From Elainellaceae cyanobacterium (GTDB taxonomy: Bacteria; Cyanobacteriota; Cyanobacteriia; CAZCXK01), in NCBI GenBank assembly GCA_051117555.1, contig JBNPEG010000021.1:73109-137108 (forward strand): a stretch of DNA of 64,000 nt, read 5' to 3'. The position numbers were made by a program, and so were the translations under genes. The notes below the pieces were generated by a model. That model saw only the letters and a program-made list of their open reading frames with translations. It was not told the DNA's origin and did no database searches. This document shows, one piece after another, positions 1 through 64,000 of the stretch (its first letter is position 1; every line of letters begins with the position of its first letter).

Positions 1-1927
1 TTGCTTCGAACCAGGTCAGAGGAACTTCACGTCCGCTATTTACCCAGCGCCCATATCGAGTGTCGCCTCCGATAATTCCCGCGACGCGATCTGCTTCGTC
101 AAATCCATCTTCAGTGCGCCAAAACACTCGACCAATTTCGAAACCGTTTAGGGCGCCGCATCCTTTCTCTAAGTTGTATTGAAATGCATCAATCAAACCG
201 GGCAGCAGTTCGGTACGCAACGCAGAATATTCAGCAAAGAGGGGATTGGCAAGCTCGATCTGATTAGTGAACCCGGGTCGAACGAGAGAATAATGAATGA
301 GTTCTGTTAACCCGACTGCCTGGAATGCTGTTCGAATTTCTCGGGTTAGAGCGTAATCGACTGAAAGATATCCAAGCTCTGATTTGTCGGGCAAGGTATC
401 GCAGAATTTGTTGTATCCATAGAGACGAGCGACCTCTTCAATGAGGTCAATTTCGCGTTCCAAATCTCGATACCGATAGGGCGGAACGCGCACCGTCCAC
501 ACGTTTGCCTGACTCGCGGGCGTGAGCTGGCATCCTAACGCCGTGAGCACGTGCTCCACATCTCCTGCAGTGAGTTCACCGGGCTCTATATCCGATGTGG
601 ATGAAGGCCCTACTCCATTTACTGACTGCATAACGGCAATCGGCCCTAACACATGGTTAATACGCTCTAAGCGAAGTTCGATCGTTCGAGAAAATGAAGC
701 AAAATCGGGACGATGATCAGCGATCGCCTGTGTTAGTAGTGTTCCACCACTCAAACTGCACATCAGCAAGAGCGCACGGCGACATGCCAAGTCTAGTTCC
801 GCTTGATTGACCCCGCGCTCATATCGAGTCGATGCCTCACTCCGCAACCCTTGACTTCGAGCAGACCGTCGAGTCGCTACCGGGTCAAAAATTGCAGCTT
901 CTAAGACTAAACGAGTCGTTCCGTCATAGACTTCGGTGTCCTCCCCACCCATAACACCCGCTAGGGCAACGGGGGCATCATTAGCCGTAATTAACAAGGT
1001 TTGTTCAGACAGTTTACGCACCTGCCCATCCAGAGTTTTCAAGGATTCGCTTGGATGGGCAAAGCGCACTCCGATTGTCAACGAATCTTGACCTGCAACC
1101 TGGGAAAGGCGATCGGCATCAAATGCGTGTAGTGGTTGCCCCCATTCGAGCAAGACATAGTTGGTAACATCGACCACATTATTGATTGGGCGAATGCCCG
1201 AAGCTTGTAATCGCTGCTGAAGCCATCGCGGAGACGGGGCGATCGTAACATTCTCAATTTGGGTGCCGATGTAAGCGGGACAAGCGTGTGGCTCGGCTAC
1301 ACTCACAGTTAACCCACTTCCTTGAGTCTGAATAGACATTGGCGGCACATCAGGGAGATGAAGCTGAGCCCCCGTAATTGCTGAAATTTCGCGAGCAATT
1401 CCCACCATGCTAAGTGCATCGGCTCGATTGGCTGTTGACGTAAGGTCTAACACGACGTCATCCAACCCTAAGAAGGGGCGAGCATCCTCTCCCGGCTTCA
1501 GGTTTGTCTCAGAAAATATGTGAATCCCCTGTGACTCCTTGGCCAAACCCAATTCAGCTAACGAACAGATCATGCCCTCGGACGGAACATCGCGTAATTT
1601 TCTAGGTCGAATCTTTAAGTCGACAATGGGCAAATACGTACCAACGGTCGCAACAGGTACAAACGTATCCGTCTTGACATTAGACGCTCCACAAACAATG
1701 GTTGAAGGAGCATCGCGACCAATATCGACCGTACATACGCGTAGCTTGTCCGCATTGGGGTGGGCTTTACAGTCTAAGACGTTGCCAATAACAACCCCAT
1801 TTGCCCAGGCGCGCCGGTCTTCAATATCTTCGACTTCAAACCCTGCCATCGTTAGCGTTTCCGCCAACTTGTCCGGGGTCATCGTTAGATCTACCAGTTC
1901 AGATAGCCAGTTTAGTGAGATGCGCAT
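1..1927 (-). CDS. pheT: Phenylalanyl-tRNA synthetase beta subunit (5' part; runs off the left edge of the window)
   Basis: Not in the ORF track because it is truncated. The minus strand from the ATG at 1927 reads [48 protein letters not shown]...[15 protein letters not shown], the typical PheT N-terminus. Confidence 0.95.
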
Positions 1928-2280
1928 TGCCTCGCGTGCTCTTAAGCCAGTTAAGTTATGCTACGCCCCCTATTCTACTGCCCAGACGCGAAATTCCTCC
2001 TAGTTTCTGGATAACGCATTGGGGATGACGTAAAGGTAATTAATCCTGCTCTCTAAAAAAGGTGAACACAATGGGCTTTTACTAAGATTTCAATCAAAAT
2101 GGGAATAACTTCAGCAATTCTTTAAGAGATTTCCCGCAAGAATGGGGCTGCATTCTGCCTTTCCTGCCAAGATAATGGAATCATCGTGTCAAACTTTGGG
2201 CAAGCATCCAGATTTGTGGGTCTGTTGATACAGGTTGCGAGGGTTGACACTTTGGTGCGCGATAAAGCGAGTAATGTGGA

Positions 2281-3891
2281 ATGAGCTACTGTTTGAACTC
2301 AGCCTGCCCTCATCCTGAAAATTTGGCTCACACAGAATTTTGCCAAGCCTGTGGCTCTACGCTACTGCTACGCGATCGCTATCGAGTTATTCGAGCGCTA
2401 GGGCATGGAGGGTTTGGAGCAACATTTCTGGCAATTGATGAATCGTTGCCGGGTCATCCTAATTGCGTCATCAAACAGTTAAGACCTGCTGCGTCGTCGC
2501 CCCACGTCCTAAAAATGGCGAGAGACCTGTTTGATCGAGAAGCCAAGACGCTCGGAAAAATTGGCGATCATCCCCAAGTTCCTAGACTGCTCGATTATTT
2601 TGATGCCAATCAGGAATTTTATCTAGTTCAAGAATTTATCAGTGGTTCGACGCTCCAGCAAGAGGTCAAGCGATCGGGGCCATTTAGTGAAGCAGGGGTC
2701 AAGCAGTTTCTCAGCGAAGTCTTGCCGATGCTGCAATATATTCATAGCCAGCAAGTCATTCACCGAGACATTAAACCTGCAAATTTGATTCGTCGCTACC
2801 AAGATAAGAAACTAGTCCTCATTGATTTTGGAGCCGTTAAAGATCGCATCACGCCGACTCGCGCAGGCGCATCTGAGCAAACGGCACTGACCGCGTATGC
2901 AATTGGCACCCCAGGCTATGCCCCTCCCGAACAGATGGCAATGCGCCCAACCTATGCCAGCGATGTGTATGCATTAGGTGTCACATGCATTTATCTACTC
3001 ACAGGCAAAGCGCCTAAAGACATGGACTACGACACGGCAACAGGCGAGGTGCTGTGGCAAGATTATGTGCACGTTAGTGACCATTTTGCGGACGTTCTGA
3101 CGAAAATGTTGGAAGTGTCGGTCCGGCATCGCTATCAATCAGCAGCAGACGTTCTCAGAGCCCTTGACCTGGTTCCCTATATGGACAGTCTGGCGGAAAG
3201 TATGGTATCACGCCCCAATCCGCCCTCGTCCAAAACGTCTGACTATAGCTCCGATAATCTTGCGAGCCCGCTTCCACCCTCAACTCCGACTGCTAGACTT
3301 GCTGCACAGATCCGCGCTCGAAAAATAAGAAACTCATCAGGTTCAACCAGCTTCCAGGTAGACTCGTCTCGAAAAGGGCCTCGATCTCATCCTTCTACAG
3401 GGTCGGGGAATTCGTCGGGGCGAGCTAATAAGTTAACTTCAACCGTGAACAAGTTCGACGAACGGCAAATCTTAGATGCATATGCTAAAGGACATCGTAA
3501 TTTTGCGCATCGTGACCTGAGCTTACTTAATTTGCAAGAGGCTCAATTATCGGGGGCAAATTTCCATCAGGCAAATTTGCATCAAGCAAAACTCAGCGGC
3601 GCAAATTTTCAAAAGGCCGATCTGGGTGAAGCTGATTTGGCGCAGGCTAATTTGAATCAGGCAAGCCTGAAAGATGCCAATTTAGTGGGTGCGTTTTTGA
3701 TGAATGCTGACCTGGGTCGAGCCGATCTGCGCGGTGCCAACTTGAGCTATGCCCACCTCAGCAATACCAACCTCCGAGGAGCGAATTTGTGTGGAGCAGA
3801 CCTAACAGGTGCTAAGGTATCGGATGCTCAGCTTGCGATGGCTCGAACCAACTGGAAGACGATTCATCCACGCGGCAAGCGCTTGTGGTAA
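2281..3891 (+). CDS. spkB: Ser/Thr protein kinase with N-terminal Cys4 motif and C-terminal pentapeptide repeats (SpkB-like)
   Basis: YCLNSAC...FCQACG motif; intact GHGGFG, VIK, HRDIKPAN, DFG and GTPGY motifs; C-terminal A(N/D)LxxA pentapeptide repeats. Confidence 0.85.
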   Translation: MSYCLNSACPHPENLAHTEFCQACGSTLLLRDRYRVIRALGHGGFGATFLAIDESLPGHPNCVIKQLRPAASSPHVLKMARDLFDREAKTLGKIGDHPQVPRLLDYFDANQEFYLVQEFISGSTLQQEVKRSGPFSEAGVKQFLSEVLPMLQYIHSQQVIHRDIKPANLIRRYQDKKLVLIDFGAVKDRITPTRAGASEQTALTAYAIGTPGYAPPEQMAMRPTYASDVYALGVTCIYLLTGKAPKDMDYDTATGEVLWQDYVHVSDHFADVLTKMLEVSVRHRYQSAADVLRALDLVPYMDSLAESMVSRPNPPSSKTSDYSSDNLASPLPPSTPTARLAAQIRARKIRNSSGSTSFQVDSSRKGPRSHPSTGSGNSSGRANKLTSTVNKFDERQILDAYAKGHRNFAHRDLSLLNLQEAQLSGANFHQANLHQAKLSGANFQKADLGEADLAQANLNQASLKDANLVGAFLMNADLGRADLRGANLSYAHLSNTNLRGANLCGADLTGAKVSDAQLAMARTNWKTIHPRGKRLW

Positions 3892-3917
3892 GGTGCTGAT
3901 GAATTTATGAACAAGAC

Positions 3918-4223
3918 ATGGCTACTCCTAACGATATGTCGTCAGACCGCTCAAATCAAAACCGCTTAAATCGCTCTAACTTGAGTAATGAAGAAATTGC
4001 TCGATTAAAAGCGGAGTTGAAGACCCCCTACCGAGGTCTAAGACAATTTGTTTATGTAGTGTGTGGAGCATCTGGATTAATTGGGGCATTTGTTTTTTTG
4101 TCTCAACTCATTGCGGGGCGAAATGTGGAGAATGCTTTTCCAAATTTTGCTCTACAAGTTGGTGTCGTCGCCTTAATGGTGTGGCTTTTTCGTTTAGAAC
4201 TTCGAGCCAGTCGCAAGCGTTGA
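3918..4223 (+). CDS. Small two-TM membrane protein, DUF3493-like
   Basis: RLKAELKTPYRGLRQFVY motif followed by two hydrophobic segments. Confidence 0.75.
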   Translation: MATPNDMSSDRSNQNRLNRSNLSNEEIARLKAELKTPYRGLRQFVYVVCGASGLIGAFVFLSQLIAGRNVENAFPNFALQVGVVALMVWLFRLELRASRKR

Positions 4224-4241
4224 CTCGATGGTTAGATGACT

Positions 4242-4274
4242 AATTGATTTCCAATTGATTTCCAATTGATTTCC
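4242..4274. repeat. Tandem repeat, 3 x AATTGATTTCC
   Basis: Three exact 11-mers at 4242, 4253 and 4264. Confidence 0.9.
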
Positions 4275-4470
4275 AGGCGATCGCCATAGGGCGTCTGGCA
4301 AGGAGTCGCTTAATGTTTCTACACAGAAGTTTGCAAGCATTAGGATGCTGAAATATAAAGAAAACATTATGAAATTTAGAGGATTCGGGGAACATTTGAG
4401 ATATTAATAGAGAGTTCAAATGGGGTCAGCCTATATAAAGACCCTAACTATAAACCCTTAAATACGTCAT

Positions 4471-4508
4471 AAAGCGCTGTCGAAATAAATGAGTTTCGAC
4501 AGCGCTTT
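4471..4508. terminator. Perfect 15-bp hairpin, probable (bidirectional) terminator
   Basis: AAAGCGCTGTCGAAA-N8-TTTCGACAGCGCTTT, 5 nt beyond the stop of the convergent SLH gene. Confidence 0.75.
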
Positions 4509-4513
4509 GTAGA

Positions 4514-6106
4514 TCATGGATAAGTTACTGCATAAGGTGACGAAATCGCTTCGGCCTCACCCGTGCTGACTAACGCCTGATAGACAAATGCGGCCACATC
4601 TGCACGAGTCGCCACTTCATTGGGCGATAGCTGATTGATATCAGGATAATTGACAACGATGCTACGTTCAGTCGCCGCTGCAACTGACGCCTTTGCCCAA
4701 TCTGGGATGAGGCCAGAGTCAGAATATTTATTGAGTGCATTTGCATTACCCTCATCGAACCCCAATCCACTGGCTAACGATACTAAGACCTGTACCCGTG
4801 GAATTTGCTCGTCAGGACGAAACATTTGCCCTGGATACCCGCTCATAAACTCACTGCGATACGCTTCACGAATAGCTCTATACGCCCAAAAGCTTTGACT
4901 CACATCCACAAAGTTGATCAACGGGCGTTTCGGTTCGGCTTCAAACGCCTTAGTTACAATTGCAGCAAACTGGGCGCGAGTCACAGGGTCATTGGGGCGA
5001 AAGGTTCCGTCAGGGAAGCCCCCGATAATGCCTCTGGACGCCAAGGCTTCGATATACTCTTGCGCCCAATGTCCTTGAACATCGGGAAATCCGACAACCC
5101 GCGCAACAAATTCAACCTCTCCAGCAATTTGCTCTGAATCGACCTGATTTCCGACTGCAAGCAACACGTTATTACGAGTGGAGTTATTGATGGCATACCG
5201 CCCATTATTTACGATGATATTTTCGCCAGGGTCGTCCGCAGTTCCTAAGTTGGGCATTGCCTCGGCGATCGCCACCACTCCATCTCGACTATTGTTGCGA
5301 ATCACATTCCGACGAAGGATAGGACGGGCTCGGTTGGATGCCACCACACCATCCACATTCTCAACGATCTGATTACCCTCAATTAACGGAGTAGAAGTAT
5401 CTCCTACAGCAATAGCAAATCCAGTATTCTGAAATTCATTATTCCGAATTTTGCCGCTTGACTGGCGTACGACTGAGATACCATTGGCGTCATTTTGGAT
5501 AAACACATTGCTCTCGATTGTGGGATTCCCCGTTCCCGTCACAAACACGCCTTCTCGCAAACTATTCGAAAACGTGTTGTTGCGAATCGTTGGGTTTGTT
5601 GACTCAACCCAGACGCCAGTGCCGCGACTGTTTGGGTTTGTAACCGTGACGCCTCGAAGCTGGCTGTCATCTAGCATAACAATCGTGACATTTTGTCCTG
5701 CAAAGCTCGGGCTCACTAAACTGCCGCTGCCGATGATAACGGATGTTCCACCATTATTGGGTTCATCTCCCCGAACAATAACTCCAGGGGGAATCGTCAG
5801 CGGAAATACCTCGCCCGTGTCTCTCGTATAGCTACCCGGAGCAAGCTGAATGACAGTGTTGTCGGTGGCCTGCTCAAGCGCATACGCAATCGTTCGATAG
5901 GGAAAATTCTCACGCCCGCTCGTTGGCGTATCAGCACCCAAAATTGGATTAACGTAAACAACTCGTGAATTAGCGGGAAGTTGCTGAGCTGTTCTCACCG
6001 GAGACGCAGAACCAGCAAGTGCTGTCAGTGATGCAAGTGATGCAACCGTTCCACCGGCACAAATTAGCAGTGTAGTTAAACTGATGTTGAGAGAGCGCTT
6101 AATCAT
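4514..6106 (-). CDS. Secreted DUF1565/right-handed beta-helix protein with three C-terminal SLH domains
   Basis: Signal-like N-terminus (MIKRSLN...); YVNP...PYRTI and GEVFPL motifs; beta-helix repeats; SLH repeats FPDVQGHWA/GFPDGTFRPN. Start placed at ATG 6106 (track start 6193). Confidence 0.85.
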   Translation of the reverse strand: MIKRSLNISLTTLLICAGGTVASLASLTALAGSASPVRTAQQLPANSRVVYVNPILGADTPTSGRENFPYRTIAYALEQATDNTVIQLAPGSYTRDTGEVFPLTIPPGVIVRGDEPNNGGTSVIIGSGSLVSPSFAGQNVTIVMLDDSQLRGVTVTNPNSRGTGVWVESTNPTIRNNTFSNSLREGVFVTGTGNPTIESNVFIQNDANGISVVRQSSGKIRNNEFQNTGFAIAVGDTSTPLIEGNQIVENVDGVVASNRARPILRRNVIRNNSRDGVVAIAEAMPNLGTADDPGENIIVNNGRYAINNSTRNNVLLAVGNQVDSEQIAGEVEFVARVVGFPDVQGHWAQEYIEALASRGIIGGFPDGTFRPNDPVTRAQFAAIVTKAFEAEPKRPLINFVDVSQSFWAYRAIREAYRSEFMSGYPGQMFRPDEQIPRVQVLVSLASGLGFDEGNANALNKYSDSGLIPDWAKASVAAATERSIVVNYPDINQLSPNEVATRADVAAFVYQALVSTGEAEAISSPYAVTYP

Positions 6107-6438
6107 GGGAAGAGATGTCTTCGGATATATGGAGCGATTCGTTAAGGCGCAATTATGATTTGCTGGGTTTGCCCGAGACTTTTGGCATGTCATGGGTAAT
6201 GTACCTGAAATTTTAAAGGATAGTTAAAGCTGCCTATTAGCCCTATTTACGTCTAGACCCGATCGATTGACAACTCTTTAGTGTATAGCCTTACGGGCTC
6301 AGGTTTGTGTGGTGAGCCCCCGCAGCGCGGGGTACGCGTTTAGCACATGTGTTAGGGTCCCCCGCTATCGCTGCCCGGAAAAGGGGGTATTTACGGGTTA
6401 TTAAAGTCCCCCTTTTTCTTTTTAGGGATTTAGACCTG

Positions 6439-6564
6439 TGTAGTGTCGTGACACAGCTAAAATAGTGCAAACCCTTAAAGGGCTGAAACTCTTGAAACCG
6501 GTGCGTTACGCTGCGCTAACGGCACCCTGCCAATGCATTATTTTAGCTGTGCCACGCCACTACA
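6439..6564. mobile_element. MITE-like element with ~31-bp terminal inverted repeats and an internal REP/SDR-like hairpin
   Basis: TGTAGTGTCGTGACACAGCTAAAATAGTGCA (6439-6469) matches the reverse complement of 6534-6564 with 3 mismatches. Internal GGTGCGTTACGCTGCGCTAACGGCACC hairpin. Confidence 0.75.
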
Positions 6565-6969
6565 TTTGATTCCGTTCACCTAGCTTATGCTGAACTCTTA
6601 GGGCTTGTTAAAAATAACTTCATGGTGGTGCGTTGCGCTGACGCTTTAGCGTAGCCATGCCTGAAAGGCTATACAGCACCCTACGGCTCAATCAAATCGT
6701 GACGTTGTTTCTTTACGGCCTCTTAGGTTGTTTGAATTGAATCGATTAAGGCTAAATCATCGATGATCCGCGCTTACATCGCGCTATGGTGTATGAGAGG
6801 GCGATCGCCAGACGTCTGTCACGATTCTAGACAATCCTCCAATCTCACCATACAGGACGCAACCCATCTAACCCCGATTTCGTCCTCAGTCTTATCCAAT
6901 GACTCAACTCTGAGATTTCCGTTTACCGTTGAGCATCCACACAACACTGTGACACGCGAGCATGTAGTT

Positions 6970-7521
6970 ATGAAATTCTTCATTCGATCATTATCGGCAG
7001 TGGGGCTTGCCATCGGCTTATGCGCGGGCAGTCTGCTGTTCAATTCCCCTGCTGGGGCAGCCGAGCGAGTCGTTTTGAAGTATAAGATCTTTAATCGCTC
7101 TATCCCTGTACAGGATCTGAGTGACTTGGCAGAAACAGGTGAGGTTTCGCCAACGCTCAGGGCATACTTTAGGTTAACGAATCGAGATCCTGACGATCTT
7201 CGTTCAGCTCTCAACCGCGAAGTTCCCGTCAATTTGATTGCGCTCGATCGTATTCTCAATAGCCCGATCGGCAACATTGCCATTGATGAAGTGAGCAAGA
7301 CGATACATACGTCGTCTGGGGAGGGCGATCGCCAAGCAATGCGGTCAGCCCTCATTTTGTCAGCAACGGGAGACAACCGCATCAGTCTGATTGAGGTCAT
7401 CGAAAACTATCCAACCGAATCTGTTCACGTAGAGGGCGATCGCCTAGTCGCAGCGTATGAGGAAATCGCAGCCCTCCAGCGTCGAATTGATCAATTAATG
7501 GATAGCATCGGATTATTTTAA
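6970..7521 (+). CDS. Secreted DUF1400-type protein
   Basis: Signal peptide ending AGA-AERVVLKY; conserved QAMRSALILSA...ISLIEVIENYPT. ATG 6970 preferred over 6763. Confidence 0.8.
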   Translation: MKFFIRSLSAVGLAIGLCAGSLLFNSPAGAAERVVLKYKIFNRSIPVQDLSDLAETGEVSPTLRAYFRLTNRDPDDLRSALNREVPVNLIALDRILNSPIGNIAIDEVSKTIHTSSGEGDRQAMRSALILSATGDNRISLIEVIENYPTESVHVEGDRLVAAYEEIAALQRRIDQLMDSIGLF

Positions 7522-7569
7522 CGATCTGGCAATTTGATACTGAATCCTGTCTGGTATCGATATTGGCTG

Positions 7570-7773
7570 CTAATATGCCAAGGTATCTAGCGTTTCTCGC
7601 AAATAGCTCAACACGAGCTCATCATGACTCAACTCAGGGCTTTGGGCACGATCTACTTTTTCCATACGCCAGCTCTGAAAGCCTGAGCTAGCAGAAATCG
7701 CCCGTTTGAGACTATCCCATGTCATCTGGTCATCTGAAAATCGACTGTGGGATAAAGATGGAGAACTCGCCAT
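7570..7773 (-). CDS. Small conserved cyanobacterial hypothetical protein
   Basis: WDSLKRAISASSGFQSW...YLRETLDTLAY resembles a recurrent cyanobacterial small-protein family (recalled, not searched). Confidence 0.7.
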   Translation of the reverse strand: MASSPSLSHSRFSDDQMTWDSLKRAISASSGFQSWRMEKVDRAQSPELSHDELVLSYLRETLDTLAY

Positions 7774-8012
7774 AGCAAAACCTCTAAAAAGTGCCAGAAA
7801 AGTGCCAGATCAAAGCTGCTTACTTGAGATGACGACATAACTTCATCTGCATCAAGAGCCGCAACCTTTATTCAGGAAATTTTCCTGGTCCTAATCTGTG
7901 CATTATCCATACGACGATAACTTATCTCTCCGGTGACCTGTTGTGCTGAGATACACCATCATGCTCATTTCCCGAGAATTCCCCAAAGCAATTCAAAATC
8001 AATGACCGCTGC

Positions 8013-8960
8013 TCAACTTGACGGAGGCTCTGACTCGTCAGGATTGATCGATTGAGTAACATTTGGATTGTGCGGATCTTCTCCGTCCTGTGTCTCTACC
8101 TCAGAGCCAGTATCCGTTTCAGAGGCATTTGCATTTGGCACCGTATCCGTTGTCCCGTCTGTTTGAGGGACTGGCTCTTCTAATTCATTCCCGTTAGATG
8201 AGGCGTCCGTTGCGGAGCCAGCATCGGGGGTAGATTCAGGTGGGACGGCTTCTGGCGAAGACTGTTTGGGCTGATCGGCGTCGTCCGCTGCTGATGTGTC
8301 AGTCGTTGTGTCTTGTCCTGATGCGGATGCGGCGGCTCCCTCGGTTGCAAGTTGAGGTGTTTCTACGACCATGTCTGGAAGAATTCTCTCGACCCGCAAC
8401 CCGATCACGCTAAAGTCCTTGGAAATGTGTTCAACGGCGTAGGGATTAGTGTCATTGACCTGAGACTCAGGCGCTAGTAAGACTCTTAGTACACTGGCTG
8501 GAACTTGTAGAAACACGTTGCTGAGCAAAAATGCGATCGCCCCAAGCAGCAAGCCACCCAGTCGCCACTGCGGCAGAAATGCGATGGAGGAAGCATCCAA
8601 CGGAGGGGCGTTAAATAGTTTCCAAAGGGCGATCGCCAACACTCCTGAGACAACGATCGTCAGCACTTTCACCGGCGTCGTCCTAAACAGGTGCAGAATT
8701 TTCCGCTGCTCATCTGTTAGGCGATCGGGTTTAATCGCAACGACTAGCAAGCTAAAAATATAGAAAGGACGCTGCCACTGCATCCAAAATACCGGCGCAA
8801 TACCCACAACAGCGACAAATAAAAACTCCAGACCGACGGGCAGCACCGGATCGCCAGCAGCGAGTCCTAAAAAACAGAGTTCTAGAAAAATTGGGACGGC
8901 TGCGGCTCCAGCCAAGTGAATCCAGAGATAGGGATCTAACCGAAACGAGCGCATATTCAT
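8013..8960 (-). CDS. Low-complexity-tail membrane protein
   Basis: MRSFRLDPYLWIHLAG N-terminus, four TM segments, long acidic Ser/Thr/Pro-rich tail. Confidence 0.8.
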   Translation of the reverse strand: MNMRSFRLDPYLWIHLAGAAAVPIFLELCFLGLAAGDPVLPVGLEFLFVAVVGIAPVFWMQWQRPFYIFSLLVVAIKPDRLTDEQRKILHLFRTTPVKVLTIVVSGVLAIALWKLFNAPPLDASSIAFLPQWRLGGLLLGAIAFLLSNVFLQVPASVLRVLLAPESQVNDTNPYAVEHISKDFSVIGLRVERILPDMVVETPQLATEGAAASASGQDTTTDTSAADDADQPKQSSPEAVPPESTPDAGSATDASSNGNELEEPVPQTDGTTDTVPNANASETDTGSEVETQDGEDPHNPNVTQSINPDESEPPSS

Positions 8961-9020
8961 GGGTCCAAGGCTTCACTGTCATACTAATCCACCAGTGGAC
9001 TCATATACTATGCTGGAATG

Positions 9021-9932
9021 TTAAGTAAACGATGATGAACAGTCTAATGCCTCAACCCATGCTTGAATTCGAGCGTTGACCTCGTCGGGCACCTCATCAT
9101 GAGGGCAGTGCCCTGCTTGGAGATAATACTCGGTGAGTTGAGGATAATGCCGACGAAACATTGCGCCTCGTTCGCGGGCATTCATCCACGGGTCGCCCTC
9201 TCCCCAAAGCATCAGTAGAGGGCAAGATACGCGTTGCAGCAATGCATCGACAGGTTCGCCTCGGGGCGACTTAAACACAGATGCAAACACCCTGGCAGCT
9301 CCTGGGTCACAAGACGGACGATAAATCTCTTCTACAAGCTGATTGGTCACCGCGGCCTTATTAAGGTAAACCTTCTCAAGAGTTTTACGAATAATGGAAC
9401 GCCGCCGCACATATTGAAACAGCATAAAACTGGGCAAGGGCTGAAGCAAAATAGACCGAATCAGGCTCTGCCAAATTTTTCTGGGCGATCGCCCAGAATC
9501 GGATGACTCGGCAGGCAGGCTGTCGCTGAAAGGACCTGCACTATTCAATAAAATCAATCCTGCGACCGAATCTGGATGGTGAGCCGCTACACACAGCGAG
9601 GCATATCCTCCTAATGAGTTGCCTACCAACACGGTGGGGCGCTTTATATGAGTTTGGATAAAATCGTGAAGCTGATCGCGCCACACATCGCCGCTATAAA
9701 CCCAGTCAGGCTTTGCTGATCGACCAAACCCCAGCAAATCAATTGCCCAGACGTCAAACGCGGGCGTTAGCCCTGAAATATTTTTATGCCAATGATCCGT
9801 CGAGGCTCCGAACCCGTGGACTAATAGCAGCGGGGGGTGCTGAGATGGGCGATCGCCCGCCTGCACATAATGAATAGGCTGCCCTCGCCACTGCCAATAT
9901 GAGTGCTTCGGAGATGCGATGGATGTTTGCAT
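9021..9932 (-). CDS. Alpha/beta fold hydrolase
   Basis: HGFGAS oxyanion loop, GNSLGG nucleophile elbow, GHCPHDE catalytic His. ATG 9932 preferred as start. Confidence 0.9.
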   Translation of the reverse strand: MQTSIASPKHSYWQWRGQPIHYVQAGDRPSQHPPLLLVHGFGASTDHWHKNISGLTPAFDVWAIDLLGFGRSAKPDWVYSGDVWRDQLHDFIQTHIKRPTVLVGNSLGGYASLCVAAHHPDSVAGLILLNSAGPFSDSLPAESSDSGRSPRKIWQSLIRSILLQPLPSFMLFQYVRRRSIIRKTLEKVYLNKAAVTNQLVEEIYRPSCDPGAARVFASVFKSPRGEPVDALLQRVSCPLLMLWGEGDPWMNARERGAMFRRHYPQLTEYYLQAGHCPHDEVPDEVNARIQAWVEALDCSSSFT

Positions 9933-10153
9933 ACTTGAGGCGAAACTGTAACGTAATATTAATAATTTTACCGCAATCCCTTGGTACACCTTAAATAATT
10001 TATGTCTTGAGAATTTTCAAGATAATGGGGCAGATCATCACCGATGCAGTCTTGCTCCTCCAGATGGATGCTAAGCAGCGTTCTACATTTTTAGACTAAG
10101 GCAGTCTATCCTGACCCGTTCACTTAGCCTCACGGGGGATTTTCAAATTACCC

Positions 10154-11599
10154 ATGAAAGCCCGATCTAAATTTAAGCAAACCAAAACTAAAAAAAGTCT
10201 TTGGTTTGAGCGATTGATGGCAATCACGGCGCTCATCAATCTGTGTCTTGTCGCGTTCGACATTAGCTATATCCCCCTGCGCGACTTTTATCTACGCCGC
10301 ATTCCTCAATTGACTCAGTGGTATGGCCGCCAGTTCAAAGGCATCGAACCTCATCGGGAAACCACTGCGTATCTAAACGCTGTTAATGAGCTAGAAGAAC
10401 AGCTCGAACAGCAGGGTGAGGCTGCACTAGATACGACGCAAACCCAACAGTTGCTTCAAGAATTGCGCGTTCGCAGTGACGACATGGTCGATGAAAATCC
10501 GTTTCAAGTTGCTGACAAATCGGGCACTCTAGAGCGAATTAAAAACCGAATGCGCGAGCGAATCGATGTTGATTCGTCTAAAGATGCCTTTACGCAGTTT
10601 TGGAATGCTGACTATCTCAGCAGCGAGGGGTGGCGACAAGAAATTGTCTATTTTAATCAAGATATTCGCCCGCTGATAGAAACTAACTACTACCGAGGTA
10701 TTGGAGAAGATGGGCGGCCTATCGATGAGTTTTGGCGTATCGATATCTGGTTCGTTGCCATTTTTGGCATCGAGTTTTTAGCCCGAACCCTTTATTTGAG
10801 CCTTCGATATAAAGGCACCAACTGGTTTGACGCAATGCTCTGGCGATGGTACGACATATTGCTATTCATTCCGTTCTGGCGCTGGTTACGCATTATTCCA
10901 GTCACTGTCCGTCTCCACCAATCTCGACTCGTCAATCTAGCCCCTATTCAATCCCGAGTTACTCGAGGGCTGGTTGCCAGTGTTGCTGTTGAGCTGACCG
11001 AAATTGTCGTCATCCGCATCATCGATCAAATGCAAAATTTGATTCGTCAAGGAGACGTTGCCCGGTGGATTCTCAATCCTGAACCAGAACGTCGGTATAT
11101 TGACATCAACGGTGTTGACGAAATCCAAGCTATTTCTCAACGAATCGTGATGGTTTTGGTTTACAGGGTCTTGCCTCAGCTAAAGCCTGAAATGGATGCC
11201 GTTCTAACTCATAGCGTCGGCAATGCAGTACATTCAACTCCTTTATATCAAGGTTTCCAAGCGATTCCGGGATTTAGCAACGTCCCCGATCAATTGACCA
11301 AGCAGTTGGCGGCTGAAGTGACAAAAAATGCTTACAGCACGTTGACTAATGCAATGGAGGATTCGGTCGGTGCTGAGCTTACTCAAAAACTCATCTTAAA
11401 ATTGGGAGAAACGCTTCGAGACGAAATTCAGCAAGAAAATACGGTTGAGGAACTCGAGTATTTACTGACGGTTCTTTTAGAAGAAATCAAGATTAACTAT
11501 GTGAAGCGCATTCCTGACGAAGAACTCGACCAACTCGAAGACCAAGCATACAAACTCTACGAAGTCACTCAAATTGGAAAAAATAGAGAGAAAAAATAG
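10154..11599 (+). CDS. Conserved membrane protein with voltage-sensor-like TM segments and a helical C-terminal domain
   Basis: 481-aa ORF with segments resembling S1, S2 (FGIEFLAR), S3 (WYDILLFIP) and S4 (WRWLRIIPVTVRL). Confidence 0.75.
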   Translation: MKARSKFKQTKTKKSLWFERLMAITALINLCLVAFDISYIPLRDFYLRRIPQLTQWYGRQFKGIEPHRETTAYLNAVNELEEQLEQQGEAALDTTQTQQLLQELRVRSDDMVDENPFQVADKSGTLERIKNRMRERIDVDSSKDAFTQFWNADYLSSEGWRQEIVYFNQDIRPLIETNYYRGIGEDGRPIDEFWRIDIWFVAIFGIEFLARTLYLSLRYKGTNWFDAMLWRWYDILLFIPFWRWLRIIPVTVRLHQSRLVNLAPIQSRVTRGLVASVAVELTEIVVIRIIDQMQNLIRQGDVARWILNPEPERRYIDINGVDEIQAISQRIVMVLVYRVLPQLKPEMDAVLTHSVGNAVHSTPLYQGFQAIPGFSNVPDQLTKQLAAEVTKNAYSTLTNAMEDSVGAELTQKLILKLGETLRDEIQQENTVEELEYLLTVLLEEIKINYVKRIPDEELDQLEDQAYKLYEVTQIGKNREKK

Positions 11600-11710
11600 A
11601 GATTAGGACATTACGTTTAATTGAGAAGCCAATTCGAAGACTCTACGCTAAACTGAGATACAGCGAAGATCAGGGTTGATCTGAGCTTTTTCCAGAATCG
11701 CGTCTCCTGG

Positions 11711-11737
11711 AAGAAGTGGGCAACGCCCGCTTTTTTT
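11711..11737 (+). promoter_or_regulatory. rimP leader terminator/attenuator hairpin
   Basis: AAGAAGTGGGC-AAC-GCCCGCTTTTTTT upstream of rimP-nusA, preceded by hairpin AGATCA-GGGT-TGATCT and a TAAACT -10-like box at 11648. Confidence 0.7.
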
Positions 11738-11812
11738 ATTGAAGGTTATAAGATTCTGTTCGTTAGTTTTGTCCAATTATTGGGCATGAGCATTAGAAAA
11801 TCAATCGGGACG

Positions 11813-12268
11813 ATGACTCATCCTCTCATTCCACAAATCATTGACTTAGCAGCACCTGTTGCAGAAAGTTTGGGCTTAGAAATTGTCGGAGCAGTGTTCC
11901 ATACCAATCAAAACCCTCCGGTGCTGCGAGTCGATATTCGCAATCCTCAAACGGATACAGGGCTTAATGATTGTGAGCTCATGAGTCGCGCTTTAGAAGC
12001 TGCTCTTGATGCATCTGATCTGCTTCCAGATGCTTACATCCTCGAAATTTCTAGTCCCGGGATTTCGAGTCATTTGGCGAGCGATCGCGACTTTATTTCA
12101 TTCAAAGGATTCCCGGTTATTGTTACAACGTACGAACCCTATGAGGGGCATCAATCGTGGGAGGGGAAGCTCATTCGGCGGGATGACAATGCTGTGTATC
12201 TCAATCGGAAAGGACGGGCGATCGCGATTCCGAGACACCTAGTTAGCAACGTTCTACTCACCCATTAA
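11813..12268 (+). CDS. rimP: Ribosome maturation factor RimP
   Basis: MTHPLIPQI..., [19 protein letters not shown]; lies upstream of nusA. Confidence 0.95.
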
Positions 12269-12441
12269 TCCGATTCCATTAGCAATTAATGCGCCTATTC
12301 GCGTCATCATCTCCCCCTGCTTTATCCCGTTACCAATGCGTTAAGCTCAACATCTCAGACGCCGCCCTTGCGATTTAAGCATCTATTATCTGCAATGCCG
12401 TCTCAACTCGGCGTATCAATATCCTTACGGAGGTCCTCACT

Positions 12442-13896
12442 ATGTCAATGGTTAATTTACCTGGGCTTCAAGACATGATCGAAGGCATCAGCCGCGAACG
12501 AAATCTGCCCAAGCATGCCGTCCAAGCCGCACTACGCGAAGCTCTCCTGAAAGGATACGAGCGCTATCGTCGCACTCATCGTCCAGATGCCGAAATATTT
12601 GACGAAGAGTACTTCGACAACTTTGATGTTGAGCTCGACATTGAAGAAGAAGGATTTCGGGTCCTCGCCACCAAGACGATCGTGGAAGACGTTACCGTTC
12701 CTGATCACCAAATTGCGCTTCGAGAAGTTCAAGAGGTTGCGGCTGAAGCCCAGTTAGGTGACACCGTGATTTTAGATGTCACCCCCGATCAGGGTGATTT
12801 TGGTCGCATGGCGGCCATTCAAACGAAGCAGGTGCTGGCTCAAAAGCTACGCGATCAGCAGCGCAAGCTTGTCCAAGAAGAATTTCAAGATTTAGAAGGC
12901 ACAGTCCTGCAAGCCAGGGTGCTTCGATTCGAACGACAATCTGTCATCATGGCGGTCAGCAGTAGCTTTGGTCAGCCAGAAGTCGAAGCAGAGCTTCTCA
13001 AGCGGGATCAATTACCCAACGATAACTATCGAGTCAATGCCACCTTTAAGGTTTACTTGAAGAGAGTATCGGAAGGGTCACATCGAGGACCTCAGCTCTT
13101 AGTGTCGCGTGCTGATGCTGGCTTGGTAGTATACCTGTTTGCCAATGAGGTCCCCGAAATTGAAGATGAAGTGGTCCGTATCGTTGCTGTTGCGCGAGAA
13201 GCAAATCCTCCCTCGCGGCATATTGGTCCACGCACCAAGATCGCGGTTGATACGCTAGAGCGAGATGTCGATCCGGTGGGTGCCTGCATTGGTGCACGGG
13301 GATCTCGTATTCAAGTCGTCGTTAATGAATTGCGAGGTGAGAAGATTGATGTGATTCGCTGGTCGCCTGATCCGGCCACCTACATTTCAAATGCGCTTAG
13401 TCCTGCGCGAGTTGATGAGGTTCGGCTAATTAACCCCGAAGAGCGTCAGGCGCATGTCCTTGTTCCGGAAGATCAGCTCAGCTTGGCGATCGGCAAAGAG
13501 GGCCAAAACGTTCGGCTCGCAGCTCGATTGACCGGCTGGAAGATTGATATTAAAGATTCTGCCAAATATGACTACGACGCAGAAGATCGCAAAATTCAAG
13601 AATTAGAAGAAGGTCGTCGTCGAGCTCACGAAGAGGCTCTCGCAGCAGACGCTGAATTTGACGAACTTGAGGAAGACGAACCTGATGCAGACATGGCTGA
13701 AGAAGAGCTCGATGCTGAGCCCGTAATGCCTGTTGCAGAAAATGATGCAGACCAGGAAAGCGATGGGGATCACGAGAGTGGGGAGGATCAGGAGAGCGAG
13801 GAGGCGATCGCCTCAAATGATTCGGAATCTGCCCAAACTAAAAACGATGGATTTGGCGCCGAAGCCAGCGCCGCAACAGAACGCCCTGGTCATTAG
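12442..13896 (+). CDS. nusA: Transcription termination factor NusA with an acidic C-terminal tail
   Basis: FGRMAAIQTKQV, S1/KH domains, DPVGACIGARGSRI, SLAIGKEGQNVRLAARLTGWKIDI. Confidence 0.98.
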   Translation: MSMVNLPGLQDMIEGISRERNLPKHAVQAALREALLKGYERYRRTHRPDAEIFDEEYFDNFDVELDIEEEGFRVLATKTIVEDVTVPDHQIALREVQEVAAEAQLGDTVILDVTPDQGDFGRMAAIQTKQVLAQKLRDQQRKLVQEEFQDLEGTVLQARVLRFERQSVIMAVSSSFGQPEVEAELLKRDQLPNDNYRVNATFKVYLKRVSEGSHRGPQLLVSRADAGLVVYLFANEVPEIEDEVVRIVAVAREANPPSRHIGPRTKIAVDTLERDVDPVGACIGARGSRIQVVVNELRGEKIDVIRWSPDPATYISNALSPARVDEVRLINPEERQAHVLVPEDQLSLAIGKEGQNVRLAARLTGWKIDIKDSAKYDYDAEDRKIQELEEGRRRAHEEALAADAEFDELEEDEPDADMAEEELDAEPVMPVAENDADQESDGDHESGEDQESEEAIASNDSESAQTKNDGFGAEASAATERPGH

Positions 13897-13967
13897 GTAT
13901 CTAGTGCAGCTTCGCCTATATCTTCTGTATAGCCCCAATTATTAGTCAACGCGCTAGCATAGATCCT

Positions 13968-14219
13968 ATGGAGCAAAATTATCGCCGCTGCATCAGCTGC
14001 CGAAACGCTGCTCCCAAACAAAATTTCTGGCGAATTGTTCGAGTATACCCATCTCGAACGCTACAATTAGATAATGGGATAGGGCGTTCAGCCTATATTT
14101 GCCCCGATCCCGAATGCCTAAAGGCAGCTCAGAAAAAAAATCGTTTAGGTCGGGCTTTAAGGGTGCCTGTGCCACCGGCCATTTATGAGCAACTTTGGCA
14201 GCGTTTGGCGGATGAATAG
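13968..14219 (+). CDS. ylxR: YlxR/RnpM family RNA-binding protein
   Basis: RRCISCR, GRSAYIC...CLKAAQKKNRLGRAL; lies between nusA and infB. Confidence 0.92.
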   Translation: MEQNYRRCISCRNAAPKQNFWRIVRVYPSRTLQLDNGIGRSAYICPDPECLKAAQKKNRLGRALRVPVPPAIYEQLWQRLADE

Positions 14220-14873
14220 GAGGAGCAGCTTTCTTTGTACTACTAAGATGAAATGTCGGTTCGCATCAATCAGCCGAACGGCCATCCATTCAAAAATTTT
14301 TGTGCAGATCCTGGCGTTTCCTGCGCATGTAGCTTTAGTTTGTAATTTCAATCGTGAATAATCCGTAGCGTGTACCTGTCTCAAATTTATTATCTGAGGC
14401 ATTTGGGAATGGACTTGGTTATTCATTCACTAGACTTGACGTTGAGGCATCTAGAAAATTTAGAATTTGACAATTATTCGGTTGCCTTGGCAGTCATGGA
14501 CAAATTTGAGCGATAATACGTCGGTCAGCAGAGTTGTGGTTTCAGACATTTCGATACCCTAGTAGAGGTGCTAGAAAACCGAACCAAGTTCTGCTTACAT
14601 AGGCTTGAATAGTAGCTGTAAAATCTTGCTGCTATCTTATGTAAAGACTTTCCGACTCCAGTCGGATTCGTGCATGATGGTTAAGGATGCTTATCAAGGA
14701 GTGGCATATCAAAACAAATACCCCTTCGAAATTAGAGCATAATCGTTTGCATTTCTTATTTGAGAGAGGTGGTCACCATCCTCACTTCTTGGAAGTTGAG
14801 ATATGAAAACCGTCGTTTCTTTAGGGCAGTAGATCGTATGTAACAAGCAGTCGGAACGAAGAGGAAAGAGTGG

Positions 14874-17800
14874 ATGAACAACGGCAAAGTCAGGATATAC
14901 GAGCTTTCGAAAGAATTAGATTTAGATAATAGAGACATTTTAGAGGTCTGTGGTCAGCTAAATATTTCAGCAAAGAGTCATAGCAGCACAATCACTGAGC
15001 AAGACGCGAATCGAATTCGCACCGCTGCCGAAAAGTATACTCCTAGCCGATCCTCCTCCAGCAAACATGCTGCCGCTGGTCATTCCACAGGGGCTCGGAC
15101 CAAGTCGACCGCATCTAAAGCGCCCGTGAAGAAAAAGCAACAGATATTAGAAGTTCGCAAGCATCGTCCAACCACTGCGGATTCGCCCAAGCGTCCTGAA
15201 GTCGCCGCGAAGCCGCCGGTGTCGCGCCCTCAACCTCCATCGACCCCTCCTGCGCCAACACCGCCTTCTGCTACGCCAGAACAGCCGGAGAAAGCTGTTC
15301 CAGTTGAAGCGTCAAATTCCGATAGCGCAGTCGCTGAGTACTCTGCGCTGCCAGAATTACAGCGCCCATCCGCCTCGAAGCCGATGGAGTCGCCCGACGA
15401 TAAGGTAGATTTACCAGATCAGGAATTAGATAGCGTAGATCACGAGCAGGATGAGGACGAAGATGTTCCAGAACTTATCAAGCCGCCTGCGCGACCCACT
15501 GAGGACGATACCAGCCCTCAACCTACGACAGTCGAACGTCCTATTCTAAAGCGTTCAAAGCCGCAACGCTCTGACTCGTCTAAGCCAGAACGTCGTGATG
15601 CTAATGAGGCTGAGATAAGGCAGCCTGTTAAATCAGATCAGAATGGCAGGTCGGGTCAAGCCCCTGAGGTGAAGAAGCCTAGTGCACCTCGGCCAAAGCC
15701 TGCTACAGAACTCCGTCGGCCTCCATCCCGTCCTTCGACGGAGGAAACGCGTAAGAAAGATGAACCACGGGATGACGATGATCTCGTTGCCATTCCTGAC
15801 GATACGACTGATCTAGAGCTTCGTCGTCCAATGCCTCCTCGCCCACCGAAGAGACAAAAAAATCGGGTGGAAGAAGAGGACGATGAGCAGCAAGAGCTTC
15901 TTCAGCGCAAAGCTCCTAAGACAAAGCGTCGTACTCAACCTGTTATCGAAGAAGAGGAAGAAGAAGATCTCGATGACATGCGAGCGGGGAACGAGGTCAG
16001 CCAGTCTCAAGTGAGCCTGTCGCTGATGCGTCCACCCAAGCCCAAGAATTATCCGGGGCAGAAAAAGACTGCTTCTGTTACTCCTGCGTCGCAGCGTCCG
16101 AAAAAGTCAGATCCCACCAAAGATACGAGTCGATCACAACGCCGCGATCGCCGTGAGTCCGAGAATAAACCGGAGCGTCCTGAACTTATTACGTTAACGG
16201 ACAGCATCTCCGTTCACGATTTAGCCGAAGCGCTGACCGTACCCGAAACGGAAGTCATTAAAGTCCTTTTCCATAAAGGGATTGCCGCCAATATCAATCA
16301 GATTCTCGATATTCCTACCGCAACGATGGTTGCTGAGGAATTTGAAGTCAGGGTTGAAACAGCTGAAGCTGAGGCTGAAGCGAAGAAAACAACCGAGATG
16401 TTAGACGAGGCTGATCTCGATAGCCTGCAACGACGTCCACCCGTGGTCACGATCATGGGACACGTTGATCATGGCAAAACGACCCTGCTTGATTCCATCC
16501 GCAAGACCAAAGTGGCTCAGGGAGAAGCGGGCGGCATTACCCAACATATTGGGGCATATCATGTTGATGTCACTCATGGCGACACCGATCAGCAGGTCGT
16601 TTTCCTTGACACTCCTGGGCACGAAGCCTTTACCGCAATGCGGGCTCGAGGAGCACGAGTGACTGATATTGCCGTGTTAGTGGTCGCAGCTGATGATGGA
16701 GTTCGACCTCAAACGATCGAGGCGATTAGCCACGCGAAGGCCGCTGGTGTGCCCATCGTTGTTGCCATCAATAAAGTTGACAAAGAGGGGGCTCAACCGG
16801 ATCGGGTTAAGCAGGAATTAACCGAACACGGACTGGTGTCAGAGGAGTGGGGCGGTGACACTATTATGGTTCCAGTGAGCGCCATCACAGGTGATAACCT
16901 GGATACCCTCTTAGAAATGCTGCTCTTGGTTTCTGAGGTCGAAGACTTATATGCCAACCCCGATCGCTCTGCACGAGGCACTGTGATTGAGGCAAACCTA
17001 GACAAAGCGAGAGGCCCCGTAGCGACATTATTGGTTCAAAATGGAACCTTACGAGTGGGCGACAGCTTAGTTGCTGGCTCTGCATTTGGTAAAGTTAGGG
17101 CAATGATTGACGATCGCGGAAGGCGCGTCGAAGCAGCTGATCCATCATTCGCTGTTGAAGTATTAGGACTTAATGATGTCCCTGCAGCGGGTGACGAATT
17201 TGAAGTCTTCACCGATGAAAAAGAGGCTCGTTCTGTGTCGGCTGATCGGACAGAGCAGCAGCGTCAGTCTCGCTTACAGCAGGCAATGGCATCTCGCCGA
17301 GTCAGCTTGAATAGTTTTTCTGCTCAGGCTCAAGAAGGCGAACTGAAAGAACTCAATCTCATTCTCAAAGCCGATGTTCAAGGGTCGGTGGAAGCGATCT
17401 TAGCATCCCTTCAACAGCTACCTCAAAAAGAGGTTCAGGTTCGAGTCTTGCTTGCTGCGCCGGGTGAAGTGACAGAAACGGATGTTGACTTGGCGGCAGC
17501 GAGTAGCGCAGTGATTGTCGGATTCAATACAACATTAGCTAGCGGTGCTCGGCAAGCTGCCGATCGCGCTGGAGTTGACGTTCGCGAATATAACATCATC
17601 TACAAGCTGCTTGAAGATATCGAAGGCGCAATGGAGGGTCTGTTAGAGCCTGAGATGGTTGAAGAGCCGCTGGGTCAAGTTCAAGTTAGGGCGGTATTCC
17701 CGGTTGGCAAGGGCTCAGTCGCAGGATGTTATGTACAATCGGGCAAGGTCATCCGAAATTGCCGCGTCCGAGTGCGTCGAGGTAGCGAAGTTGTCTACGA

Positions 17801-17960
17801 AGGAAATCTAGACTCCCTGAAGCGGATGAAAGATGATGTTAAGGAAGTCAATGCCGGTTATGAATGCGGTATTGGCATCGATCGCTTCAACAGTTGGGAA
17901 GAAGGCGATATCATCGAAACCTTCCGAATGGTGTCGAAACGCCGGACTCTTTCTGCCTAG
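14874..17960 (+). CDS. infB: Translation initiation factor IF-2
   Basis: [12 protein letters not shown]-terminus, [32 protein letters not shown]. Confidence 0.99.
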
Positions 17961-17970
17961 ATTGTGAATG

Positions 17971-18008
17971 GCCAGTCACCCGTGTAAGAAATGGGTGGCT
18001 GGTTTTTT
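17971..18008 (+). terminator. Rho-independent terminator after infB
   Basis: GCCAGTCACCCGT/ATGGGTGGCTGGT stem with G-U pairs, followed by a T run. Confidence 0.8.
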
Positions 18009-18026
18009 AATGGACTCCTTCGACGT

Positions 18027-18656
18027 ATGGAATCGAATACATTTCAAGTGTGCGATCGCGATCTCTCAGATGATAGTCTGTCTCAGCTTCTTGAGGCAGA
18101 CTCCATTGCCATTGATACTGAGACAATGGGGTTATTGCCCCAGCGCGATCGCCTTTGCCTGGTTCAACTCTGCGATCCTCAAGACCGCGTGACTGCTGTT
18201 CGTATTGAAATCGGCCAAAAAGAGGCTCCTAACCTTAAACAACTATTGGAAACTCCAACCATTCTTAAGGTCTTTCACTTTGCCCGATTTGACATTGCAA
18301 TGCTGCGATATCATCTAGGCATTCAAGTGGCCTCATTGTTCTGCACCAAGATTGCTAGCAAGCTTGCCCGTACCTATACTCCTCGGCATGGACTCAAAGA
18401 CGTCGTGCAAGAGCTAGAGCACGTCGAACTCGATAAGAGCGCTCAAAGTTCAGATTGGGGAAATGTTGCGAATCTTTCGCCGGATCAGCTTCAGTATGCC
18501 GCGAACGACGTTCGCCACTTGCTTAGCGTGCAGCTCAAACTCACTGAAATGCTCAAACGAGAGGGACGGCTGGATCTTGCCCAGCAGTGTTTTGCATGTC
18601 TTCCGGTTTTGGCAACCCTGGATTTGTTGCAGTATCACAACATTTTTGAGCATTAA
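18027..18656 (+). CDS. rnd: RNase D-like 3'-5' exonuclease (short DEDDy form)
   Basis: AIDTET, FHFARFD, QSSDW and YAAND motifs. ATG 18027 preferred because 17991 lies inside the terminator. Confidence 0.88.
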   Translation: MESNTFQVCDRDLSDDSLSQLLEADSIAIDTETMGLLPQRDRLCLVQLCDPQDRVTAVRIEIGQKEAPNLKQLLETPTILKVFHFARFDIAMLRYHLGIQVASLFCTKIASKLARTYTPRHGLKDVVQELEHVELDKSAQSSDWGNVANLSPDQLQYAANDVRHLLSVQLKLTEMLKREGRLDLAQQCFACLPVLATLDLLQYHNIFEH

Positions 18657-18676
18657 TAAGCAGCATTAATGGGTGC

Positions 18677-21600
18677 CTAGTCCACTGCCTGCTCTGCCTC
18701 AACTGGCAATGGGGCAGGCGGATGTTGTGCTAAGACGGACTTCAGGTATTGCCCTGTATACGAATCAAAGGATTGAGCGACCGTCTCTGGAGTGCCGACT
18801 GCAACCAGTTCTCCCCCGCGATCGCCCCCCTCGGGACCTAAATCTACAAGCCAATCGGCAGAACGAATTACGTCTAAATTGTGCTCGATGACAATGACCG
18901 AATTCCCCTTATCGACGAGGCGTTGTAAAACATCCAAAAGTTTGTGGACATCATAGAAAGATAATCCCGTTGTTGGTTCATCAATGAGATAAAGGGTTTT
19001 TCCCGTAGCGCGGCGAGACAGTTCGGTTGCCAGCTTCAATCGTTGTGCCTCCCCACCAGATAGGGTCGGAGCTGTTTGCCCAAGCCGCACGTAGCCCAAG
19101 CCCACATCAACCATCGTTTGCAGCTTAGCAGACGCCTTCGGAATATTTTGGAAAAAGTCTGCTGCCTCTTCAGCCGTCATGCTTAACACATCGGCAATCG
19201 ACTTTCCTTTATATTTCACTTGCAGAGTCTCTCGGTTGTAGCGGGCTCCCTTACATACTTCGCACTGGACATATACATCGGGCAGAAAGTTCATTTCAAT
19301 AACATTGACGCCCTGTCCGCCACACGCTTCACATCGCCCGCCTTTGACATTAAACGAAAACTGCCCTGGCTTGTAGCCTCGTGCTTTTGCCTCGACCGTT
19401 TGGGCAAACAAATCACGAATGACATCAAATACGCCGGTGTAGGTTGCAGGATTCGAGCGCGGCGTTCGACCAATGGGCGACTGGTCAATGACGATGGCCT
19501 TGTCCAGAGAATTCAGCCCGACAACTTTATCGATTTCCTTCGGCATGGGGATTTTACGGCCAAAATGATGCTGCAACGCCGGATAAAGCAGCTCATTGAC
19601 GAGCGTGGATTTCCCAGATCCTGATACACCCGTGATGCATACCAGCATGCCGAGTGGAATTTCCACGTCTAGATTTTTGAGATTATTACGTCGAGCATTT
19701 TTTACGACTAACCGTCTACCATTCCCGTTACGACGAGATGCAGGCGTATGAATCACCCTCTGCCCCGATAGATAGGCTCCCGTTAGAGATTCTTTGCTCG
19801 ACAAAACAGAATTCAGGCTTCCTTGGGCAATGATTGCGCCCCCGTGTACTCCCGCCCCAGGACCAATATCCACAATATAGTCGGCAGCGCGAATGGTTTC
19901 CTCATCATGCTCAACCACAATTAAGGTATTTCCTAAGTCGCGGAGTCGATTCAGGGTCAATAGCAATCGTCCATTATCGCGTTGGTGGAGTCCGATACTG
20001 GGTTCATCTAGCACATACAGAACCCCTGTCAGCCCGGAGCCAATCTGAGTCGCAAGACGAATTCGCTGGGCTTCTCCCCCTGAAAGCGTCATGGCCGTGC
20101 GATCAAGCGTCAGATAATCTAATCCAACATCTAATAAAAATTGGAGCCGTGCTTTGATTTCGCGCAAGACTAAATCCCCAATCTGCGCTTGTCGAGAGGT
20201 GAGTTGCAAATCGTAGATGCGCTGCAGTGACTCTCGAATAGATGCGCTCGTAAAATCTTTGAGGCGATACTGCCCAATTCGTACGGCCAATGCTTCAGGA
20301 CGCAGGCGATCGCCCCCACACATTTCACAGGGTTGTTCAATTAAATAGTGTTCTAACTTTTGCTTGTAGAGCTCTGAGGTGCTTTCTCGATACTGCCGCT
20401 CCAGCATTGGCAAAACGCCTTCATAACGGCGATTATAGCCCCGGCGTTCGCCATATCGAGAGTCTGACTCGATATAGATTTTCTCCTTAGAACCGTGCAA
20501 GACAATAGCCTGCTGATCGGGAGTAAGCTGATTCCACGGCGTTTGAATTTCAAAGCCAAAAGCTTGCCCCACGCTGTAGAGCAATGAAAAATAGTACGTG
20601 TTGTCTTTTTCTGACCAGGGGGCGATCGCTGCATAGAGCGGCAACGTCGGGTCAGGAACCACCAATTCCTCAGAAAAACGGCGTAGGGTGCCTAGTCCGT
20701 GACAGTGGGGACACGCTCCATAGGGAGAATTAAAAGAAAACAGGCGGGGAGACAGCTCTTCCATGACTGCCCCATGTTCAGGGCAAGCAAAATTTTCAGA
20801 AAACACTAGCTCCTTTGGTAATGCGTCGTCGTCAGCAAGGGAGCTTGGATTATAGGCAGATCCCGTTTCGGCTGCCTGGTAACGAGACGATCGCCGTTTT
20901 GACAGTTCGACAACCTTGCCATCGGAGGATTGATCTTCGTCTTCCGATGAATCTTGAGTGGATGACACGATGTCGATAATTGCAATTCCGGCTGCCCGCT
21001 TCAGGCAAGTTGAGAGCGAGTCAACCAGCCTTTCTTGCATGCCCTCTCGCTTGACCAGACGGTCTACGATGACCTCAATGTCGTGAAATTGGTTTTTATC
21101 TAACTGAATGGGGTCTGATAGATCTCTGACCTCACCATCGACTCGAACGCGAACAAACCCCTCCGATGCCAGACTCGACAACAGTTTTTTATGAGTCCCC
21201 TTTTTGCCGCGCACCACAGGGGCCAAAATCTGAAACCGCGTGCGGTCAGGGAGTTCTAAAATGCGATCGCACATTTGATCGATCGTTTGGGGCGAAATCG
21301 AGCGATCGCAATGGGGACAATGAGGCTCTCCCGCGCGACCATACAATAGACGAAGATAATCATAGATTTCAGTGACCGTACCCACTGTCGAGCGAGGGTT
21401 GTGGGAGGTCGATTTCTGATCGATCGAGATCGCCGGACTCAAGCCCTCGATGGCATCAACATCAGGCTTATCAACTTGTCCCAAAAACTGACGCGCATAC
21501 GCACTCAGAGATTCGACATAGCGCCGCTGGCCTTCAGCAAAGATCGTGTCAAATGCCAGCGACGACTTGCCTGACCCCGAAACTCCTGTGAATACGATGA

Positions 21601-21757
21601 GGCGATCGCGCGGTAGCTCTAGATCGATATTCTTTAAGTTGTGCTGCCGTGCTCCCCGAATTCGGATGACATTTTGAGACGGCTTCGCCGACTTAGCATG
21701 ACGCCCGTTTGCCGAGGCGGTGCTCTGGTTATCTGCGGTACTCGCTTTTTGAGACAT
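18677..21757 (-). CDS. uvrA: Excinuclease ABC subunit A
   Basis: GARQHNLKN, two GVSGSGKS Walker A motifs, LSGGEAQR twice, CxxC zinc fingers. Confidence 0.99.
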
Positions 21758-22353
21758 GAGGGGCACGCTAACAGGCTACAAATCGATCAGCAACAGATTT
21801 TAACAATTTTATCGCTATTCTCTCGAATCCACCTGCTAATCCTAAACATGAACCCCATAGCGGTATGCGCTTGAGTTAGGCACGGAGGTGTAGGCCGCGC
21901 CGCACTCCACACCAGCATTTATGGACTTAGCACCATTGCAAATTGCTATAAGCAGGTTTAAAAAGCAGATTTAAATCGGAGAATCCTATCCTACACCTGA
22001 TATTAGATTAATACGTGCGTCCTACTCCGTGCATCCAAAATACAGCCTTATATGGCCTTAATATAGCCTCACGTTCTTGCCATGAGGACATCAAACGTGC
22101 GTATAATCCTTGCGCCACTGGGGCTCTTGATACACATCTGAGCCCGGTAGGGTTCAATCATAGCTAGCTTTAATACAGATTAGGAGACGAATCGGAAGAA
22201 AATTATACGTCGGAAGAATCTGAATGCAAGGGCTATCGTCGTATCCTGTGACATCGCTCCCATCTCGATTACGGCCCGTCATCGCTCAGTCATGACCCCC
22301 CTGACAGAGCTACAATAGAGCCAATATGTTGCTCAGTTGCAGGTTTTACGAGT

Positions 22354-23838
22354 ATGACAGTTGCTGCTCCTGCCAAAACAAACTACGAAGCCATTATCGG
22401 GCTAGAAACTCATTGCCAACTCAGCACCGAGACGAAAATTTTCTCAACTAGTTCGACTGAGTTCGGCGCAACTCCGAATACCTACATTGATCCGGTTTGC
22501 ATGGGGCTACCGGGAGTGTTGCCCGTCCTCAACCAAACAGTATTGGAATATTCTGTCAAAGCAGGACTGGCACTGAATTGCGAAATTGCACCTTACAGCA
22601 AATTTGACCGAAAGCAATATTTTTACCCAGATTTGCCTAAAAACTATCAGATTTCTCAGTACGATTTGCCGATTGCCCAGCATGGCTGGCTCGAAATTGA
22701 GCTGGTTGATGATGCTGGCAATCCCGTCCGCAAGCGCATTGGCATCACTCGCCTACACATGGAAGAAGATGCTGGCAAATTGGTCCACGGGGGGAGCGAT
22801 CGCCTATCCGGATCAACCTTCTCGCTCGTAGACTACAACCGCGCTGGCGTGCCGTTGGTTGAGATCGTATCAGAGCCTGACATCCGTTCTGGGCAAGAAG
22901 CTGCCGAATATGCCCAAGAACTGCGGCGCATTATGCGCTATCTCGGCGTGAGTGACGGCAACATGCAGGAAGGATCACTTCGATGCGATGTCAATATCTC
23001 AGTGCGCCCCGTGGGGCAGGAGAAATTTGGCACGAAGGTCGAAATTAAAAACATGAACTCGTTTAGCGCGATCGCCAAAGCCATCGACTACGAAATTGAG
23101 CGGCAGATTGCCGCCCTCGAAGCTGGGGAGCCCATTATCCAAGAAACTCGCCTCTGGGAAGAAGGAGCACAGCGCACTATTAGTATGCGTGTCAAGGAAG
23201 GATCGAGTGACTATCGATACTTCCCAGAGCCTGATCTCGGCCCTATCGAAGTTTCGTCAGAACAGCTTGAACAATGGCGATCAGAGCTGCCCGAGCTGCC
23301 CGCAGAAAAGCGGCGACGCTATGAACACGAACTTGAGCTGTCACCGTATGACGCAAGGGTGTTAACTGACGATCTCACCATCGCTCGTTATTTTGAATCG
23401 GTGGTGGCTGCTGGAGCCACTCCAAAACTTGCTGCCAATTGGATTACCCAGGACATCAGCGCATATCTCAACAAAAATAAGCTGTCTATTACCGAAATTG
23501 CTCTCGCGCCCAACAGCTTAGCTGAGCTAATTACGCTGATTGAAGACAGCACAATCAGCACCAAAATCGGCAAAGATATTCTTCCCGACCTTCTGACACA
23601 AGGCGGATCTGCCAAAGAGCTAGTTGAGAAGAAAGGGCTAATTCAAATTTCTGATGCTAATGCGATTGAGCCCATCATTGATGAGGTTTTAACCAATCAT
23701 CCCGACGAGCTTGAAAAATATCGGGGTGGCAAGAAAAAGCTTTTAGGCTTTTTCGTTGGACAAGTCATGAAGCAAACGGGCGGCAAAGCCGATCCAAAAT
23801 TAACCAACCAGCTTCTCAAGAAAAAGCTAGATGGCTAG
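22354..23838 (+). CDS. gatB: Asp/Glu-tRNA amidotransferase subunit B
   Basis: [46 protein letters not shown]. Confidence 0.99.
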
Positions 23839-23965
23839 CAGTTCGGCAAACCTTACATCTCAGTTCCCAAACTTATTCGGTAGCTGCGCCCTATAATCTG
23901 TCAGCGTCAATGCAAGAAGTCTGTGACGGTTCTTCTGTGCCTGAGATACGAGTGAGGTCAGGACG

Positions 23966-24000
23966 AGGGGTGTCACCCCTTTTCATTAAAAGGTCATAAT
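23966..24000 (+). promoter_or_regulatory. Putative promoter 1: palindromic operator AGGGGTG-T-CACCCCT, 14-nt spacer, CATAAT -10 box
   Basis: Perfect inverted repeat at 23966-23980; the same layout recurs at 24211-24244. Confidence 0.6.
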
Positions 24001-24005
24001 GTGAT

Positions 24006-24053
24006 AAGGAATGAACCCTTATGTGGGAGAGTCGACGGTAGCTCTCCTTTTTT
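24006..24053 (+). ncRNA. Putative small RNA, copy 1
   Basis: Follows the CATAAT box; core ATGAACCCTTATG, then GGAGAGT/GCTCTCC hairpin and T6. The 5' end is inferred. Confidence 0.5.
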
Positions 24054-24058
24054 CATCT

Positions 24059-24171
24059 CTATAGCGATTCTAAATCGCGTGTGAATTGTGTGAGTGTGCT
24101 AAGCACAGAGATGGGGGTGTAGGCCATGGAGCCCCTACATCAACGGGTTTAACGTAAGCGAATACCGCTAT
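24059..24171. mobile_element. MITE/REP-like repeat related to 38121-38218
   Basis: CTATAGCGATTCTAAATCGCGTGTGAATTGTGTGAGTG is nearly identical to the sequence from 38123. Partial inverted end GAATACCGCTAT; internal GTAGG...CCTAC hairpin. Confidence 0.65.
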
Positions 24172-24210
24172 CACGAAAAAAATTTTTCATTTTTAAAGAA
24201 ATTATCTAAG

Positions 24211-24244
24211 GGGGTGTCACCCCTCATCCCCAACATGGCATAAT
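24211..24244 (+). promoter_or_regulatory. Putative promoter 2: GGGGTG-T-CACCCCT, 14-nt spacer, CATAAT -10 box
   Basis: Same palindrome and the same 14-nt spacing as promoter 1, although the spacer sequence differs. Confidence 0.6.
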
Positions 24245-24249
24245 ATGTT

Positions 24250-24300
24250 AAGTAGATGCACCCTGATGGTCGGGAGAGTTTTATGGCTCTCCCTTTTTTT
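24250..24300 (+). ncRNA. Putative small RNA, copy 2
   Basis: Core ATGCACCCTGATG, then GGGAGAGTT/GGCTCTCCC hairpin and T7. The 5' end is inferred. Confidence 0.5.
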
Positions 24301-24649
24301 ATGCCCAAATCTGTCGGCAATCCTAAACTGCGACTCTATTTACATCTAGAAGCTTTCATCACAAAGAGCTCCAGGATGGTCTTCAGATGCGCTCTATCGC
24401 AATTTTCCAATTGCGCTAAGTCTAGATAGGACGTTGGCTAGTTCAACATCGTCTCAGGACATTCCAATTTGGCAGGCGATCGCCCGCTAAATTCTTAACC
24501 GACGGTTCTTTTTAGCCCTCTATCGTGAGTCAAGAGCGTAATTGAGCAAACGGTTAACGTCTCAGGATTCGATAACCCGAACTCAAACCTCGTAATATAG
24601 AAAATGGAATTCATATTAGTACCTGTCGCTTAAATCAATCTCAATACTC

Positions 24650-26116
24650 ATGTTTGAAGCTCTTTCAGAACGTCTAGAGGGAGCCTGGAAGAAGCTCCGG
24701 GGTCAAGACAAAATCTCTGAGGCAAATATCCAAGAAGCCTTGAGAGAGGTGCGACGAGCCCTACTTGAGGCAGATGTCAGCCTGCAAGTAGTGAAGGATT
24801 TTGTTTCAGATGTTCAAACCAAGGCACTGGGTGCCGATGTCATTGCAGGGGTTCGTCCTGATCAGCAGTTCATTAAGATTGTTCACGATGAGCTCGTTTC
24901 GATCATGGGAGAAACGAATGCTCCTCTTGCAAAGGCTGACACTCCACCAACAATCGTATTAATGGCAGGGTTGCAAGGAACAGGTAAAACCACCGCCTCT
25001 GCTAAGCTTGCCCTTCAGCTACGCAAACAAAATCGCAGCTCAATGCTGGTCGCTACCGACGTGTATCGTCCTGCTGCTGTTGATCAGCTCATCACGCTAG
25101 GGCAGCAGATTAATGTTCCGGTCTTTGACCTGGGTACCGATGCAAATCCTGTTGAGATTGCTCGACAGGGGGTTGAAAAAGCCAGAGCAGAGGGCATTGA
25201 CACGGTCATCATTGATACAGCAGGCCGATTACAAATTGACCAGTCGATGATGAGTGAATTGGCTGAGATCAAGCGTACCGTCAATCCAGATGAGGTGCTG
25301 CTGGTAGTCGACGCCATGACGGGTCAGGAAGCCGCAAACTTAACGCGCACCTTCCATGATGAAATTGGCATCACTGGAGCAATTCTCACAAAGCTAGATG
25401 GAGACACCCGAGGAGGTGCGGCTCTGTCAGTCCGCCGGATTTCGGGGCAACCCATCAAATTTGTCGGCGTTGGTGAAAAGGTCGAAGCATTACAGCCCTT
25501 TTATCCCGACCGGATGGCATCTCGAATTCTAGGGATGGGCGATGTCTTGACGCTTGTCGAAAAGGCGCAGGAAGAAGTCGATTTTGCAGAAGCTGAGAAA
25601 ATGCAGGAGAAAATTCTCTCGGCGCAGTTCGATTTCACCGATTTTCTCAAACAAACCCGCATGCTTAAGACTATGGGGTCCTTAGGCGGCTTGGCAAAGC
25701 TCATCCCTGGCATGAACAAAATTTCGAGCGACCAGCTTGAGAAAGGGGAAACCCAGCTTAAGCGGGCAGAAGCCATGATCAACTCAATGACCCAAGAGGA
25801 ACGGCGCCATCCAGATTTATTGTCGGGTTCACCGAGCCGCCGTCGTCGAATTGCTAAAGGGTCTGGGTATGGGCTGGATGATGTCAGCAAGCTCGTGAGT
25901 GATTTCCAAAAAATGCGATCGCTCATGCAGCAAATGGGGCAGGGCCAGTTGATGCCTGGAATGCCTGGAATGCCTGGAATGCCTGGAATGGGAGGAAATG
26001 CTGGGGCTCCTGGCAATATGGGAGGAGCTCGACCGGGTTGGCGTGGCTATCCAGGGCCTGCGGGATCGTCAAAGAAAAAGAAGAAAAAGAAGAAAAAGGG
26101 ATTTGGTTCCCTGTAG
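24650..26116 (+). CDS. ffh: Signal recognition particle protein Ffh
   Basis: GLQGTGKTT, DTAGR, TKLDGDTRGGAALS, Met-rich M domain, KKKKGFGSL end. Confidence 0.99.
   Translation: MFEALSERLEGAWKKLRGQDKISEANIQEALREVRRALLEADVSLQVVKDFVSDVQTKALGADVIAGVRPDQQFIKIVHDELVSIMGETNAPLAKADTPPTIVLMAGLQGTGKTTASAKLALQLRKQNRSSMLVATDVYRPAAVDQLITLGQQINVPVFDLGTDANPVEIARQGVEKARAEGIDTVIIDTAGRLQIDQSMMSELAEIKRTVNPDEVLLVVDAMTGQEAANLTRTFHDEIGITGAILTKLDGDTRGGAALSVRRISGQPIKFVGVGEKVEALQPFYPDRMASRILGMGDVLTLVEKAQEEVDFAEAEKMQEKILSAQFDFTDFLKQTRMLKTMGSLGGLAKLIPGMNKISSDQLEKGETQLKRAEAMINSMTQEERRHPDLLSGSPSRRRRIAKGSGYGLDDVSKLVSDFQKMRSLMQQMGQGQLMPGMPGMPGMPGMGGNAGAPGNMGGARPGWRGYPGPAGSSKKKKKKKKKGFGSL
25952..25987 (+). repeat. In-frame 9-bp tandem repeat (ATGCCTGGA)x4, encoding (MPG)4 in the Ffh tail
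   Basis: Four exact copies. Confidence 0.9.
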
Positions 26117-26278
26117 AGATGAGTGTCTCATACCACACAAAATGGTCATTCTCTGAATTTAAGTGGTATCATCAATAGTTTCAGGCTTAAAATTGACCTG
26201 ACGTATGGGCTCACGATCCCACAAACCTTTTTAACTTTAAAACGCACCGCTAGATTTCTCAGGAGTATACGATTCAGC

Positions 26279-26527
26279 ATGATCAAGCTGCGACTCAAAC
26301 GATATGGTAAAAAGCGCGAGGTTAGCTATCGGATTGTTGCAATGAATAGCAGCAATCGCCGAGATGGGCGTCCGCTTGAAGAACTGGGCTTCTATAACCC
26401 CAGAACCGATGAAACCCGGTTGGAAGTTCCCGCTATTGTCAAACGCCTGCAAAGCGGAGCACAACCAACCCCAACGGTACGCCGACTTCTAGAAAAAGCA
26501 AACGTCTTTGAACAGGTCAATGCCTGA
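26279..26527 (+). CDS. rpsP: 30S ribosomal protein S16
   Basis: [20 protein letters not shown]...[13 protein letters not shown] lies upstream of ATG 26279. Confidence 0.97.
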
Positions 26528-26534
26528 TTAAGTC

Positions 26535-26927
26535 GTGTCTGATTCGCATACTCATTCGTCCCCATCCTCGTCTGCTGGTTCGCAATCGTCGGAGCCAGAC
26601 TATACTCAGCTTGTTAGATTTTTGGTTCAGCCATTTTTAGAATCCCCCGATTCTTTGAAGGTTGATTCCGAAGTGTCTGAGCGCACGGGTCGTGTGCTGA
26701 TTCGTTTGGCAATCGAAGGAGAAGACAAAGGGAGGGTCTTTGGACGCGGTGGGCGCAATATTCAAGCAATTCGGACGGTCATTCACGCTATATCAAAGGC
26801 GGCAGGTCATGTGGCGCATCTCGAAATTTATGGGGGAGCGCCAACTGAGCCCACATCGCACGACAGACCTCGTTCGTCAAAGCCACCGTCTCGCCGCCCG
26901 TCTCGTCCTCGTTCTCGAAATACCTGA
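26535..26927 (+). CDS. khpA: KH-domain RNA-binding protein (KhpA family)
   Basis: DKGRVFGRGGRNIQAIRTV KH motif; lies downstream of rpsP. Confidence 0.88.
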   Translation: MSDSHTHSSPSSSAGSQSSEPDYTQLVRFLVQPFLESPDSLKVDSEVSERTGRVLIRLAIEGEDKGRVFGRGGRNIQAIRTVIHAISKAAGHVAHLEIYGGAPTEPTSHDRPRSSKPPSRRPSRPRSRNT

Positions 26928-27075
26928 TCGATTCATGGGCACGGGGGAGATATCGATGTCTAAGGCGTATAGGGCAGAGTCTAGGCGATCGAACTGATTA
27001 TTCAAATCAGCTTAATGGTATATGTGTCTAGTTTTTTTACTTAAGTTTGGCAACTTGGGGAGGTTGATAGGTGAG

Positions 27076-27249
27076 ATGGCAGAGATTCGTCTAGCAGAAA
27101 ACGAATCGCTTGAATCGGCGTTGCGACGCTTTAAGAAAAAAATTCAGCGGGCTGGAATTTTGTCTGAAGTTAGACGACGCGAGCGCTACGAAAAGCCTAG
27201 CCTGCGTCGAAAGCGCAAATTAGAGGCCGCACGTAAGCGGTTTCGATAA
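27076..27249 (+). CDS. rpsU: 30S ribosomal protein S21
   Basis: [42 protein letters not shown]. Confidence 0.95.
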
Positions 27250-27368
27250 TTGAGTTAGGCAGTGACTGCATCGTCACGCAGTGCTTTTGTTAGTGTATTT
27301 AACACGGTTGAGACGTTTGCAATCCGAGGGAGCTAGACGGGTTTCAAACGTCTTTTAAATAAGACTAC

Positions 27369-28349
27369 ATGCCAAACAGTACCATCATCGAATTACCTGA
27401 CCAAACGAGTGCGATCGCCCTTGCAGGTTCTCACGAAGAAAATCTCAAACAACTGTCGCGGCTAACTGGAGCAACGGTTGTGCTGCGTGGGCAAGAGTTG
27501 ATGATCTCTGGAATTGATCGAGCCATTGAGCAGTGTCAAGCACTCGTGCGATCGCTCGAACCTTATTGGAGCCGTGGTAAGAGCATCACCGGGGTTGACA
27601 TTCTTACAGCGCGACATGCCCTCGACACCGCCAGCCAAGATGAGCTGCGCAGTCTGCAACGGGATGTCTTAGCTCGGACTCGCCGTGGAGAAGACATTCG
27701 TGCTAAAACATTTCGTCAACGTCAGTATATTCAAGCAATTCGCACTCATGATCTGACCTTTTGCATCGGCCCCGCCGGGACTGGCAAAACATTTTTGGCA
27801 GCGATCGTTGCAGTACAAGCGCTGCTGGCCGATGAATATGAGCGCTTGATCCTGACGCGTCCTGCAGTCGAAGCAGGCGAAAAACTCGGCTTTTTGCCCG
27901 GAGATTTGCAGCAAAAGGTCAACCCCTATCTCAGACCGCTCTACGATGCGCTCCACGAACTCATCGATCCAGAAAAAATCCCGAGTTTAATGGAGCGAGG
28001 CGTCATTGAAGTGGCTCCGATTGCCTACATGCGGGGTCGAACGCTCAACAACTCGTTTGTCATTTTGGACGAAGCCCAAAATACCACGCCTGCTCAGATG
28101 AAGATGATTCTAACCCGGTTAGGGTTTGGTTCTCGCATGGTGGTCACCGGCGATATTACCCAGACTGACCTCCCCAGCTATCGACAGTCTGGGCTTGCCC
28201 TTGCCGAGCATATTCTTCGCCCAGTTAATGAGATTGCATTCTGCCGCCTCACGCAGGGTGATGTGGTTCGGCATCCGCTGGTGCAGCGCATCGTCGAAGC
28301 CTATGAGCGCTATGAGAGTAAGCATGAGAGCAAGCAAACGAAGATGTGA
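27369..28349 (+). CDS. phoH: PhoH family ATPase
   Basis: GPAGTGKT, RPAVEAGEKLGFLPGDL, AYMRGRTL, DEAQN. Confidence 0.95.
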   Translation: MPNSTIIELPDQTSAIALAGSHEENLKQLSRLTGATVVLRGQELMISGIDRAIEQCQALVRSLEPYWSRGKSITGVDILTARHALDTASQDELRSLQRDVLARTRRGEDIRAKTFRQRQYIQAIRTHDLTFCIGPAGTGKTFLAAIVAVQALLADEYERLILTRPAVEAGEKLGFLPGDLQQKVNPYLRPLYDALHELIDPEKIPSLMERGVIEVAPIAYMRGRTLNNSFVILDEAQNTTPAQMKMILTRLGFGSRMVVTGDITQTDLPSYRQSGLALAEHILRPVNEIAFCRLTQGDVVRHPLVQRIVEAYERYESKHESKQTKM

Positions 28350-28449
28350 GGTAGGGTGATTGGCATGCGATCGCCGCGACACCAGCACATCCACTCACCA
28401 GCACATCCACTATTTTGTGTGCCTAGAATTTTACCTGCCCAGACGCAGA

Positions 28450-30465
28450 TCACATTACGGCAGATTCTTCAGTCTGCGGGTGAAAATAATCATAAATCTG
28501 CTGTGCCAGTTTAGGGCCGATCCCCGGTACTTCTGAAATTTGCTCAGCGGTAGCTTCCCGAATGTAATCAATCGATCGGAAATGCGCCAGCAGCTCCTTC
28601 TTGCGATTACTGCCCAATCCAGGGATCTCACTCAAGCGCGATCGCCGCATCCGATCGGTGCGCTTCTTGCGATGAAAACTGACAGCAAATCGGTGTGCTT
28701 CATCCCGCAGTCGCCTAAGTAATTGCACTCCAGGCTGCTCTGGATCGGTATCGAGAGGAACCGACTCACCCGGTAGAAAAATTTCTTCCCGCTGTTTAGC
28801 CAGCGACACGACTCTCACCTCCTCCAGGAGATTCATCTCCCGCAACACGGTAACGACCGCCGAAAGCTGCCCCTTGCCGCCGTCAATCATGATTAAGTCG
28901 GGGAAATCAGTGGAGGAGGGTGAAGACAACGCTTGAGAAGATAGGGACGTCGAGATCGAGGCTTGATCTGACCGCCCATTTGAAGAGGCTGCTAATGTCG
29001 CGTCCGATCCCGATTGAAGAGCGCTAACCGCAGACGCACTCCTCTCTGATTTCTGCTTCGCATATCGGCGAAATCGCCGCTGGATAACTTCTGCCATACT
29101 GGCAAAGTCGTCTGAATGCCCAGCCCGCACCTCGGGATTTTTGATCTTGTAGTGGCGGTAATGCTGCTTAGCGGGTAAGCCATCCACAAAGACCACCTGA
29201 GACGCAACGGCATCTGACCCTTGAATATGTGAAATGTCGTAGCCTTCGATGCGATGCGGCAAGTCGGGCAGATCGAGTAGTTCAGCCAGGTCGAGCATGG
29301 CGCGATTATTGCGATCGGCAAACCGCTGAGTTCTTGCTAACTCATAGCCTGCATTGCGCTCAACCATTTCGATCAAATCGGCTTTCGCCTGGCGCTGAGG
29401 CACATAAACAGATACTTTGCGCCCCCGTTGCTGAGAGAGATAATTGGCTAAAATCTCGCTTTCAGGGAGCTCATGCTGAACCAGAATCTCGGCAGGAATC
29501 TCAACCGGATCAACTGTTTGGTAGTGGTCTTCAAGCGCCCGTTGCAAAATTTCGCCGGGTGTCCCCGATTGGGCATCGGCAAAGAATCCTAAATGGCCGA
29601 CCAATCGTCCTGCTCGAACCTGGAATAGCTGAATACACGCATGCTGATCGTCTGCCATGAGGGCGATCGCATCTCGGGTTACCGTATCATCCGGGCTAGA
29701 TACTTTCTGATCCGCTCCTAGATTCTGAATACCGCGAAGCTGATCTCGGTAGCGGGCTGCCAGTTCAAAATTTAGAGTCTCAGCGGCGTGCTCCATCTGC
29801 TCGGTGAGAATGTCTTCCAGTTCCTTTGTCCTGCCCTGAAAGATCATGGCAACCCGCTGAATGATTTTGTGATAGTCGTCTGGGGAAATGAGCTGCTGGC
29901 AAACTCCAGGACACCGACCAATGTCATAGTTAAGGCAAGGTCGATCCTTGAACAGCGGCTGAGGGCGTTGTCGCAGTGGAAAAATGCGTTTAACGAGGCT
30001 GAGAGTCCGTCGCAGTGCCCCCACATTGACATACGGCCCGTAGTAGCGATCGCGCGTTGTGCCTAATCTGCGCTTTCGAGTAATAAAAATTCGAGGATAG
30101 TCATCAGACCAGGTGATGCAAAGATAGGGATATTTTTTATCATCCCGAAGCAGCACGTTGAAATGGGGCTGATGCTGCTTAATTAAGTTTGCTTCGAGGG
30201 CAAGCGCCTCTGCTTCACTGTCGGTGACAATAAATTCGATCTCAGCGACCTGCATAACCATGAGGGCAATGCGTGGACTGAGACTATGATCATCCCGAAA
30301 ATAAGACCGAACGCGCGATCGCAGCTTTTTTGATTTACCAATGTAGAGGATGTTATCGTGGGCGTCTCTCATAAAGTAGACGCCCGGAGTTGGGGGAATT
30401 TCTTTGAGTCGAGTTTCGAGTCGTTCGGGATCTTTGACTAAGGGCTGAGGTCCATGAGTTGCCAT
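28450..30465 (-). CDS. uvrC: Excinuclease ABC subunit C
   Basis: GIY-YIG (PGVYFM...LYIGKS), [24 protein letters not shown]-terminal HhH. Confidence 0.98.
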
Positions 30466-30619
30466 CAGTTACGCTAGTGCATCCTTTCTAATCGCGCTCT
30501 GCTTATAGCATAACCAGAATTGGCGATCGCCGTGTATTGTAACGGGTTATGGCAACTGGTTAATCTCAAGATAGGGTATTGGTAAGCACACATTTGAAGG
30601 CAGAATTAATACACATCCC

Positions 30620-31072
30620 ATGGAAATCTTAGACTTCGTTGCCTGGTTTATTGTCATTGGAGGGTTAGCAGGCATCGGCTTTGCTGCCATGATGTGGGCA
30701 TATTTGGGAGCGGGCAGCATCTCAGTTGTGTTTGATGACCCTGTCCAGTTGCCTGAAGACCCTATAGAAGTGAGCGATGTTAAGGCATTTGACTCTATTC
30801 AGCATGGAATCGATGCCTTCAAAAACAAGACCTATCGAGACGCTGTTGTGGAGTTTAGTAAAGCAATCCAGGCGGCTCCTCAATTCGCTGAAGCCTATCA
30901 CAATCGAGGTCTAGCATTTGCCAACCTGCGCCAAGACGGGGATGCCGCACGAGACTTAGCGCGAGCAAGCGAACTCTACATGGAACAAGACAATCAAGCC
31001 GGGATAGCTGCGATTAGGCAAAATTTTGAGGTAATAAAAACCAGAAAAGACGAGGCGCAAAACTCTAAATAG
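30620..31072 (+). CDS. Membrane-anchored TPR protein
   Basis: N-terminal TM helix; TPR motif AEAYHNRGLAF. Confidence 0.8.
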   Translation: MEILDFVAWFIVIGGLAGIGFAAMMWAYLGAGSISVVFDDPVQLPEDPIEVSDVKAFDSIQHGIDAFKNKTYRDAVVEFSKAIQAAPQFAEAYHNRGLAFANLRQDGDAARDLARASELYMEQDNQAGIAAIRQNFEVIKTRKDEAQNSK

Positions 31073-31073
31073 C

Positions 31074-31268
31074 CTAGTGCTTTCTAATATCTTCCACTCG
31101 ATCGTGAATCGTGTCTTGAGTGTCATCCAGCCAATCTTCGATGTCTTCAAAAATTTCTTCAACTTTGGGGCTGGTCATTTCTACCAGCGGATCCCCCACC
31201 ACGCGCACAATCAGTCCGCTCACCGTAGTAATAATCAAGACACTAAACCAGCCGAGACGATAATTCAT
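31074..31268 (-). CDS. Small hypothetical protein with an N-terminal hydrophobic segment
   Basis: 64-aa ATG ORF filling the gap, convergent with the TPR gene; TM segment plus acidic amphipathic tail. Confidence 0.5.
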   Translation of the reverse strand: MNYRLGWFSVLIITTVSGLIVRVVGDPLVEMTSPKVEEIFEDIEDWLDDTQDTIHDRVEDIRKH

Positions 31269-31529
31269 ATGGATAACGCCAGACGCATTCGACGAGTCAA
31301 TTTACTTTCCACTTCCTACCGAGGTATCGCATGTCTGTTTAAACAGAATTATCATGGAATTTTGCCGAAGAACCCGGATAACAGCAAGGCGCCTACCTGA
31401 GTTTTTTACCTGAGTTCTTGAAAAGTGCTTCCGCATCGTAATGCTGTCTTGGGTTCATGATAAGCTCTTAGTTCTCTTAATTTTTCGTCTTAGTGCTTCA
31501 TGTAGTGTTTTACCGTTTGGATACCAGGG

Positions 31530-32459
31530 ATGAGCATCGCTTCACTAACCGGACAAGACTTTTTGAGCATGGCTGACCTGAGTGCGACTCACGTATATCA
31601 GTTGTTAGATTTAGCAGCCGCAATGAAAGCTGGAGACGTTGAGCCACGTTGCAATAAAGTTTTGGGGTTACTCTTTAATAAAGCGTCGACTCGGACAAGA
31701 GTGAGCTTTTCAGTAGCCATCTATCAGTTGGGGGGGCACGTGCTTGACCTCAACAGCAACGTGACTCAGGTTAAGCGAGGCGAACCCACTCAGGATACCG
31801 CGCGAGTTCTCGATCGCTATTTAGATATCGTCGCAATTCGCACCTTTGAACAAGGCGAATTAGAAACCTTCGCAAACTACGCCAATATTCCGGTTATTAA
31901 TGCGCTCACCGATCTAGAGCATCCGTGCCAGGTTTTGGCAGATTTGCAAACCGTCAAAGAAACCTTTGGTCGCTTAGAGGGGCTTACGCTGGTCTATTTG
32001 GGCGATGGCAATAACGTTGCTCACTCCCTAATGCTGGGGTGTGCACTCGTCGGCATGAATGTCACGGTGGCAACCCCAGCGGACTTTCAACCCGACGCTC
32101 AAATTGTCAAACGTGCCCAAGAAATAGCGGGCGATCGCACGCACGTCCGCGTTAGCCAAGACCCACAGACAGCCGTCAAAGGAGCCCACGTTCTTTACAC
32201 AGATGTTTGGGCCAGCATGGGACAAGAAGATTCAGCATCGAACCGAATCCCCATCTTCCAGCCCTATCAGCTCAATGAAACCCTCATGAGCCTTGCTGAC
32301 TCTAGCGCGATCGCCCTCCACTGTCTTCCGGCTCATCGGGGTGAAGAGATTACTAACGGTGTGATGGAAGGCTCTCAATCCAAAATTTGGGATCAAGCAG
32401 AAAATCGTCTTCATGCTCAGAAAGCCCTGTTAGCAAGTCTCTTGGGAGCAGTTGAATAA
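31530..32459 (+). CDS. argF: Ornithine carbamoyltransferase
   Basis: STRTR, HPCQ, GDGNNV, TDVWASMGQE, HCLP. Confidence 0.98.
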   Translation: MSIASLTGQDFLSMADLSATHVYQLLDLAAAMKAGDVEPRCNKVLGLLFNKASTRTRVSFSVAIYQLGGHVLDLNSNVTQVKRGEPTQDTARVLDRYLDIVAIRTFEQGELETFANYANIPVINALTDLEHPCQVLADLQTVKETFGRLEGLTLVYLGDGNNVAHSLMLGCALVGMNVTVATPADFQPDAQIVKRAQEIAGDRTHVRVSQDPQTAVKGAHVLYTDVWASMGQEDSASNRIPIFQPYQLNETLMSLADSSAIALHCLPAHRGEEITNGVMEGSQSKIWDQAENRLHAQKALLASLLGAVE

Positions 32460-32536
32460 TGTGGAGAGTTGAAAGAGGGGTGGAAAATCTTGCAGCGGGG
32501 TCGGAGACTATCTAGAAGTCGTTTGAACGTTGAGCT

Positions 32537-33403
32537 ATGGCTGGCACTCTGTATGTGGTTGGGACTCCAATTGGCAACCTGGAAGACATGACCTTCCGGG
32601 CGATTCGGATATTGGGAAACGTCGATTGGATTGCCGCCGAAGACACTCGCCATACGGGTAAACTGCTCCAGCACTTTCAGATTTCGACGCCTCAAATTAG
32701 CTATCATGACCACAACCATCAGAGCCGCATTCCTGACTTGCTCTCACGGCTGAAGGATGGACAGGCGATCGCCCTAGTCACGGATGCAGGGATGCCAGGA
32801 ATTTCTGATCCGGGCTATGAGCTGGTGTGTGCGTGCATTCACGAAGGCATTCTCATTGTTCCAATTCCTGGACCAACCGCCGCAATTACGGCATTAAGCA
32901 TCGCCGGATTATCCACGCAGCGGTTTATCTTTGAAGGGTTTTTGCCCACTAAAGGGACTGATCGACGCGAGCGCCTAGAAACCTTGCAAACCGAATCTCG
33001 TACCATTGTGCTCTATGAAGCACCCCATCGACTTCGAGAAACATTGGCAGACTTATCCCATACGCTTGGGGGCGATCGCCCCGTGACCCTAGCGAGAGAG
33101 TTAACAAAGCTTTACGAAGAGGTGTGGCGCGGCACCCTCCTTCAGGCTATCGACCATTATCATCATCGGGAGCCCCATGGTGAATATACAGTCGTCATTG
33201 CGGGGGCGACGCTCGATCAGCCGCATTTGTCAGAATCTGCTCTGAAAGCCGAGCTAGAACAGCTCATTCGACAGGGCACATCTCGTTCCCAGGCCAGTCG
33301 GCAACTCGCTCACCAAACGCCGTTATCGCGTCGTCAAATTTATCAGTTAGCCCTGTCAATTCCTGCCCTGGATAGCACCGACGCTGACGACACGCCTTCG
33401 TAG
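32537..33403 (+). CDS. rsmI: 16S rRNA C1402 2'-O-methyltransferase
   Basis: GTPIGNLED, AEDTRHT, DAGMPGISDPG, RELTKLYEE. Confidence 0.97.
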   Translation: MAGTLYVVGTPIGNLEDMTFRAIRILGNVDWIAAEDTRHTGKLLQHFQISTPQISYHDHNHQSRIPDLLSRLKDGQAIALVTDAGMPGISDPGYELVCACIHEGILIVPIPGPTAAITALSIAGLSTQRFIFEGFLPTKGTDRRERLETLQTESRTIVLYEAPHRLRETLADLSHTLGGDRPVTLARELTKLYEEVWRGTLLQAIDHYHHREPHGEYTVVIAGATLDQPHLSESALKAELEQLIRQGTSRSQASRQLAHQTPLSRRQIYQLALSIPALDSTDADDTPS

Positions 33404-33503
33404 ATCGGCCTGGTATGACGGAAACCCTGAGAAGAGGTTATGCTGTCGGTCAGTATGTTAAACCTCTCATAATTGGCTCCAAACTATTACACCCAGTGGT
33501 CGT

Positions 33504-34259
33504 ATGTTGTTCTGTTCAACCTCTCACCTCTATTCTTCGAACTATCTGCAAACCGCTCTCTCTGTCGGTCTGATTAGTGTGTCACTCGTTATCGGAGGCT
33601 GTAGCAGTCGGCAGACAGGAGTCCCTTCTCCAGACGACAGCGCATCTGAAGCTGCGAATACGTCAGAATCCGCCCCGTTCACCTCATCCCCTGAAGCAAC
33701 TCAGGTGAATGAAATCGATACCCCAGTGCCAACGGAGTTCCTCATCTCGGCAGAAGGAATTGGGGATGCCAAGCTTGGCATGACCTTTGGAACCCTCAAG
33801 CAAACGCTGGGTTCAGAGGTGGAATTCACCGAAGAGACATCCCTAATGTCTGATTTTGATGCGATCGCCGTCCGTAAAGATGATGCCGTTCAGTATTACA
33901 TCCTCCATTTGGCAGGCGATCCATTTACTGAGGAAGATGTCATTCAGGGATTGATGACGGATAATTCTAGTTTCATGACTGCCGAAGAGGTCGGAGCTGG
34001 AACTCCTATTAAAGATGCGGAAGAGTCATACGGCAAAGCGACTCTCTCTTATCACACTCGAAATGAATCTAGAGAATATGTGCGCTTTGAAAATCATCCG
34101 GCTAATAATGTGTCATTTCAGGCAGGCAACGGCGAACAAGACCCCACCGGGATCTACTCTGCACCGAGTAGCGAATACAATGAAACACCGGACTTTGCCG
34201 ATAGCGCTAGCATTCAATCGGTGCTGGTCGTCTGTCTAGTCGAAGACTGTGCCGGATAA
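33504..34259 (+). CDS. Putative lipoprotein
   Basis: Hydrophobic stretch ending in lipobox-like IGGC, acidic linker, then a domain starting ISAEGIGDAKLGMT. Confidence 0.7.
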   Translation: MLFCSTSHLYSSNYLQTALSVGLISVSLVIGGCSSRQTGVPSPDDSASEAANTSESAPFTSSPEATQVNEIDTPVPTEFLISAEGIGDAKLGMTFGTLKQTLGSEVEFTEETSLMSDFDAIAVRKDDAVQYYILHLAGDPFTEEDVIQGLMTDNSSFMTAEEVGAGTPIKDAEESYGKATLSYHTRNESREYVRFENHPANNVSFQAGNGEQDPTGIYSAPSSEYNETPDFADSASIQSVLVVCLVEDCAG

Positions 34260-34288
34260 TTTTAAAGTCTGGGTCTACCCCTTGCGCT

Positions 34289-34564
34289 ATGAAAACCATT
34301 GGAACTGTTTTGATTTCTCTCATCATTGCCGGTTGGGTCGTGGCGATCGCCATCTTTTCGATTCAAAATGTGTTTATCACCGGCGAGAACGGAACGAATC
34401 AGCTCGTGTCCTTAAGATTTCTAAACTTCAGCTCCATCGAAATGCCGCTGGGGGTTGCATTGGCATTCTGTCTTGCTTTAGGGATTATTGGCACCGCGAT
34501 CGCAATCCCAATTTGGAACGCAATTGGAGCGCCGTCCTACGACGATAGCGACGACGACTTTTAG
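34289..34564 (+). CDS. LapA/DUF1049-family small membrane protein
   Basis: AIFSIQN...VSLRFL...IEMPLGV pattern with two TM helices. Confidence 0.75.
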   Translation: MKTIGTVLISLIIAGWVVAIAIFSIQNVFITGENGTNQLVSLRFLNFSSIEMPLGVALAFCLALGIIGTAIAIPIWNAIGAPSYDDSDDDF

Positions 34565-34651
34565 AAATGACGCCATCTAGAGGCGACGCTACCAAAGGAT
34601 TCTTTAGAATCCATCCATCAAAATTAATATAGTCGCCCGTTTTAATCAGTC

Positions 34652-35767
34652 TTAGAACCTCTCTAATGAATAGACTTGTCCGTCGATGAGCATGCGCGTA
34701 ATCCCCTTAGCCTGCAAGTAAGAACTGGTTTTTTGCAACAGTTGCCCATCTGGAATTTTCACAACTCGCTGGGTGCGGCGATTCGAAAAGCGACGCGCAA
34801 CTCTGTGGTTATCAAACACAGGAAGCGTCCTTTCCTGAATTTCGCCATCTGGAATCTGCCCCAATTCAGCAAAATCTTTAAGGGGACGAGTAATCAGCTC
34901 AGAGGCTCGGTCAATGACCAAATAGCAAGGCTTTGGAATTGAAGCATCGGACAACGGCAAAATGGAAACGAACGTTTTGCCCTGAAGACGAGCACTTGCA
35001 AAATCGTCTAGACCTCCCTCGTCTTCCAATCCATAATCCTCGTCAGAGTCATCCTCATCGAGATCATCACCGTCTTCGTCCACTAGATTTGTGAAATCTT
35101 CTTCCGGATCGAGTAAGTCTTCATGGAGAACTTCAGCGTAAATGCTAGCTTCTTCCTCATAGTCTTGCTTACCCGGATCGCTTCGATCGGCCTTAAGCGT
35201 CGGACTAGCGGGTGATTTCGGCTCACGGGATTCAAGATTCTGAACCACTGGCTCCTCATCCTGAAACGTATCGTCGGATTCGGGAGAGTCCGACGAGCCT
35301 CGTCGCCGCCGTCTACGAGCTGGCATGATATCCGGCACCCCTCGGTTTTTCTTCTTCGGAGGTTCTACGGCTGGAGTCGGCTGCTCGGCTTTGACAACGT
35401 CGTCTTCGACTGCTTCGACGGCATCCTGGGACGGTTCTTTGATAAGTTCCCTAATCGGTTGTTCAGTAGGCTCCTTAACAGGTGGTTCAACAGGGGGTTC
35501 AGTAGACTTCTTAACAGGTGGTTCCGCTGGTGTTGAAGTCGAAGCCGGGACGTCCACCACTGCGGTAGACGCCTTTGTACTTCCGGCTCGTTTTTGCTGA
35601 ACAAGCGCCTCGTAAGCGTCTTCTGAAAGGCTCTGCTTTAGAATGCGGCTGATGGTGCTATTGCTCACGCCATAGCGGCTCGCTAGGGTCGAGGTCGTTT
35701 CCTGAGGCTGATGATACAGCTTCAAAATTTCTTGCTTATCAGAATCAGAGAGTTTCTTCGGAGCCAT
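34652..35767 (-). CDS. Conserved protein with N-terminal HTH, acidic disordered linker and conserved C-terminal domain
   Basis: TTSTLASRYGVSNSTISRILK helix-turn-helix; Pro/Glu/Asp-rich middle; LPVFDNHRVARRFS C-terminal domain. Confidence 0.8.
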   Translation of the reverse strand: MAPKKLSDSDKQEILKLYHQPQETTSTLASRYGVSNSTISRILKQSLSEDAYEALVQQKRAGSTKASTAVVDVPASTSTPAEPPVKKSTEPPVEPPVKEPTEQPIRELIKEPSQDAVEAVEDDVVKAEQPTPAVEPPKKKNRGVPDIMPARRRRRRGSSDSPESDDTFQDEEPVVQNLESREPKSPASPTLKADRSDPGKQDYEEEASIYAEVLHEDLLDPEEDFTNLVDEDGDDLDEDDSDEDYGLEDEGGLDDFASARLQGKTFVSILPLSDASIPKPCYLVIDRASELITRPLKDFAELGQIPDGEIQERTLPVFDNHRVARRFSNRRTQRVVKIPDGQLLQKTSSYLQAKGITRMLIDGQVYSLERF

Positions 35768-35843
35768 GCCGTCTATTTGCTGAGTGTCTTAGCTGTGAGC
35801 TCATTTGCTATTCCAGTTTAGCGTCATGCAGGTTGGGTCTGGT

Positions 35844-36866
35844 CTATGCCCGCCTGCGAATTCCTCGGCGCGATCGCGTTGAAAGACTATATTCAAGAGC
35901 TGCACCAATGCTAAACAAAACGCCACTAAAGACCCAAAACACTTCGGGCAGAGCGCCTGTGGTGTAATTGTCAAAGCGCTCAATAGCATATGCAAACCAC
36001 ATATCGGCGATATAAAAGCAGAAGGCCGCCGCGGCGATGAATCGCCACGAGATGGAAAATCGCCCTCCCCAGAATGCTAGCAGCAGCATCGTCGCCATGA
36101 TTACTAGAAAAATGTCACCTACTACATACAGTAATGCCACGATGTCAGCATAGGGCTCAAGCTGATTATTCAGCGCATTGACCCATCCGGGTGCATTGGA
36201 GGCTGATGATGCTACATCTGTCTCGTCAGATACAGGGGATTCTTGAGGCAGAGGTACCTCTTGAGCAAAAATCCACGGCGTGCCCGATGGCGCGATCGCC
36301 TCCGTCTGCCAATTCCCGACTGGTTCAGCGATGGGTGCCCCAGAATCAGGATACCGAACCGTTTCTTCGCTGCCCGCATACGAGACAAAATATGCAAGAA
36401 TAATCGCGGCGATCGCAATCCCTGCAACAATAATCCACTGGGTTGGCGTCAAATTAAGCTGCCTAGAAACGACTGCCATCAGCATTCCTATCCCCAGGAA
36501 AAGATACGTCATTAGGTAAAACAAGTCAGCAGGAGACACATTCGGTGACAATTCCCAGACGAGTTCCCACCACCCTAATAACAAATTGCCGATAAAATAA
36601 GATGCCATTCCCAAACCTAGCAGCAGCCAAACGAACCGACCACTCACAATCTGCGAACTGTTCCAGTTGCGAAAACACAACATCGCAGCTCCTAGCATGG
36701 CGACGTTCTCTATGATGTAGGTTACGACACTATACCAACCAGGACGAGGCAGGATGGGGCTACCCAATAAGAAAACCAGCAGCGCAATAATTCCCCATGC
36801 AGTGGCTGCCAAAATAATATTTTGAACGGATAGTAGGGAACTGACATTGGAAGACTTTTTGCTCAC
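35844..36866 (-). CDS. Multi-pass membrane protein
   Basis: About 8 hydrophobic segments; SPADLFYL motif; GTG start. Confidence 0.8.
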   Translation of the reverse strand: MSKKSSNVSSLLSVQNIILAATAWGIIALLVFLLGSPILPRPGWYSVVTYIIENVAMLGAAMLCFRNWNSSQIVSGRFVWLLLGLGMASYFIGNLLLGWWELVWELSPNVSPADLFYLMTYLFLGIGMLMAVVSRQLNLTPTQWIIVAGIAIAAIILAYFVSYAGSEETVRYPDSGAPIAEPVGNWQTEAIAPSGTPWIFAQEVPLPQESPVSDETDVASSASNAPGWVNALNNQLEPYADIVALLYVVGDIFLVIMATMLLLAFWGGRFSISWRFIAAAAFCFYIADMWFAYAIERFDNYTTGALPEVFWVFSGVLFSIGAALEYSLSTRSRRGIRRRA

Positions 36867-37270
36867 GGTCTGCTCCTAAGAACATACATTTGGGGGCTGG
36901 CAGAGGTGAAGACTCGACAAATTACAAAATTATAAATTACTGCTAACTTACAGATTTTTCTAGAAACGCAACGAAATGAAACTAGAGAAACGTAATGAAA
37001 CTAATGGTGCCAAATTACTTATCGCATTCCTCAGTTGCTGACAAACCGAATCAAAAGAGTGGCTGCGATCGCTCCACCACCCACACCTTAGGAATCTGCT
37101 GGTAGCTTATTTTCAAGCATCTAAGATTTTTATAGCAATAATGAACGTTGCAATTATGCGTAATCGATTGGCGTGCATACTATAAAACACTGATTTGAAT
37201 ATTGCTTTGATCGAGCTGGCACCAACAAATAGAGATTGAACAATTAAGAACCACTAAGAACCAACAAATG

Positions 37271-37942
37271 CTACTGCCAAACCTTACCAGTTGGAGATTG
37301 CTTCAGCCAAGCTAAAAATTGATTTCGATCTTGATTAGGCATATCTTGAAGCGCGTCCATCACACGTCCGGTGAAATTGGCATTACCAAAATGGTCTTTG
37401 CCAATTCGATAGAGCTCTTGAAGGAGGGTATTCAAATGATGCTCTTGCCAAGGGGGAACTTGTAACGTTGCGAGAGGGTCTATGGTGAGCAGTTGATTAA
37501 TGGCATCCGGGGTTTCGGCTTGAGGAAATTTCCATTCTTGAAATACCTCGGTAATTTCTTTTTGAAAAATTCCTAGCTGGCGAGCCCCAAGTAAATCTTC
37601 GATGTCGATGTAAACAGCCTGCAAGAGCAGCAAACATGCCTGAGTAAATGTCGGGCTGGCAGCACCGTCGTCTTGCGGCCCGGATGGGGGACCTGAAAAC
37701 TGTTCTAAACGAACTTTTCCCCAAATGCTGTATCGATCGGGTTCTTCAAGCAAGACACATGCTTTACCACGATTGTCTGTCAGGTCACGCCAAAATGCTC
37801 TGGCTTCTTCTTCTTGAGCGGCATTAAACATGCTAATCAAGCGGAATGTTTGCCCTTGATAGTGAAGAATCGGGATCTTTTGATCCCGCTTCGGGTGTTG
37901 AATGGCTGATATTTCAACATCCTGCCGCTTTAAGATAAACAT
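37271..37942 (-). CDS. Conserved cyanobacterial protein (Npun_F0813-like)
   Basis: MFILKRQDVEI...FWRDLTDNRGKACVLLEEPDRYSIWGK; family assignment from memory. Confidence 0.75.
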   Translation of the reverse strand: MFILKRQDVEISAIQHPKRDQKIPILHYQGQTFRLISMFNAAQEEEARAFWRDLTDNRGKACVLLEEPDRYSIWGKVRLEQFSGPPSGPQDDGAASPTFTQACLLLLQAVYIDIEDLLGARQLGIFQKEITEVFQEWKFPQAETPDAINQLLTIDPLATLQVPPWQEHHLNTLLQELYRIGKDHFGNANFTGRVMDALQDMPNQDRNQFLAWLKQSPTGKVWQ

Positions 37943-38120
37943 GATGCTGCCAATTGATTCCTGTCAAGGCTAGGGTAAGAACCGACTATTTATAAAATAA
38001 AAACCGTTGTTAAACGGATGCCATTATCACAATCCATCAGAGATAAAGGGCGATCGCCCCTGCTACGTTCATAATTATTTAAGCCATTGCAGGGTTGTTT
38101 TCAAGTTTAACTCTGTACGC

Positions 38121-38218
38121 ATCTATAGCGATCCTAAATCGCTTGTGAATTGTGTGTGAGTGGTGGGGCAGGCGGCGCTCGCCCCACCACTCACAACCCA
38201 TTCGGGATTGCTATAGAT
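38121..38218. mobile_element. MITE-like element with 19-bp imperfect TIRs and an internal perfect 15-bp hairpin
   Basis: Ends ATCTATAGCGATCCTAAAT ... ATTCGGGATTGCTATAGAT (3 mismatches); internal TGTGAGTGGTGGGGC/GCCCCACCACTCACA. Confidence 0.75.
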
Positions 38219-38798
38219 CGAGCTAAATTAACGTGGTAACAAGTCTACGGGTTGAATGGAAATTTGATCACAAGGCTACGGGTTGAGTGGGCAAGATTAT
38301 CACAAACATCGTCATCAAAATCGATTTACGGAGGAGAATATTTTGGATTACCGGGTAGCATAGCCGGATATTTGGTGGGCAGTGGTTGGCAATTATCAGT
38401 TAGCAATCAGCAGGTATATCCATTCCCTAGATCCAATTTCTAGATCCAATTTACAGATTACGGCGAGCAGCCATACGCCTAAAGGCAGGCTCCGCCAACG
38501 CCAGTACAGTTAATCATCTATAGCCTTTATTCGAGGAATTGGTATTAGCAGGGCTTCTAGCTCTTGAATTACAAAAACTGTCAGAATTTGATCAATAATT
38601 AAGGCTATCCGCTAAATCAAATAATTAAGTGTGTTGAATCCGGCTTTATGATTATGTTTGTACATTAGATGTGGATTTAACCGTTGGGAAGGCGATCGCC
38701 AGTGAGTCACCTTTCCGCTATGTTTTCCAAGTTTAAAAAATTAAGATAACCTAGCAAAATAGATAAATCACTGCTCTATAACTCAATAACTCAATTTT

Positions 38799-38872
38799 GC
38801 TCCAGTAGCTCAGCGGATTAGAGCATCTGCCTTCTAAGCAGACGGTCGTTGGTTCGAATCCAACCTGGGGCG
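38799..38872 (+). tRNA. trnR: tRNA-Arg(UCU)
   Basis: Acceptor GCTCCAG/CTGGGGC; anticodon arm TCTGC-CTTCTAA-GCAGA; T-loop GGTTCGAATCC; no encoded CCA. Confidence 0.96.
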
Positions 38873-39217
38873 TTGCTAATTGTCCTGCTCTTTTGAGATA
38901 TCTCAGCCTAGGCTCTCAGCATTGCTAGTCTGGGGGAGGAATTCAACTGCAAACGCACTAGCATGGGCTTAGATCATCGGCACAGGAGACGTGTGGTAGC
39001 CTTGTGCTCACAGCAGGATCGTATGGAATGTCATGGTTGGCAGATTTATGCATGTGCGAATTTGCAGGCTGTCTTCGACGCGGCGGGTTTAATCATCAGG
39101 TCTTTCGTTCGTTGGCTTTATCGATGCGCCCCCTGATCCATTATTTGCTCAATCACCATCTCCCTCAAATCGATCTACATTAAGACATAAGGGATTTACA
39201 ACACACAGATCAACGCC

Positions 39218-39856
39218 ATGATTGAAATCCTAGCCGCACTCTCTGCATCTGCGGCCGCAGGAATGAGGATCGCTTTACCCCTGCTGTTGATTGGGCTACT
39301 GCAGAGCGAGACTCTTTGGGCGAATGTCCCAATTTTGTCGCACATTCCTCCTGCCATTGTCTTAGGAGTTTTGGTAAGTTGGTCGCTGGTCGAACTGCTT
39401 TGCTCTAGGGAGCTTTTAGGACAGCGCCTCTTACAGATGGTGCAGCTTTTATTTAGCCCGATCGTAGGTGCCATTATTGGAATCACCATCGCTCGCATTA
39501 CCGAGGTAGACGATTGGTTGATTGGCTTGGTTGGCTTAATAGGCGGATTACTTGCGCTTGTGCTTCAGCTTGTTCAAGTCGGCTGGTTCTATCGCCTGCG
39601 AGGTCTCCCCAAGTGGTTCACCTTTGTTCAAGATTTTTTGTGCGTTGTCCTCGTGTTTCTAGCCTTTGATGCACCTCACCAAGGCGGAATCATCGCCCTG
39701 TTGCTACTTTGGATCGCAATCCGCAGTTCGACCACATGGCGGCATTGGCAAAAAGGCCACGATCGCTCGTCTACGTTAGGATATGAGAAAATTTTGGGCA
39801 AAGGAATTTCGGGCGATCGCCCGAAACGACAACGAAATTCATCCTCCGATATCTAG
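39218..39856 (+). CDS. DUF4126-like membrane protein
   Basis: LSASAAAGMRIALPLL N-terminus and multiple TM segments. Confidence 0.78.
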   Translation: MIEILAALSASAAAGMRIALPLLLIGLLQSETLWANVPILSHIPPAIVLGVLVSWSLVELLCSRELLGQRLLQMVQLLFSPIVGAIIGITIARITEVDDWLIGLVGLIGGLLALVLQLVQVGWFYRLRGLPKWFTFVQDFLCVVLVFLAFDAPHQGGIIALLLLWIAIRSSTTWRHWQKGHDRSSTLGYEKILGKGISGDRPKRQRNSSSDI

Positions 39857-39897
39857 ACGATTATCTATACATGATCTCTATACGATCGAAAGCTTCA

Positions 39898-40842
39898 CTA
39901 TTTTTGATGGACGTGAGCCGCCTTCAGCATATGGTAAGTGATCAAGAGCTGAGTCAGGGCAAGAGGATAACTCTGTAGTGTCTCTCCAGTTGTACCTGTT
40001 AGTTTGCCAATTTCCTCATTGCCTTCTAAGCTGCAAAACTGACCTAGGTAGGGAACTTCACTACAAAGAGTACGTTCTAGCTCTTTAACTTGTTCACTCG
40101 TAGCATGAGCGTCGACTTCGAGCACATCAACCGGTCTGCCCATGTCTCGATCGAGCCCCAACCGAATCGCGCCCCCTAAATGGTTTCCACTCGGATTTAA
40201 AATTTTGGTGAAGTCTGGATGCGGAATCGTCGGCCTCAACACCAGCCGAACATTGAGAAGAACTTCGCTCTGATTAGGTTCTGAGTCAGGCGGGTAGAAA
40301 CTGACCACAACGTCAGCCCACTGACGCTGGGGGCGAATAAATGACTCTGAATCAGGTTCTCTCCTACTAAGCTGCTCTAGCACCTGCTCGTCAGAATAGC
40401 CGCGTTTGCGGGTATCTCGCTTGATTTTCCAAGTGGCTCGCAACTCTTCCGGGGGAGCGAGATAAACTTTCACATCATAAGCATCCCGCATTCCACGTGT
40501 CGAGTATCCTAGAAGCCCCTCGACAATGACAAATTGACTCGGTTTGATATACTCAGGCGGATCAAAACCACCTGTGGAATGGTTATAGATGGGCTTTAGG
40601 ATCGGTTGCCCAGTTCGCAGAAGCGCAAGATGTTGCTGAATGATATCTAAATAATTGCAGTCGGGATGTAGAGCAGAGATACCGATTTCAGCCCGTTGAC
40701 GGCGGTCATACCGATGATAGTCATCTGTACAAATGACTGTAACGTTATCCTCTCCTACGATCTTTGCCACTCCTCGTGTTAAGGTCGTCTTTCCAGCAGC
40801 GCTATCGCCGACAATACCGAGAATAATAGGTCGACTCGACAT
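39898..40842 (-). CDS. Phosphoribulokinase/uridine kinase family protein (non-canonical PRK paralogue)
   Basis: IILGIVGDSAAGKTT Walker A, DDYHRYDR, EGLL, WKIKRDTRKRGY, FIRPQRQWAD. Confidence 0.88.
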   Translation of the reverse strand: MSSRPIILGIVGDSAAGKTTLTRGVAKIVGEDNVTVICTDDYHRYDRRQRAEIGISALHPDCNYLDIIQQHLALLRTGQPILKPIYNHSTGGFDPPEYIKPSQFVIVEGLLGYSTRGMRDAYDVKVYLAPPEELRATWKIKRDTRKRGYSDEQVLEQLSRREPDSESFIRPQRQWADVVVSFYPPDSEPNQSEVLLNVRLVLRPTIPHPDFTKILNPSGNHLGGAIRLGLDRDMGRPVDVLEVDAHATSEQVKELERTLCSEVPYLGQFCSLEGNEEIGKLTGTTGETLQSYPLALTQLLITYHMLKAAHVHQK

Positions 40843-40995
40843 ATGGTTACCCCAACACAAGACGTTAAATTCTTAAAAGATCATCAACAAAATGAGCTTC
40901 TCCTAATTTTAGGTAGGAAGGGGATCGAACTCAAGTCTAAACTTCTCAAGAATTCTATAGTTCGGCTAACTGCGAACCCAAGACTTTAAACAACG

Positions 40996-42168
40996 CTATA
41001 GCAAACCTGCAAAATGCAGCGGGCCGTGGCCGCTGATCAACTCTACTATCAGCGCAATAAACCCTAGCATTGCTAAACGACCATTCCAGACTTCTGCGGC
41101 GGTGGTCAGCCCCCATTCCCACTTTTCTTGAGGATACATTTTGACGTTCTTGGCGGGTCGAGTCACTTCGCTGAGCTGAATACTCGAGGAATTGAGAGCT
41201 TCGATCACCATGTCCGCCAAATCTCGGATAAAAACGGGATGGGTATTGAGAGCAGGCACGCGATGAAAGTGCTGGATGCCAGCTTCCTCAGCAAGCTCCC
41301 GATATTCAATATCGATTTCTTGAAGGGTTTCAATGTGTTCTGAGACGAAACTAATAGGGACCACAACCAGATTCTGAACCCCCTTCTCGGCAAGCTCAGC
41401 GATCGCATCTTCTGTGTAAGGTTTCAGCCACTCGACTGGACCCACTCGGCTCTGATACGCCAATGTATAGTCATTAGGCCGATTGAGGGTTTGCATAATC
41501 AGCGCTGTGCATTCTTCTATTTCGCGCTGATAGGGGTCCCCTGCTTCATCGACATAGCTTTGGGGTACACCATGGGCGCTAAAAAAGATATGAGCCCCAT
41601 TGGGATCATCCAGTTGGTCTAGCTCATTGGCGATTAAATCTGCCATCGCATTGAGGTAACCCTCTCGGCCATACCACGACGGAATCACCGTATGTTCAAT
41701 CTGATCTAGACTCGCTTCTTCGTCCCAAATTTGCTCTAAAAGCCTGAAGCTAGAACCACTTGTGCTGATGGAAAACTGCGGATAAAGAGGCAAAATGACC
41801 AAACGCTCAATCTGATCTCGTTTAATTCGGGCGATCGCCTCTTCCGTAAAGGGGTACCAATAGCGCATACCAATATAAACTTGAGCATCTTGCCCCTTCT
41901 CCAGTAGAGAATCCTGGAGCGCGCAGGCTTGCTCTTCCGTAATGCGCCTCAGGGGAGACCCTCCGCCAATTTGCTTATAATTTTCTTTTGACTTTTGTGC
42001 GCGACTCGTAGAAATCAACCACGCGAGGGGACGCTGGAGCCACGGAAATGGGAGGCGAATAATTTCTGGATCTGAAAAAAGATTAAATAAAAATGGGCGG
42101 ACATCTTCTAGATGATCAGGTCCACCTAAGTTCAGCAATAAGACACCAACACGACCTGTAGCAGCCAC
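40996..42168 (-). CDS. hemH: Ferrochelatase with C-terminal CAB/HLIP-like helix
   Basis: LLNLGGP, LYPQFS, SAHGVP, YQSRVGP, SEHIETL; C-terminal [13 protein letters not shown]. Confidence 0.98.
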
Positions 42169-42370
42169 AGCTTCCCTTCCATTTAACGTTTGTTACTTAT
42201 TTTAACGATAAAATTCCTCGTGGATCGAGCAGGCATTTCAAGACAAAACTTGATAAAACGAAACGCTAATCGCCCATTCATTAATTTGGTGGGTACACCA
42301 GAACTTAAATCTCTCTTAAGTTCTTTCATTAAAGACTACGCAGTGACCTATCTGCAAGAAAAAGTTGACC

Positions 42371-43582
42371 ATGCCAAATCAGCAGACAATTGACTCCAAA
42401 ATTGCTCACGTGAACCAGCGATTGAAGATTGCCCAACTCGGTCTACAAGTTGAACGACGCGGGCAAAAATTGAGTCTCCGGGGCACCCTCCCGCCTCGTC
42501 CTGCTAGCCATCGTTTGCACCCCTATCAACAACGAATTAGCCTGGGTCTGCCTGCAACTCTTCCGGGATTAAAGCAGGCAGAACAACAGGCAAAAGTAAT
42601 TGCGGCTCATCTCATCCAAAATACGTTTGACTGGCGAGACTATTCTCCCGTTCAAGATGGTGGAAGGCTCTATCAAATGGACTTGTCACAAAAACTTCAA
42701 GCCTTTGAAGATTCATTTCTCAGAAGGTCTGATCGGACTCCTCTTGCAGCATCCGCGAAAACTACATGGGAAACAGCATATGCACCCTATTTTCGCAAGC
42801 TCGTGGCGATCGCCCATTCTAGTCCTCGCCTCAGTCTCGTCGAAGCAATTTATCAGACCATTCAAACAACCTCCCCCAATTCTCGAAGTCGTCAAGTCTG
42901 TTGTACGGCTCTCAATGCTTTTGCCCAGTTTCTTAATCTCGAACTTCCCTATGAGTTACGAGAATTCTGGGGGCACTACAGCCCACGTGATGCAAAAGCA
43001 CGAGTGTTACCGTCTGATGAGGACATTCTTACAGCCTATGAGCAAATTCCTAATGCTGCCTGGAGATTTGTCTATGGGGTTATGGCAACGTACGGACTCA
43101 GAAATCATGAAGTCTTTTTCTGCGACTATGCGGCGTTAAAACACAATCGTGAGCCCGCCATTATCGAGGTGCTCGACACCACCAAAACGGGCAACCACGA
43201 AGTTTGGCCCTTCTATCCCGAATGGGTGGATCGATTTCAATTACGAGACATCAATCTTCCCAACATTAATACCAATCTTAATCACACAACTCTGCAACGA
43301 GTTGGACAGCAAGTTAGTTGTCAATTCCGTCGATATCGTCTTCCGTTTTCACCGTATGATTTGCGCCACGCTTGGGCAGTTCGCACGATCCATTTCGGCA
43401 TCCCCGATACGGTCGCCGCTCGCATGATGGGACATTCAGTCACTATTCATACCCGTACCTATCATCGTTGGCTGACCCATCGCGACCAGCAACACGCTGT
43501 TGAAGCAGCCCTGAGTCGCAGAGCGCAAGCCGCTGCCCCGCTCCCTTCCTCTATAACCAACCCCATCACTCCCGATTATTAA
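42371..43582 (+). CDS. Tyrosine recombinase (site-specific integrase family)
   Basis: Catalytic residues in GLRNHE (R), TKTG (K), LRHAWAVR (HxxxxR variant), MMGHS (H) and HTRTY (Y); N-terminal LSLRGTLPP arm-like domain. Confidence 0.9.
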   Translation: MPNQQTIDSKIAHVNQRLKIAQLGLQVERRGQKLSLRGTLPPRPASHRLHPYQQRISLGLPATLPGLKQAEQQAKVIAAHLIQNTFDWRDYSPVQDGGRLYQMDLSQKLQAFEDSFLRRSDRTPLAASAKTTWETAYAPYFRKLVAIAHSSPRLSLVEAIYQTIQTTSPNSRSRQVCCTALNAFAQFLNLELPYELREFWGHYSPRDAKARVLPSDEDILTAYEQIPNAAWRFVYGVMATYGLRNHEVFFCDYAALKHNREPAIIEVLDTTKTGNHEVWPFYPEWVDRFQLRDINLPNINTNLNHTTLQRVGQQVSCQFRRYRLPFSPYDLRHAWAVRTIHFGIPDTVAARMMGHSVTIHTRTYHRWLTHRDQQHAVEAALSRRAQAAAPLPSSITNPITPDY

Positions 43583-43613
43583 AGGAATGATTCAAACTGG
43601 ATAAGTACAGACG

Positions 43614-43801
43614 ACACCCATCTGTGTGAGTTCTATAGCTCTACAGGTCTAGATTTGCGTCTGAATTTCCCCGCGGCTTGGGGATTCCATATACGTCTAA
43701 TGTCCTCACGCGAGAGCGTCAGGCTATATGGGTCAGCCAACCGGAGATGCGAGGCTCTGAGCCAGACGTATAAGAGCTACATCGAGCTATTTTGCTGTGT
43801 T
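43614..43801 (+). ncRNA. ssaA: Probable 6S RNA (SsaA)
   Basis: About 185 nt. Closing stems AGTTC/GAGCT and TAGCTCT/AGAGCTA; apical CATATA...ACGC-GAGA-GCGT...TATATG; side hairpins in the central bubble. The 3' segment TGAGCC...AAGAGCTACA resembles the TGAACC...AAGGGTTACA region of E. coli 6S. Ends are approximate. Confidence 0.7.
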
Positions 43802-44206
43802 CTGCCGCTTCACCTCGTAGGTATAAAAACGCTGAAATACGCCAACCGTTTTGAATTGATAGGCTGGCAGGGAGCCATCTAGCCAGTCTATGGATAAAAG
43901 TTGGTCGACGGCTAAATCCGTCTCATAGATGCTGAGAACCCAGTAATTTTGTCTCTCTGTGTTCTCAGAAATCAGTTCTCTAATTTGAGCTTGGTTGTCG
44001 TCTATCAAAGAAACACAAGCATTTTCGAGGACATTACCGAAAATACTGGGTGCTTGGGTGCAAACGTTTGACCTTAAGTATGCGTCAAAGCGAGCGATCG
44101 CATAGTCGTCATAGGCAGTCTTATCAGGATTGGTCAGCCCCATCGCCACCCCCACTCCAACAAACGCCATGCCAAATAGATATGCGCCAATTCTGAATGG
44201 TTTCAT
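43787..44206 (-). CDS. DUF4359-like protein
   Basis: TM segment plus TNP...YDDYA, two Cys, TERQNYWVLSIYETDL, FKTVGVFQRF. Confidence 0.78.
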   Translation of the reverse strand: MKPFRIGAYLFGMAFVGVGVAMGLTNPDKTAYDDYAIARFDAYLRSNVCTQAPSIFGNVLENACVSLIDDNQAQIRELISENTERQNYWVLSIYETDLAVDQLLSIDWLDGSLPAYQFKTVGVFQRFYTYEVKRQNTAK

Positions 44207-44298
44207 TACTCATCTCGCTGGTATCTTAATTATCGTGAAATAATAGGACGTGATAGAGCATCGTTACTAACTCCTTGTGCTATATTGGGAAACGCCAT

Positions 44299-44372
44299 GG
44301 CGAGCGTAGCCAAGAGGTTAAGGCAGTGGATTGTGGTTCCACCATTCGCGGGTTCGAGTCCCGTCGTTCGCC
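44299..44372 (+). tRNA. trnH: tRNA-His(GUG), with encoded G-1
   Basis: G-GCGAGCG/CGTTCGC-C acceptor; anticodon loop TTGTGGT; T arm GGTTCGAGTCC. Confidence 0.96.
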
Positions 44373-44581
44373 CTGAATCAGCCTCAGCCATTTGCTGAAT
44401 GGTTCACACCCCCAGCTTCATTGATATCCTCTTATGAGCATTGGGTTCTTGCAATCAAGAGGATACGCACGAAGCATCCCGGTCAGCGTGCACTCACGAA
44501 AATGTCAACCGGGTCCACCAGCAAACTGGATCTAATCAATTGAATTGAGTTATAGTTATAAATTGTGAGTTTTTTCAGATT

Positions 44582-44944
44582 ATGAACGCTCAAGAGGTTA
44601 TTCGCTCAATCGAATCAGAGCAACTTAAATCAGACTTGCCGATCATCCATGTCGGCGATACGATTCGTGTTGGCGTTCGGATCCGTGAGGGTGGGAAAGA
44701 GCGCGTCCAGCCCTACGAAGGGACTGTTATCGCGATGCGTAACGGCGGCATCAACGAAACTATAACAGTTCGTCGAATCTTTCAAGGGATAGGCGTAGAA
44801 AGAGTTTTCTTACTGCATTCTCCTCGAGTTGCAAATATTAAAATTTTGCGTCGCGGTAGAGCACGGCGGGCAAAACTATACTACCTACGCAATCGTGTAG
44901 GAAAGGCAACCCGATTGAAGCAGAGATTCGATCGCGCTCTATAA
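44582..44944 (+). CDS. rplS: 50S ribosomal protein L19
   Basis: GDTIRV...[12 protein letters not shown]...RRAKLYYLR. Confidence 0.98.
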
Positions 44945-45082
44945 TCGCGCTCTGTAGAAGCTATGATCTAGACGAACGATGGTTTAGACAGTCTATTGGT
45001 TGCTGGCTGTCCCAGCGATAAAATCAATAAACTGCTAAACTAAATTGGTGAATTGGGGCAAAGTCGTCCTGTTTAGAATTGT

Positions 45083-45155
45083 GCGCTCTTAGTTCAGTTG
45101 GTAGAACGCAGGTCTCCAAAACCTGATGTCGGGGGTTCGAGTCCTCCAGGGCGCG
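45083..45155 (+). tRNA. trnW: tRNA-Trp(CCA)
   Basis: GCGCTCT/AGGGCGC acceptor; CAGGT-CTCCAAA-ACCTG anticodon arm; lies upstream of secE. Confidence 0.97.
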
Positions 45156-45354
45156 CTGCCAGAGTTTAGGGTGTGAGCGATCGTTTTCCAGCTCACGATG
45201 TGAAAGGGGCAACTGCTGTCTTGCCAAACAGCCCATGTTAGGTAGACTAGTCTAGTTGAGTCGTTTCATTGGATTACATGGGCGATCGCTCGTATATCAT
45301 TTAGAGTTACCTATTCGGCTAATTATTTAGTGTGCCAGGGATAGAGGGGAGAAC

Positions 45355-45582
45355 GTGTCAAAGAAAAGCGAGGCAAACGTTCAAGATACTAAGAAGTCTG
45401 AATTTAATGCCGTTGAATTTTTGCGCGGTACCAAAGAAGAGCTAGATAAAGTTGTTTGGCCTAGTCGTCAGCAACTGATCAGCGAGTCCTTGGCAGTGAT
45501 CTTGATGGTAGCGCTCTCTGCTAGCATCATCTATTTGGCCGACCAGTTGTTCAGTTTTGGTGCAGATCAGGTATTTCGATGA
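45355..45582 (+). CDS. secE: Preprotein translocase subunit SecE
   Basis: EELDKVVWPSR plus one TM helix; overlaps the nusG start. Confidence 0.95.
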   Translation: MSKKSEANVQDTKKSEFNAVEFLRGTKEELDKVVWPSRQQLISESLAVILMVALSASIIYLADQLFSFGADQVFR

Positions 45583-46223
45583 CTTTTGCGTCAGACGAGC
45601 AAGATAACAGTTTTTCCATTCACGACGAAGATGACGGCGATAGCGGTTCTGTCGCCCGTTCGGCTGCCCGTTGGTATGCCGTACAGGTTGCTTCGGGATG
45701 TGAGAAAAGAGTCAAGATGAACTTGGAGCAGCGCATCGAAACCCTTGATGTCGCGAATCGCATCCTGCAGATTGAAATTCCTCAAACTCCAGTTCTAAAG
45801 CCTCAAAAAGGAGGAAAGCCCAAAGAGACGACGGAGAAAGTTTTTCCAGGATATGTCCTGATTCGAATGGCGATGGACGATGAAACCTGGCAAGTTGTCA
45901 AAAATACTCCCAACGTCATTAATTTTGTCGGTGCTGAGCAAAAGCGCCGTTATGGTCGTGGGCGAGGTCACGTAAAACCCATGCCGTTGGGGGCATCGGA
46001 AGTCGAGCGTATCTTCAAGCAAGCTCAGGAGCAAAAGCCTGTTGTCAAGGTCGATATGGCGGCTGGAGACAAGATACTTGTTCTCTCTGGTCCTTTCAAA
46101 GATTTTGAAGGTGAGGTGATTGAGGTCAGTCCAGAGCGAAGTAAGCTTAAAGCACTACTCTCCATTTTTGGTCGAGATACCCCAGTGGAATTGGAATTTA
46201 ATCAAGTCGAAAAACAAAGTTAA
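45579..46223 (+). CDS. nusG: Transcription factor NusG
   Basis: WYAVQVASGCE, FPGYVL, KOW motif GPFKDFEG, SIFGRDTPVEL. Confidence 0.98.
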   Translation: MTFASDEQDNSFSIHDEDDGDSGSVARSAARWYAVQVASGCEKRVKMNLEQRIETLDVANRILQIEIPQTPVLKPQKGGKPKETTEKVFPGYVLIRMAMDDETWQVVKNTPNVINFVGAEQKRRYGRGRGHVKPMPLGASEVERIFKQAQEQKPVVKVDMAAGDKILVLSGPFKDFEGEVIEVSPERSKLKALLSIFGRDTPVELEFNQVEKQS

Positions 46224-46232
46224 TCAAAGTCA

Positions 46233-46658
46233 ATGGCAAAGAAGGTTGTTTCAGTTATTAAATTAGCTATTTCTGCGGGGAAGGCAAATCCTGCACCTCC
46301 TATTGGTCCTGCTCTAGGTCAGCACGGGGTGAATATCATGATGTTTTGCAAGGAATATAACGCCAGAACCGCAGATCAAGTCGGGTTGGTTATTCCAGTT
46401 GAGATCTCCGTCTATGAAGATCGTAGCTTTACCTTTATTCTCAAAACTCCTCCTGCTTCAGTGTTGATCAAGAAAGCTGCTGGTATTGAGCGGGGCTCAG
46501 GCGAGCCAAATCTCAAAAAAGTGGGTTCAATCACGAAGGCTCAACTTCAGGAAATTGCTCAAACTAAAATGCCTGACATCAATGCAAATGATATTGAGGC
46601 AGCCATGAAGATTGTTGAGGGGACAGCCCGGAATATGGGAGTGACTGTTTCAGACTAG
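46233..46658 (+). CDS. rplK: 50S ribosomal protein L11
   Basis: [26 protein letters not shown]. Confidence 0.99.
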
Positions 46659-46660
46659 AG

Positions 46661-46674
46661 GGGGCGATCGCCCC
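46661..46674. repeat. Extended HIP1 palindrome GGGGCGATCGCCCC (one example of many HIP1 sites in the window)
   Basis: GCGATCGC recurs throughout, often as GGCGATCGCC (e.g. near 4276, 6800, 9483, 33070, 39811, 54092, 59630). Confidence 0.9.
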
Positions 46675-46720
46675 TCGTCTGTTTCATTACTCATCCGTTT
46701 TTATCGTTGTAAACCACATC

Positions 46721-46752
46721 GGGGGAGAGGCGTCATGCTTCGACAGCACCCC
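46721..46752 (+). promoter_or_regulatory. Putative L1-binding autoregulatory RNA site upstream of rplA
   Basis: GGGGGAG-AGGC-GTCAT-GCTT-CGACAGCACCCC forms an internal-loop hairpin next to the AAGGAG RBS of rplA, resembling L1 target sites. Confidence 0.55.
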
Positions 46753-46766
46753 AAGGAGACAAACCG

Positions 46767-47486
46767 ATGCCTAGAAAACTCTCGCGACGACTCAAAGAGT
46801 TGACTCAGATGGTCGAAGATCGACCCTATGAGCCATTAGAGGCGCTTTCATTACTGAAGCAAACCGCTACAGCCAAGTTTCCAGAATCAGCAGAAACTCA
46901 TATTCGTTTAGGGATCGACCCGAAGTATACAGACCAGCAGCTCAGGACGACCGTTGCATTGCCCAAAGGCACCGGTCAAGTCGTGCGAGTGGCCGTTATT
47001 GCTAGAGGCGAAAAGGTCACTGAAGCAACTGATTCAGGAGCAGATATTTCTGGATCGGAAGAATTGATTGAAGAAATCCAGAAGGGAATGATGGATTTTG
47101 ACGTGCTAGTCGCGACACCTGATATGATGCCTAAGGTGGCGAAACTAGGACGTTTATTGGGTCCTCGCGGATTAATGCCTTCCCCCAAAGGTGGAACCGT
47201 TACCTTCGATCTTGCTCAGGCGATTAACGACTTTAAGGCAGGAAAGCTTGAGTTTCGTGCCGATCGCACCGGGATTGTCCACATCATGTTCGGCAAGGCA
47301 TCATTCTCGGCAGAAGATCTGCTGATTAATCTAAAGGCGCTTCAAGAATGTATCGATCGCAATCGCCCCTCTGGTGCTAAGGGCCGTTATTGGAGAAGTG
47401 TTTACGTTGCAGCGACCATGGGACCCTCCATTGAGGTTGATATCAGTGGTCTTCGTGACCTCAAGATGTCTGAGATCGCTGCGTAA
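46767..47486 (+). CDS. rplA: 50S ribosomal protein L1
   Basis: [28 protein letters not shown]. Confidence 0.99.
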
Positions 47487-47579
47487 TACATCTGACAAGA
47501 TTTTTTGTTATGCTCGCAATTCCCAGACGCGAGGCTAGGAGGGTAATCGGAGAGTTTTATTCATCCAGTTGAATAGTGT

Positions 47580-47753
47580 AAGCCGGAGATAGCAGGTGCC
47601 GGAGGCTTAATATCCTGCTGAGGTTTGCGTTCATCCTTTTGACGTCTTCATGTTTGAACAGGGTTGGGACATCTAACCCCCATTGGGGTTATGACCACTC
47701 AAGCATTGGGAAGTAAGGATAGCGTGACCCCGGACTCTAAGTGCGGGGTTTTT
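47580..47753 (+). promoter_or_regulatory. L10 leader (rplJ-rplL autoregulatory RNA) plus downstream terminator-like hairpin
   Basis: AAGCCGGAGATAGCAGG...TTAA.ATCCTGCTGAGGTTT fits the L10-leader pattern; GACCCCG...CGGGGTTTTT hairpin at 47726-47753. Confidence 0.75.
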
Positions 47754-47817
47754 CTCTGGTTTGCTGGAGACAAAACAAGTTTGGTGTAATTCCAATGCTG
47801 AAGGAGGTGAGATAAGG

Positions 47818-48405
47818 ATGGGGAGAACGCTGGAAAACAAGAAGGAAATTGTGGAGGAGCTCAAACATCAGTTGAGTGAATCCCAATTGGCGATCGTGAT
47901 TGATTATAAAGGGCTATCAGTTGCTGAAATCACCGACCTCCGGGTGCGCCTGCGCCCGAGTGGGGCGACCTGTAAGATCACCAAAAACACGCTAATGCGG
48001 ATTGCGGTTGATGGTGATTCGACATGGCAGCCGATGACTCAATTTTTGAGTGAATCCTCTGCATTTCTATTCTTGAAGGATGACTTGGGTGAAGCAATCA
48101 AAGCTTACCAGGGCTTCCAGAAAGATAGAAAAAAGACGACCCTGCGTGGCGGGGTAATGGAAGGTCGGGCACTTAGCGAAGACGAGATCAAAGCTATCAC
48201 CGAATTGCCGTCCAAAGAGCAACTTATTGCTCAAATTGCTGGCGCAATCAATTCCATTCCAACCAAGTTGGCTGTTGGAACCAATGCCGTTCCAACAAAA
48301 CTAGCTATCGGGATCAAGGAAGTTCCTGCTTCGTTGGGGCGTGCCATTCAAGCCGTATCTCAGAAAGAAGAGGGAACAGGTTCAGATGAATCCAAGGCCG
48401 CCTAG
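47818..48405 (+). CDS. rplJ: 50S ribosomal protein L10
   Basis: [44 protein letters not shown] before ATG 47818. Confidence 0.97.
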
Positions 48406-48485
48406 GATTCGGAGATTGGAGCCTTATCTAAATCCGTTGTTTTGTGTGTTAACCGTTCACGATTTATTGTATTTGGAGAAATAGT

Positions 48486-48893
48486 ATGTCAGCGAAAACC
48501 GATGAAATTTTGGAACAGCTTAAAACATTGACCTTGTTAGAAGCTTCCGAGCTCGTCAAGCAAATTGAAGAGGCTTTTGGTGTTGATGCATCCGCGCCTG
48601 CTGGCGGAGGCATGATGATGATGGCTCCCGGAATGGCTGGCGGAGGCGCTGCTGCACCGGCTGAGGAAGTTGAAGAGCAGACTGAGTTTGATGTCGTTCT
48701 TGAAGAGGTTCCTGCCGACAAGAAGATTGCCATTCTCAAGGTCGTTCGTGCCCTCACTGGGTTAGGGCTGAAAGAAGCCAAGGATATGGTCGAGTCTGCG
48801 CCTAAAGCTATCAAGGAAGCAGTTGCCAAAGAAGCGGCTGAAGATATGAAAAAACAACTGGAAGATGCAGGCGCGAAAGTGAATGTTAAATAA
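48486..48893 (+). CDS. rplL: 50S ribosomal protein L7/L12
   Basis: [34 protein letters not shown]. Confidence 0.99.
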
Positions 48894-48901
48894 AAATAGA
48901 T

Positions 48902-49025
48902 AACTAGTACAAGACGGCGGAAGTTTCATAACCTTTCATAACCACAGTGTGAGCGTCTCACTCACGCCGTGGGCAAGATGCCTGCTCTCAAATGGTCGGC
49001 TTATTGCTGCCAAACAGTACTAGTT
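48902..49025. repeat. Degenerate MITE/REP-like element
   Basis: 9-bp inverted ends AACTAGTAC...GTACTAGTT; internal GTGAG..CTCAC and GGGCAAGATGCCT hairpins. Confidence 0.55.
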
Positions 49026-49237
49026 TAGTTTTCCAGATTTCCGTAGGAGCCTACATAGGCTCCTTTTTTTTGGGATGGCGAACGTATGAATGCCCTGCTA
49101 GCGCGAAAGCATTTAGATTTTCATGGCGATCGTCCTCGGTCGCGTATTCCTTACTTTGGGGAAGCAACCGAGACGGTATGCTCGCATTGCCAAGGCAAAC
49201 GAACTTCATTACACACAAGAATTTACAATTTCTCGTG

Positions 49238-49783
49238 TCAGGGCTTGATGTTAAGTAATCCCTGCTCCTTCAACTTGGGATCAAATCGAAGTGGAGTTTT
49301 TAATCCTCTATCCTGAAGAATAGCAAGAATTTCTGCTTCGACTCGGCGAGCAATCTTCTTGAGAGTCTTAGCATGATCTGTTTCATTCGTTACGGCTTGA
49401 TAGGCAGCGCGTTCTTCTGCTGTCATCTGAATTTTGATATCAATGGGCTGAGTCCATTGAGTTGCATGACTCAAATTTCCGGATGGAATTAATCCATTTT
49501 CAGCAATCCAAGCATCACGAATAGTCTCTAAAAGCGTCCGATTGGGTTGAGACACTGTTTCAACCTTGATCCAGCAGCACTGATTGGGGCAGCGTACTAG
49601 ATGTTGCTGAAGGCTCATGAAAATATCACGAGAATAGCCAACAAACTGCAAACATTTCTCTTGATCATAAATGGCATAGATGCCTACCTTGCTGGCGAAT
49701 TGTTCGGGCAATTGTCCGTTCGCACTGATATAGGGAAGATAGTCTAGGGCAGCTAGGGTTGATGAGTCGGCAGAGGGGAGCAT
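49238..49783 (-). CDS. GIY-YIG-like domain protein
   Basis: VGIYAIYD...LQFVGYSRD N-terminal motif. Confidence 0.75.
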   Translation of the reverse strand: MLPSADSSTLAALDYLPYISANGQLPEQFASKVGIYAIYDQEKCLQFVGYSRDIFMSLQQHLVRCPNQCCWIKVETVSQPNRTLLETIRDAWIAENGLIPSGNLSHATQWTQPIDIKIQMTAEERAAYQAVTNETDHAKTLKKIARRVEAEILAILQDRGLKTPLRFDPKLKEQGLLNIKP

Positions 49784-49806
49784 GAGTCTCTAGTGGATAA
49801 ATGTGA

Positions 49807-50133
49807 TCAATGTATTTTTTGATAAATGGCGCATAGGCGATTTGGCTTGAAGATTTTCGCCTTGAACATAAAATTGGGAGGCACATTGACGATAGTGTAA
49901 TCGGGAGAATCATGATACTGCTCATATTCAACCGGCATTCCTTTGGTTGCAGTTGCCGTGTAAGGAACGGGTTGAAACAGTAGTTCTGTAAATTCGACGC
50001 GATCGCACCCTAGTTGATTACAAATCTGTTGACAAAATGCCTCGCTTTTTAACAACGCAAACAATGCGGCTTGCGCCTCAGAGTCTAGTTCAAAGCGAGC
50101 GTCAAACTGTTCAACGATTTTCAGTCGAGCCAT
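49807..50133 (-). CDS. Hypothetical protein
   Basis: 108-aa ATG ORF, co-oriented 23 bp upstream of the GIY-YIG gene. Confidence 0.7.
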   Translation of the reverse strand: MARLKIVEQFDARFELDSEAQAALFALLKSEAFCQQICNQLGCDRVEFTELLFQPVPYTATATKGMPVEYEQYHDSPDYTIVNVPPNFMFKAKIFKPNRLCAIYQKIH

Positions 50134-50390
50134 AGTGTGTATTAGAGAACGACATTTTTTGAGCGAAATCGAGTTTTAGCGAAATCGAGCGAGATAAAAC
50201 ACCCCCTTTATTGAAATGTGTCTTTATCCCTCTCTAGATCAGACTATGAGATTCGAGGACACCTGTCATCCGGTGTGAAGGGCTCATCGATTAAGAATTA
50301 TGGAGTGGAAACCATCTCTAGAGGGGTAGAGTGCGATCGCACTTTGATATTAAACTTAACCGTGTATATACCGTGGAGGGTAACGTTACT

Positions 50391-50870
50391 TTGCTAGACG
50401 AACAAGCCAAAAAAACGATGCTGCGAAAAATCCCTCATGGACTGTATGTCTGTGGTGTAAAGGATGGGGATGAGATCAACGGGTTTACAGTCAGTTGGTT
50501 GATGCAGTCATCATTTAAGCCTCCCCTCGTCGTCAATTGCGTGAAAAATGATTCGCGATCGCACGACATGATTAAAACCAGCGGAGTATTCTCTATCAGC
50601 TTTTTAGATGCTGGGCAGAAAGAAATTGCTCAGAAATTCTTTAAGCCCCAACGCCTAGTCGGGAATAAGTTTGAAGATGTAGAATTTCACGTTGGCGAAA
50701 CGGGCTGCCCGATTGTTTCCAACTCGCTGGGATATGTCGAATGCCAGGTTGTCGGGTCTGTGGAGAAGGGAGATCACACCGTCTATGTGGGAGAGGTCAT
50801 TGCTTCGGGTGTGCACCGTGAGGGAGATCCTCTTTTGCTTGAAAACACGGGCTGGCAATACGGTGGCTAG
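50391..50870 (+). CDS. Flavin reductase-like FMN-binding protein
   Basis: LRKIPHGLYV, GFTVSWLMQSSFKPPLV, GDHTVYVGEV; TTG start after a GGAGG RBS. Confidence 0.88.
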   Translation: MLDEQAKKTMLRKIPHGLYVCGVKDGDEINGFTVSWLMQSSFKPPLVVNCVKNDSRSHDMIKTSGVFSISFLDAGQKEIAQKFFKPQRLVGNKFEDVEFHVGETGCPIVSNSLGYVECQVVGSVEKGDHTVYVGEVIASGVHREGDPLLLENTGWQYGG

Positions 50871-50883
50871 CAACTGCTCATCT

Positions 50884-50920
50884 CGTATAGGCTTATCCCG
50901 TATAGGCTTATCCCGTATAG
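50884..50920. repeat. Tandem repeat, ~2.5 x CGTATAGGCTTATCC
   Basis: Exact 15-mers at 50884 and 50899, partial copy at 50914. Confidence 0.85.
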
Positions 50921-50978
50921 ATAGTATGCATTGACTCCGAATCTTCTTGCCGTTACCTATTCTGGATATATAAAGATT

Positions 50979-51332
50979 ATGCCTCTGATTAAAGTTCAAT
51001 CGTCAGTTTCTGCGGCTGACAAATCAGACATAGACACGATGCTCAAACAGTTATCTGCTCGTTTGGCAAGCCATTTGGGTAAGCCCGAATCATACGTGAT
51101 GACTGCCTTTGAACCGGATGTGCCAATGACATTTGGAGGCACTACTGATCCGACGTGTTACATCGAGATCAAGAGCGTTGGCACGATGAGCCCTACTCAA
51201 ACCAAGGCAATGAGCGAAGAGTTTTGTGACGCGATTAATCAAGCGCTTGGAATTGCACCCAACCGGACCTACATCGAGTTTGCAGATGCGAAGGGCTCGA
51301 TGTGGGGTTGGAATGGATCGACGTTTGGGTGA
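50979..51332 (+). CDS. MIF/phenylpyruvate tautomerase family protein
   Basis: Starts M-P-L (catalytic Pro1); LGKPESYVM, MTFGG, RTYIEF, WGWNGSTF. Confidence 0.92.
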   Translation: MPLIKVQSSVSAADKSDIDTMLKQLSARLASHLGKPESYVMTAFEPDVPMTFGGTTDPTCYIEIKSVGTMSPTQTKAMSEEFCDAINQALGIAPNRTYIEFADAKGSMWGWNGSTFG

Positions 51333-51342
51333 TTCAGATCCG

Positions 51343-51996
51343 ATGCTAAACGCGATTTTGTTTGATCTGGATGGGACGCTCGCAAACACCGATCCCATCC
51401 ATTTTCAAATCTGGAAAGATCTACTTCATGAGTATGGTTTAGACATTGACCACGCATTTTATCAGCAGCATATTAGCGGTCGGCTCAATGTTGATATTCT
51501 TCAAGATTTATTGCCCCATTTATCAGCCGATGATGGGCGCACATTTAGCGGTAATAAAGAAGCGGAGTTTCGTCGACGCGCAGCTAGGTCCTTGACTCCG
51601 CTGGCAGGGCTTATGGATTTGCTCAACTGGGTGAGCGATCGCCAACTAAAGCGCGCCGTTGTCACCAATGCGCCCCCGGATAATGCCCACTTTATGCTAC
51701 AAACCCTAAACTTAGACACCGCCTTTCCGGTCGTGGTGCTCGGTGAAGCCGTTGCATCGGGAAAGCCTCACCCAATGCCCTATCAAGAGGCCATGCGCCA
51801 GTTAGACGTAACCCCAGCAGGGTGTCTCGCATTCGAAGATTCGCCATCCGGGATACAATCAGCCGTTGGCGCGGGCATTTTAACGATTGGCGTGGCAACG
51901 ACTCATGATCCCGAGACTCTTGAAAGGGCTGGAGCCACGTTAGTCGTTCACGATTTCACCGATTCGAGATTACACGAGTTGCTGAATTGGAGTTAA
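51343..51996 (+). CDS. HAD-superfamily (IA) phosphatase
   Basis: FDLDGTL, VTNA, GKPHP, FEDSPSG. Confidence 0.92.
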   Translation: MLNAILFDLDGTLANTDPIHFQIWKDLLHEYGLDIDHAFYQQHISGRLNVDILQDLLPHLSADDGRTFSGNKEAEFRRRAARSLTPLAGLMDLLNWVSDRQLKRAVVTNAPPDNAHFMLQTLNLDTAFPVVVLGEAVASGKPHPMPYQEAMRQLDVTPAGCLAFEDSPSGIQSAVGAGILTIGVATTHDPETLERAGATLVVHDFTDSRLHELLNWS

Positions 51997-52001
51997 GCCA
52001 G

Positions 52002-53072
52002 TCAAGCAACGTTTGAAGCGGGCTCGAATGTAGGTATTGTTGACTGGAGCGCGCTGGATTGGGATGCCTCTGACATCTGGGCGATCGCCCGATCGAGAAG
52101 ATCACAGCCCTGGACAACTGATTCGATGCGACATAGCCGATCGCGGAGTTCGGCGGCTCCGACAAAGCCTTTTGCATACCAGGTCATGTGTTTTCTGGCT
52201 TGTCGAATGCCGCGATCGCCCTTATAGTCCCACAGCATGCAGAGATGTTCTCGCGCACACTGAAGACGCTGCAAAGGGCTGGGCGATTCTCGCCGGTTTC
52301 CCGTTTTCAAGTAATGATCAATTTCTCCGACCAAAAAGGGATAGCCCAGCGTTCCCCGCGAGCACATGACTCCATCAGCTCCGGTCTGCTCTAAGCATTG
52401 AATCGCCGCTTCAACCGAGAAAATATCGCCATTGGCAATCACAGGAATGCTTAGGGCTTCTTTGACCCTAGCAATCCAATCCCATTGGGCAGACCCGTTA
52501 TAGCCTTGGGCACGAGTTCGTCCATGCAGCGTCAGCAATTGCGCTCCAGCGTCTTCCATGCGCTGGGCAAACTCAACCGCATTGATGGTATCGTCGCTCC
52601 AGCCGATACGCGTCTTGACGGTCACGGGCACATCTACTGCGTTAGCAACCGATTGCACAATCGCTGCTGCCGTATCAGGATCGCGCAATAGCGACGACCC
52701 TCCCCCATTCTTCGTAATTTTGTTGACCGGACAGCCCATATTGATATCTACCGTATCTGCGCCCTGTTCAACCGCTTTCTGAGCCGCCTCTGCCAAAAAA
52801 TCGGGGCGGCAATCAAACAGTTGAATGCTGATTGGGCGTTCATTTGGGTCAATGTCCATGATGATTGGCAGGTTGCGCACATGGTGGAGTTCGCTGGCGC
52901 TGACCATCTCGGTATACATCATGGAATCAGGCGCATAGCGCCGCACTAGCCGCCGAAAGGTTAAATCGGTGACCCCTGACAGGGGAGATTGCAACACGCG
53001 ACTCGCAATGGTCACAGAGCCGATGGTCAGCGGAGTAGCAAGTCGGGCTTTGAGATCGGCAGACAGGGTCAT
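52002..53072 (-). CDS. dusB: tRNA dihydrouridine synthase B
   Basis: SPLSGVTD, DINMGCPVNKITK, LHGRTRAQ, ANGDI. Confidence 0.93.
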   Translation of the reverse strand: MTLSADLKARLATPLTIGSVTIASRVLQSPLSGVTDLTFRRLVRRYAPDSMMYTEMVSASELHHVRNLPIIMDIDPNERPISIQLFDCRPDFLAEAAQKAVEQGADTVDINMGCPVNKITKNGGGSSLLRDPDTAAAIVQSVANAVDVPVTVKTRIGWSDDTINAVEFAQRMEDAGAQLLTLHGRTRAQGYNGSAQWDWIARVKEALSIPVIANGDIFSVEAAIQCLEQTGADGVMCSRGTLGYPFLVGEIDHYLKTGNRRESPSPLQRLQCAREHLCMLWDYKGDRGIRQARKHMTWYAKGFVGAAELRDRLCRIESVVQGCDLLDRAIAQMSEASQSSALQSTIPTFEPASNVA

Positions 53073-53098
53073 TGGGGATGGTTGAGAGGGTAGGCAAT

Positions 53099-56000
53099 TT
53101 AGAAGCGGATTTCGTATTCTAATACAGCTCGGGTGTCGTCTGAGAAATTGGTGGTGCCCCGCAACAGAAATTGGTCGTTGAGTCGGTAGCGGATGTTGAA
53201 TTGGGTCGGTTCTTCGACCGTAAGCAACTGCAATATTGAAAAGGACAAATCATTGGTGATGTCGAATCCAAGTTCGGCAGCAAGCGCTAGGGATGCCGTT
53301 GCCTGATCGGTGCTGCCACGTTCGCGACCGTCATCAATGACGGTGGTGGGGAACAAGCGGAAGTCGCTGATGCCTAATGCATTGCTGAGCAGAGTTTGCA
53401 ACCCGGTTAATAAGGCAGATCCAGCGAGGTTGGCGATCGCCAATGCGCTGTCTCCCCGTCCGAGCGTATCTACAAAACCACCGCCGAGCAGTGCAATAAT
53501 CTCGTTCTCGCTTCGGGGGGGACTGCTTCTCAGTTCGATATTGCTAAATAGTTCGCTAGCAGGGCCCATGACGCTGGCTTCTACGCGAACCGTTTGGACT
53601 TCTCCAAAGTCAAATGCAGAGATATCCGCAATTTCCGAGGTGGTAAACGGCGAGGTCGAGACGACAGGGCTGCGCGTTTCTTCAAGAACAGACGTGACAA
53701 GCTGGATGTCTAAGATTGGGTCTAGTCCGCGATTGGGACTGAATTCTGCGATATTGGTATGAGTGCGGTCTAGATTGAATTGTGACGTAAACACGTTGAC
53801 CTGACCGCTCCGCAGACGAATCGTTCCGGCTGGGCGAATATCGTCAATAGTGCCGTTGATGAATAAATTTCCGGATGCCACGAAGTTGAGAATCGGGGCT
53901 CGAGTCAACAAAATTCCGTCGCCTAACGTAATCTCTAAGTCATTAAATTGGGGTGGGGAGACAAATCCGCCAAAGTCAGCAAACGACGTCTGCGTTGCGG
54001 CTGATGCGACGGCTTGATCCGGCAAGGAGATGCGCCCATCTGACAAAATGACCTCTCCAGTGAGCTGAGGAGCCAGGGCAGTGCCATTGATGGCGATCGC
54101 CCCGTTGACGCCACCGTTGTAGAGTCCTTTTAGATTCAGCTCAATATCCGCTAGGGTGACGGTGAGTGGCCGGGGTGGCTCGGCATCCTCCACATTCAGC
54201 GGCAAGAAAATAGGAATGACGCCCTGCGCCATGACCTGACCATCGCTAAACTGCCCTTGAAGCGTTTCAACCAAAATGCGATCGCGATTAAACAACACCC
54301 GCCCTGTAACATTGGTCAGCGGTTCAGGAAGCACTTGTGCAGAAAATGTCCCGTTTTCAAACTCTGCCACTCCCGTTGCCAACGGTCTTAAATCTAAACC
54401 TGTCGACGTTTGTCGGAGCGTGCCTCTGACTTGCAGCGTGACATCCGCCTGTCCGCCTTCCCAGGCGATCGCTCGATTCACCAAATTCAATAGAGCCAAC
54501 CCCTCATTGCGAATATCAACATCCAGGATAATATTGTCGCTCTGTGGAGAAACAGTCATAAACGGAAACTGATAGGGAATACTGGCAGTTAGTCGGAGCG
54601 GATCATCCTCATCCTCAGGTTCATCTTCGACGAGCATTGTGGCAATCACGTTGAGCCGTGCGCCACTATAGCTAAATGTGCTGTCGGCTTCAGCAATCGG
54701 GTTATCGTTAATGGTGGCATTCGTTAGAATAATTTCTCCCCGAGCCTGGGGATTCTCGATGCTGCCGGTGAGAACAGCATTGGCGTTGAGATTGCCTTCA
54801 ATATCGAGGGGCAACCGCAGCAAATCTCGCAGTAGCGCAAGAGAAACATTTTCAGCGAGAAGCTGTCCAGAATTTTCAACCCCGCCACCCACTTGCCCAG
54901 AAAAATTAATCAAGGTGTCGTCTGCAACGAACCGGAATGGGAGAAACGTCAACGTACTGCCATCAAAGCTTCCTTGGGCAATGATCTGATTGGGCTCGGC
55001 ATATTCGCCCCATTGCCAGTCTTGCCCCTGGAGGTCAAACTCAGCTAAGAGCCCATCCCGCTGAGAAAACTCAATGTTAATCGTGCCCGAAAATTCTCCT
55101 TCTAATTCGGCTAAATCAGGCAATAGCGCGGCTTCTTCGCGTTCAGCGACCTGCTCCTCATAAAGGGCCAAAATTTCGGAATAGCGTCTGAGCTGATCGA
55201 AAAGGGACTGATCCGGGGTATCAACCGGAATTGTGTCAACGTCTGCTGCCTGATCGTAAATGGGCGGCGCCAGCAGGCGCACAAAATCGGTGAGTTCAAA
55301 GTATTGGAGAGCAACCAGCAAATCTTCAATGTTGCCTTCCTCCGCTACGATTTGCCCCCTAAATTGAATGGTGCCGATCGGAATCAAGCTGCCAAAGACG
55401 ACGTACCTGCTATCTCCGATTAGCAGTTCGCTGCCGTCAAGGATGATGACCCCATTGGCATAGCGGAACTGCCCTCGAAACGCGTCTCCACTGATATAGC
55501 CAATCCGGGGTTGGGCGATCGCCACCTCTCCCGTGCCCGACAGATTGCTGAGATCTGCAATATTGATATCAAAGCGTCCGGTTGCCAACCCCGCTAATTC
55601 ACCCAGTCCTAGATTGGCAGCGGGTTCAAGGTTGAGTGCTTCAAGCGGAAAATTTTCGATGGATGTCAGCAGGCGATCGCCCTCGCGTCTGCCTTGGGCG
55701 ATCGCCGTATCTTGCCGCACAAAAAATGAAACCGGGCGATAGTCGCCATCAAGCACTACTGTAAGGCGATCTGGGTCGCCGGAGACATCCAGAGCAAGTC
55801 CTTCATTCACGGCAAATTGAAGCGTGCCCGTGAGCGGAGATTCAAACGCTAAATCATTCACCGCTAGGTTGCCGAGCTGCACCCGTCCAGCCACCTGCGG
55901 CATTGCCAACGTCCCAGTCAGTCGTCCGGCAAAGTCGACTCGTCCTGCCAGATCGACGGGCGTGGGCGGCGTAAACGGTAACGGTTCGATTCTCGCTAGC

Positions 56001-57967
56001 TCATAATCGCGGAGGCGAACGTCTAAGTTTAATGTTGTGATTTCGGGCAATCCAGCAGGACGCGGGCGGGTGTTAATCGTCCCACGTGCGCTCAGGCTAG
56101 GCGAACGTGCTTGCAAGACCTCAAGGCGATCGCCCGTCCAACGAATTGATGCCGTCAACGATTCATCTAAATAGGGCACCTGGGAAACCGTCACCTGACC
56201 GTCTGCCGTAATTTGGCTAGGGTTCAACGTGTCTAAACGCCCTGCCAACGCCAGTTCGCCTCCGCCAACCCCCGTGAGATTGGGAACAAATTGGCTGAGC
56301 TGGATTTGAGAACCCGACACGGTCGCCTGCCAGCGATTTTGAGCAAGATTGGCCTGCCCGCTTGCAGACACAGTTCCTCCGGCAACGGTCAGGGTGGTAT
56401 TCCGCAAACGTAGAGTATTGTCAGCATAGAGCAACTCTCCTTGCCCTGAAAACGTGGCTTGGGGCGCACGCCAATTCACCAAGGCTTGAATGTTGTCAAA
56501 TGCCCCAAAAATTTGGATATCAGCCGCTAATGTGCCCAGCGTATACCCAGCCGGAATCCTGCCATAGCGTTGGGCGATCGCATCTCCATTGATAGTCTGA
56601 GCTTGCAGATCAATAGCTAAACCACCGTCTTCGCCCAATTGCGCTCGTCCGCTGCCCGTAATCCGTCCGCCCGTTTGAGGAATCACCTCTAGCGCCTCTA
56701 ACACAATCCTCTGGGGCGTTAGTGAAAACTGGACGTTGGTCTCTGCCAAGGCAATGCGGTCGACCAAAACCGGCGTGCGATTGGTCGCGGTGCCGCTGAT
56801 CTGAGGTTGGTTAAGAGCCCCCATTAATCGAATATCGGCTTGGAATTCACCCTCAACCGAAACGGGGCGCTCGATTCCAAATGTGGTGAACAACTCATCA
56901 GCCGTGACCGATGCAACCATAGCCGTGATGTCAAACCCGTCGTCAAGATGAATGCTTCCCTCGGCTGCCACTGGGATATCGCCATAGCGAAGCGTGGTAT
57001 CTTCTAACTCAACGCGTTGTCCGTCAAATCGCAGTCGCCCCTGTCCATTCGTAAACTGATTCGGGACGTTTCGAATGTTAGCCGCGACCTCATTGAACTG
57101 GGCGGTTCCGCGCAAGCTAAATGAGCGATCGCTCGAAATTTCAACCCCAATATTACCCCCCAGCACCCCATCCTGGATTTGAATCGGCAATGGAGGCAAT
57201 AGACTGCTCACCTCCGTTAGAGAAATCTGGCTCACTTGTGCCAGCACATTCGCCCGCCAATCATCTTCTAAGTCTGCTTCCCCTCGAACGTCAAACCGCC
57301 CGCCGCTTTGGGTTTTGCCATTGAGCTGAAACACGACAAACCGATTGTCATTGCGAAGCGTTATCTCTCCCTGAAATGGCTCCATCACAAATCGAGGAGA
57401 TGCTGCATTCTGCTCTCCGCCTGCAGATGGCTCCTCTAAATCTTGCTGGGGAACCCAGGGCACTAGTTCAGCTCGTCCGTCCTCAATCCGCAGGGTATCG
57501 AGCTTGAACTCAATCCAGCCGGGTTCTGGCTGGGCAATAGTCGTCGCAATCCAACGCCCATCCGCGTCTTGTTCAATCGTCGCATCCGGATTCAGAATCG
57601 TAACATCCAGAGTTAGTCTTCTGCGCCACATCACCTCTAGTGGATTAAATCGAGCCCTGATGCCTGCCATATCGACCTGATCTGAGTCAGTGGCAGTGGG
57701 TGGAATTGAGGATTCTCCGAAGCGTACGTGAGTCAATGAAAATCTCTCGACCGCGCCAATCTCGACTGGACGTTGAATGACCGTGGTCATGCTGCGTTCT
57801 ACTATCGGCACTAGCCTCTGATAGACGAAAAGTCGAAGCCCGACACCTGCCGCCCCTCCAAGGATGGCAAGTGTGCCTAACGCAATACTGATACGACGAA
57901 CATAACGACGTAAATGGGGATGGGCAACCGGATCAGATCCGTTGCCAGAATTCGGAGAATTCGTCAT
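53099..57967 (-). CDS. tamB: Translocation/assembly module TamB (DUF490/AsmA-like) protein
   Basis: 1622 aa, N-terminal TM anchor, beta-rich repeats, C-terminus LRSSPPRSENEIIALLGG...EYEIRF. Confidence 0.88.
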   Translation of the reverse strand: MTNSPNSGNGSDPVAHPHLRRYVRRISIALGTLAILGGAAGVGLRLFVYQRLVPIVERSMTTVIQRPVEIGAVERFSLTHVRFGESSIPPTATDSDQVDMAGIRARFNPLEVMWRRRLTLDVTILNPDATIEQDADGRWIATTIAQPEPGWIEFKLDTLRIEDGRAELVPWVPQQDLEEPSAGGEQNAASPRFVMEPFQGEITLRNDNRFVVFQLNGKTQSGGRFDVRGEADLEDDWRANVLAQVSQISLTEVSSLLPPLPIQIQDGVLGGNIGVEISSDRSFSLRGTAQFNEVAANIRNVPNQFTNGQGRLRFDGQRVELEDTTLRYGDIPVAAEGSIHLDDGFDITAMVASVTADELFTTFGIERPVSVEGEFQADIRLMGALNQPQISGTATNRTPVLVDRIALAETNVQFSLTPQRIVLEALEVIPQTGGRITGSGRAQLGEDGGLAIDLQAQTINGDAIAQRYGRIPAGYTLGTLAADIQIFGAFDNIQALVNWRAPQATFSGQGELLYADNTLRLRNTTLTVAGGTVSASGQANLAQNRWQATVSGSQIQLSQFVPNLTGVGGGELALAGRLDTLNPSQITADGQVTVSQVPYLDESLTASIRWTGDRLEVLQARSPSLSARGTINTRPRPAGLPEITTLNLDVRLRDYELARIEPLPFTPPTPVDLAGRVDFAGRLTGTLAMPQVAGRVQLGNLAVNDLAFESPLTGTLQFAVNEGLALDVSGDPDRLTVVLDGDYRPVSFFVRQDTAIAQGRREGDRLLTSIENFPLEALNLEPAANLGLGELAGLATGRFDINIADLSNLSGTGEVAIAQPRIGYISGDAFRGQFRYANGVIILDGSELLIGDSRYVVFGSLIPIGTIQFRGQIVAEEGNIEDLLVALQYFELTDFVRLLAPPIYDQAADVDTIPVDTPDQSLFDQLRRYSEILALYEEQVAEREEAALLPDLAELEGEFSGTINIEFSQRDGLLAEFDLQGQDWQWGEYAEPNQIIAQGSFDGSTLTFLPFRFVADDTLINFSGQVGGGVENSGQLLAENVSLALLRDLLRLPLDIEGNLNANAVLTGSIENPQARGEIILTNATINDNPIAEADSTFSYSGARLNVIATMLVEDEPEDEDDPLRLTASIPYQFPFMTVSPQSDNIILDVDIRNEGLALLNLVNRAIAWEGGQADVTLQVRGTLRQTSTGLDLRPLATGVAEFENGTFSAQVLPEPLTNVTGRVLFNRDRILVETLQGQFSDGQVMAQGVIPIFLPLNVEDAEPPRPLTVTLADIELNLKGLYNGGVNGAIAINGTALAPQLTGEVILSDGRISLPDQAVASAATQTSFADFGGFVSPPQFNDLEITLGDGILLTRAPILNFVASGNLFINGTIDDIRPAGTIRLRSGQVNVFTSQFNLDRTHTNIAEFSPNRGLDPILDIQLVTSVLEETRSPVVSTSPFTTSEIADISAFDFGEVQTVRVEASVMGPASELFSNIELRSSPPRSENEIIALLGGGFVDTLGRGDSALAIANLAGSALLTGLQTLLSNALGISDFRLFPTTVIDDGRERGSTDQATASLALAAELGFDITNDLSFSILQLLTVEEPTQFNIRYRLNDQFLLRGTTNFSDDTRAVLEYEIRF

Positions 57968-58339
57968 CTGATCCTCATTTGATTCTCATTGGATGACTGA
58001 TGATGTGAAATCTAGTCGAACAACATGAGAGATAGTTCCAAGATTGAGTCGCGTGGAGCATTCACTTAACGCGCAAGTTCCTAATAGATGTGCATGGGTC
58101 GTGCGCAACTGATACACAGTGCGAGTTCTTTTCCATAGGGTAGTAGACCTAACCCATCATTCTGCAAAGGTTTAGGAAAATGAAACGAATTGATTATAAA
58201 TTCATTGAAGAATTTCTCACGACAGGTCTGTGCTTAACAGATGCATCTCAAATTCTAAAATCTTCAGCTCGAACGTGGACGGAACGCCCTAGACTAAATA
58301 CCATAGACGCAATGTTAGACACATGAGGTTTCAAGACCC

Positions 58340-58741
58340 ATGCGCGTATTTGTCTTACTCTTTAATGCGGGCACTGATAATGAGGGCATCCATACCTTGA
58401 GGGTAGGCGATCGCAACCTAGTATTGATGTTCGAAAACGAAGACGATGCCACCCGATATGGTCTGATGCTAGAAGCGCAGGATTTGGGCAGTCCTTCGGT
58501 TGAAGAATTCGATGCTGACGAAATCGAATCGTTTTGCGACGAAGCCAACTACGAAAGCAAATTCATCGAGACAGGCACACTCGCCGTCCCGCCTGAACAC
58601 AATGTGGAATCGACCGATTGGAACCCCGAAGATGACGTGATTAACGACCCCTCGATTCAGGAAAAAGCAGATACCGAACCGTCGGAGCTTTCGAACGATG
58701 AACTCGATCGTCTGCGACGACAATTTGAAGGGTTGCTTTAG
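58340..58741 (+). CDS. DUF3110 family protein
   Basis: MRVFVLLFNAGTDNEGIHT...VLMFENEDDATRYGLMLEAQD...LDRLRRQFEGLL; lies upstream of murQ. Confidence 0.85.
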   Translation: MRVFVLLFNAGTDNEGIHTLRVGDRNLVLMFENEDDATRYGLMLEAQDLGSPSVEEFDADEIESFCDEANYESKFIETGTLAVPPEHNVESTDWNPEDDVINDPSIQEKADTEPSELSNDELDRLRRQFEGLL

Positions 58742-58772
58742 TGTCTCCTGTTTGAGGATCAACGAGAGATCG

Positions 58773-59735
58773 ATGGAGAAATTTGGAGACATTCCCGAAC
58801 GAGGACATTTACTCACCGAGCAGGCTAACCCCAATAGTCAACAGCTCGATCAGCTCACATCTCTAGAGCTGGTTGATTTGTTTGCCCAAGAAGATGCTCA
58901 GGTGATTACCGCTATCCAGCAGGCTCGCCGCCCCTTAGCCCAAGCGATTGATCAAACAGCCCGAGCTATATCTAACGGGGGCAGGCTTATCTACGTTGGA
59001 GCAGGTACGAGTGGGCGATTGGGCGTATTAGACGCGGCTGAGTGCCCTCCTACCTTTTGTACTCCCCCTGAGATGGTACAGGGAATTATTGCGGGGGGTG
59101 CAGAGGCGCTCGTTCGCAGTTCAGAAGCATTAGAGGATCGGGCAGAAGATGGCGCAGAGGCGATCGCTCGTCATCGAATCACTCAGAATGATGTAGTAGT
59201 CGGCATCACAGCGGGGGGCACAACGCCGTTTGTCCACGGAGCTATCCAGGCGTCTCGTCAACAGGGCGCCATCACCATTTTTATAGCCTGTGTTCCATCT
59301 GAACAGGTCGACATTGAGGTCGACATCGACATTCGCCTATTGGTCGGCCCTGAAATCCTTGCAGGCTCAACTCGCCTTAAAGCTGGAACCGCTACCAAGC
59401 TAGCGCTCAATACCTTGTCAACGGGAGTCATGGTCAAGCTCGGCAAGGTGTATGGTAACCGGATGATTGATGTATCGGTCACTAATACAAAACTATATGA
59501 TCGGGCACTACGGATTGTTCAAGATCTAACCGACTTAGATCGCAATGCAGCGGAACACCTGCTCAACGCCAACCATCGGAGCGTTAAGCTGGCTCTGTTA
59601 GTTCACTGGACTGGGGTTGACGCAGAAACGGGCGATCGCCTACTCACCGATCACTATGGTCATCTGAGGCAAGCAGTCTTACGCCATCAATCTCAGATTG
59701 ATTCTCAACTCAATAAGGGGGAATATCCTGATTGA
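58773..59735 (+). CDS. murQ: N-acetylmuramic acid 6-phosphate etherase
   Basis: RGHLLTEQANP, GAGTSGRLGVLDAAECPPTF, GPEILAGSTRLKAGTATK. Confidence 0.97.
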   Translation: MEKFGDIPERGHLLTEQANPNSQQLDQLTSLELVDLFAQEDAQVITAIQQARRPLAQAIDQTARAISNGGRLIYVGAGTSGRLGVLDAAECPPTFCTPPEMVQGIIAGGAEALVRSSEALEDRAEDGAEAIARHRITQNDVVVGITAGGTTPFVHGAIQASRQQGAITIFIACVPSEQVDIEVDIDIRLLVGPEILAGSTRLKAGTATKLALNTLSTGVMVKLGKVYGNRMIDVSVTNTKLYDRALRIVQDLTDLDRNAAEHLLNANHRSVKLALLVHWTGVDAETGDRLLTDHYGHLRQAVLRHQSQIDSQLNKGEYPD

Positions 59736-59869
59736 CTCAAATCCCCCATCCATCTACTATCTAACCAGCCTAAAACTCTAGCCAGGAATATTTTCAAAAA
59801 TCTGGCGCGTTTTTTTGTGAGTTAGAGCTATCAACCCGATTAGGTTTTCAAAGTCAGGGGCGCACAGAC

Positions 59870-61744
59870 GTGAATCAAATACTGGGTGGTCGTTACCAAG
59901 TCATTCGAGGGTTGGGAGCAACAAATCAGAGTGGTACTTACCTAGTTGAAGATACTGGGCTTTCGGGTCATCCCAAATGCGTCGTGCGTCGTCTCCCTCT
60001 GCCTGCCAAGAGTCCGAGAGCATTGAAGTTTGTGTTAGTTCTTCTCAAAAAGAAGGCAGAAGCCCTGAAGTATGCCGGGGAACACGAACAAGTGCCCAAG
60101 ATCCTCGATTACTTCGAGGAAAAGCGAAATTTTTATTTAGTCGAAGAATTTATTGTTGGTCAATCTCTCAGCAAAGACCTAAAGGCTGGAAAAATCTGGC
60201 CTGAGAGTGCAGTGATCGAATTTTTGCGAGATGCTCTCAATATTTTGGTCACGATTCATAGCTGGGGGGTTATTCATCGAAATATCAAGCCCTCTAACCT
60301 GATTCGGCGGTCAACGGATCGGCGGTTAGTTCTCACAGGATTTGGCATTTTTGAGGAGATTAGCAACCAAATTATTCGCTCCCGCATTACAGATTCCCCG
60401 TATCATCATCTGAATGGTGCTGCCGTCTATGCTCCAGAAGAACAGTTTCAAGGAAAAGTCCACTTCAATACTGATTTATACGCTCTGGGTATGATCGGCA
60501 TTCAAGCCTTAACAGGCTTATCTACCAGTGAGCTCATTGATTTGCGGCAAGCCAACGGAAAGTCAACCGGCAGTATCTTCTCATGGCATCAATATGCTAA
60601 TGTTCAATCGCCGTTAGTCAGTATCTTAAATAAGCTGGTTCATCCTGATAGTCAGCAACGATATCAAAATGCAACCGAGGTGCTGGATGATCTCCAGTTT
60701 TTGACGGAGAATGCAGGTGCTCCAGACTCTAACCCAGAGGCCAATCAGGACGCCACGAATACAACGATGAAAAGACATCGCGGGCATTGGCTAACGGGAG
60801 TAGGAATTGCCGCATTGGTGGCGATCGCCCTATTCAGTGCAATATATGCTCGCCTCCCTCAAAAGCTCATCGCTCAATATTTTTCTCATCGAGCCAACGA
60901 ATACGAACAAGCCGACAATTACCAACAGGCGATCGCCCAGTACGATCAAGCGATTCGCAACTATGGCACCGCCGAAACCTATCTCAACCGAGGCATCGCC
61001 TACTATGAAATGGGCAACTGGCAAGTCGCTCAACGCGATCTCAGTCGGGCGATCGACTTACAGCCTGATTTGGCTGATGCGCATTATTATCGAGGCAATA
61101 TCCGATTTAACTTGGGCGATCGCCAAGGTGCGCTCGAAGACTACACCCAAGCTATTCAAAATGACCCCAGCAACGTCCCCGCTTACATCAATCGGGGCAG
61201 CGTTCGAGCTGAGTCAGGTGACGAAAGAGGGGCGATCGAAGATTACGATCAGGCAATTCAGCACGATCCGAGCCGCGCGGCGGCCTATCTGAATCGCTGC
61301 TTGTCACGGTCAAATTTGGGCGATCATCAGGGAGCAATCACCGATTGCAACCAAGCCATTAGCTTGCAGCCTAATTCGGTGCTGGCATATCAAAATAGAG
61401 GATTAGCGCGTCGTAGACTTGGGGACACGCTAGGGGCAATTGAGGATTTCAACATTGCCATTCGGCTCGACCCAGACGATTCTGATCCTTACTACAATCG
61501 AGGGCTAGCACGTATGGAAATCGGAGATCGGACAGGAGCGATCGCTGACTACAGTGAGGCCATCCGACTCAACCCAACTCACGCACTTGCCTATTACGAC
61601 CGAGCATTGGCACGAATCGAAGCCGGAGATAGGGACGGGGCGATCGCAGATCTTCAACAGTCCGCTAAATTGTGCCTAGATGCGGTAAAAATTGGTTGCT
61701 ATGAAGACGCTCAATACCAACTCAATCAACTGCAACAGAGTTAG
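59870..61744 (+). CDS. Ser/Thr kinase-fold (probable pseudokinase) - TM - TPR repeat protein
   Basis: Kinase fold with degenerate motifs (VVR, HRN, GFG), TM WLTGVGIAALVAIALFSAIY, about 8 TPRs of the AYxNRG...GAIxDY type. Confidence 0.9.
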   Translation: MNQILGGRYQVIRGLGATNQSGTYLVEDTGLSGHPKCVVRRLPLPAKSPRALKFVLVLLKKKAEALKYAGEHEQVPKILDYFEEKRNFYLVEEFIVGQSLSKDLKAGKIWPESAVIEFLRDALNILVTIHSWGVIHRNIKPSNLIRRSTDRRLVLTGFGIFEEISNQIIRSRITDSPYHHLNGAAVYAPEEQFQGKVHFNTDLYALGMIGIQALTGLSTSELIDLRQANGKSTGSIFSWHQYANVQSPLVSILNKLVHPDSQQRYQNATEVLDDLQFLTENAGAPDSNPEANQDATNTTMKRHRGHWLTGVGIAALVAIALFSAIYARLPQKLIAQYFSHRANEYEQADNYQQAIAQYDQAIRNYGTAETYLNRGIAYYEMGNWQVAQRDLSRAIDLQPDLADAHYYRGNIRFNLGDRQGALEDYTQAIQNDPSNVPAYINRGSVRAESGDERGAIEDYDQAIQHDPSRAAAYLNRCLSRSNLGDHQGAITDCNQAISLQPNSVLAYQNRGLARRRLGDTLGAIEDFNIAIRLDPDDSDPYYNRGLARMEIGDRTGAIADYSEAIRLNPTHALAYYDRALARIEAGDRDGAIADLQQSAKLCLDAVKIGCYEDAQYQLNQLQQS

Positions 61745-61747
61745 TGT

Positions 61748-61951
61748 CTACGCTTCTTGAAACGCGAGAACTTGGCGACGACCGCTTCCTCGGTGAACGG
61801 TTGTACCGGAATATCCATTGCCCTGAGCGACAATTGTTTCTGAACTGGTGCTAATCTGCTCAGATCGGCTAGAGTAGTTAGAAGACCAATTATCTTCTGA
61901 AACAGTGAGCGCTAGAAGCGCTGCTAAGAGCGTAAAAGTGGAAAACCGCAT
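61748..61951 (-). CDS. patX: PatX-like secreted peptide with an HRGSGRR motif
   Basis: 67 aa; hydrophobic signal peptide MRFSTFTLLAALLALTVS; C-terminal HRGSGRR; TCCGGA motif upstream. Confidence 0.8.
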   Translation of the reverse strand: MRFSTFTLLAALLALTVSEDNWSSNYSSRSEQISTSSETIVAQGNGYSGTTVHRGSGRRQVLAFQEA

Positions 61952-61983
61952 GGAAATACCTAGAAAATTAACTGCTATTCACT

Positions 61984-62011
61984 TTTACGGCCACTAGCGT
62001 CTAGATCCGGA
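61984..62011 (-). promoter_or_regulatory. DIF1-type promoter (TCCGGA-N17-GTAAA) for the patX-like gene
   Basis: The minus strand reads TCCGGA TCTAGACGCTAGTGGCC GTAAAAG, with TCCGGA at 62011-62006, about 55 nt before the ATG. Confidence 0.65.
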
Positions 62012-62257
62012 ATTTCCAGCGACGCTCCGCAAAATTGCCTATTGACTGCGCGGACTAATCTGGTGACTGATCTGGTGACTGAAGGATAAAAGATCTGACA
62101 CATATTGATCACGCTAGCTGATTAGCTGTTGCGAATGATTCCGAAGATGCTGGCAAGACGCTAAAGTTTATCAGCCGATCTCGCAGTTTTTCTATAATTG
62201 CCTGAGAATATAGAAAGTCATGAACGTGAGACAAATTGGGGTTGTTACGATTTAGTT

Positions 62258-63880
62258 ATGGCATCATCTGCGATTCAAATAGCCTCCTATGCTATCGATT
62301 TTGGCACTAGCAATACAGTCGTGACTCGGTGGAATCCGGTCAGTCAGCAGCCAGAAACAGTAGCACTGCCAACTATTTCTCAGCGTTTAGGCGATAATCC
62401 CTCGTTGATTCCCAGTCTGATCTATGTTGAGAATGCACCTCAATCTGAGGTGATTATTGGACAAGCGGTGCGCGATCGCGGGTTAGATTTAGCAAGCGAT
62501 TCTCGGTTTTTTCGCAACATAAAACGCGGGATTGGTGCAGGTATACAAGGATTTCTGCCCGAAATTGACGGGCAGACCGTATCGTTTGAGCAAGTTGGAG
62601 AATGGTTTCTAAAAACCCTAATCCATCAGCTCCAGTCGGAAGCAGCCGATTTAAATTCGTTGATGTTTACTGTGCCGGTTGATAGTTTTGAAGCCTATCG
62701 TCACTGGCTCGGTACGGTGTGCCAATCTCTTCATGTGAATCAAATTCGCATGATTGACGAACCGACTGCTGCCGCACTCGGATATGGACTTGCAGACCAA
62801 GAACTTCTATTAGTGATTGATTTTGGTGGCGGGACGCTCGATTTTTCCCTCGTTCGTCTTGATGTCAATCAATCTACTGGGCAACAACCCCTTGGCTTTA
62901 TTCTCAAGTGGGGCCAAAAAATGATGGCAGAAGAATCGGCACAGCGTCCTAAGTTGGCCCGTGTTTTAGCAAAAACAGGTCAAAATTTGGGAGGAGCCGA
63001 CATCGATCACTGGCTGGTCGACTACTTCAATTCGACTCAGGGGCTAGCCAGTACGCCACTAACGCTGCGGTTGGCAGAGCGATTAAAGGTGCAGCTTTCA
63101 TCTCAGAAAACTGCCACTGAGGTTTATTTCAATGATGAAACTCTTGAAAGTTATGAGCTGAGTCTGACCCGCGATCGCTTCAATGCCATTCTGCAGGATC
63201 ATCAGTTTTTCGAACGATTAGATGATTCAATAGTGCAGTTACTCCGGCAAGCTCGACGGCAGGGCATCGAAGCCGCAGATATTGACGCCGTCTTACTGAT
63301 TGGGGGAACAGCCCAGATTCCTGCTGTACAAGGATGGGCGGGGCGATACTTTGATGCGAGCAAAATTCGCTCTGAAAAACCCTTTGAAGCGATCGCCCAG
63401 GGTGCGCTTCAGCTTAGCCAAGGCATTGAACTCAAAGATTTTCTCTACCACGGCTACGGAATCCGCTACTGGAACCGACGCAACAGATGCCATGATTGGC
63501 ATCCCATCATTCGGGAAGGGCAACCGTATCCGATGTCTGATCCCGTCGAACTCGTCTTGGGCGCATCGGTTGAAAAGCAGCCCAGCATTGAGCTTATCAT
63601 CGGCGAGTTGGGGGCCTCAGCCACCAGCACCGAGGTTTATTTTGATGGCGATCGCTTGGTTACACGCACTCTATCGGGCGGCCAAGCGCAGGTTAAGCCT
63701 CTCAATGACCAAAACGGCGCCCGCAGTATTGCCACACTTAACCCACCTGGTATACCGGGGAGCGATCGCATCAAACTACTGTTTTGGGTAGATGAGGAAC
63801 GGTTCTTGCGGGTAACAGTCGAAGATTTGCTAACCAATCGATATCTGTTAGAGCAGCAAGTCGTTGTTCAGCTTAGCTAA
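62258..63880 (+). CDS. Hsp70-family protein (non-canonical, not DnaK proper)
   Basis: AIDFGTSNT, DEPTAAALGY, IDFGGGTLD, LGGADID, LLIGGTAQIP; short divergent C-terminal domain. Start uncertain (62198 or 62258). Confidence 0.88.
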   Translation: MASSAIQIASYAIDFGTSNTVVTRWNPVSQQPETVALPTISQRLGDNPSLIPSLIYVENAPQSEVIIGQAVRDRGLDLASDSRFFRNIKRGIGAGIQGFLPEIDGQTVSFEQVGEWFLKTLIHQLQSEAADLNSLMFTVPVDSFEAYRHWLGTVCQSLHVNQIRMIDEPTAAALGYGLADQELLLVIDFGGGTLDFSLVRLDVNQSTGQQPLGFILKWGQKMMAEESAQRPKLARVLAKTGQNLGGADIDHWLVDYFNSTQGLASTPLTLRLAERLKVQLSSQKTATEVYFNDETLESYELSLTRDRFNAILQDHQFFERLDDSIVQLLRQARRQGIEAADIDAVLLIGGTAQIPAVQGWAGRYFDASKIRSEKPFEAIAQGALQLSQGIELKDFLYHGYGIRYWNRRNRCHDWHPIIREGQPYPMSDPVELVLGASVEKQPSIELIIGELGASATSTEVYFDGDRLVTRTLSGGQAQVKPLNDQNGARSIATLNPPGIPGSDRIKLLFWVDEERFLRVTVEDLLTNRYLLEQQVVVQLS

Positions 63881-64000
63881 ATATCTAAATGTAGCAATTT
63901 GTAATTGCATCACGTCTAGAAACGGTGGTATGGGGCGTGACGCATGCCCCATCACGGTATATCCTCCTCATCAAATTGAGTAATTGGGAATTAAAACTTG

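Follow-up and report, generated by a model that had tools for sequence, protein, structure and literature searches.

Predicted tandem small RNAs of the NsiR1 lineage behind candidate HetR sites between gatB and ffh in an Elainellaceae cyanobacterium

What is encoded between gatB and ffh in an Elainellaceae cyanobacterium, and which regulator controls it? The window analyzed here is a 64,000-nucleotide stretch of this genome. Between the two genes it carries two modules 244 bp apart, each with the order palindrome, 14 nt, CATAAT, core, hairpin and T-run (Table 1). The initial annotation had described this architecture and this position, and Pfam confirmed the neighboring genes. Each palindrome is followed by a T, 14 nt and the hexamer CATAAT, and a further 10 or 11 nt lead to the core. 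The cores of module 1 (ATGAACCCTTATG, 24011-24023) and module 2 (ATGCACCCTGATG, 24256-24268) agree at 11 of 13 positions, and 3' of both lies a hairpin (GGGAGAG...CTCTCC) followed by 6 or 7 T. The palindrome occurs twice in the window when up to one mismatch is allowed; the expected number is 0.05, and none of 100 shuffles contained two or more. The modules had been read as genes for sibling sRNAs of about 50 nt, with promoters of their own, an unpaired 5' region containing ACCCU and an intrinsic terminator. Anatomy and folds support this reading. The predicted RNAs measure 47 nt (module 1) and 50 nt (module 2), both with the hairpin and U6-7, and in both folds some 18-21 nt at the 5' end stay unpaired ahead of the terminator hairpin. 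The fold of the second RNA has an energy of -16.1 kcal/mol (z -2.17).

Table 1. Coordinates of the features in and around the gatB-ffh interval, numbered from the first letter of the window.
Feature	Coordinates	Strand	Details
gatB, upstream flanking gene	22354..23838	+	Pfam GatB_N, GatB_Yqey
Module 1 palindrome GGGGTGTCACCCC, candidate HetR-type site	23967..23979	no strand	GGG-N5-CCC core at 23968-23978
Module 1 -10 hexamer CATAAT	23995..24000	+	Box-to-hexamer spacing as in module 2 and the family consensus
Predicted sRNA 1	24007..24053	+	5' (A)GGAAUGAACCCUUAUG, hairpin 24025-24048, U6; ends inferred
Short dispersed repeat in the inter-module spacer, outside the modules	24060..24092	no strand	blastn-short
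Module 2 palindrome GGGGTGTCACCCC, candidate HetR-type site	24211..24223	no strand	GGG-N5-CCC core at 24212-24222
Module 2 extended -10 TGgCATAAT	24236..24244	+	Hexamer CATAAT at 24239-24244
Predicted sRNA 2, conserved orthologue	24251..24300	+	5' (A)GUAGAUGCACCCUGAUGGUC, hairpin 24272-24293, U7; ends inferred
ffh (SRP54), downstream flanking gene	24650..26116	+	Pfam SRP54, SRP_SPB, SRP54_N

To which RNA family do the modules belong? The core, which the initial annotation had not recognized, is the 5' sequence of NsiR1 (Rfam RF02399). Module 2 matched the Rfam NsiR1 model over all 60 model positions with 31.4 bits (E 5e-4), below the gathering score of 39. When positions 23600-24700 were searched with E values up to 10, module 1 had no Rfam match and no family besides NsiR1 was found. 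Over the whole 64-kb window, three tRNAs alone passed the Rfam cut-offs. Elsewhere in the genome there are six canonical NsiR1 copies, which score 40.3-56.7 bits on the same model and carry TCCGGA or TCCTGA at -35 and a different terminator. The 5' 16 nt of module 2 are identical to those of the six canonical copies and to Nostoc 7120 NsiR1 as listed in Table S3 of PMC4734099, where the Nostoc transcription start is given as the G of GTAGATGC. The NsiR1 5' sequence GUAGAUGCACCCUGAU, the target-pairing region, is intact in module 2, and module 1 deviates from it by about six substitutions and a 1-nt deletion. Judged by sequence, the modules are no new RNA family and belong to the NsiR1 lineage, with module 1 as a diverged copy.

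The resemblance to NsiR1 of Nostoc PCC 7120 extends beyond the identical 5' sequence of module 2. Both are short RNAs, NsiR1 being about 60 nt long, whose 5' region is unpaired and whose 3' end is an intrinsic terminator. Each genome has several copies, part of them in tandem and part slightly diverged from one another ("sibling" sRNAs), and both RNAs are linked to HetR, here via a candidate site. NsiR1, known as a regulator of cell differentiation in cyanobacteria, has been described as HetR-dependent in Nostoc (PMC9045159, PMC4030482). Its expression in Nostocales is described as specific to heterocysts. The differences lie in the promoter, the terminator and the setting. The -35 position is occupied by a HetR-type palindrome in both modules and by TCCGGA (DIF1) in the described genes; the terminator is a conserved GGAGAG/CUCUCC hairpin here and a variable GC-rich stem in canonical NsiR1. 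The pair is tandem and stands between gatB and ffh; the tandem arrays described in Nostocales lie upstream of hetF. Unlike Nostoc, the host genome is one in which no HetP-family gene was found.

How widespread is this combination of promoter and hairpin? The exact 17-mer core was collected from 121 public loci, which together hold 155 copies. Ninety of these copies have GGG-N5-CCC at a fixed offset, with GGG at -40 in 73 of the 90; another 31 have TCCNGA at -38 to -34, two have boxes with one mismatch, and the other 32 have mostly degenerate boxes, several Nostoc-type copies being among those whose boxes are degenerate. A GRGAG...CTCYC hairpin is present in 87/90 box copies vs. 0/31 TCCNGA copies. 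The invariance of the core in this set is partly circular, as its members were selected by the exact 17-mer; relatives selected by BLAST are free of that. An alignment of 97 box-type RNAs leaves the first 20 nt unpaired and has at least one compensatory change at 8/8 hairpin pairs, one inner pair being CG in 44, UG in 32 and UA in 15. On the Rfam NsiR1 model, 22 box-type copies from 13 loci were tested; every one remained below 39, with 31.1-37.9 bits, so that standard Rfam annotation misses the subtype, which is probably unannotated in most genomes. Cultured carriers include strains of Leptolyngbya, Microcoleus and Lyngbya as well as Scytonema sp. HK-05, which has 7 tandem copies. The initial annotation had suggested an undescribed regulon. 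That part does not stand, since the modules would be a branch of the HetR/NsiR1 circuit; what does appear not to have been described previously is the subtype, with its HetR-box promoter and its hairpin, and how widely it is distributed. In the part of the literature that was searched, no NsiR1-type RNA behind a HetR site was found. Published data at least imply that NsiR1-like sequences also exist in strains that form no heterocysts, since 27 of the 38 NsiR1 homologues in Table S3 of PMC4734099 are from heterocystous strains. A Limnospira RNA has also been said to be "resembling NsiR1" (PMC8400943).

Conservation of the locus speaks for selection on the modules. In the sister species G002, module 1 is identical at 83/90 positions and module 2 at 91/93, whereas the spacer agrees in 93/171 columns, 37 columns being gaps. 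The initial annotation had proposed selection on function, and this comparison points the same way. Homologous sRNAs adjoin gatB in 8/19 loci with 1.5-kb flanks and in 7/8 loci with 3-kb flanks, and adjoin ffh in 7/19; they lie just 3' of gatB in 15/27 loci from many families, in keeping with vertical descent. A covariance model of the HetR-box type (R1), trained on a set that contains module 2 and excludes module 1, found two copies only in the 6.06-Mb genome, with 67.4 and 29.3 bits. The second-best of these matches is module 1 (E 3e-7 in the window). The next-best matches are canonical NsiR1 copies with at most 24 bits. A high-copy mobile repeat, against which the modules were to be checked, is ruled out by the two box-type copies and the conserved gatB synteny.

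Is module 1 a working sibling or a decaying duplicate, a pseudo-sRNA next to the only copy that matters? Decay is a serious though rather doubtful possibility. Some six of 17 otherwise invariant core positions differ and 1 nt is deleted, the module is without an Rfam match, and its predicted fold (-12.1 kcal/mol, z -0.46) is equalled by shuffled sequences. In G002 the 5' part of RNA 1 is altered at four positions and the same part of module 2 is unaltered; in the family member G003 both tandem copies have the canonical core, with one base changed upstream of it in one copy. Against decay, the conservation of module 1 in G002 covers the promoter (41/43 identical) as well as the RNA (42/47) and far exceeds that of the adjacent spacer. 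Box, spacing, -10 hexamer, stem and T-run of module 1 are intact. Divergent NsiR1 copies with partly different targets have moreover been documented in Nostoc (PMC9045159). Module 1 is taken here as a probable diverged sibling with an altered seed.

Which factor would read the palindrome? A site for a dimeric factor over the -35 region had been proposed, with the factor left unnamed. The palindrome holds up as a candidate site, and the obvious candidate for the factor, most likely the factor itself, is HetR. The GGG-N5-CCC core has been shown to be indispensable for HetR binding in EMSA (PMC4649674), and the strong hetP site is reported as GAGGGGTCTAACCCCTC (PMC4192349). With their flanks, the palindromes of module 1 (GAGGGGTGTCACCCCTT) and module 2 (AGGGGGTGTCACCCCTC) match this site at 14/17 and 13/17 positions, and the mismatches all fall outside the G and C triplets. 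In common with the hetP and hetZ sites they have the GGG-N5-CCC core and a CTCA flank, and the five-nucleotide spacer begins with T and ends in A. In a scan of the genome for the site, the two boxes of the window were the top scorers, that of module 2 being the highest (28.8 bits). The ORFs beside other top-scoring sites encode a TPR protein, citrate synthase, phosphoribulokinase, parts of ABC transporters and unnamed proteins; for two of the unnamed ORFs, no relative of solved structure was found.

The same element was found at orthologues of a known target, hetP, in other organisms. RGGG-N5-CCCY is present within 1.5 kb 5' of the best-scoring HetP-family gene in 5/5 hetP-bearing heterocystous genomes, and upstream of 0/11 HetP paralogues. 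One of the hetP-upstream boxes carries the 13-mer GGGGTGACACCCC, identical to the sRNA box consensus. The DNA-contact residues described for HetR (R62, H69, E71, K73, R74 and K76; PMC4649674) are all as in Anabaena HetR (4HRI/4YRV) in the HetR of this genome (hetR on C248). In this genome, no strict box was found in the 1.3 kb preceding either of the two HetZ-related genes, and no HetP-family gene was found, so that the organism offered no established HetR target of its own for calibrating the box. The present sites differ from those of hetP and hetZ in that an sRNA and not a protein gene lies downstream, in the fixed 15 nt to the -10 element and in their conservation far beyond heterocyst formers.

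The distribution of the module was compared with that of hetR in 301 genomes of the class, using a strict box-plus-core pattern, PF03574 for HetR and a reversed-pattern control. The pattern was found in 145 genomes and HetR in 160: 143 have both, two the pattern only, 17 HetR only and 139 neither. The pattern is thus present in 143/160 hetR-positive vs. 2/141 hetR-negative cyanobacterial genomes, and the reversed pattern had 0 matches in all genomes. Among the 61 nearest genomes, 38 have both, one the pattern only, one HetR only and 21 neither. In three of the 17 hetR-positive genomes without the strict pattern (G012, G038 and G059) the module was still detected by BLAST, the copy in G012 having a variant core. 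The two genomes with the pattern and no hetR found are G014, which is 99% complete, has an intact box-type copy and yielded hetR neither by Pfam family nor with the HetR of the present genome, and G141, which is 62% complete. The co-occurrence may partly reflect shared descent, as the hetR-bearing lineages are related and both features track filamentous lineages.

How would HetR act at these promoters? The reading that we favor, and consider fairly probable, is that the modules are tandem sRNA genes of the NsiR1 lineage and HetR-box type, that their transcription is under the direct control of a HetR dimer on the palindrome, and that the seed base-pairs with targets. The palindrome, (G)GGG-T-NNN-A-CCC(C)TCA, would occupy the -35 region with its center some 34-35 bp before the predicted start. 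The distance from the box to the -10 element is 15 nt, and in module 2 this element is of the extended type. The predicted transcripts of about 47-50 nt would begin with the seed, unpaired at the 5' end (GUAGAUGCACCCUGAUG in module 2), and finish with the GGAGAG/CUCUCC terminator hairpin. The seed would pair with its targets as NsiR1 does in Nostoc. One seed would then be reached by two routes, directly by HetR in the box type and from HetR via sigma-HetZ in the six canonical copies (TCCGGA/DIF1).

The two promoter types can be compared. DIF1 promoters have been shown to depend on HetZ, which is now described as a sigma factor (PMC7377430, PMC13342950). As in those promoters, the element here takes the -35 position with the same RNA seed behind it, and ultimate HetR dependence is presumed for the box type as well. 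The cis element and the -10 region are different, and the presumed reader is a transcription factor dimer and not an alternative sigma factor.

Would HetR activate or repress? Activators whose site replaces the -35 element exist, such as PhoB at pho boxes, where a dimer site over -35 also accompanies a good -10 element; no sequence or protein kinship links the two systems, and PhoB serves as a precedent for activation only. Extended -10 promoters do without a -35 contact. The TG of the extended -10 is present in 74/96 distinct homologous promoters, and the promoter might therefore fire without a -35 contact, which fits repression as well as activation. As to direction alone, activation seems slightly more likely than repression. 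The full alternative is that HetR acts as a repressor that shuts off a constitutive extended -10 promoter. With HetR inactive the box-type copies would then be on, and with HetR active the DIF1-type copies. We regard this as unlikely. The center of the box, at about -34/-35, overlaps the place of the -35 hexamer, whereas the HetR-activated geometry documented for Nodularia hetZ has the box at -50 to -40, centered at -45 (PMC3610870), and HetR is described as an activator of some genes and an inhibitor of others (PMC11298460). The shift from the hetZ position is, however, 10-11 bp, which leaves the site on the same helix face. Besides the PhoB precedent, opposite control would be less economical, given that NsiR1 is HetR-dependent in Nostoc and that both classes share the seed.

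Direct control by HetR assumes that the palindrome is a HetR site at all. It could instead be read by another dimeric factor or a HetR paralogue, or could be a structural element in DNA or RNA, such as a weak terminator or an insulator of gatB read-through. This seems improbable. It would accord with the box retained in G014, with the two or three PF03574 paralogues in several genomes, with the TTTT directly after the module 1 palindrome, and with a high-scoring site (C247:4562) that resembles a terminator hairpin and adjoins citrate synthase. The family consensus right after the box is TCACCCC, however, with no T-run, and module 2 has none; the stem is a mere 4-5 bp, and the distance between box and -10 is fixed (see the 73/90 copies above). 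The boxes at all five hetP orthologues, the presence of the core that HetR was found to require in the experiments of PMC4649674, and the pattern in just two of the hetR-negative genomes also speak for HetR.

What would a HetR-controlled sRNA mean? Almost all filamentous cyanobacteria have HetR, and an sRNA with an invariant seed behind a candidate HetR site would offer a concrete read-out of HetR activity there. We propose tentatively, and with somewhat less than even confidence, that the HetR-box sRNA 3' of gatB represents the direct HetR output that is ancestral and conserved most widely, common to nearly all hetR-bearing cyanobacteria including non-heterocystous ones, and that it forms a two-tier feed-forward circuit with the sigma-HetZ-controlled NsiR1 copies. 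If so, HetR would act on an sRNA directly and, through sigma-HetZ, on sRNAs with the same seed. Filamentous cyanobacteria without heterocysts would then have, in the box type, their first conserved HetR target open to direct testing, and the origin of NsiR1 would long predate heterocyst differentiation. The wiring of one seed to two regulators of one cascade, as inferred here, would be a regulatory design of interest in itself, and the targets of the seed would provide a route to the ancestral function of HetR.

Candidate targets were sought in the genome itself. A scan for complements of the seed returned 563 candidates, none convincing. Antisense strands of the NsiR1 genes themselves headed the ranking; the best match apart from these (C220) falls in sequence that looks coding and has no ORF start close by. 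Pairing with the 5' regions of hetR, two HetZ-related genes and HetZ-related-2 did not exceed background, the best (C161, -21.9 kcal/mol) being matched or beaten by 2.5% of random windows. The public sequencing runs found for this DNA are four soil-metagenome DNA runs with word shares of at most 0.36, and no RNA run was found.

Could the conserved ATG start a small protein gene (MHPDG...), the element being an mRNA and no regulatory RNA? Although the ATG lies inside the invariant core and the first eight residues are alike in many copies (MHPDGRES in 26/111, MHPDDRES in 24/111), this is very improbable: of 111 distinct homologues, 104 have frames of 8 to 176 codons and seven have frames that leave the locus, and the frames read across the terminator hairpin and T-run; indels in the loop are not multiples of three; the predicted start lies 3-4 nt before the ATG and leaves no space for a ribosome-binding site; nucleotides are invariant at synonymous positions too; and NsiR1 has been shown to work as an RNA (PMC9045159). 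The initial annotation had likewise judged the ATG-led frames not to be conserved. The spacer between the modules holds an element of another kind, the short dispersed repeat listed in Table 1. It has 96 blastn-short matches in its own genome including itself, 85-96 of which cover this stretch, and it is absent at the corresponding place in the sister species G002.

Two putative small-RNA modules, 244 bp apart, lie between gatB and ffh (table). Their paired architecture is as the initial annotation described it. In each module the palindrome GGGGTGTCACCCC is followed by one T and 14 nt, then by CATAAT, and after another 10 or 11 nt by the core, ATGAACCCTTATG or ATGCACCCTGATG (11 of 13 positions identical). 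A hairpin, GGGAGAG...CTCTCC, and 6 or 7 T lie 3' of the core. The window contains two occurrences of the palindrome against an expectation of 0.05, and two matches were reached in none of 100 shuffles. Each RNA is predicted to remain single-stranded in its 5' part and to form a terminator hairpin after it; the fold z-score is -2.17 for module 2, and the predicted fold of module 1 (z -0.46) is indistinguishable from shuffles.

Features of the window and canonical NsiR1 copies elsewhere in the same genome (C with a number, contig of that genome)
Feature	Position	Basis or role
gatB	22354-23838	upstream flanking gene
Module 1 palindrome	23967-23979	sequence reading
Module 1 CATAAT	23995-24000	
Module 2 palindrome	24211-24223	sequence reading
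Module 2 CATAAT	24239-24244	
ffh	24650-26116	downstream flanking gene
Three tRNA genes	38799-38872, 44300-44372, 45083-45155	sole Rfam matches above cut-off in window
Canonical NsiR1	C48:30153-30205	Rfam above cut-off
Canonical NsiR1	C1:11613-11665	Rfam above cut-off
Canonical NsiR1	C111:31787-31840	Rfam above cut-off
Canonical NsiR1 (two)	C117:5984-6037 and 6197-6248	Rfam above cut-off
Canonical NsiR1	C189:121765-121816	Rfam above cut-off

The core, at first not recognised, has been traced through module 2 to the lineage of NsiR1. When 23600-24700 was scanned permissively with Rfam, a single match came up, NsiR1 (RF02399) to module 2 at 24250-24300; it covered the whole model at 31.4 bits (E 5e-4), short of the gathering score (39), and nothing matched module 1. 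The NsiR1 of Nostoc 7120 is an sRNA of about 60 nt that is heterocyst-specific and depends on HetR; it is encoded upstream of hetF in 12 tandem copies, which all have a DIF1 (TCCGGA) promoter, and its targets are hetF and alr3234, a hetP-like gene (PMC9045159; PMC4030482). DIF1 promoters require HetZ (PMC7377430), now described as a sigma factor with TCCGGA as its -35 element (PMC13342950). The genome of the window (6.06 Mb, 256 contigs) holds six NsiR1 copies above the Rfam cut-off. At the -35 place all six have TCCGGA or TCCTGA, after which come TGGTAGATGCACCCTGA (five copies) or TGGTAAATGTACCCTGA (one copy) and then a terminator rich in GC. The copy in the window shares GTAGATGCACCCTGAT with these canonical copies, but its palindrome stands where they have TCCGGA. 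A covariance model built from the alignment of palindrome-bearing ("box-type") RNAs scored module 1 at 29.3 bits, though it lay outside the training set. This was the second-best match in the whole genome, above the canonical copies (at most 24 bits), and module 1 is thus a diverged box-type member. Judged by sequence, the RNA of the modules belongs to the NsiR1 lineage, and the genome contains exactly two box-type copies. On C93, about 1.17 kb upstream of a HetZ-related gene (C93:51441-52568, minus strand), TCCGGA and a -10-like GAATAG precede ...GGGATGCACTG, which looks like a further, degenerate NsiR1-like start.

The palindrome had been ascribed to an unknown dimeric factor; it is most likely a HetR site. 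GGG-N5-CCC was indispensable for HetR binding in EMSA (PMC4649674), and the strong HetR site of hetP is GAGGGGTCTAACCCCTC (PMC4192349). The window boxes match this 17-mer at 14 and 13 positions, with every mismatch outside the triplets, and the family consensus is GGGGT-NNN-ACCCC-tCA. As a test, HetP-family genes were located in five hetP-bearing genomes. RGGG-N5-CCCY was found within 1.5 kb upstream of the best-scoring HetP gene in all five, and at none of the 11 HetP paralogues of these genomes. One such box, GAGGGGTGACACCCC, is the same as the sRNA consensus 13-mer. The product of the single hetR gene in the window's own genome matches Anabaena HetR at all six residues named at the DNA interface (R62, H69, E71, K73, R74 and K76; PMC4649674). 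A perfect 21-bp HetR-type palindrome, ATGAGGGGTTTGACCCCTCAT, also lies over the ATG of an ORF for a TPR-repeat protein (C54:43303-43323; 3004-3024 of locus L011); it ranks third among the sites scored across this genome and may be a further HetR target.

Whether HetR would activate or repress these promoters is finely balanced. Counted from the core G, the consensus box occupies -41 to -29 and the -10 element -13 to -8, with TG at -16/-15 in 74 of 96 promoters. Since Nostoc NsiR1 transcription starts at the G of GTAGATGC (Table S3, PMC4734099), the box centre would fall at about -34 or -35, exactly at the place of TCCGGA in canonical NsiR1. The Nodularia hetZ promoter, the sole activated one compared for geometry, has its box centred on -45 (PMC3610870), which is farther upstream by one helical turn. 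HetR over the -35 region with an extended -10 could act in either direction. Activation is favoured by a narrow margin because NsiR1 is HetR-dependent and both promoter classes share one seed.

The box-type subtype is widespread. BLAST of the intergenic region found matches in 40 of 61 related genomes; 39 spanned palindrome to terminator at 73-99% identity, and in the fortieth (G044) the match lay only outside the modules. An exact 17-mer core scan with one genome per species gave at least 121 loci and at least 155 copies. Among the 155 copies listed, 90 have GGG-N5-CCC at -42 to -38 from the core (73 at -40), 31 have TCCNGA at -38 to -34, two have a one-mismatch box, and 32 have other sequences, mostly degenerate boxes in Nostoc, Trichormus, Tolypothrix and similar genera, with a few shifted boxes. 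Among these matches hairpin type and promoter type go together: GRGAG...CTCYC is present in 87 of the 90 box copies versus none of the 31 TCCNGA copies. Named records include filamentous non-heterocystous genera (such as Leptolyngbya, Phormidesmis, Microcoleus, Lyngbya, Symploca, Coleofasciculus, Spirulina and Limnothrix) and heterocystous ones (such as Scytonema, with seven tandem copies in one record, Calothrix, Rivularia, Mastigocoleus, Westiellopsis, Anabaena, Dolichospermum and Richelia). The 22 box-type copies tested, from 13 loci, all scored 31.1-37.9 bits against Rfam NsiR1, under the cut-off, so routine annotation will miss them. Boxless copies among the matches listed, at three Microcystis loci (L103, L140, L159) and one Chroococcidiopsis locus (L088), keep the NsiR1 core and the GGAGAG/CTCTCC hairpin without GGG-N5-CCC upstream. 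In a minority form (L054, L079, L120, L137, L143), GGG-N5-CCC is about 5-8 nt nearer the core and the terminator hairpin is of another, GC-rich kind.

Co-occurrence with hetR was tabulated genome by genome in an even sample of the class (301 genomes). The box-plus-core pattern was present in 145, HetR (PF03574) in 160 and the TCCNGA-plus-core pattern in 162; a reversed-pattern control matched none. HetR was found in 143 box-positive genomes and not in two, and in 17 box-negative genomes and not in 139. For TCCNGA these counts were 158 and four when the pattern was present, and two and 137 when absent. The genomes are mutually related, so the counts express a tight association and not independent events. 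With TCCNGA-plus-core in 158 of 160 hetR-positive genomes, DIF1-type NsiR1 extends far beyond heterocyst formers. The two box-positive, HetR-negative genomes are G014 (99% complete) and G141 (62% complete), in which neither PF03574 nor the HetR protein of the window's genome as query found hetR. G014 carries an intact box-type sRNA (L029) and DIF1-type copies; either an assembly gap may hide its hetR, or the lineage may have lost the gene and kept the sRNAs.

The gene content of the window's genome (hetR, nifH above its cut-off, two HetZ-related genes and HetZ-related-2, with no HetP-family gene found) points to a probably non-heterocystous, possibly diazotrophic, filamentous cyanobacterium. 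Six canonical NsiR1 genes are dispersed through this genome without a HetP-family gene. As the known trans target, a hetP-like gene, is absent, the conserved seed must have another target; seed target scans of the genome gave no convincing candidate. Neither the RNA family nor the regulator is new, and Table S3 of PMC4734099 and a Limnospira report (PMC8400943) already imply NsiR1 homologues beyond heterocyst formers. A full-text literature search, with some central papers beyond its reach, turned up no description of a HetR site in front of an NsiR1-type RNA, and the HetR ChIP-seq paper (PMC4192349) and the sigma-HetZ paper (PMC13342950) do not mention NsiR1. What appears undescribed is the wiring, together with the subtype of hairpin, the synteny with gatB and the near-universal presence in genomes that carry hetR.

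The alignment of 97 distinct box-type RNAs has 13 invariant core positions and an unpaired stretch of the first 20 nt. Each of the eight pairs in the hairpin has changed in a compensatory way at least once, with one inner pair being CG in 44, UG in 32 and UA in 15. Core invariance is partly circular in pattern-selected loci; the BLAST-selected relatives, free of this bias, also have this core, altered by single changes in three of the lineages. The initial annotation's preference for an RNA is supported, as frames from the core ATG run from 8 to 176 codons and through the terminator, which disfavours a peptide product. Its claim of selection is also supported: the sister species G002 keeps both modules, with 83 of 90 positions identical in module 1 (promoter 41/43, RNA 42/47) and 91 of 93 in module 2, versus 93 of 171 columns in the spacer (37 gap columns); in the upstream flank 13 of 38 are identical. 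Among loci with 1.5-kb flanks, 8 of 19 have the sRNA just downstream of gatB, as do 7 of 8 with 3-kb flanks, three hetP-bearing genomes included, and ffh comes next in 7 of 19. Judged by this gene order, the locus is old and vertically inherited. A mobile element is ruled out by the gatB synteny conserved across loci. In the inter-module spacer lies a roughly 33-nt dispersed repeat (TATAGCGATTCTAAATCGCG..., 24060-24092), with 96 blastn-short hits in the genome, self-hit included, and matches at many places in two sister genomes. G002 lacks it at the equivalent spot, so it is probably a recent insertion.
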